IMG/VR virus record: IMGVR_UViG_3300036798_000298
Span: 1-29,773 of that record
Strand: one strand, 5' to 3'
DNA: 29,773 bases
Source of the DNA: a virus
Lineage: Duplodnaviria; Caudoviricetes
The first letter of the stretch is position 1. Each line of letters opens with the position of its first letter. The translations under genes were made by a program, and so were the position numbers. Under the pieces are notes generated by a model. That model was not told where the DNA came from. It did no database searches and saw nothing but the letters and a program-made list of their open reading frames with translations. Shown here piece after piece: positions 1 to 29,773 of the stretch.

Positions 1-6
1 AATGGC

Positions 7-177
7 CTAGACCGCGCCCATCCGCTGCAGGATCACGATCAGCGCGATCAGCAGGGCGACGGCCGGGATCACCCAGCGCAGCCAGCCTACCGGCGGCGGG
101 AACGGGATCTGGTAGGCGATCGCGCAGACGATCCCGACCACCACCAGCACGATCAGCGCGAAGATCAGCAGGTTCAT
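7..177 (-). CDS. Small two-TM membrane protein (56 aa), possibly holin-like
   Basis: Translated by hand: MNLLIFALIVLVVVGIVCAIAYQIPFPPPVGWLRWVIPAVALLIALIVILQRMGAV*. ATGA overlap with the upstream gene. Too short for the ORF track. Confidence 0.7.
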   Translation of the reverse strand: MNLLIFALIVLVVVGIVCAIAYQIPFPPPVGWLRWVIPAVALLIALIVILQRMGAV

Positions 178-383
178 CGGCCTTTCCCCCGCAACACGCC
201 GTCGGCCCGCGCGTCGATCTTCTTCTTCGCGGTGGGCGACAGGTTTCCGGCCTTGACCTGCTGTGCAGCCCTGGCCTTGGCGTTGGCGGCGTGCGCCTTG
301 TCCGGCACCGGGTAGGACCGGCCAGGCCCGGCGAACGTGGACTTCGGCAGCGCGTTGCGCCGCTTCGTCGTGAGCTTGCTCAT
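174..383 (-). CDS. Small basic conserved phage protein (DUF6582-like)
   Basis: MSKLTTKRRNALPKSTFAGPGRSYPVPDKAHAANAKAR, with a recognisable 'R.YP.PD.AHA.NA.AR' motif. AAGGAGG SD and ATGA overlap. Confidence 0.75.
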   Translation of the reverse strand: MSKLTTKRRNALPKSTFAGPGRSYPVPDKAHAANAKARAAQQVKAGNLSPTAKKKIDARADGVLRGKGR

Positions 384-1588
384 TTCAGCCTCCTTGTACG
401 ATGCGGGGCCGGATGCGGCGGGCGAACCTGCTCCAGCACGCCGCGGATCGCGGCGAACGCCGCGCTGTCCTGACCAATAATCCGCCGCAGGGCGGCGTTC
501 TCGGCGCGCAGCCTGGCGATCTCGTCTACCGGCGGCCTGGGTGGGCGTCCGGCCTGATGTTCGGCGATCCACGCGAGGTACGCACTGTTGTCGCCCATCG
601 GCGCCACGCCGATCGGGATCGTGCCGGTGATCTGGATGTTCGTGTTGGCGAGCCCGCTGGTCTCCGTGTAGTCGGTGATCAGCGGCGTGGTGTTGTCCCT
701 GAAACTGACCCCGTTCGAGCCGCAGCGGACGCTCATCGACGTGCCGATGTCAGGGAAGGACTGCAGGAAATTGGTGTCCACCAGCCCGTTATGGACGCCG
801 CAGACCACGTAGCCTGCGTACATCGTCCCGAGCATCGCGTTGCCGCGGATCGTGATCTCGGAGCCGTATTCGCCGGTGATCCCCTGGCTGATGCCGCCCG
901 TGCCGCGCTCGTAGCGGTTGTTACGGATTGTGACGCGCAGCGACTGGTTGGCCGGGGTTGAACACCACTGGATCACGTCGGGGTGGGCATCGATCTCGGG
1001 AAAGAAATTCGCGAAGCTGTTGTCGTCGATCAGCAGGTCGTGCGCCCCGCAGACGATGATCCCGTCATTGGCGATGTCGTGGATGTGGTTGTGCGCGAAA
1101 GTCAGAAACCTATCGTCGTTGCCGCCGCCGCCGGTCCCTTCGTGGTCGATTTCGCTGTTCTCAAGCGTCACATGCTGGGTCGCGTTGGTCTTGAAGCCGG
1201 TGCCGCCCTTCCAGCCATCGGCCCTGGCGATGTGCACATGGTCGAGGATGACGTGCTGGCTGTTGCCGACCGTCACGGCGGCGTTGTTCGTATAGACGTG
1301 GTCGAAGGTGATGCCGGTGATCGTCCAGCCGACCACGCCGTCCAGTGACAGGAACGCCGCCTTCACGTCAGGGCCGCCCTGCAAGGTGATCGGGACCGTG
1401 TGCGGCGCGGGCATGTAGAAGCTCAAGGCGTCGTAGCGGCCAGGCGCAAAGACGATCACGTCGCCGTCGTGGGCCCGGTAGATCGCGTTCCAGTAGTCGC
1501 CGGTCGGCGTGACGTGCACCGTCGCCGCGCCGACCGGCCAGGCGGTCAGCAGCGCAAGCAGCACCGCCCAGCCGAGGCGGCGCATCAC
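380..1588 (-). CDS. Right-handed parallel beta-helix (pectate-lyase-like) protein with N-terminal signal peptide
   Basis: PbH1-like repeats (VTLENSEI, LTFAHNHIHD, LLIDDNSF, VTIRNNRY, ITIRGNAM), GDVIVFAPGRY cap and HPDVIQ motif. Signal-like N-terminus MRRLGWAVLLALLTAWPVGA. Start at 1588 (GTG) or 1585 (ATG). Confidence 0.8.
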   Translation of the reverse strand: MMRRLGWAVLLALLTAWPVGAATVHVTPTGDYWNAIYRAHDGDVIVFAPGRYDALSFYMPAPHTVPITLQGGPDVKAAFLSLDGVVGWTITGITFDHVYTNNAAVTVGNSQHVILDHVHIARADGWKGGTGFKTNATQHVTLENSEIDHEGTGGGGNDDRFLTFAHNHIHDIANDGIIVCGAHDLLIDDNSFANFFPEIDAHPDVIQWCSTPANQSLRVTIRNNRYERGTGGISQGITGEYGSEITIRGNAMLGTMYAGYVVCGVHNGLVDTNFLQSFPDIGTSMSVRCGSNGVSFRDNTTPLITDYTETSGLANTNIQITGTIPIGVAPMGDNSAYLAWIAEHQAGRPPRPPVDEIARLRAENAALRRIIGQDSAAFAAIRGVLEQVRPPHPAPHRTRRLK

Positions 1589-1737
1589 AGGTTGTCCCGG
1601 GCGCCCTTCATCATCTTGCCCGACGGCTTCATGCCCTTCAGCAGACCGGATTTGGCCTGCGGCTTGAACGCCGGCTTGCCGGGCCGGAACTTCGCCGCGG
1701 GCGCGCCGCGCTTTGGGGGTGCAGATCGTTTCGCCAT
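1585..1737 (-). CDS. Small Lys/Pro-rich basic protein (50 aa)
   Basis: MAKRSAPPKRGAPAAKFRPGKPAFKPQAKSGLLKGMKPSGKMMKGARDNL*. GGAGG SD; the stop overlaps the next start. Confidence 0.65.
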   Translation of the reverse strand: MAKRSAPPKRGAPAAKFRPGKPAFKPQAKSGLLKGMKPSGKMMKGARDNL

Positions 1738-1740
1738 TTC

Positions 1741-1818
1741 CTAGCCTCCGAAAACTATCAGGCCGGCCACCAGCAGGGCGACGGCCACGCAGATGAAGAA
1801 CAGCGGCCAGCCGCGCAC
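1741..1818 (-). CDS. Tiny hydrophobic single-TM peptide (25 aa)
   Basis: GTG immediately after the scaffold stop gives MRGWPLFFICVAVALLVAGLIVFGG*, which fills the gap exactly. Confidence 0.45.
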   Translation of the reverse strand: MRGWPLFFICVAVALLVAGLIVFGG

Positions 1819-2679
1819 CTAGTGGCCTTTCTGGCTGGCCCGTTCACGCTGCGCGAGCTTCGCCCAGGCCTTGTCGCGGGCCGCGCCGTCGAGCTTGGCG
1901 ACATCGCCCCAGGACTGCACGCCGGGCGAGGCGCGCGCGGTCGGGCGCACGCCGGTGTCGGCCGACCGCTGGATCGCGTCGAGCTTGTCGCCGGCCGCTT
2001 TCGTGCCGGTCCTGAAACCGCGCTTCTTCGCCAGCGCATAGACCCGTTCCGCCGGGTCAAATCCGGCCTCCATGGCCATCCGCACCACGCCGAACAGGTC
2101 GTCGGCCAGCTTGCGCTGTAGGTACTGGCCGGCGTAACCGGCGTCGGTGAGTTCATCAGTGCGCGCCTTGCGGTAGAACACCGCCGCCTGATGGTAATCC
2201 GGGTGATCGATCGCGAAATCGCTCTCGGCCTCGGCCATCGCGCTCCGCAGCCCCTCGACCTGCCGCTCAACCGCCTGCTGGGCGGTGGTTTCTTGGCTTT
2301 CGGCGACCTGCCGCTGGCGGAACAGCTTCAGGGCCCGCTTCACCGCGTCGATGTCGCCGATCGGGTCGTCGTTGTCCTCGCGCAGGCCGGCGATCGTCGC
2401 CAGCAGCTCGTCCTCGTCGCCGCCGCCCCGCCCGCGTTCGAGCCGTTCGAGGCGGCTTTCCAGATCCGAGGCCTTGCGTTCGGCCGCCTGCCGGCGGGAC
2501 CGCTCGCGGGCCGCCTGTCCGGCGTGGTTGTGGGCCCGTTTCTCCCAGTCCTCGGCCTTCTTGCGCGCCGCGGCCGGTTCGTCTTCCTCCTCGGGCTCTT
2601 CGACCTGAGGCTCGAGTTCGGGTTCTTCGCCGTCTTCCGGTTCAGGACTGTCGGGCGGGTCGGAATAGGCTTCACTCAT
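1819..2679 (-). CDS. Putative capsid scaffolding protein
   Basis: Directly downstream of the portal. Very acidic N-terminus and long coiled-coil; GAGG SD. Confidence 0.7.
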   Translation of the reverse strand: MSEAYSDPPDSPEPEDGEEPELEPQVEEPEEEDEPAAARKKAEDWEKRAHNHAGQAARERSRRQAAERKASDLESRLERLERGRGGGDEDELLATIAGLREDNDDPIGDIDAVKRALKLFRQRQVAESQETTAQQAVERQVEGLRSAMAEAESDFAIDHPDYHQAAVFYRKARTDELTDAGYAGQYLQRKLADDLFGVVRMAMEAGFDPAERVYALAKKRGFRTGTKAAGDKLDAIQRSADTGVRPTARASPGVQSWGDVAKLDGAARDKAWAKLAQRERASQKGH

Positions 2680-2697
2680 GGCGCTGTTTCCTCGTGA

Positions 2698-4851
2698 TCA
2701 CTGCGGCTGGCCGCGCCAGCCAGGCTGGGTGACGGCCGGCGGCACACCGGGCTGCGGCAGGGTCGGGGCGCCGGGCGTGCCGGGCTGACCGGGCGCCGCC
2801 GCCGGGGGCTGCGTGCCGCGCAACGGCACCTTGTCGCCGCCGACGCCGCCGCCACCACCCCCGCCGCCACCCTGCGGCTGGGTGCTTTTCAGGAAATCGA
2901 CGCCGAGCCCGATCTGCGAGGCGTGCGCGTCGGAGACCGCCTTGAACGCCTGGGCCTCCTTGTGGGTCTTGTCGGCCTGCTTGACGCCGGTGTCGGCCTG
3001 CTTGTTCTGCAGGTCGGAAACGCCCTGCGCGATCTTCGCCTGCATCTCCAGCTGGGCGTTCTGCTGCTGCATCTGGATGTTCATCTGCGACCGCTGGCGG
3101 ATCGAGTTGGCCAGCTTCATCGAGACCGCCGCGGGCACGTCGAGGAACGGCAGGATGTCGGCGATCTCCTCAGGCCCGATCAGGCCGGCCTGCAGCAGCT
3201 GCGGCAGCAGCGGCAGCATCACCTGCATCACCTTGGCCTTCTGGTCCGGCCCCGACGGCGCCTCATCGACGATGATGTCGTACTCCTGGGTCTGCAGGCT
3301 CTGGGCGAGCGGCACATACTGCGAGGTGCCCGCGTCCACGATCCGCACCAGCTTGTCGGGCGGGAAGTAGACCCGCATCTGGGCGAGCAGCAGCTGACCC
3401 TGGTTGCGCTGGTAGCGGCGCTTCGCATCGAAGAACGCCGAGAGGATCCCGTAAGCCGCCTGCTTGCGCTGCTGCTCCAGCACGCCTGCCTGCTCGCGGC
3501 CGACCAGTCCGAGGATCTCCTCGTTCACCCCGGTGCAGGCCTGCACCATGTCCTTGGCGAACTCCATCAGCTGGAACAGCGCCGGCTGGACCGGCGGCGG
3601 GGTCTTCGGGGACATCTTCGACCCGTGCGCGCCGCTGAGAGCCCCTGGCTTCAGCCAGGTGATCTTGTCGGTCGCCGACCAGGTCTGCTCGAACCCGCGG
3701 ATGTCATCGACCGCGTCCTCTTCCAGCGCCATGCCGCCGTTGGCGTTGGTGCGGATGATGTGGAGGATCTCGGAATAGAGCTTGTTGGTGAACCGTTGCG
3801 GATCGACCATCGGCTTGATCAGGCCGAACCAGGTTCCGGCGTTGCGGTCCCGCTTGCCGGTGATGCACTTGTACCTGAAGTCGTTCTCCTGCAGCTGCTC
3901 CTTGCCGAGCAGCTCGCCGCCCGCGGTGAAGGCCCGGTAATAGACCTTGTGGTGGCTGGAGACGTACTTGAGGTCCGGCATCTGCGCCTGGACCTTCGAG
4001 AAATCGTCCGGCGACAGCTTCTGGATCTGGGTGACCGAGGCGTCCTGCTGCGACGGCATCGCGGCCAGCATCACCGGCTCACGATCCCACCACTGCCACT
4101 CGCAGACCACGACGGTGTCGAGGTCGGTGCCTTCGCCGAGCATGCCGTGCGTGTAGCGGACCCGCGGGTTGACGATCGTCAGGCGCTTGCCGTCGCCGAC
4201 CGCCGCGCCGTCGGCCGAAAGATCCGGGCGCTGCATCTCGGCTTTGAAGTCCTCGAAATCGTCCGGCGACATCGGGATCTCGCGCTTCACGTAGCGCATG
4301 TCCTCAAGGCAGCGTTTGCGGGCGCTTGGGTCGGCGCGCATCTGCAGCGGATCGACCCGCTCCTTGATCAGCATTACCTTGTCGCCCTCGACATCGGGCC
4401 GTGTCTCGGTCCAGCCGAGCCCGCAGATCAGGCAGTCCCAGAAGCTCTCGCTGTCCTCCTGATCGCCGTTGCACTCATCACTGACGTACTCGGCGCCCTG
4501 GCTCAGCACGTCGGCCACGCCGGTGTCGCCGACCTCGCGCGGGTAATACTGCACCTGCTGGCGGTTGGAGATCTCCGCGCCCTGGACCGCATCGATCACC
4601 GGGCCGGCCAGGTTGAAGGTCACCGCGATCTTGCGGTTGCCCTCCAGCTGGGCGATCTCCTCCTCCGTCCACTGGTCGCCGCCGACGAAGCCGTACCAGT
4701 AGCGGGCCTTTTCCAGCCACGCCGACCAGTGACCGGCCAGCTGGCTGTCCCACTCGTCAAACCGGGCGAGCAGCGCGTCGTCGCTGCTCTCGGCTTCGGC
4801 CGGGGTGGCCTGGGCGTCGAGTTGCGGGCCGGTGTCGCGGAGGTCGCTCAC
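2698..4851 (-). CDS. Portal protein, P22-like
   Basis: 717 aa with GDQW, TFNL..P.ID.V.G.E..NR, DCLICGLGW and WFGLIKPMVDPQRFTNK motifs, and a C-terminal Gln-rich coiled-coil barrel. Confidence 0.9.
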   Translation of the reverse strand: MSDLRDTGPQLDAQATPAEAESSDDALLARFDEWDSQLAGHWSAWLEKARYWYGFVGGDQWTEEEIAQLEGNRKIAVTFNLAGPVIDAVQGAEISNRQQVQYYPREVGDTGVADVLSQGAEYVSDECNGDQEDSESFWDCLICGLGWTETRPDVEGDKVMLIKERVDPLQMRADPSARKRCLEDMRYVKREIPMSPDDFEDFKAEMQRPDLSADGAAVGDGKRLTIVNPRVRYTHGMLGEGTDLDTVVVCEWQWWDREPVMLAAMPSQQDASVTQIQKLSPDDFSKVQAQMPDLKYVSSHHKVYYRAFTAGGELLGKEQLQENDFRYKCITGKRDRNAGTWFGLIKPMVDPQRFTNKLYSEILHIIRTNANGGMALEEDAVDDIRGFEQTWSATDKITWLKPGALSGAHGSKMSPKTPPPVQPALFQLMEFAKDMVQACTGVNEEILGLVGREQAGVLEQQRKQAAYGILSAFFDAKRRYQRNQGQLLLAQMRVYFPPDKLVRIVDAGTSQYVPLAQSLQTQEYDIIVDEAPSGPDQKAKVMQVMLPLLPQLLQAGLIGPEEIADILPFLDVPAAVSMKLANSIRQRSQMNIQMQQQNAQLEMQAKIAQGVSDLQNKQADTGVKQADKTHKEAQAFKAVSDAHASQIGLGVDFLKSTQPQGGGGGGGGGVGGDKVPLRGTQPPAAAPGQPGTPGAPTLPQPGVPPAVTQPGWRGQPQ

Positions 4852-5030
4852 TTGATCCGCCTGACCTCACCGACAACCGGTGAGCAGGTGCAGGCCGCGC
4901 CCTTGAAGATCGCGCAGTCGCCGTCGTGATAGACCGGGGCCATGAACACGCCGGGCCTGTCGGTCTGCAGGGATTTCGACCGCTCGATAAGCGTCCGCAT
5001 CGCAGGTGAAAGAGGGACGGTCCTGCTCAT
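4848..5030 (-). CDS. Hypothetical protein (60 aa, H/C-rich: HDGDC...CTC)
   Basis: Translationally coupled on both sides (ATGA and GTGA overlaps). Confidence 0.6.
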   Translation of the reverse strand: MSRTVPLSPAMRTLIERSKSLQTDRPGVFMAPVYHDGDCAIFKGAACTCSPVVGEVRRIK

Positions 5031-5242
5031 CGGCGGGCCGCAATCTCGTTGAGGTCATGGATCTGCTGGCCGATCTCCTCGAACAGCTGATGCAGCAGCG
5101 CGGCGACCTCCAGGGTCAGCGGCTGGCGCTCCAGCAGACCGGCCAGCCGCAGCAGTTCGGCGCCCCAGACGTTGATCCCCTCGCCCTGCCGGTAGCGGGT
5201 GGTGTGTTCGAGACCGTGCTGCAGATCCTCGCGAAAGCTCAT
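5027..5242 (-). CDS. Hypothetical protein (71 aa)
   Basis: ATGA overlaps on both sides; GGAGG SD. Confidence 0.65.
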   Translation of the reverse strand: MSFREDLQHGLEHTTRYRQGEGINVWGAELLRLAGLLERQPLTLEVAALLHQLFEEIGQQIHDLNEIAARR

Positions 5243-5454
5243 CTGGCCTCCACCGGCGGTTCGTAGACCGCGCCGAGCGTGTGGATCGCAGCGGCCACTT
5301 CCTCCAGGGCGCGTTCAATCCGGGCGATCTCCCGTTGCGCCGCCTGCAGCTTCTTCTCGGCGACGGCCCGCTCGCGGACGAAGTCGTCGGCGGCGGTGAC
5401 CAGCAGTCGCACCGGCAGCGGCGCCTCAGTCCGCAGGTTCACGGGCGCGTTCAT
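5239..5454 (-). CDS. Hypothetical coiled-coil protein (71 aa)
   Basis: ATGA overlaps and heptad pattern. Confidence 0.65.
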   Translation of the reverse strand: MNAPVNLRTEAPLPVRLLVTAADDFVRERAVAEKKLQAAQREIARIERALEEVAAAIHTLGAVYEPPVEAR

Positions 5455-5603
5455 TCAGCCGCCTCGCGATCCCGGAATTCCGCGTACCGGGGGTGATCCT
5501 CCGGCGGGGTCCAGGCTTTCGCCTCGACCAGCGGGTGCTTCCGCCGCCAGGCGCGCCGACGGATCTCGTAGCGGCGCTGCAGCATCTCGGCCCAGGCCGA
5601 CAT
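5451..5603 (-). CDS. Hypothetical protein (50 aa)
   Basis: Translated by hand: MSAWAEMLQRRYEIRRRAWRRKHPLVEAKAWTPPEDHPRYAEFRDREAAE*. ATG directly follows the upstream TAG, and the stop overlaps the next ATG. Confidence 0.6.
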   Translation of the reverse strand: MSAWAEMLQRRYEIRRRAWRRKHPLVEAKAWTPPEDHPRYAEFRDREAAE

Positions 5604-6023
5604 CTAGCGGCGCGCCTTCTCGTGCCGGTCGTCGTGCCGGTGGTCGTGCCTGTCGTCCTTATCGTCCCTATCATCCTTATCGGCGCGGGCCGGAGCCTCG
5701 GGGGGCTGCGCCTCGCCATCGAGACGGCTGATCACCTCTTTCAGCAGCACCTCATCAGGATCCTCAACGCCGAGCTGCGGCTGGCCGACCAGACTGGTGA
5801 CCACGGCCGGCGGCGGCAACGTGCCGTCGTCTTCCGGCGGGGCCGGAACCGTCACCTGCACGAAAAGGCCCGGATAGGGCGTGCGGTCGGCGCGCAGCAG
5901 CCACGTCCGTCCCTGGCTGTCGCGATGCGTCGTCTCGCCCTGCCTGCCCCACAGCGTGCGGGCGAGACCGGCGATCATCTCGACCTCGGTCTCGCCCAGA
6001 GCCAGTTTCGCCGCCTTCGCCAT
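5604..6023 (-). CDS. Hypothetical protein with D/R/H low-complexity tail; likely first gene of the portal operon
   Basis: MAKAAKLALGETEVEMIAG... preceded by a GGAG SD. Tail DKDDRDDKDDRHDHRHDDRHEK. Confidence 0.65.
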   Translation of the reverse strand: MAKAAKLALGETEVEMIAGLARTLWGRQGETTHRDSQGRTWLLRADRTPYPGLFVQVTVPAPPEDDGTLPPPAVVTSLVGQPQLGVEDPDEVLLKEVISRLDGEAQPPEAPARADKDDRDDKDDRHDHRHDDRHEKARR

Positions 6024-6057
6024 CGCGCTCTCCACCTCTCAAGGACGGGTCGATCTC

Positions 6058-6362
6058 GGTGGATACGTCCGCGACCGGCGTCAACGGCGACCGGTGTCCG
6101 CGCGCCATCCACCCGAAGCCTTCAGGGGGTGACGCAGGGCTTCCGTTACCCCTCCGTACGGCTGAGCTTCCGCGTGACGTGCGCCTGCGCGCGGTGCTAG
6201 GAAGGTTCGTCGCGTCACATGCGCGAGGGTGCGTCGCGGGAGAGGCAGGTCAAATTAACTGCCCCCCCGCCACCGGCCGGCATTCGGTGACCCCCGGTCG
6301 GTGAACCGTGTCCCAAAAAACCGTGATACCCCGCTGAGCCGCAGCACGTACCCTTTGGGGTA
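6058..6362. other. Run of consecutive stem-loops (structured non-coding element)
   Basis: Paired segments 6058-6064/6107-6113, 6115-6119/6166-6170, 6126-6134/6144-6152, 6174-6179/6213-6218, 6244-6248/6259-6263, 6271-6280/6294-6303 and 6327-6332/6357-6362. Confidence 0.5.
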
Positions 6363-6459
6363 AAGCATGGGGAAAGCGCAGCACGCGGGGTCTCGTACCC
6401 TCGGCGTTTCGGTTCCCTTCCGAGGAACGACGACGGCCACGCGGGATCGATCCAGCGGC

Positions 6460-6627
6460 CGACCAGGTGGCGACCAGGCGTCGGCCGACCGACGGCGCGC
6501 GCCTAGCACACCCAACGGTCTAGAGCGCCTTGGCGAGCGTTTCCACCCGCAACGCCGACCGACGCTGGCGCACGCCGACGACCGACAGCACGCAACGACC
6601 GACAGCCCACGACGACGTGCACGACGA
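6460..6627 (+). repeat. Cluster of CGACCGAC / CGACCAGG short direct repeats (candidate packaging or terminus signal)
   Basis: CGACCGAC at 6486, 6556, 6579 and 6596 (the last two extend to CGACCGACAGC). CGACCAGG twice at ~6460 and ~6471. Confidence 0.55.
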
Positions 6628-6729
6628 AGCCCGCGCTCGGCGCGGGCCGTCGCGGATCTGGAAACACGCGGAAGCGAAGCCGGGCGGAAAAACCGCCCGC
6701 GCCCCGCAAACCCGACGGCGCCGCGCGCC

Positions 6730-7470
6730 TTAAGCGGCGAGCAGCTCGCCGGCCCGATAGAGCGCGAAGCGGCGCTTCTTGGCGCCGTGCGCCGCGATCA
6801 CCGGTGACGCCTTCGCCTTGGCGCTCGACCCCATGCACGCCTTGCACGACGCGCAATCGGTCTTGGCGCCCGCTTCCTCGGACGCGGGACAGACGAACTC
6901 GAGACGCGCCGCGACGGGTTCATCGGCGAGACGGATGCGGAACGTGCGCCAGCCTTGGGCGCGCGCTGCAAACCCTTCTGCGGGAGTATCGGCCGACGCC
7001 ATACAGAACCGCTTCAGCTGCGGCGCCTTGCGCCATTGATGGGTGTATCCCGTCCAGCCCGCGGCGCGTTCGGTGAGAGCTTCCCAGATCGCCACCGGAA
7101 CCGCGGCGGGATCTCCGTACGCGCCAAGCCGAACCATGCGTCCGGCGCCGATGGCGCGGATTGCGTCAAGGTCGGCCGCGGTGGCGTAACGTCCACGGTG
7201 CGTCGTGCGCCACACGTTCAACGGCGCTTGCCCGAGATTGACATAGCAAGCCGCGCCCCGGTGCGGACAATCCCCGCAGACGCTGGCGTCGGCGCCCGTC
7301 TCGACCGCGGCGATAGGATTGATGTCATCGCGAAGGATCCACGTCTGCAGAAGGTCACCGGTCTTGCCGTTCGTGCTGGTCTTGGTGAGCCCCGAGACCA
7401 CGACGACGATAGGCGCGCCGTCCAGCTCGGATGGGCCGCGGTACAGAATGACACTGTTAGGGTTGTACAT
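6730..7470 (-). CDS. Conserved Cys-rich phage early protein (DUF7227/Gp88-like; possible Fe-S or radical-SAM-like fold)
   Basis: Motifs YRGPSELDGAPIV, NGKTGD..QTWIL, VCGDCPHR...CYV, VRLGAYGDP, GYTHQW and CPAS...C..C..C. Family name recalled from memory. Confidence 0.7.
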   Translation of the reverse strand: MYNPNSVILYRGPSELDGAPIVVVVSGLTKTSTNGKTGDLLQTWILRDDINPIAAVETGADASVCGDCPHRGAACYVNLGQAPLNVWRTTHRGRYATAADLDAIRAIGAGRMVRLGAYGDPAAVPVAIWEALTERAAGWTGYTHQWRKAPQLKRFCMASADTPAEGFAARAQGWRTFRIRLADEPVAARLEFVCPASEEAGAKTDCASCKACMGSSAKAKASPVIAAHGAKKRRFALYRAGELLAA

Positions 7471-7511
7471 CGGGTCTCTCTCTCACCGCGCGCAACCGTT
7501 GCGCGCCCGAG

Positions 7512-7631
7512 GGGAGATACGACTAAACGTCGTAATACCCAAGCACTCATTCACGCCGAAAGGTGCGGCATCCGGCCACACGGGAAAGGCGCATCTTGCC
7601 GCTTGCTACATACGACGTTCGGTCGTACGAA
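7512..7631. promoter_or_regulatory. Divergent promoter pair, each with a TACGAC-N5-GTCGTA operator
   Basis: Palindromes at 7518-7534 and 7611-7627. Minus strand TTGGGT-17-TATCTC; plus strand TTGCTA-17-TACGAA. Confidence 0.7.
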
Positions 7632-7659
7632 TTGGGGGTCAAGACCGATAGGAGATCCC

Positions 7660-7890
7660 GTGAACTTCGAGACCGACACCCTCTACGTGGTGGAGCTTTA
7701 CGCCGCTGGCGCCGAATACGCCGCGGACTGTCTCGGCGAGTTCTTCGCCACCGAGGCCGACGCGATCGCTGCGGGCTCAGATGAAATCCGCCGCGTGGCC
7801 GACTTGGCCGACACCGAACGCGAAAAGACCTTCGATTGGGCCGTGCGCTTCACCGTTCGCGCATGCCCGCCAACCCCCTACGCCGACTGA
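7660..7890 (+). CDS. Small acidic hypothetical protein (76 aa)
   Basis: GTG start after an AGGAGA SD; MNFETDTLYVVELYAAGAE... Confidence 0.75.
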   Translation: MNFETDTLYVVELYAAGAEYAADCLGEFFATEADAIAAGSDEIRRVADLADTEREKTFDWAVRFTVRACPPTPYAD

Positions 7891-7906
7891 CCCTTAAGGA
7901 AATCGC

Positions 7907-8164
7907 ATGACAACCTACACCGAAGACGCCGACGCGGAATTCGACGCGCTGGTCGCCGAATTCGACGTGTGGATTTCAGACCCGGCTCAAACCGCCTTCG
8001 CGGGCGCCGGTGACGCGCTGGAAATCCGCATGTTCGCCGAACTCACCGCGCCGCAGATCGCGTGGCTGGACGATTTCATCGCCCGTTGGGATGCAATGGA
8101 AGAAAACCGCGCCTATGCGCCGGACGAAGACGCCGCGCTCAAAGCTGCGTGGGATGCCTCCTGA
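7907..8164 (+). CDS. Small very acidic hypothetical protein (85 aa)
   Basis: TAAGGA SD; 20 D/E versus 4 K/R. Confidence 0.8.
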   Translation: MTTYTEDADAEFDALVAEFDVWISDPAQTAFAGAGDALEIRMFAELTAPQIAWLDDFIARWDAMEENRAYAPDEDAALKAAWDAS

Positions 8165-8382
8165 TGTGGCTCGCCACCCTCGGCACGCGGCACTTCGACT
8201 TCGAAGCCGCCGCTCTGACCGAAGCCGGCGCGCGTGACGCGCTCGCCGCTGGCCTCGCCCATCACGCGGCGCAACACGACCTCGACCCCGAATGGGTGAC
8301 CGACATGCTGGAAGACGCCAGCATCCGCGCCCTCACCCTCGACGCTTGCTACCGCGACCATAACCAGATCACCGGAACCTGA
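8164..8382 (+). CDS. Small hypothetical protein (72 aa)
   Basis: TGATG coupling; MWLATLGTRHFDFEAAALTEAGARDAL... Confidence 0.7.
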   Translation: MWLATLGTRHFDFEAAALTEAGARDALAAGLAHHAAQHDLDPEWVTDMLEDASIRALTLDACYRDHNQITGT

Positions 8383-8386
8383 CCCC

Positions 8387-8725
8387 ATGACCTATCAAGT
8401 TGCATTCCCGGATTTCCCGGAAGCCGACATGCCCGAGATCCCGCAAGGGTTCGAGGACACCTCGTCGCACGACGACGCCTGTCCCTCGTTCGAGCATCCG
8501 GGCCTAGGGCTGCGCCTTCACATCGATTACGCCGACAAGGCTTTGAGCGAGATCCCCGGAGGCTCGCGCTTCGGGCTTTACCAGCTTGAACGCTGGGGAG
8601 ACGCTGACAGCGGCGGATGGGACTGGCCGACCCTCGGCACGACAGACCCGAAGCTCGTTGAAACCGACGATTGGGGCGCCGTGCTTGCGGCTGTCGCCAT
8701 CGCCGCCCACAACCCCGCCGCCTGA
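8387..8725 (+). CDS. Acidic hypothetical protein (112 aa) with F.D.S..DD.CPSF motif
   Basis: Fits the operon; about 20 D/E versus 5 K/R. Confidence 0.75.
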   Translation: MTYQVAFPDFPEADMPEIPQGFEDTSSHDDACPSFEHPGLGLRLHIDYADKALSEIPGGSRFGLYQLERWGDADSGGWDWPTLGTTDPKLVETDDWGAVLAAVAIAAHNPAA

Positions 8726-8751
8726 TTTTCAACCCGGCTTCAAGAGACCCC

Positions 8752-9051
8752 ATGACCATGCACTCCAAGGATCCCCAAACCGTCGGCGCTTACCGGACTG
8801 TCGAAGACCACTTCGACAGCGTGTTTCCAGATCATCCGTTCTTTCCCGACAGCCACACGACCGGCGCCACCGGCTTCGCGCTGGCCTCAATGGAACTGGA
8901 CAGCGAATGCGGCGACGACTGCAAAGCCGCCATCGACGCGGCCGGCAAGCTCGCCGAGAGCATCCGTATGGCGTTCGGCGACACCGACCCCCGCCTCGCC
9001 ATCGTCGCCAACGTCGTCGCCGACGTTTGCCGCTGCTACATCTCAGGGTGA
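8752..9051 (+). CDS. Hypothetical protein (99 aa)
   Basis: MTMHSKDPQTVGAY..., acidic, co-oriented in the operon. Confidence 0.65.
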   Translation: MTMHSKDPQTVGAYRTVEDHFDSVFPDHPFFPDSHTTGATGFALASMELDSECGDDCKAAIDAAGKLAESIRMAFGDTDPRLAIVANVVADVCRCYISG

Positions 9052-9055
9052 CCCG

Positions 9056-9343
9056 ATGACGCCAGCAGATCTGCAGACCGCCCGCCGCAAGCTGGGCATG
9101 TCCGCCGCCGACCTCGGGCGCGCGCTGCGCCTCGGCGGACGCGATCCCGGTCTTCAGGTGCGCCGCTGGGAGCGCGCCATGACCGACGCGGTCCCCGGTC
9201 CTGTACAGGTCGCCGTGGAATTCTTCCTCCGCGACCTGAAAGCGGCGAAAGCGGCCACCCTACCGGCCGACCCCGTGACGCCCGCCCAGCCGCCTCCTAG
9301 GCCCGCTGTGCCGACCTTCAGCCGCCGACGCAGCCCTCGCTAG
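9056..9343 (+). CDS. XRE-family helix-turn-helix regulator (Aca-like position)
   Basis: MTPADLQTARRKLGMSAADLGRALRL...VRRWE...VPGPVQVAVEFFL; last gene of the + operon. Confidence 0.8.
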   Translation: MTPADLQTARRKLGMSAADLGRALRLGGRDPGLQVRRWERAMTDAVPGPVQVAVEFFLRDLKAAKAATLPADPVTPAQPPPRPAVPTFSRRRSPR

Positions 9344-9371
9344 GCGCCCTATCGGGCGCAGCGAGATGTCA

Positions 9372-9409
9372 GCGTAATCCGGTTCGAGCGCAGCGAGACC
9401 GGATTACGC
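9372..9409. terminator. 12-bp perfect inverted repeat between the convergent HTH gene and terL (candidate bidirectional terminator)
   Basis: GCGTAATCCGGT (9372-9383) pairs with ACCGGATTACGC (9398-9409) and overlaps the terL stop. There is no U-tract. Confidence 0.5.
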
Positions 9410-10999
9410 GCCCCATAGGCTCGACAGCAGCCCCCGACCCTGAGACCGACGCCACGGCTTGCCGCTGGCGTCGTTTTCGTTCGGGGCCCTGACGCTGGCC
9501 GCTAGGGTCAGGATGGTGGCGTCCCACCCATCGGGCGAGCGGAGACCGCGCTTTCTGATGTCTTCCTTGCTCTCGATCACCACGAACTGGCGTGCGTCGT
9601 ATTTGTACCCGGCCGCCACCGCGTCGGCGTGCAGCGCATCGTCGTCCGGCAGATCCGCGCCGCCCTCGTCGGCCAGCCAGTCCTTCGCCCGCATGTACAT
9701 CTCGGCTCTGCGGTTGCGGGCGCCCGGGACAGGATCCCCCTTGCCGGTGTAGCTGACCGGGTCCATCGCCGCGCCGCCGAAATTGACCCCCTCGACCAGC
9801 TTCTCGTACTTGCCGCCCCAGTCCTTCAGCAGATCCACCACGCCGGCCCCCATGGCGCCGAGGTCGATGAACACCTTGGCGGGCTCGTCGTCGTCGATGA
9901 TCTTCCGCACCCAGTTCGCGCCCTGGATGGTGTCCAACTTGTAACGCCGCTCGACCTTCAGCACCTTGCGCCCGCGCCGCCACGCAACCGCGAACGCGTC
10001 GTCGCCGAAGCGGGCCGGATCTACACCGACCACCAGCGAGCCGATCGCCTCACACGTCCGCTTGCGCGCCTTCAGCACCAGATCCGAAGGTATGAACGCG
10101 TCGTGGCCGGTGGCCTGAAAGGCTTCCTGGCTGGAAGCCGGGTACTCCTGCCGGAACAGGTTCGGATCCTTCAGTTCCGCCAGCTTGGCGCGCCGCCAGG
10201 CCATCTGCTCCAGCGTCAGGCTGTAGATCCCGGCGTAGTCCTCTTCCTCGTCGTTCAGGCTGAAGCCGACCGGCGGGGGCCGCTGGTATTCCGGCGACCA
10301 GAACCACGGGCTGAAAATCGCGATGAATTCGTCGCCCCCGGCCTCGCTCTGCTGCCAACGCTCGTGGAACGCCCCGCCGATCCCGTTGGCGGTGCTTTCG
10401 AGGATCACTTCGGTTCCATCCAGATCCGGGACGGTCTGCAGCGCCCCGGCGAAATGCTCGCTCGCACTCGGCCAGAACCCGCACTCGCTGCCATGGAAAA
10501 GGCTGGTCGTCCGGCTGCGGCCGGTAGCTTTCGACCCCGCGGTCGAGACGAAATAACCGCTGTCCAGCTTGCTGAAGTAGAGCGTCTTTGCGTTCGCCGC
10601 CCCGGTCATCGGACGCATGCCGGACGGCACGTTGCGGTGGAACCGGTCCACGATCCCGAACAGCTGGTCCGTCGCATCCTGCTCGTGCGTCAGGATGAAC
10701 ACCTGACATCCGTAGCTGTGCGTCACCCGATGGTAGTAGCGCGCCCCGACATAGGTCGAAATTCCCTGCTGCCTGGCCTTCAGGCATAACGCCCTGACGC
10801 GGCCGGTTTCGGCCCGCTGCGCCTCCAGCCTGGCGTGCACGTAGTCCTGCACGCTGTTGAACTTGAGCGGCAGCGTCTCGCCCGCCTTGGTGCGGATCTT
10901 CAGGCAGCACTCGGCGAAATACGGCAGCTGGTCCTTGTACCGCTGGTGCAGGTCGCGGAACTCCTGCGACATCTGCACAGGAGCCAGGAACGCCGACAC
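9404..10999 (-). CDS. terL: Terminase large subunit
   Basis: Walker A-like LKARQQGIST, Walker B-like LFHGSE, coupling motif ESTANG, QEYP, and RNase-H-fold nuclease motifs VGVDPA and PDGWDA. Confidence 0.92.
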   Translation of the reverse strand: MSAFLAPVQMSQEFRDLHQRYKDQLPYFAECCLKIRTKAGETLPLKFNSVQDYVHARLEAQRAETGRVRALCLKARQQGISTYVGARYYHRVTHSYGCQVFILTHEQDATDQLFGIVDRFHRNVPSGMRPMTGAANAKTLYFSKLDSGYFVSTAGSKATGRSRTTSLFHGSECGFWPSASEHFAGALQTVPDLDGTEVILESTANGIGGAFHERWQQSEAGGDEFIAIFSPWFWSPEYQRPPPVGFSLNDEEEDYAGIYSLTLEQMAWRRAKLAELKDPNLFRQEYPASSQEAFQATGHDAFIPSDLVLKARKRTCEAIGSLVVGVDPARFGDDAFAVAWRRGRKVLKVERRYKLDTIQGANWVRKIIDDDEPAKVFIDLGAMGAGVVDLLKDWGGKYEKLVEGVNFGGAAMDPVSYTGKGDPVPGARNRRAEMYMRAKDWLADEGGADLPDDDALHADAVAAGYKYDARQFVVIESKEDIRKRGLRSPDGWDATILTLAASVRAPNENDASGKPWRRSQGRGLLSSLWGA

Positions 11000-11006
11000 T
11001 CAGGCC

Positions 11007-11456
11007 CTATCGCAGCTGGGCCAGCGCGTCCTCGTGACTGATCGCGCCGAGGGTCGCATTGAGATCGAGCCGTTCGCCGTACTTGTGCGGCGCCAGCTTG
11101 CCGGCCATCCAGCGGCGCTGCTCGCACCGGAGCTTCGACCGGCTGGTGAACTCACGGTCCTCGATCACCTCGACGGTCCCGTCGCGCCGCTCGATCTGCC
11201 GGCTGTCGCCGGAACTGTCGTCGGCGATCTCCAGCCCCTCGTACGCCAGCAGATCCGCCTGCTGCTCCTTGGCGACCGTGTAGGCCTGGCGGAACTCGGG
11301 ATACTGCACCAGCCAGCGCATCACGCTTGAGATCCCGGGAAACCCCTTGCGGGTGGCGCACAGGAAATCCAGCCCGCGGGGCGTGGTGGCGACGGCCTCA
11401 CAGATCTTCGCCGCGACCTCGTCCGAGTACTCGATCCTGACCAGCCTGACCGACAT
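11007..11456 (-). CDS. terS: Terminase small subunit (Sf6 gp1-like)
   Basis: YSDEVAAKICE...RWL...FRQAY..AKE...R.W.AGKLAP.KYG; immediately upstream of terL. Confidence 0.88.
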   Translation of the reverse strand: MSVRLVRIEYSDEVAAKICEAVATTPRGLDFLCATRKGFPGISSVMRWLVQYPEFRQAYTVAKEQQADLLAYEGLEIADDSSGDSRQIERRDGTVEVIEDREFTSRSKLRCEQRRWMAGKLAPHKYGERLDLNATLGAISHEDALAQLR

Positions 11457-11467
11457 GGGGCGAGGCG

Positions 11468-11644
11468 CTACTTGTAGGGGCTGTCAGGCACCGGGAAGCA
11501 GTTCTCACCGGGATTGCTGGTGTAGTTCGGGCCCCCGCCGGCCAGCGATTTTGTGCGCGGCGCCCCGTTCAGCGTGTCCGACCGTTTGGGGCTCGCCTTG
11601 CTGCTCGACGTATCGGCGACGATCGGATCTCTGGGCGTGTTCAT
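11468..11644 (-). CDS. Small hypothetical protein
   Basis: MNTPRDPIVADTSSSK... between gcrA and terS. The start is uncertain (11644 or 11680). Confidence 0.45.
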   Translation of the reverse strand: MNTPRDPIVADTSSSKASPKRSDTLNGAPRTKSLAGGGPNYTSNPGENCFPVPDSPYK

Positions 11645-11710
11645 CTTGGCCACGGGTGAAGCTCCTGCAGGAAGTTTCAACTGCCGGATTGGATACGTCC
11701 GCAGGGCGCG

Positions 11711-12133
11711 TCAAGCCGCCGGGGGATGCAGGATCGCCTGATGGCCGGCGCAGTACCAGCCGCCCTCGACCGTCACCGGCAGGCAGCAGCTCAGCGTATC
11801 GGCGCCTGCGCCGCCCACCGGGAAGCAGCACTCGCCGGCCAGCCGCTGCTCCCAGAGCCGCGGGCTCGATCCCGCCAGCGGCGCCGAGGCCCGGTCGCGC
11901 CGGGTCTGGGTCTTGACCTGCACCCCGTGCATCAGGTTACGCTTGCCGGTCACCCGCATCGCCACCTCGGCGATCACGCCGGCCCGCGAGGGCAGACCCA
12001 TCCGCTTGCGTTTGTTGGCCACCGCGGCGCGGCTCACGCCGAGCGCCCGGGCGATCTCGCCGCTCGATCGTCCGCCCCGCCAGCCGTCGGCCAGCATCTC
12101 GGCCTGGATCGTTGACCAGGTGCTGCTGCTCAT
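11711..12133 (-). CDS. gcrA: GcrA-family transcriptional regulator
   Basis: N-terminal HTH W...GRSSGEIARALGVSRAAVANKRKRMGL and C-terminal ECCFPVG...CC.P....YCAGH. Confidence 0.8.
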   Translation of the reverse strand: MSSSTWSTIQAEMLADGWRGGRSSGEIARALGVSRAAVANKRKRMGLPSRAGVIAEVAMRVTGKRNLMHGVQVKTQTRRDRASAPLAGSSPRLWEQRLAGECCFPVGGAGADTLSCCLPVTVEGGWYCAGHQAILHPPAA

Positions 12134-12720
12134 CGAACCCTCCCCTGCTGCGGGTCGCCGAACGGGATCTCGTCGCCGTCGTCCGACCACTCCGGCGCGC
12201 CCATCGGGTTGCCGATGTTCGCCGCCTGGAACTTCGCGCCGGGCCAGATCGCCTTGGCCATCTGCAGACTGCCCGGGATCGCATCCAGCAGGTGGCCGAT
12301 CTCGACCGCGGTGTAGACCGCCGTGAACCGGCCGCTGGCCTGCACCATCGCCACCTCGGCCTCGGTCTGCACGAGAGCCGCAACACTGCCGTCGGCCAGC
12401 ATCACCTCCCACACCCACGGCCGGATCGGCCGGTGTCCGGCGGCTTCCGCCGCCTGGTCGAGCGCCAGCCAGCCGCGTTGCATCGCTGCCGCCTTCTGCT
12501 GCACCGCTTCCAGCAGATCCCGTGTCAGGATCCCGGCCTCCCACGCCGTCTGGTAGGCCTGCGACCAGGTCGCCTGCTGCCGGCGGAACCGGGCCCTGAG
12601 GTCGTCGCCGGCCAGCTTCTCGGCGCGGCCGGCGCCCCACTTGGTCTCGATCTCCTCCCGCACCGCCTCGACACCCTCGAAATATCCTCTGAGCGCGCCG
12701 CAATCCTCAGGTGACGGCAT
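12130..12720 (-). CDS. Hypothetical protein of the replication module
   Basis: MPSPEDCGALRGYFEG... after a GGAGG SD; acidic tail DDGDEIPF. Confidence 0.7.
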   Translation of the reverse strand: MPSPEDCGALRGYFEGVEAVREEIETKWGAGRAEKLAGDDLRARFRRQQATWSQAYQTAWEAGILTRDLLEAVQQKAAAMQRGWLALDQAAEAAGHRPIRPWVWEVMLADGSVAALVQTEAEVAMVQASGRFTAVYTAVEIGHLLDAIPGSLQMAKAIWPGAKFQAANIGNPMGAPEWSDDGDEIPFGDPQQGRVR

Positions 12721-12773
12721 GGCGAACCTCCCTTGGTGAGCCTGACGGAGACCTGGCGCGGCGACAGTCGCGA

Positions 12774-12986
12774 TCAGGGCTGGGCATTGTCGAACTCCTT
12801 CAGTTGGGCGGCCACGCTGTCGATCTGCGCCTGTATTTTCCGCCACCGCTCCAGATCCCTTTGCCGGGGTTTTCGGATGTAGGCCTGCGAGTTCGCCAGC
12901 CGCTTCTCCAGCCGCTTCAGCGCCGTCCGCAGATGGTTCCGCTTCCACGCCGGCCGCGGCGTCCAGTCCTCCACCGGCCCACGCAT
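12774..12986 (-). CDS. Small basic coiled-coil hypothetical protein
   Basis: MRGPVEDWTPRPAWKRNHL... after a GGAGG SD. Confidence 0.55.
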   Translation of the reverse strand: MRGPVEDWTPRPAWKRNHLRTALKRLEKRLANSQAYIRKPRQRDLERWRKIQAQIDSVAAQLKEFDNAQP

Positions 12987-13099
12987 CACCCGACCTCCCC
13001 GCCGAGGACGGCGCCCAAGGCTGACGAAGGCGCCGAAGACCGGCCCCCCAAGGCCGGGTTCTTCGGCGCTTTCGGCGTCCTTGAGACGCCGTCCGTCCG

Positions 13100-13350
13100 A
13101 GGCGGAAAACGCCGGTAAAACGGCACGTCCTTCAAACACCTCTCTTGAAGTAGTTCTGTAAGAACTACGAAGAGAGAGGGCGCGATCACGCGCGCGTACG
13201 CGAGGCCAACATGTTGAAACCATTCGCAGAATTTCGTCGATCGCCTTCGAGGCTTATGCCTCACGGCGCCTTCAAGGCGGCAATCCTGCAGACACCTTGT
13301 ATTACAGTGACTTAGCAGCTGCGCCCTAGAAGGCGAGGCGAGGCAGCGAT
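13100..13350. other. Candidate replication origin region
   Basis: Lower GC immediately downstream of the primase-helicase. Palindrome GTAGTTCT-GTA-AGAACTAC (13150-13168), an ACGCGCGCGTACGCG tract and AGGC(G) repeats. Confidence 0.35.
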
Positions 13351-13355
13351 TATCG

Positions 13356-15464
13356 TCAGTCATCGGACGTTCTCCAGCCGCGTTTCGCATGGTTCCTCGA
13401 CGTGAAGATCTGGCCTTCCTCGATGCACTCGCGGATCCCGTGGCTGACCTGTCCGCGACTGACTTCCAGTTCAGTGGCCAGCATCGGAACCAGCGCCTTG
13501 AACAGGTTGCGCGGGCTCCCCCTGGCCTCCAGGAACGGCTTGCCCATGCCCCAATTCCAGCCGACCAGGTCGCTCACCCGCTTCTTGATTTTGGCTGTGG
13601 TCGGGTCTTCCGGCGGGCCCTCGGCCTTGAAGATCCCCGCCTCGTAGGTCAGCCGCATCGCGGTCTCGTCACCGGCGCTGCTGTAGTTCGCCTTGCCGCG
13701 TGTCAGCGTGCGCTCGTCAGGCCCGCCGGGATCGGCCTTGGTCAGGTAGAGGCGGCTGCGGACACCCGCTTCCCACGCACCGCTGCCTGAATAGCCGCGG
13801 CCACCTTCCTGCGCGCCTGACAGGCTGGGATGGCCGACCAGCAGCACGGTGAGGATCTGGCCTCGGGCCTTCTGGTGGGTGATCAGCCCTGAGAGCATGG
13901 TCTTCAGGAACCAGTTCACCTGCTCCCGGGCGTTCTCGTTCGCGCCGTACACGTCGGCCAGCGTGTCGAGGATCAAGAGTGATGGATCCAGCTGCTCAAG
14001 CTTGTTGACCAGCTTCTCGTAGAACGGCCCTGCGCCGGCGTTTCCGGCCCGGTCGAGGGTGACCAGCCGGTTCTCTTCGCCGACCCTCGTCGCCATCTGG
14101 AACGCCTCGAACGGCCAGCCGATCGAGTACCCCATCGCCTCGCGGATCTGCCACATCCGCCGGTGCAGTTCGTCCTCGTCGTCCTCGCAGAAGATCCCGA
14201 GCGTCGCGCCAGGCTTCGTCGTCAGGTTCAGCCAGTTCTGCCGGCCGGCGCGCGCCGCGCCCAGCTGCATCGCCAGCAGCGATTTACCCGTTCCCCCACC
14301 GCCATAGAGCGAGTTCACCACGCCTTCGGCGACCCAGTCGTCCACCAGCCACTGCCGCGGCGGCGGCTCGCCGACGAAGCTGTTGAACGTCCTGAAGCCG
14401 GCCGGCTCGTCCTCAGTGTCGGAGGTGTCGCCGGCCGGCCTGTCGAAGCCCTCGTTCAGCCGCTCGCCCCATGGGTTCTGGTGCGGCTTCGGTTCAGCGG
14501 CGGCGGCTTTCACCTTGCTGTCCCAGTGCCGCATCGCGTAGCGCCACTTGCGGCGCAGCTCGCTGATCCCGCGGCCCTCGCGCTCCAGGCCCTCGGCGTT
14601 AGGGACGCCGCTGAGCCGGGTTTTCGTCGTCGCCTCGTACTGCTGCCAGAGCCGGGCGATCTCGGCCTCCTGCGCCGCCTCCGGGGCCGGGATCGGGCTT
14701 TCCCGGTAGAGATCGACAACCGCGCCCCAGACCACGACCTGCAGCTTGTGTTCGCGGTCATCGATGTCGAAGCCGAAGTCACCTTTCGTTCCGTCGGGGG
14801 ACGGGACGTGTCCGGTTTGTCCGGTCGTCCGGTCCTGTCCCCCGTGTTCCAGCCGCAGCTGCTCGATCGCCTCGATCAGCCAGTCCGGCGCGACGGCCAG
14901 TTCGACCTGCCAGGGCGCCAGCCCCGGGAGCCATTCGTAACTGTGGCCCGAGGTGTGCATCGACGGCGGCGCCACCATGAAGCCGCCCTGGCCGCGCACA
15001 TCGATGCCGACCGCCGAGGCCTTGAAGGTCGGCGGGCTCCAGCCGGTCGGCGCGCTGAACAGGATCTGCTCGCCGCCGCCGCCGGTGCGCTGGCGCGGCG
15101 TCTCGATCTCCAGCCCATTGTTGTGCACGGCCAGCAGCCCGATCCACCACTCTCGGGCCCCGAGGTTCTTCTGGGTGTCGAGGTCGATGCAGAACATGCC
15201 GCCGGACGCGGCGCCGGTGACCAGGCCCAGGTTCTTGCGGTTGCGATGCTCGCCGCCCACCGGATCGTACCAGCGGGCGAACACCGTGTCGGTGACCAGT
15301 GTGTCCTGAAATTCCAGCCAGCTTAGGAGCGCGGGCCGCTTCCACTGGCCGCCCTCGGACGGATGGTGCGACGGCACGACCTGCAGGCCCAGCCGCCGAT
15401 AGGCTGCGGCGTAGCTCGCCGGTGTGGCGAATTCGTCATCGAAGTCGAACGGCGCCGACACCAC
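13356..15464 (-). CDS. Bifunctional primase-polymerase (Prim-Pol) fused to a RecA/RepA-type (AAA_25) helicase
   Basis: Prim-Pol motifs NLGLVTG...CIDLD, RTGGGGEQ and GIDVRGQGGFMVAPPS. Helicase motifs YGGGGTGKS, EDD, LLILDT, LVGHP and SGS.AW. Confidence 0.9.
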   Translation of the reverse strand: MVSAPFDFDDEFATPASYAAAYRRLGLQVVPSHHPSEGGQWKRPALLSWLEFQDTLVTDTVFARWYDPVGGEHRNRKNLGLVTGAASGGMFCIDLDTQKNLGAREWWIGLLAVHNNGLEIETPRQRTGGGGEQILFSAPTGWSPPTFKASAVGIDVRGQGGFMVAPPSMHTSGHSYEWLPGLAPWQVELAVAPDWLIEAIEQLRLEHGGQDRTTGQTGHVPSPDGTKGDFGFDIDDREHKLQVVVWGAVVDLYRESPIPAPEAAQEAEIARLWQQYEATTKTRLSGVPNAEGLEREGRGISELRRKWRYAMRHWDSKVKAAAAEPKPHQNPWGERLNEGFDRPAGDTSDTEDEPAGFRTFNSFVGEPPPRQWLVDDWVAEGVVNSLYGGGGTGKSLLAMQLGAARAGRQNWLNLTTKPGATLGIFCEDDEDELHRRMWQIREAMGYSIGWPFEAFQMATRVGEENRLVTLDRAGNAGAGPFYEKLVNKLEQLDPSLLILDTLADVYGANENAREQVNWFLKTMLSGLITHQKARGQILTVLLVGHPSLSGAQEGGRGYSGSGAWEAGVRSRLYLTKADPGGPDERTLTRGKANYSSAGDETAMRLTYEAGIFKAEGPPEDPTTAKIKKRVSDLVGWNWGMGKPFLEARGSPRNLFKALVPMLATELEVSRGQVSHGIRECIEEGQIFTSRNHAKRGWRTSDD

Positions 15465-15524
15465 GCATGCACCTTGAAAAAGCGGCCCGACGCCCAGGAA
15501 CGAAACGTCGGGCCAAGGGGGCGG

Positions 15525-16241
15525 TCAGAAGTCGTCAAGCACCGGCTCTGGCTGGCGGACCTGCTGTTGCAGGGGCTGCTGTTGCGGGGCCTGCTGTTGC
15601 GCGGGCCCGGTCGGGAAGTTGGCGTCAACGTCGGCCTGGGTCGCGGCCGGCGCGCTGCCGACCGGCGCCGGACGACCGCTTGCCGGGAGTTCCGGCGGGC
15701 GCGGCACCCACTTCAGGATCCGCCAGATCGGGATGTAGTTGGTGCTTGAGACCGGCCGGCCATCGCCGCCCTTGCCGCTGGAGACGATGCTCTCGGTGTC
15801 GGCCAGTTCAACCACCGGCAACATGCCGGGGTTCGACTTCACACCCTCCAGATAGAGGTTGTGCAGCCGGTCCATGCCCTGGATCGAGGCCTGGGCGTTA
15901 GCCGCCATCTCCTTCACGCCGCCGCCCGCTGTACGGCCGAGAACCATGAACACGCGAAATCCGGCGCGGTGCTGGCGGGAGGGGCGAGCCGGCATCGGCT
16001 CAGAGAGCCTGACCGTCTGCAGGTCAGGGGCGTCGTTGGTCGGGAAGCTCAGCCAGCCGTGTTCGATGTTTTCGAGATCCATCACGGCCTGGAACTGCCG
16101 GGTGATCTCGATCGTCTCGTTCGACCAGCCTGTCGCACTCTGGGTGCGGTCAACACGGAACAGACGCCCGGCGCGGGCGTCGTATTTCAGGATGTCGTGC
16201 CTGTCGGCGCCGCCGCCAGGCGGGGGAAGGTTTAGCGCCAT
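15525..16241 (-). CDS. Putative ssDNA-binding/replication protein
   Basis: Upstream of the primase. Beta-rich core, Pro/Gln linker and acidic-aromatic C-terminus (VLDDF) typical of SSBs. Confidence 0.55.
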   Translation of the reverse strand: MALNLPPPGGGADRHDILKYDARAGRLFRVDRTQSATGWSNETIEITRQFQAVMDLENIEHGWLSFPTNDAPDLQTVRLSEPMPARPSRQHRAGFRVFMVLGRTAGGGVKEMAANAQASIQGMDRLHNLYLEGVKSNPGMLPVVELADTESIVSSGKGGDGRPVSSTNYIPIWRILKWVPRPPELPASGRPAPVGSAPAATQADVDANFPTGPAQQQAPQQQPLQQQVRQPEPVLDDF

Positions 16242-16294
16242 GTTCGTCAGTCCTCGTCACGGTGGCGCCGCCAGGGCCGACGCCTGCCCATCGC

Positions 16295-16543
16295 TCACAA
16301 AAATCGGATCTCTTCGGCCTCGATCTCTTCGGCCCGCTTTTCCAGCATCTCGGTGATCGGGTCATTCCACGCGGTCGGAAACTCGAGTTCATGGTCGATC
16401 AGCCAGGCCTCGACCTCTTCCAGCTGGAAAGGCGTCAGGGCGCCGGCGATACGGTCCTCGATCTCGGCCCAGATCCCGGTCTGGCGAGCCCGGTAGGCGG
16501 TGACCGGTGTGAGGCTGAGCGCCAGCGGACCCGGGCGTTTCAT
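16295..16543 (-). CDS. Hypothetical protein (82 aa)
   Basis: ATGA coupling to the MTase stop. Confidence 0.65.
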   Translation of the reverse strand: MKRPGPLALSLTPVTAYRARQTGIWAEIEDRIAGALTPFQLEEVEAWLIDHELEFPTAWNDPITEMLEKRAEEIEAEEIRFL

Positions 16544-17544
16544 GCGGCACGCTCCATCAGCTGCAGGACGGCCTGACCGATCACTTCCGGGATCTGCGGG
16601 ACGACCGCGTTGCCGAGCGACCTAAGTCGGTCCACCCGGGCGGGAACCCCATGAGCCACTCGACCCACGTCGGGTTCAGTGAGCCACTGGCTCTCGACTG
16701 TCCGACCACCTTGCCGAGATCCGGCGACGAGCGGTCGAACGTCCCCGCCGACGCCCCGTCCTTCCAGTCCCGGGATTTCGGGGTCGGCCAGAGCTTCACG
16801 GCCGTTTGCAGGTTCATGCCGCCCTGCAGGTTCGGCCCCCGCCCAGCGCCGGTTGATCCGTTCGCCCGTGGCGTCGGCCACATCCGAAGCGACTGGTTGA
16901 CCGCCCGCCCCAGTTCGTTGCCACTCGGCCCGTTGCTCCGGCCATCCGGGCTGAAGCCGTGCGGCGTCGGCCAGATGGGCTTCAAGAAGTCCCGCGGCGA
17001 CCGCCCCGCGGATCGCATCGCCGAAGCCTTGGTGTTCGAGGCTTCCGGCGTAGGCAACAAGCCAGATCCGGTCTCGCCGGTGAGGGGCGCCAACGGCGGA
17101 AGCTGGAATACAGTCCCACCACGCATCGTACCCGACCGCGGCCAGGTCTCCGAGAACCTCTCCAAGCCCTCGATAAAGGAGAGCTGTGACGTTCTCCACA
17201 AAGACGAGGCGGGGTCGAAGCTCGCGAACGAGGCGAGCGTATTCACGCCATAATCCCGACCGCTCGCCCACGAGGCCCGCGCCACGGCCCGCGACACTGA
17301 TGTCCTGGCAGGGGAACCCGCCGCAGATGGCGTCAACGGCAAGTCCATCGGCAGCAAGCCGGTCTGCGGTAAGGGTGCGTACGTCATGATAACAGGGCGC
17401 CTCGGGCCAGTGCCTCGCCAGCACACGCCGGCAGAACGGGTCGATCTCGCAGAAAGCGACGGTCCTGAACCCACCGGTCTGCTCAAGCCCGAGGCTGAAG
17501 CCGCCGATGCCCGAGAAGAGGTCGAGGGTGCGGAGCTGGGTCAT
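16540..17544 (-). CDS. C5-cytosine DNA methyltransferase, main (alpha) chain
   Basis: Motif I DLFSGIGG, IV GGFPCQDIS, VI FVENV, VIII PHRRDR and X LGNAVVPQ. Motif IX is absent from this frame. TGATG-coupled start at 17544. Confidence 0.92.
   Translation of the reverse strand: MTQLRTLDLFSGIGGFSLGLEQTGGFRTVAFCEIDPFCRRVLARHWPEAPCYHDVRTLTADRLAADGLAVDAICGGFPCQDISVAGRGAGLVGERSGLWREYARLVRELRPRLVFVENVTALLYRGLGEVLGDLAAVGYDAWWDCIPASAVGAPHRRDRIWLVAYAGSLEHQGFGDAIRGAVAAGLLEAHLADAARLQPGWPEQRAEWQRTGAGGQPVASDVADATGERINRRWAGAEPAGRHEPANGREALADPEIPGLEGRGVGGDVRPLVAGSRQGGRTVESQWLTEPDVGRVAHGVPARVDRLRSLGNAVVPQIPEVIGQAVLQLMERAA
16581..17387 (-). CDS. Nested alternative-frame MTase beta chain (tandem WPTP modules plus motif IX)
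   Basis: Frame open for 301 codons inside the MTase gene and ending SLNPTWVEWLMGFPPGWTDL (motif IX-like). Candidate ATGs at 17387 and 17348. Confidence 0.75.
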   Translation of the reverse strand: MTYAPLPQTGLLPMDLPLTPSAAGSPARTSVSRAVARASWASGRDYGVNTLASFASFDPASSLWRTSQLSFIEGLERFSETWPRSGTMRGGTVFQLPPLAPLTGETGSGLLPTPEASNTKASAMRSAGRSPRDFLKPIWPTPHGFSPDGRSNGPSGNELGRAVNQSLRMWPTPRANGSTGAGRGPNLQGGMNLQTAVKLWPTPKSRDWKDGASAGTFDRSSPDLGKVVGQSRASGSLNPTWVEWLMGFPPGWTDLGRSATRSSRRSRK

Positions 17545-18389
17545 CACGCCGCCTCCGCGCTGCACATCAGGCCGCACTCAACGTCGTGTTCATCGTCGTC
17601 GGGCGCCGGATCAAACAGGGAGGGCTGCTGGGTGACCTCGCGCTGCAGGGTCGCGTAGCTGTACTCGGTGACGAACCGGCCCTTGCCGACCTTCTCCTGC
17701 TCGATCCACCAGTCAGCCGTCCCCGGCTGCTCGCGGATGATCGTGCTGAGCTTGCCGCGCGATTTCAGGAAACACAGGTCGCAGTTGCCCTCGTAACCGC
17801 GCAAGCCGAGGTCGAACGGCTGGGCCCCCCAGAACGCCATTACGTCGGCCTTGGTGACGCCCGCCTTCATCAGCGGCATCGCCATGCGATCGCGCCGCTT
17901 GCCGGCGTCGTTGCTGGCCAGCGCCTTCAGCACCCGGTGGCCTTCGTCGGCCCGCAACCCGATGATCGAGGTCCAGTGGTCCCAGCCCAGGGTCTCCTGG
18001 GCGAAGAAGCCCATCACCTTGACCTTCAGTTCGTCGGTGCAGAACCGGGTGACCGCGTTCGGCGTGTAGCCGCGCGCCTGGATCACGGTTGCGAACGGCT
18101 CGCCCTGCCGGCTGGCGCTGTTGTGGCTGACTTCGGTGAACCGGTCGGCCAGCGGGCCGTACCGCTCGCGCCGCTCCAGCCAGTGGACGTGGACCCCGAA
18201 GGCCTCGCTGCACCGCTGCACAAAGGTCAGGGTCTCTTCGCGCTCCTTGCCGGTGTTGGCGAAGCAGACGTGCACGTCGTCCGGCAGCTTGCCGTCGAAG
18301 GCCCGGACGATCTCGTGCAGCATGAACCCGGAGGTGCGGCCCCCGGAGAAGCTGATCAGCGCCGGGCCCTCGATGCGATAGGGGCTCAT
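17544..18389 (-). CDS. PAPS-reductase-family (PP-loop) protein
   Basis: ISFSGGRTSG, FANTGKE, RFCTDELK, IGLRADE and GNCDLCFLK motifs. ATGA-coupled start at 18389. Confidence 0.85.
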   Translation of the reverse strand: MSPYRIEGPALISFSGGRTSGFMLHEIVRAFDGKLPDDVHVCFANTGKEREETLTFVQRCSEAFGVHVHWLERRERYGPLADRFTEVSHNSASRQGEPFATVIQARGYTPNAVTRFCTDELKVKVMGFFAQETLGWDHWTSIIGLRADEGHRVLKALASNDAGKRRDRMAMPLMKAGVTKADVMAFWGAQPFDLGLRGYEGNCDLCFLKSRGKLSTIIREQPGTADWWIEQEKVGKGRFVTEYSYATLQREVTQQPSLFDPAPDDDEHDVECGLMCSAEAA

Positions 18390-18715
18390 TCGCCGTTCTC
18401 GCGTCGGCTGAACCAGATCGTCGTGTCGCTGGTGACGATGCTGTAGGAGTGCTGGCACATCGCGTGCAGCAGGATCTCGGCCAGCTGGGATGCACGGGTG
18501 AAGATCTCGCCGGGTGTCCTCGGGAACCGCGGGTAGTTGATGAAGCCGATCCGCACGCCGGTCTCGGCGCCGCCGGTGAAGATGAATTCCACCGGCTCGA
18601 CGGTGACGCACTCACCCACCTCAAAGGTGAACTCGCGGCAGAACTCCCGGGCGGTCTGGAGGTCGCCGCCGATGTAGATCTGGGCCGTATAGGTGGTGGC
18701 GTTGGCGGATTGCAT
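18386..18715 (-). CDS. Conserved hypothetical phage protein (109 aa)
   Basis: CVTVEP..FIFTGG.E.G...GFINYPRFP motif; AGGAGG SD. Confidence 0.75.
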   Translation of the reverse strand: MQSANATTYTAQIYIGGDLQTAREFCREFTFEVGECVTVEPVEFIFTGGAETGVRIGFINYPRFPRTPGEIFTRASQLAEILLHAMCQHSYSIVTSDTTIWFSRRENGE

Positions 18716-18734
18716 CTAAGCCGCCTCCTGCTCA

Positions 18735-19148
18735 TCATCGCTCAAGGATGTGCAGACCGCCTCCGGTACGACCGCATCTGCGCCAGCCCGAGGCCAGGAA
18801 ACAGTAACCGGGATTAGGGCTCCGCACTGCTTCCGCACGGACGTAGGTGTAATGCCTCTCACCAGGCCAGACGTGATCAGCGACAGCGTCTGCCTGTCGG
18901 ATAAGGAGTGACGAGAGCGTCGGGCCCTCGTTGCGGAAGATGGCGCAGTTGATCCCTCGCTGCCCGCTGGCGTCAGCAAATCGTCGCCAAACAAACATGG
19001 CGTCTCCGCTTTGGGTGCGGAGGCATATTTTCTCACCCGGCCCGACGAAGATCGTGCGGACACGACCGTCAGCATAGCGGTAGGCGCTGTAGTGCCGCTC
19101 ATAGAGGGCCAGGCAGGTCCGGTCGCCGTCTCGGGTGATCCACCACAA
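18735..19148 (-). CDS. Mom/XF1762-like GNAT-fold DNA-modification protein
   Basis: ERHYS, NCAIFRNEG..SSLLI, YTYV and NPGYCFLASGW motifs. The only in-frame starts are non-ATG (TTG at 19148; see the frameshift finding). Confidence 0.7.
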   Translation of the reverse strand: MWWITRDGDRTCLALYERHYSAYRYADGRVRTIFVGPGEKICLRTQSGDAMFVWRRFADASGQRGINCAIFRNEGPTLSSLLIRQADAVADHVWPGERHYTYVRAEAVRSPNPGYCFLASGWRRCGRTGGGLHILER

Positions 19149-19176
19149 CGGGCCGTCCTGAAAGGGCTATCCGCCA

Positions 19177-19680
19177 TCAGGCCGCCTCCTGACCATGCTC
19201 CCGCAGGAACTGGCGGCGTCCGTAGTCGGCGATCAGCGCCGCCTCGGCGCGCCCGTGGTGGGCCTTGTTCGGCCACCGGCCGGTCTCTTTCGGCCAGCGC
19301 AGCGAAGCCGCCTTGCGGCTTTCGTCCTTGTCGCCGGTGACGCCTGCAGCGCGCTTCCAGACGCCAGGCAGCACCATCTTCAGCGGTATGAAATTAGCGG
19401 CGACCACGCCGCATAAGAGACCGTAGACCTGCCCGAAATCGAACGCCTGCACCGAGCCCTCGTGAGGCCGTGACCACACCCGCTCGATCCAGGCCTCGGT
19501 GATATGCGCCGCCTGCTCATCGATCAGCTGGGCCAGCCGGTAGGTGTCGATCTCCTTCTTGTTTTTCAGCTGCAGGACCGGAATGTCGTGGATGGCGACC
19601 AGATCGCCGGTCAGCAGATTGATCAGGGCCAGGTCGCCCCGCTTGCCGCTGTCGATGCCGAGGATCAGGTCGCCGCTCAT
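19177..19680 (-). CDS. RuvC-like Holliday junction resolvase
   Basis: ILGIDSG, AWIERV, AF.FG..YG, P..WK and GRAEAALIA motifs. ATGA-coupled start at 19680. Confidence 0.85.
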   Translation of the reverse strand: MSGDLILGIDSGKRGDLALINLLTGDLVAIHDIPVLQLKNKKEIDTYRLAQLIDEQAAHITEAWIERVWSRPHEGSVQAFDFGQVYGLLCGVVAANFIPLKMVLPGVWKRAAGVTGDKDESRKAASLRWPKETGRWPNKAHHGRAEAALIADYGRRQFLREHGQEAA

Positions 19681-19763
19681 CTGAGCGCCGCCAACAGCCA
19701 GCCGGTCAGCAGACCCAGCAGGAACGCGACCATCAGGATCAGGGGCGTACGGAGCGCCCACAT
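19677..19763 (-). CDS. Tiny single-TM peptide (28 aa)
   Basis: MWALRTPLILMVAFLLGLLTGWLLAALR*, with TGATG overlap to cro and ATGA overlap to the resolvase. Confidence 0.65.
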   Translation of the reverse strand: MWALRTPLILMVAFLLGLLTGWLLAALR

Positions 19764-19984
19764 CAGGCTACATCCTGCAGCTTGTTTTTCCGCACATCGG
19801 CCGCGATGGCCAGTTCATGCAGCGTGCAGAGACCCTCGTCCGCGAACAAGCGCCAGTATTCCGATGGTATTCGGTCGCGCAACATCCACGACTTCACCAT
19901 TTCGTACCGGCTACTAAGGCCAAGCTTAGCATGGACCTTTTTCGGGCCACCGCCGTCGCGGATGATTGCTGCGTGGGTTCTCAT
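19763..19984 (-). CDS. Cro-like regulator
   Basis: IIRDGGGPKKVHAKLG...VKSW..RDRIP.EYW; divergent from the repressor. Confidence 0.8.
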   Translation of the reverse strand: MRTHAAIIRDGGGPKKVHAKLGLSSRYEMVKSWMLRDRIPSEYWRLFADEGLCTLHELAIAADVRKNKLQDVA

Positions 19985-20080
19985 GGCCAGCAAGTATAAC
20001 GGGTAAACCGTTGTGCCCCGCAAGCTCTCATTTTTCGGAGCGTGTTGGCCAAGCTTAAAAAGTGGGCATACTGCACCGCG
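19985..20080. promoter_or_regulatory. cI/cro genetic switch with divergent, probably leaderless promoters
   Basis: TATACT lies 8 nt before the cro ATG. TTGGCC-16-CATACT lies 8 nt before the cI ATG. Palindrome AACGG-N5-CCGTT at 19998-20012. Confidence 0.6.
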
Positions 20081-20644
20081 ATGGAGACCGCGGGGACAAG
20101 GCTACGAGCGGCGCGTGAGGCCGCAGGCTTTGCAACGGCCAAGGCTGCTGCGTGCAGCATGGGCATACCTGTTACGACCTACACCATGCATGAGGCCTCG
20201 GTTACCCACCTGCCCGCCAAGCGGGCCGAGATGTACGCCAGGGTGTTCGACACCACACCGGAGTGGCTGCTCTACGGCCGGGATCCGCGATCGCCTCCGA
20301 CAGGCGTGCCGCTGCTCACCGAAGACGGCGAGAACGTCTTCGGGATGACTGTGCGGACGCCGGAAGCCGGCGCCATGACCAGGGCGCTGATGGTTGAGGA
20401 TTTCAGCCCTGAACTCGACGGCTGGATGGCCTATTTCGAGTACCCGCAGGGTGGGATGACCCCTGACCTGCTGGGCCTCCTATGCGTCGTTGCGGTGAAG
20501 TTCGAAGGTCTGCCACGGCTCTGGGTGCGGAAGCCGATCGCGGCTGAGACAGCCGACCACCACCATCTGACAGAGGGTGCTTTTCCGCTGTTCGATCAAA
20601 TAATCTTGTGGGCGGCTCGCATAGACTACTTCGGTCGCGGCTGA
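20081..20644 (+). CDS. CI-like repressor (XRE HTH plus S24-like C-terminal domain)
   Basis: RLRAAREAAGF.TAKAAA..MGI...TY..HE...YAR.F.TTPEWLLYG. Confidence 0.85.
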   Translation: METAGTRLRAAREAAGFATAKAAACSMGIPVTTYTMHEASVTHLPAKRAEMYARVFDTTPEWLLYGRDPRSPPTGVPLLTEDGENVFGMTVRTPEAGAMTRALMVEDFSPELDGWMAYFEYPQGGMTPDLLGLLCVVAVKFEGLPRLWVRKPIAAETADHHHLTEGAFPLFDQIILWAARIDYFGRG

Positions 20645-20790
20645 TCTGGCGTCTGCCGCTGGTGGCGGCGTCTCTGAGCGCAGCCTTGAATTCTCAGTAC
20701 ATAGCTGCGCCGTACCTGAAGAACGGATTTTCCGGGGCTTGCAATTGCAGTGCGTTCTGGCGCAGCGTCAGGTCCATGGAGGGTTCTCCT

Positions 20791-21105
20791 ATGACCTGCC
20801 AAGCGAAACTATTTGCACCCGCGCACGCCGCGGTGATCCTTCTCGATACGGAGCGATACGAGGACGCGATCCTTACCGGCCGTGACGGCCCACGGGATCC
20901 GATCAGAGGCGACGGCTTGCGGATCGTCTACGACGGAAGCGGCACGCTGCCGGCGACGACGTTCGTCGGGCCGGACGGTCAGGTCGAACTGACCGGCGCC
21001 GCCGAGATCCATCAGGCCAGGTTGGCGATGGAGCGCGCCGACAGGCTCGCCGAAGCGTTCGGCCCGGAACTGGCTTACGACCAGTGGAAGGCCCTCCAGT
21101 CGTGA
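20791..21105 (+). CDS. Hypothetical protein
   Basis: MTCQAKLFAP... after a GGAGG SD. Confidence 0.65.
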   Translation: MTCQAKLFAPAHAAVILLDTERYEDAILTGRDGPRDPIRGDGLRIVYDGSGTLPATTFVGPDGQVELTGAAEIHQARLAMERADRLAEAFGPELAYDQWKALQS

Positions 21106-21224
21106 GCGGCCGGCAGCTTATGATCCTCGTGGACCTGATCCTGATCGGCGCCCTGCTCGTGGCGATCGGTTACTTCGCTTCGGTCGGCATCCTCGACGTG
21201 ATGCAGGGGACGGTCGGCCAATGA
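21102..21224 (+). CDS. Small single-TM peptide (40 aa)
   Basis: MSGRQLMILVDLILIGALLVAIGYFASVGILDVMQGTVGQ*, with GTGA and ATGA overlaps. Confidence 0.6.
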   Translation: MSGRQLMILVDLILIGALLVAIGYFASVGILDVMQGTVGQ

Positions 21225-21427
21225 GCCTGATCGCCACGCCGGTGGACTACTTCATGGTCTGGACGAAGTCCGGCTGGGCGCCGCGGCGCAGGCACATGAC
21301 GTTCGTTGACGCGATGCGCGAAGCTCGCCGCCTGGCTGAACTGAGACCGGGCTCCGAGTACGTCGTGCTGCACGCCCTGGGCAGTGTCAGCGTCCCGCGC
21401 CAGCCGATCTCAGCCCAGGCGCTCTAG
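21221..21427 (+). CDS. Conserved small phage protein
   Basis: F.VW.....P...H.T...A..EA.RLA...PG..Y.VL pattern. Confidence 0.7.
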   Translation: MSLIATPVDYFMVWTKSGWAPRRRHMTFVDAMREARRLAELRPGSEYVVLHALGSVSVPRQPISAQAL

Positions 21428-21439
21428 GGAGGGAGCCCC

Positions 21440-21733
21440 ATGGCCAGAACAATTCCGCAGATCCGCGATCGCCTACATGCGATCGCCACCGACCTTGAGG
21501 TGGCCGGCTTCGCCGTCCTCAGCGGCGAGCTACACGGCCTGGCTGAAGAAACCCGGCGCCTCTACCACGGTCGGCGTGCGCCGGTACGTTCCCGCAAGCT
21601 CACTGATGAACTGGCGGCGCGGATCCGGGACGACGCCTGGGCGCACCCGACCGAGCATCAGGAACACATCGCGCGACGCCACGGCGTGGTCGGGGGCCGG
21701 GTCAGCGAGGCGCTCTACGGTAAGCGCGGCTAG
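21440..21733 (+). CDS. Small protein with a C-terminal HTH-like motif
   Basis: HPTEHQEHIARRHGVVGGRVSEALYG; GGAGGGAG SD. Confidence 0.7.
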   Translation: MARTIPQIRDRLHAIATDLEVAGFAVLSGELHGLAEETRRLYHGRRAPVRSRKLTDELAARIRDDAWAHPTEHQEHIARRHGVVGGRVSEALYGKRG

Positions 21734-21774
21734 TTGTTGAAGTTTTTCTGGCGCACACAAGGAAAGGTGGCAGT

Positions 21775-22470
21775 ATGCACCGCGAAAACAAGCTTGCTGA
21801 GGCTTCAATGGAAGCTGGGTTGGGCAGTGCGGCAGTCAGCCGTTTTCCGAACGCACCGCCGGCGATCCGGGCCCTGCCTGTCGATCCGCGAGGCTACCCG
21901 ATCCCGTGGTTTGTCGGTGAGTTGAACGGCGTCCGCGATTTCCGGGTGTTACATCCCAGCGCCATCGTGAAGGCCGCGCGCCACAACACCTGCTGGATCT
22001 GCGGCAGGCCGTTAGGCCGTATAAAGACCTTCGTCATCGGGCCAATGTGCGCCGTGAACCGGGTCTCGTCAGAGCCGCCGTCGCACCGGATCTGCGCCAC
22101 CTTTGCCGCTGAAGCCTGCCCGTTCCTGACCCGGCCGCTGGCCAGACGGCGAACGGCGGGACTGGAAGATCTCGAGGATTGCACGGCCGGCATCGCCATC
22201 GATCGCAACCCGGGCGTCACCCTTCTGTGGGGATGCCTGCGCTACACGACCTTCCCGAGTAACGGCGGCATCCTGTTCGACATCGGCGCGCCCGAGGATC
22301 TGCGGTGGTACGCCCATGGCCGCGCCGCGACCCGTGAAGAGGTGATGGCCTCGATCACGTCGGGCGTGCCGATCCTGCGTGAGGTCGCCGAACAGGACGG
22401 CCCGCTGGCGATAGCTGACCTCGACAAGGCCCTTGAGCGCGCCCTGCGCCTGCTGCCGAAGGCCGCGTGA
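21775..22470 (+). CDS. Conserved Cys/His-containing hypothetical protein
   Basis: D.RGYPIPWFV, CWICG and EPPSHRICA..A...CPFL motifs. Confidence 0.75.
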   Translation: MHRENKLAEASMEAGLGSAAVSRFPNAPPAIRALPVDPRGYPIPWFVGELNGVRDFRVLHPSAIVKAARHNTCWICGRPLGRIKTFVIGPMCAVNRVSSEPPSHRICATFAAEACPFLTRPLARRRTAGLEDLEDCTAGIAIDRNPGVTLLWGCLRYTTFPSNGGILFDIGAPEDLRWYAHGRAATREEVMASITSGVPILREVAEQDGPLAIADLDKALERALRLLPKAA

Positions 22471-22772
22471 TGGCCTGGACCCCCCCGCGACCTCCCGAAC
22501 CCGCTGTAGGGCCCTTAGCGGGGCTGCTGCGTGCCTACTACCGCAGCTGTCAGTTCAGCCTGAAGCGCAACCCTTCCGCGGAGGAAGTGGTCGGCTTCCT
22601 TCTCGACCGCCTCATCGAAAACGATTTCGAGCTACTGGCGAAGCTGCACGCCAAGTCAGGGGCCAGGCCTTCCCCGCGTTCTGGTGGCCCAAAACAAGCA
22701 GCACCCTCATCCCTGAAACAGGAACGGAACCGAAAAAATGGCGTCAGTCACAAGGTTGTTCGCCGTGACTAA
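22470..22772 (+). CDS. Hypothetical protein
   Basis: TGATG coupling to the upstream gene. Confidence 0.5.
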   Translation: MAWTPPRPPEPAVGPLAGLLRAYYRSCQFSLKRNPSAEEVVGFLLDRLIENDFELLAKLHAKSGARPSPRSGGPKQAAPSSLKQERNRKNGVSHKVVRRD

Positions 22773-23109
22773 GAAGGCCCCGGCCCCGCCGCCGGCCCCG
22801 CTGCCGTACGTCAGCCAGGCCAAGTGGAACAAGCCGGTTCCGAAGATCAACTTCATCCCGGCGCAGTCGTGGCTTGGGTACAACTGGCTGGATAAGGATC
22901 CTGAGCTGGACCGGATCAAGGCGGCTATAGCTGACAGCGGCTGGACGCTTGAGCAGATCGAGCGGGAGACCGAGAAAAACGGCCACCGGGTGTCGAAATT
23001 CACCCTCATGGCCTGGATGTACGGCTCAACAAAACGGCCCCAGAACGCGTCAATGAACAACGTTCTCGCTGCGATCGGCTGGTCGCGTGAGTGGGTGAAA
23101 CTGCGGTGA
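22738..23109 (+). CDS. XRE-like HTH protein
   Basis: SGWTLEQIERET...VSKFTL.AW.YG.TKRPQ.....VL.AIG. Confidence 0.7.
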   Translation: MASVTRLFAVTKKAPAPPPAPLPYVSQAKWNKPVPKINFIPAQSWLGYNWLDKDPELDRIKAAIADSGWTLEQIERETEKNGHRVSKFTLMAWMYGSTKRPQNASMNNVLAAIGWSREWVKLR

Positions 23110-24605
23110 CACCTCCCACCTGCGAACGCTGCGGCGGACCTCGCACTCCCAACTCTGGCAGGCTTTGCCGCGCCTGCTACTTAAGGAAAGACCCACCTGT
23201 GACCGCTGACCACCAACCCTCGCCCAGCCACGTCGATCTGCTGGAACTCGCCCGCTTCCTCGTCCTGCCGGGCGCCAAGCAGCTGCTGGAGGCCTTCGCC
23301 CAGATCCCACCAGGAAGGCTGCGGCAGACCGCCATCGATCATGTCGCGGCGATCGCCGAGGCGTTCGTGATCCCGCCGCAGTCGCTACGGGTCGATCCAC
23401 TGCTGACTTCAGGTGTCGCCAAGGGCGGCGAGGCAGAGGTCGCCCAGCTGATTTCCGGCCCGCGGCGCGGCGTGGTGCAGACGGATGATCCTGAGGTGAA
23501 AGCCGTCGAACTGATGCTGGCTAATGTGCCGCCGACCGTAGCTGCTCAACAGACGGGCCTGACCGTCAATCAGGTGCTGGCTGCAAAGAAGGCCGCTAAG
23601 GGCCATGGCCTGAAGTTTCCCAACCTGCGGATCGGTCGCAAAGGCGGCACAGCCGCGATCTTCGTCACCGACATGGCGCAACTCGACACCGGTTACGGCG
23701 CCGCTGTGATGAGCCGCGCCGCTGCCGAGCGTGGTCTTGATCTTGAAGCCTACCTGGGGCGCCGCCGCCTGGCGCTGGATATGGCGATGGCCGGACGGCA
23801 TGTCCGCGCGATCATGGAAGCGACCAAAGAGCCGAAGACCGTGCTGACCACATGGTTCACGACGGCGCGGCGGGCCGGTTACGAAGTCCCTTACATGTTT
23901 GACATCGAGACGCCGTCCGACGACGTGCCGGTCGCTGAGAAGCCGGGGGTTCGGGGCAAGTCGCGCGTCTCCCACGATCAGCGTGAGGTCACGGTGTACC
24001 GCTATCCGGTGTTTACGCCGCTCGACCAGCTACGGTCTGGCAAGGCGAGCGTGGAGAAGTGGTCGGCGAAGCGCGGGCTCACCGCGCAGCAGCTGTTCGA
24101 CCTGCGGGAAAAGGTGGTCGAAATGCGGCTGGCCGGTGAGAGCCCGTCCATCATCGCCAACACCTTGAGGATGGACACCCACTTCGTGCGGAACGCCGCC
24201 GCGAACGCCGCTCGTGACCACGGCGTCATCTTCCCCCCAGCCAGAACTCTCAGGCGGCATGAACACGTCACCGTGCCGGAACGGATGGTGGAGCAGCCGA
24301 CCAACGTCATCACCCTGCGGCGGTTCTTCGGGGATGTCGGTGACCTGCACCGTGGCGCCAAGGCTGCTGTGGGGAAAGCCGCCCAGGTGCGCGGGATGAC
24401 GGTGCAGGCCTACCTCGATCTCTGCGAGAGCATCGTGCAGCACCGGATGGCGGGGCTGCGGGCGTTCGAGATCGCCGACCTGACCGGTGAGAAGCAGTTC
24501 ATGGTGAAGGACATCATCGCCAAGGCGGTTGAGCGTGGCGCGGTGTTCCCGCCCTACAACGCCATGGCCTACGCCGAGGTGAGGAAGGCAGCAGCCCGTG
24601 GCTGA
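23106..24605 (+). CDS. Large protein with four tandem HTH-like modules
   Basis: Repeated RG.....Y/F....(M)AG....IA..T....V......A...G..FP units. Start uncertain (23106, or 23199 after AAGGAAAG). Confidence 0.7.
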   Translation: MTPPTCERCGGPRTPNSGRLCRACYLRKDPPVTADHQPSPSHVDLLELARFLVLPGAKQLLEAFAQIPPGRLRQTAIDHVAAIAEAFVIPPQSLRVDPLLTSGVAKGGEAEVAQLISGPRRGVVQTDDPEVKAVELMLANVPPTVAAQQTGLTVNQVLAAKKAAKGHGLKFPNLRIGRKGGTAAIFVTDMAQLDTGYGAAVMSRAAAERGLDLEAYLGRRRLALDMAMAGRHVRAIMEATKEPKTVLTTWFTTARRAGYEVPYMFDIETPSDDVPVAEKPGVRGKSRVSHDQREVTVYRYPVFTPLDQLRSGKASVEKWSAKRGLTAQQLFDLREKVVEMRLAGESPSIIANTLRMDTHFVRNAAANAARDHGVIFPPARTLRRHEHVTVPERMVEQPTNVITLRRFFGDVGDLHRGAKAAVGKAAQVRGMTVQAYLDLCESIVQHRMAGLRAFEIADLTGEKQFMVKDIIAKAVERGAVFPPYNAMAYAEVRKAAARG

Positions 24606-24843
24606 CCACCCCGGCCCGCTCGATCCAAAGGTCGCCGAGACCGGCAGGCGGATCGGCAAGCTGATCGGCGACCTGATGCCCCCCGGCATGGGCTTCGCGC
24701 TGCTGATGTTCGATCTGGAAGGCGGCGGCGCCAGCCGGATGAACTACATCTCGAACGCCGAGCGTAAGGACATGATCGCCGCCCTGCACGAACTGCTGGC
24801 CAACTTCGAAGGCCGCAGCACCGGGGAGAAGGGCCATGCCTGA
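24598..24843 (+). CDS. Conserved small phage protein
   Basis: GFALLMFD......NYISNA.R.DMI.AL.E motif. Confidence 0.75.
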   Translation: MADHPGPLDPKVAETGRRIGKLIGDLMPPGMGFALLMFDLEGGGASRMNYISNAERKDMIAALHELLANFEGRSTGEKGHA

Positions 24844-25754
24844 TGCTGGCTGATCAACTTCTGGCCGATACCGGCGACCTCGACGCGATGATGTTCGGGG
24901 GCCTCGATCTCTACAAGATCCGGCTGCGCGCAGCCGAGAAATTCGTCCTCGACCGCAGCATTGGTGAAGTCGTCGGCGACATGCCCCGGCAGGCTGTGCG
25001 GGACGCCCTGCCGTTCTGTCGTCTGCCCTATCCGGTCTGCTGGCTGGAGATCGCGCAGCAGGACCGGCCGTTCTTCGCCGACGCTTTCTTCCACGGCCCC
25101 AACCATGCGGGCGCGAAGACCTACCAGCCGGTGCGGGTCGGCATTCTCTGCGAGCAGCAGGGCGACAATCCGCAGCGGTTCTGGGCGACCTTGGCATGGA
25201 GCTACAACGCCGCCGACCAGCTGGCCCAGGGCCTCGACACTCCGATGTCCATCAGTCCCGGTGGCGCGTCGATCTGGTGTGACACGTTCGACCACAAGCT
25301 GGGTGAGCCGTTCCTGCTGACCATGCAGGTCGCACCGTACTTCCGCGCCACCATGGAGATCATCGCGAGGAAGGATCCGAAGCTTGCCGAGCAGCTGGCC
25401 CGCTACTCAAACCACGACTGGGCCGGCGAGCCGTGGTTCTGGCTAGGCGTGCTGGCCCTCCTGAACGCCAGGAACGGGGCTGTCGCGATCCCGCGGGTGA
25501 TCGATCCGGCGCTGAACAGAAGCCGCCGGCGGGCTGGAAAACTGCCTCTGACGGACTATCACGAACTGACCCTGCGGCTGTCGCCTGGAGAGCGTGGCGC
25601 ACGCAGCCACGGTGGGGCGCGCGGTTCTCTGCGCGCCCACACCGTGCGCGGCCACTTCAAGCACCGCGCGACCGGCCTCTACTGGTGGCGCCCGTTCATC
25701 CGGGGGGATGTCGCCGAGGGGTTCATCGGCAAAACCTACAAAGTGAAATCATGA
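24843..25754 (+). CDS. Conserved hypothetical phage protein
   Basis: RLPYP.CWLE and C-terminal RAHTVRGHFK....WWRPF.RG motifs. Confidence 0.75.
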   Translation: MLADQLLADTGDLDAMMFGGLDLYKIRLRAAEKFVLDRSIGEVVGDMPRQAVRDALPFCRLPYPVCWLEIAQQDRPFFADAFFHGPNHAGAKTYQPVRVGILCEQQGDNPQRFWATLAWSYNAADQLAQGLDTPMSISPGGASIWCDTFDHKLGEPFLLTMQVAPYFRATMEIIARKDPKLAEQLARYSNHDWAGEPWFWLGVLALLNARNGAVAIPRVIDPALNRSRRRAGKLPLTDYHELTLRLSPGERGARSHGGARGSLRAHTVRGHFKHRATGLYWWRPFIRGDVAEGFIGKTYKVKS

Positions 25755-25960
25755 CGCCAGAAGACCTGCAGGCCATGCTTCACGCAGTGCAGGCGGTGAC
25801 GCCAACTGGCTGGCGAAGCGTGATCATCGCCATGGATGCTTACGGCGAGGTTCGCGTGGTCACCGATTTCCTCGACGCTGAACGGCTCACGCCGTTCGCT
25901 CTTGAAGCGGCGCTGGTCGCTATCAGGACCGGGCGCGGCGTTGAACTGAAGGGGCAATGA
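25751..25960 (+). CDS. Hypothetical protein (69 aa)
   Basis: ATGA coupling; MTPEDLQAML... Confidence 0.6.
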   Translation: MTPEDLQAMLHAVQAVTPTGWRSVIIAMDAYGEVRVVTDFLDAERLTPFALEAALVAIRTGRGVELKGQ

Positions 25961-25963
25961 TCG

Positions 25964-26401
25964 ATGATCGAGCAGATCGGGTTTACAGCCACCCGTGACG
26001 GGCTCACCGGCCCGCAGCTGGTCGCCTTGTCAGAAGTTCTGGCCAGCCTGCCGCCGTATTCCGAGGGCCACCACGGGGACGCCATCGGCGGGGACGCGGC
26101 GATCCACCGGATGCTCAAGGCGATGGGCTGGCGGATCGTGATCCACCCGGCCTACGCCTCGCGGCACCGGGCGTTCATGCAGGACGCCGACGAGAAACGC
26201 CGCCCGAAGCGTCCGCTCGATCGCAACATCGACATCGTGCAGGAGACCAGCCGGCTGATCGCCTGTCCCGGCGGGATCGGCGAGGAAATCCGCAGCGGGA
26301 CGTGGCAGACGATCCGCACCGCCAGGCGGCTGCATAAGCCGATCACCCTGGTCTGGCCGGATGGCCGGGCCGAGCCGGACAGCTGGCAGGAGAACGCCTG
26401 A
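25964..26401 (+). CDS. SLOG-superfamily (DprA/YspA-like) nucleotide-binding protein
   Basis: IGFTATR, HHGDAIGGD, PLDRNIDIV and RSGTWQTIR.AR motifs. Confidence 0.75.
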   Translation: MIEQIGFTATRDGLTGPQLVALSEVLASLPPYSEGHHGDAIGGDAAIHRMLKAMGWRIVIHPAYASRHRAFMQDADEKRRPKRPLDRNIDIVQETSRLIACPGGIGEEIRSGTWQTIRTARRLHKPITLVWPDGRAEPDSWQENA

Positions 26402-26643
26402 TGGACCCGCCAAAGGATCTCGGTGAGCAGAACGCCGAGCAGCTGTATGCGCTGATGGCGCAGCTGCCTGAAGGGGTCGAGATGTTCACCTTCATGTTCA
26501 CCCGGGTCGAAGGCGAGACGGCGGATTACTGCTTCGTCGCGGGCAGCTGTCCGCCGGAGGAGGCGATACCGGTGATCCTTAAATGGATGGTGCGGGTGGC
26601 GACCTGCGTCGAGCCCGAGGAGCCGAGAGGACCGCTGCAGTGA
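26401..26643 (+). CDS. Hypothetical protein
   Basis: TGATG coupling; AGGAG SD. Confidence 0.6.
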   Translation: MDPPKDLGEQNAEQLYALMAQLPEGVEMFTFMFTRVEGETADYCFVAGSCPPEEAIPVILKWMVRVATCVEPEEPRGPLQ

Positions 26644-26936
26644 AAGCCGAGCAGCTGACCCAGGCGCTCTACGACTACTGCCTGATCTCGGCGCGGGTCG
26701 AGGGCGCGCCGATGGGCTATCGCCTGCCGCCCTGGAAGGAACTTGTGGCGCGCGACCCGGACGACGCGATGCGCTGGCGGGACGCCGCCTGGGCGTTCCT
26801 TGAAGGCATCGGCGTCGATGTCACCTGGGACGAAGAGATCAGCTTCAGCGCCGCGATGATCAAGCCGCTGCCGGCTGGCCAGGACGCCGTCGAGGACGAC
26901 GGGGAGGCCCACAAGATCACGCCGGACGGAGGCTGA
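26640..26936 (+). CDS. Hypothetical protein
   Basis: GTGA coupling; MKAEQLTQALYDYC... Confidence 0.6.
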   Translation: MKAEQLTQALYDYCLISARVEGAPMGYRLPPWKELVARDPDDAMRWRDAAWAFLEGIGVDVTWDEEISFSAAMIKPLPAGQDAVEDDGEAHKITPDGG

Positions 26937-26937
26937 G

Positions 26938-27327
26938 ATGGCCGGTGAGTTCCAGACCCAGGAGTGCATCGAATGCGGTGTGCGCTTCGGCGTGACGCCC
27001 TACTTCGACGAGCGGCGGCGCGCCGACAAGCGCAGCTTCTGGTGTCCGAACGGCCACACCCAGGCCTACGTCGAGAGTGAGGCCGACAGGCTGCGCGGCG
27101 AACTGGACAAGACGCGCCGCGAGCGAGACCAGCTGAAGCAGAACGAGGCGTGGTGGTCGCAGCGGCTGGACCTGGCGCGGGAGGAACAGAAGGCGCTGAA
27201 GGCTCAGGTGAAGAAGATCACGGTGCGGGTCGGCCAGGGCGTCTGCCCCTGCTGCAACCGGCAGTTCGTGCAGCTGAAGCGGCACATGGCCGTGAAGCAT
27301 CCGACCTATAAGGAGGCGGCGGCATGA
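26938..27327 (+). CDS. Zinc-finger/coiled-coil protein
   Basis: CIECG...WCPNGH, a coiled coil, and CPCCNR.F..L.RHM..KH (C2H2). Confidence 0.75.
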   Translation: MAGEFQTQECIECGVRFGVTPYFDERRRADKRSFWCPNGHTQAYVESEADRLRGELDKTRRERDQLKQNEAWWSQRLDLAREEQKALKAQVKKITVRVGQGVCPCCNRQFVQLKRHMAVKHPTYKEAAA

Positions 27328-27578
27328 CCCGGGAGATCGTCTACACGACGACCCAGGCGCGGGCCCTGCTGCACATCGGCCGCACGCGGTTCTGGCGGGC
27401 GGTGAAGGACGGCGAGATCGAGACGTTCAGGTGGTTGGGGAAAACCTACGTTCGGGCCGAGGATCTCGCCTCGGCCCGTGACGCAGCGTTCGCTAGGCGG
27501 CGCGGCGGCGGCGGCGTGGCAGTGGCACGACGTTCGTCTCCTGCACCACCGCGCAGTAAGCCGCCCATGCGTCCATGA
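27324..27578 (+). CDS. xis: Excisionase / HTH_17-like recombination directionality factor
   Basis: YTTTQARALLHIGRTRFWRAVKDGEI; converges on the integrase. Confidence 0.75.
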   Translation: MTREIVYTTTQARALLHIGRTRFWRAVKDGEIETFRWLGKTYVRAEDLASARDAAFARRRGGGGVAVARRSSPAPPRSKPPMRP

Positions 27579-28812
27579 TCGGCCGACGGAAGTCGAGGTA
27601 GTCCTCGCGGTTGTAGTCGCCTTCAACGCCCTTGCGGGCCTCAGGGACGTGCGCGAGGCATTCCTTGATGTGATCCCTGTCGAACAGCATCACCAGCATC
27701 TGCTCGCCGCTCGAACGGGTCACCGTGTCCTTCTGCTTGTGCGCCCAAGTCGAGAACGACGTGCGAAAGCCGTGCAGATCGATCTCGTCGTTCACTGAGT
27801 GCATCGCAACCCGCAGCGTGGCGTCGGATGGACCCTGACCGTCGTACATTCGAAAGATCGGCCCTGACAGCGGGTACTCCGTCTCACCGGGCGGGATCAT
27901 CGCCTCAAGGATGTCATGGTGACGGTCGGTCAGCGGCACCCGGTGCGCCAGCCGCATCTTCATGACATCGGCCGGGATCACCCAGCAGTCGTTGTCGAGA
28001 TCCAGCTGCGACCAATCGGCTTGGCAGGCTTCGCTGACCCGGCTGGCCGACAGGATCATCCACTCGAGACACTGGACGGTCACGGGACCGCCGTAGCCCT
28101 TTATGTCGCGCAGGAAGGCGCCGACCTCGGCGTAGGGAAGCGCCACGCGGGATGTCTTCTCGTGGTCGGTCTTCAGTTCCTCGCGGTGTTCGAGGTTGTC
28201 CTCCCAAGCGGCCGGATTGACCCAGCCCTCGGTGACGATGTGATCGTTGGCCTTGGCCCACGACAGCACAGCGCAGAGCCGTTGGCGGACCCTGCCAGCG
28301 GCCACCGGGTGTTTTTTCGTGTAGGGGCCCAGCATCTCCAGCAGGGCTTCACGGGTCACCTCGCCGGGGTACATGTCGGCCAGTTTGCCGATCAGGTCAC
28401 GATGCAGGCTGCGGATCCACTTGGCCTGATTGGTCTTCAGATCCGGCGCGATGGCGGCGATGTGGTTCTCGGCCAACTGGTAGACCGTCTCGGCCTTCGG
28501 GGCGTTGGCCGCGGCGATCTTCGCCGCCCGCATCCGCTGAAACTCTTCCTTCGGGTTCTTCTTCTCGCCAAGGCGGTCATTGCACCACTGGCGCCACACG
28601 CGGGCCTGAGCCAGCTTGACCTTCTTGTAGGATCCCAGACCGACCTCGTCGGCCACCCCGTCGGTGAACTTGAAGACCCACGACGCCGACCTCTTGCCGC
28701 GCACGTCGAGCCAGAGCCCGCCGCCGTCATGCAGCTTGATGCGGACGCCGTCCTCCCAGGCCTTGGTGGCCTCGGCGTCGGTGATGAGCTTGCCGTTGGT
28801 GTTCAGAGCCAT
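27493..28812 (-). CDS. int: Tyrosine recombinase, P4-like integrase with arm-binding domain
   Basis: LHDGGGLWLDV...SWVFKF...GLGSY..V.LAQAR. Catalytic R (ASRVSE), K, HGFR, LAH and Y all present. Confidence 0.92.
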   Translation of the reverse strand: MALNTNGKLITDAEATKAWEDGVRIKLHDGGGLWLDVRGKRSASWVFKFTDGVADEVGLGSYKKVKLAQARVWRQWCNDRLGEKKNPKEEFQRMRAAKIAAANAPKAETVYQLAENHIAAIAPDLKTNQAKWIRSLHRDLIGKLADMYPGEVTREALLEMLGPYTKKHPVAAGRVRQRLCAVLSWAKANDHIVTEGWVNPAAWEDNLEHREELKTDHEKTSRVALPYAEVGAFLRDIKGYGGPVTVQCLEWMILSASRVSEACQADWSQLDLDNDCWVIPADVMKMRLAHRVPLTDRHHDILEAMIPPGETEYPLSGPIFRMYDGQGPSDATLRVAMHSVNDEIDLHGFRTSFSTWAHKQKDTVTRSSGEQMLVMLFDRDHIKECLAHVPEARKGVEGDYNREDYLDFRRPIMDAWAAYCAVVQETNVVPLPRRRRRAA

Positions 28813-29070
28813 GATTTTTTCCAAGGTTTTTCCCCAAATCGGCTGGGGATTTCTGTCCTCGGGAGTGAACGGCAAAACCGTCGGTGGATCAAGCTGCACT
28901 CGGAGAATGGGCGGTTTTGGGCCTCAAACGAACACCGGAAAACCCGTTTTCGGCTTCTTGCTCAGAAGCCGAACATCGTTGATTTTATTAATCTTTGAGC
29001 CTATCTGCTCGCCTTACCCAATCCGTTACCCCGACAAATCGTCGCATGGGTGTCTGCGGGGCAGGTTGGA
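28813..29070. other. Candidate attP region
   Basis: Matching paired arm-like repeats TTTTCCAA-N4-TTTCCCC (28817-28835) and TTACCCAA-N4-TTACCCC (29014-29032). AT-rich IHF-like tract at ~28978-28996; 10-bp hairpin at 28949-28973. Confidence 0.55.
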
Positions 29071-29773
29071 TCACTGATAGGGCTCCTGCCCCTCGACCGC
29101 CGCGGGGGTTGCCGCGGACGACAGGCGGCTGGTCAGTTCGTTAATCGCCGCCTGCACCGGCCCTGCGTGCTGTTCTAGGTTGGCCATCAGATCCGGGTGA
29201 TCAGTGTGGGCGATGCCGGTCTGCACGATCGCCTTAAGTTCGTCGTCGGTCAGGGTGAGGCCGTCCCGCATCTTGCCGACCGCGCCGAGCAGCATGCTGC
29301 CCCAGCCGCCCTTCGGCATCGACGGCAGGTCACCGGCGTCACCGAGCGCGCCCATCGCGTCGAGCCTGCTGGCGCTGCGGGAGTTCGTCGTCGGGTCGAT
29401 CAGCCGGATGTTGCGGATCGACAGCAGCTGGTTCCGCAGGTTGTCGCGGAAGTTGCCACCCGCGGTCTGGCCGTAGATGGCGTCCTGGATCTGCTGCTGG
29501 TTGGGCTCGTTGGCCAGCGCGTTCACCGGCCGGATGCCGCCGGCCGCAACGTCGCCGATCGCGTCGGTCGCCGCCTGACGATAGCCGACACCGGCCGAGC
29601 CGCGGATGTCGGCTTCCGACACCGGGAACGGGGTATCGACGTTACTGGTGTTCATCCCGGTATGCTGGGCGAGTTCGGCGGCGAAGTCGTCCGGCGTGCT
29701 GCTGGCGACCCCGGTGCGACCCAGGTCGAGCGCGTTGCGCTGGCCCTGCATGCCGCGGTAGGTCGCCCGGGCC
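29071..29773 (-). CDS. 3' part of a large Ala/Gly-rich protein, probably an internal virion/ejection protein (runs off the window)
   Basis: Frame open to the window edge. Helical, low-complexity composition like podovirus ejection proteins; position at the end of the late operon is inferred. Confidence 0.5.
   Translation of the reverse strand, partial: ARATYRGMQGQRNALDLGRTGVASSTPDDFAAELAQHTGMNTSNVDTPFPVSEADIRGSAGVGYRQAATDAIGDVAAGGIRPVNALANEPNQQQIQDAIYGQTAGGNFRDNLRNQLLSIRNIRLIDPTTNSRSASRLDAMGALGDAGDLPSMPKGGWGSMLLGAVGKMRDGLTLTDDELKAIVQTGIAHTDHPDLMANLEQHAGPVQAAINELTSRLSSAATPAAVEGQEPYQ

Follow-up and report, generated by a model that had tools for sequence, protein, structure and literature searches.

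Gene layout of the terL-portal interval

The window, that is, the whole stretch of DNA analysed, is an entire viral contig of 29.8 kb. Pfam and PHROG matches identified a P22-like portal, terminase subunits, a primase-polymerase, a C5 methylase and an integrase, and from this gene content we infer a temperate tailed phage. The host would be alphaproteobacterial, judging from the homologues of the cargo genes only, and no prophage relative was found by a terL search of genome contigs. The terminase large subunit gene terL (9404-10999, minus strand; phrog_2, E 3.3e-32) and the P22-like portal gene (2698-4851, minus strand; PF16510, E 4.2e-88) lie 4.55 kb apart. A preliminary description of this DNA held that a self-contained cassette splits these two genes; they are indeed separated, but non-coding DNA (about 700 bp) and five small ORFs that face left (4848-6035) lie in the gap as well. 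A contig of run X1, possibly the source sample, spans 3739-9330 with zero differences, so a misassembly of the cassette layout is unlikely.

The cassette itself is organised as had been described, with five small acidic ORFs of 72-112 aa and an XRE HTH gene on the plus strand and a Cys-rich gene facing left. All five small proteins have a pI of 4.05-4.65. ORF1 (7660-7890; 76 aa, pI 4.10) has an AGGAG ahead of its GTG start; the homologue search returned only the protein itself and the PDB gave no match. ORF2 (7907-8164; 85 aa, pI 4.05) resembles phrog_9962 (E 5.9e-5), and a recount agreed with the 20 D/E versus 4 K/R already noted for it. ORF3 (8164-8382; 72 aa, pI 4.65) comes from a family whose members lie close to homologues of ORF4 in other phages. 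ORF4 (8387-8725; 112 aa, pI 4.11), with the motif DxSWxND..P, represents a widespread unannotated phage family present in 172 viral stretches and in 24 isolated alphaproteobacterial phage records; Pfam and the PDB gave no match for it. Its nearest named Atlas cluster, PsiB (score 0.75), was rejected as lying in the chance range. No homologue was found for ORF5 (8752-9051; 99 aa, pI 4.50), which contains four cysteines. The ORF2 domain is fused to ORF4 homologues elsewhere, homologues and fusions being found in loci L142, L149 and P0065, and within 80 ORF4-homologue loci ORF3 occurs in 17 (several near-identical) and ORF2 in 7. ORF2, ORF3 and ORF4 are genuine families, then, whose members keep company in other genomes. 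No known Acr or anti-restriction family was found among the window ORFs in Pfam, PHROGs, NCBIfam, PADLOC or the PDB. Ocr and ArdA gave no sequence match to them in Pfam or PHROGs, and the Atlas models of ORF2 and ORF4 had no named match.

The leftward gene (6730-7470, minus strand) encodes a Cys-rich DUF7227/phrog_2554, GP88-like protein of 246 aa with eight cysteines (PHROG E 2.5e-78; Pfam E 2.6e-7, above the cutoff). The family is spread over 506 viral stretches and 152 isolated phage records; a literature search under the name DUF7227 found nothing. Residues C65, C68, C75, C194, C206, C209, C212 and H228 are invariant in 70 sequences. The neighbours of the predicted model (pLDDT 93) are GP88-domain proteins (E 0.007-0.02), and a Foldseek search of the PDB gave no match at E<=0.001. 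In a wide fold search ranks 1-13 were all radical SAM proteins, at Z 3.1-4.9, a range that the fold tool calls a common arrangement. The model resembles, weakly, radical SAM enzymes such as QueE (Z 4.9, rmsd 4.9 over 152 residues) and the PFL-activating enzyme. The canonical cluster motif of radical SAM enzymes is CX3CX2C, whereas the spacing here is C65-X2-C68-X6-C75 (CX2CX6C). The conserved cysteines suggest a putative metal or Fe-S binding site without the canonical radical SAM spacing. No relevant work tying GP88, radical SAM and phage together was found.

To the left of this gene lies a non-coding block (6036-6729) that has short motifs in common with relatives in a 12-sequence alignment and gave no match in an Rfam search; a terminator-like hairpin within it (6711-6695, minus strand) was not above chance. 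In this phage the DUF7227 gene has been inserted, together with an operator-bearing promoter of its own, at the junction of the cassette and the conserved non-coding block. A search of 4800-9500 against Rfam for a ncRNA or an RNA anti-CRISPR gave no credible match. At the opposite end, two hairpins predicted by RNA folding without a shuffle control (9336-9409) lie between the convergent stops of the HTH gene and terL, where they possibly form a bidirectional terminator.

Operator palindromes and the terminal HTH protein

Two identical palindromes, TACGAC-N5-GTCGTA, are found exactly at 7518 and 7611. The first (7518-7534) is enclosed by a leftward promoter-like site, TTGGGT-N17-TATCTC (7514-7542, minus strand), and the second (7611-7627) by a rightward one, TTGCTA-N17-TACGAA (7603-7631, plus strand), so that each is flanked by a TTG hexamer and, 17 bp on, by a hexamer starting with TA, with one site facing each way. 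The pair is common to the rightward ORF1-5/HTH cassette (7660-9343, plus strand) and to the leftward gene, which the leftward promoter is predicted to drive. A stock sigma-70 consensus scan called neither promoter because their -10 boxes are weak. With up to two mismatches allowed, these are the only copies in the window, none lying near the CI-like gene (20042-20644); by itself a palindrome count this loose does not exceed chance (two or more in 13 of 100 shuffles).

The wider pattern TTG-N3-N1,2-TA-N13-TA, run without a palindrome filter, matches only the two cassette sites in the window. It was found before the first gene, pointing at the HTH gene, in 10 of the 11 relatives whose sequence reaches the cassette head; the exception, L087, has only a degenerate look-alike of the promoter element. 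Altogether 12 occurrences were counted in the 54 kb of terL-portal intervals and none in 146 kb outside them, and 11 of these 12 pair at >=5/6 arm positions. Across the arms 42 of 48 cells pair; shuffled partners give 27.9 on average, and none of 20,000 shuffles reached 42, a statistic that is inflated by the relatedness of the phages, which are not independent. Part of the constraint on the TA at either palindrome end comes from the -10 box. Although arm positions 5 and 6 differ from phage to phage, they are complementary in 11/12 and 12/12 cases (3.9 and 5.9 when shuffled). This covariation reflects selection for dyad symmetry, as expected of the binding site of a dimer. A structured hairpin in the 5' UTR is a feature of the Aca1, Aca2, Aca10 and Aca12 systems; a hairpin test of 13 5' UTRs gave z values from +0.96 to -2.67, and that of the rightward UTR of the window (+0.73) was not significant.

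The HTH gene (9056-9343, plus strand) encodes a predicted repressor of 95 aa, an Aca-like XRE protein. Its model (pLDDT 84) has four helices in residues 1-68 and a Pro-rich tail. The best match among solved structures by sequence is Aca3 (PDB 9vt3), with phmmer E 0.041 and E 3.4e-4 for a profile built from 57 sequences; the alignment covers residues 2-41, so that the likeness to Aca3 is limited to the HTH, and no acrIIC gene is present in the window. Aca10 matched the profile at E 0.039, and members of the present HTH family might already figure in the published alignments of Aca3 and Aca10. Foldseek gave no match at E<=0.001 and an NCBIfam scan gave a weak MqsA match (E 0.07). In the fold ranking the top matches, uncharacterised proteins among them, are largely ties within about 1 Z unit; they were SO3848 (Z 9.0), Aca10 (8.4), NE0471 (8.0), HigA2 (7.9), MqsA (7.8) and Aca2 (7.7), with Aca1 in tenth place (7.2). 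The preliminary description had likened the tail of the protein to the Aca1 C-terminus. This resemblance was not borne out: Aca1 has the same small HTH fold (rmsd 2.0 across 58 residues, the last helix included), but no Aca1 was retrieved by phmmer (E<=10) or by the profile (E<=0.1), and it ranks below Aca10, HigA2, MqsA and Aca2.

One of the closest known systems is acrIC7-acrIC6-aca10 of Pseudomonas citronellolis, in which small genes are likewise followed by a short XRE HTH gene. The Aca10 operator, ATACGCTCATTGAGCGTAT, lies within TTGCAA-N16-TATTCT (PMC9410881), and the palindromes of the window share with it a TACG-N9-CGTA core between the -35 and -10 boxes. Core-promoter operators are described as general to Aca families in PMC12658196 and PMC9410906. 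The superposition of Aca10 on the HTH model gave an rmsd of 1.2 over 54 residues, but the window protein is only 17% identical to Aca10 and has a loop insertion ahead of the recognition helix. Aca10 is described as reading DNA through Q37 and R44, whereas the window helix is LQVRRWE and, in a comparison by eye, carries other residues at these positions, with no Arg at the R44-like place. Unlike the acrIC7-acrIC6-aca10 operon, the window has no known acr gene upstream of its HTH.

A scan of the collection for TTG-N5-TACGAC-N5-GTCGTA returned 58 viral loci with 52 distinct sites. In 15 of the 58 a related HTH gene follows downstream, on the same strand and no more than about 1.5 kb away; in 43 no such HTH was found within 3.5 kb. 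Six of the 15 were in the seed profile; the nine outside it comprise six distinct new proteins and one seed duplicate, and the protein of L219 is strongly Aca10-like. The HTH genes downstream of these 15 loci tie the operator to this HTH class. As the operator-linked HTH proteins elsewhere mostly have QR(W/Y) in the recognition helix and the clade of the window has RRW, binding of the HTH to the palindromes stays a prediction.

A fixed slot with changing cargo

The terL search returned 20 viral loci, 16 of them at 65-74% identity; several are close to each other and these 16 do not count as 16 independent events. The HTH gene is kept and is convergent with the 3' end of terL in 16 of 16 close relatives. 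In 10 relatives terL and portal are split by 3.3-6.0 kb; a private insertion was therefore rejected, the split being a clade trait. No empty site was found among the 10 close relatives that extend to the portal, and three distant terL relatives likewise show a gap. A search with the HTH protein gave one marginal match in genome contigs and none in isolated phages or plasmids.

The small genes upstream of the HTH gene behave very differently. ORF2, ORF3 and the DUF7227 gene are each present in 0/16 relatives and ORF4 in 1/16, and neither ORF1 nor ORF5 has a match in the loci of the terL relatives. Our own ORF caller found 115 cassette-strand ORFs in the relatives, of which 95 were kept as cargo genes after removal of the HTHs and seven doubtful ORFs. 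These 95 genes fall into 64 families, 49 of them confined to a single locus, and the gene just before the HTH also varies. The variable small upstream genes anticipated in the preliminary description were thus found: the cargo turns over almost completely and is not invariant. The strong acidity singled out there did not hold as a marker of the locus. Only 17 of the relatives' 95 cargo proteins have a pI<5, against five of five small ORFs in the window, so acidity is special to this genome. The relatives' cargo also holds hydrophobic membrane-like proteins and a YecR lipoprotein.

The Pfam and PHROG scan took 95 of the 115 proteins, with duplicates and doubtful ORFs left out and some HTHs included. 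Four of the proteins scanned were above the Pfam cutoff: ArdA in L087, DUF932 and RadC in L095, and YecR in L096. ArdA, which occupies the same slot in that relative (E 4.7e-25) and is the one named anti-defence protein among the 95, is described as an early-expressed anti-restriction protein in PMC11541004. It is also present in 3 of 160 neighbourhoods of ORF4/DUF7227 homologues. No literature joining DUF932, ArdA, anti-defense and phage was found, so DUF932 and RadC were not counted as proven anti-defence genes. The single cargo gene whose anti-defence role is known suggests restriction-modification, and not CRISPR, as the target.

Interpretation of the cassette

The cassette works like an Aca-regulated anti-defence locus and is not a member of the Aca1 or Aca10 groups. 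The acr-aca-like architecture put forward in the preliminary description was upheld: a conserved small HTH gene stands at the end, behind hypervariable small genes, an inverted repeat lies between the -35 and -10 boxes, the HTH is closest to Aca10/Aca3-type proteins, and ArdA sits in the same slot of a relative. The cargo is likely to consist of counter-defence genes, since the block differs between relatives and ends in a conserved, Aca-resembling, repressor-like gene. The layout, the constancy of the HTH gene and of the promoter palindrome, and the turnover of genes in this slot of a temperate clade were observed directly. We consider it moderately probable, and the best explanation, that the Aca-like HTH represses the two divergent promoters through the palindromes and that the cargo counters host defences early. 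By analogy with acr-aca operons, entry of the DNA would let host RNA polymerase start from both promoters, and the small cargo proteins would act immediately. As the last product, the HTH would bind the palindromes between the -35 and -10 boxes as a dimer and shut both promoters, which would shield terL, convergent with the cassette, and the late genes on the portal side.

The closest isolated homologue of the leftward DUF7227 protein (67%) is that of Caulobacter phage S2B, where it is the third gene past the terminal repeat, in a T7-type early region. Early regions of the T7/T3 type (ocr, SAMase) consist of small genes behind host-type promoters. The cassette shares with these and with the S2B region the small genes and the host-type promoters; it differs from the T7/T3 type in that its control is predicted to run through an autorepressor.

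Aca proteins are reported to regulate neighbouring non-acr operons, and control of several operons with unknown cargo by one Aca has already been described, in PMC13551039. The present cassette resembles the Aca11 and Aca13 loci presented there, in which one regulator serves several operator-bearing promoters and cargo of mostly unknown function. It differs from them in having a regulator without an Aca number and no known acr anchor, and in that a slot of the window type is fixed between terL and portal across the clade.

A true anti-CRISPR operon, in which the HTH would be, strictly speaking, a new Aca and at least one acidic ORF would inhibit a Cas complex, would agree with the small size of the genes, the acidity seen in 5/5 window ORFs against 17/95 in relatives, the terminal Aca10/Aca3-like HTH and the Aca10-like operator. 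However, no known or validated acr was found in the window (Pfam, PHROGs and the PDB) or among the relatives' 95 scanned proteins (Pfam and PHROGs). The families of ORF2-4 also occur in phages without such an HTH nearby (22/80 ORF4 loci and 2/80 DUF7227 loci have a related HTH within 4 kb). We judge a strict anti-CRISPR role improbable, and less likely than the preliminary description implied. An alternative would be a slot for early host takeover or for accessory (moron) genes, likewise autoregulated and serving host physiology, exclusion of other phages or lysogen benefit rather than the blocking of defences. This seems rather unlikely to us: the integrase, the membrane-like and YecR proteins and the mostly non-acidic cargo of the relatives speak for it, but ArdA lies inside the slot as well as near ORF4/DUF7227 homologues, and near-complete cargo turnover would fit an arms race.

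The HTH could also be an antitoxin of the HigA/MqsA type, paired with the upstream gene; alternatively, a phage CI/Cro or a host regulator could use the palindromes. The fold scores of HigA2 and MqsA and the NCBIfam match to MqsA are consistent with the former, yet no conserved toxin adjoins the HTH as in HigBA or MqsRA, the upstream neighbour varies, and toxin families gave no match among the window ORFs (Pfam) or the relatives' cargo (Pfam and PHROGs). The absence of a palindrome near the CI-like gene or elsewhere in the window argues against CI/Cro, and the operator co-occurs with this type of HTH in unrelated phages. We hold this whole group of explanations to be very improbable.

Following Aca-type regulators and their operators is a proven way to new anti-defence genes. 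The fixed slot in 16 phage contigs, with about 64 mostly unannotated families and the operons found through the operator, forms a ready screening set, and linking the DUF7227/GP88-like proteins, a widespread and uncharacterised family, to an Aca-like regulon makes their function testable.

A bolder proposal, which we hold to be unlikely, is that the HTH founds an unnumbered Aca-like family, that the slot it marks is a hotspot of counter-defence genes throughout the clade, with dozens of new inhibitor families, and that the co-regulated DUF7227/GP88 protein is a divergent Fe-S, radical-SAM-fold anti-defence enzyme. Such an enzyme might act, for example, by draining SAM, as the T3 SAMase does, or by destroying a nucleotide signal. 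If true, this would assign a role to a family that occurs in early regions across phages from Caulobacter to Mycobacterium.

Aca-like HTH genes beside terminase genes

In more distant phages, Aca-like HTH genes (resembling regulators of the anti-CRISPR-associated type) were found antisense beside terminase genes at loci L100, L108, L109, L115, L116, L129, and L131, and in several of these small genes lie upstream of the HTH. Their placement suggests that the terminase-adjacent antisense position is a common site for such cassettes. The HTHs of L114-L118 and L129-L131 belong to other subfamilies, and the TTGAC promoters at these loci hold different palindromes, for example CGGAT-AAT-ATCCG, which offers an opportunity to examine whether recognition helix and operator co-vary.

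The exact operator of the window (TACGAC-N5-GTCGTA) was found together with an Aca10/Aca2-like HTH in compact operons of one or two genes (L128/L251, L231, L234, L235, L236, and L219). Direct candidates for an Acr or anti-defence function are the upstream genes of these operons, one of which encodes a DUF6197-like protein of 147 aa. On one 96 kb contig (L248-L250, L259), at least seven copies of the window-type promoter-operator precede a long run of small genes that includes one for an HD-domain protein.

Cargo families at related loci

The most frequent cargo gene of the relatives encodes a family of about 70 aa with the N-terminus MALPT...KSLHTLTV (10 loci: L083:12506-12715 and nine more relatives). 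This family is missing from the window and also adjoins DUF7227 in unrelated phages. Six ORF4 loci contain a 115 aa acidic family (L209:4303-4650) with no Pfam match, which looks Ocr-like from its motif. The early region of L133 (OR464703, recorded as Mycobacterium phage jiawei) resembles that of Caulobacter phage S2B and carries an integrase and an RNA polymerase; given this gene layout, the Mycobacterium host label looks odd.

Non-coding block and portal-side ORFs

Positions 6036-6729 of the window are non-coding and share with the relatives a C-run, GGGG..AAA..GGGG..AAA, and TCGCGCGCC. This block could act as a signal for packaging or replication, or it could contain a late promoter that drives the genes on the portal side. 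The five small leftward ORFs ahead of portal (4848-6035) gave no family match; most relatives whose contigs extend that far encode weak homologues of ORF 5604-6035 at the same position.
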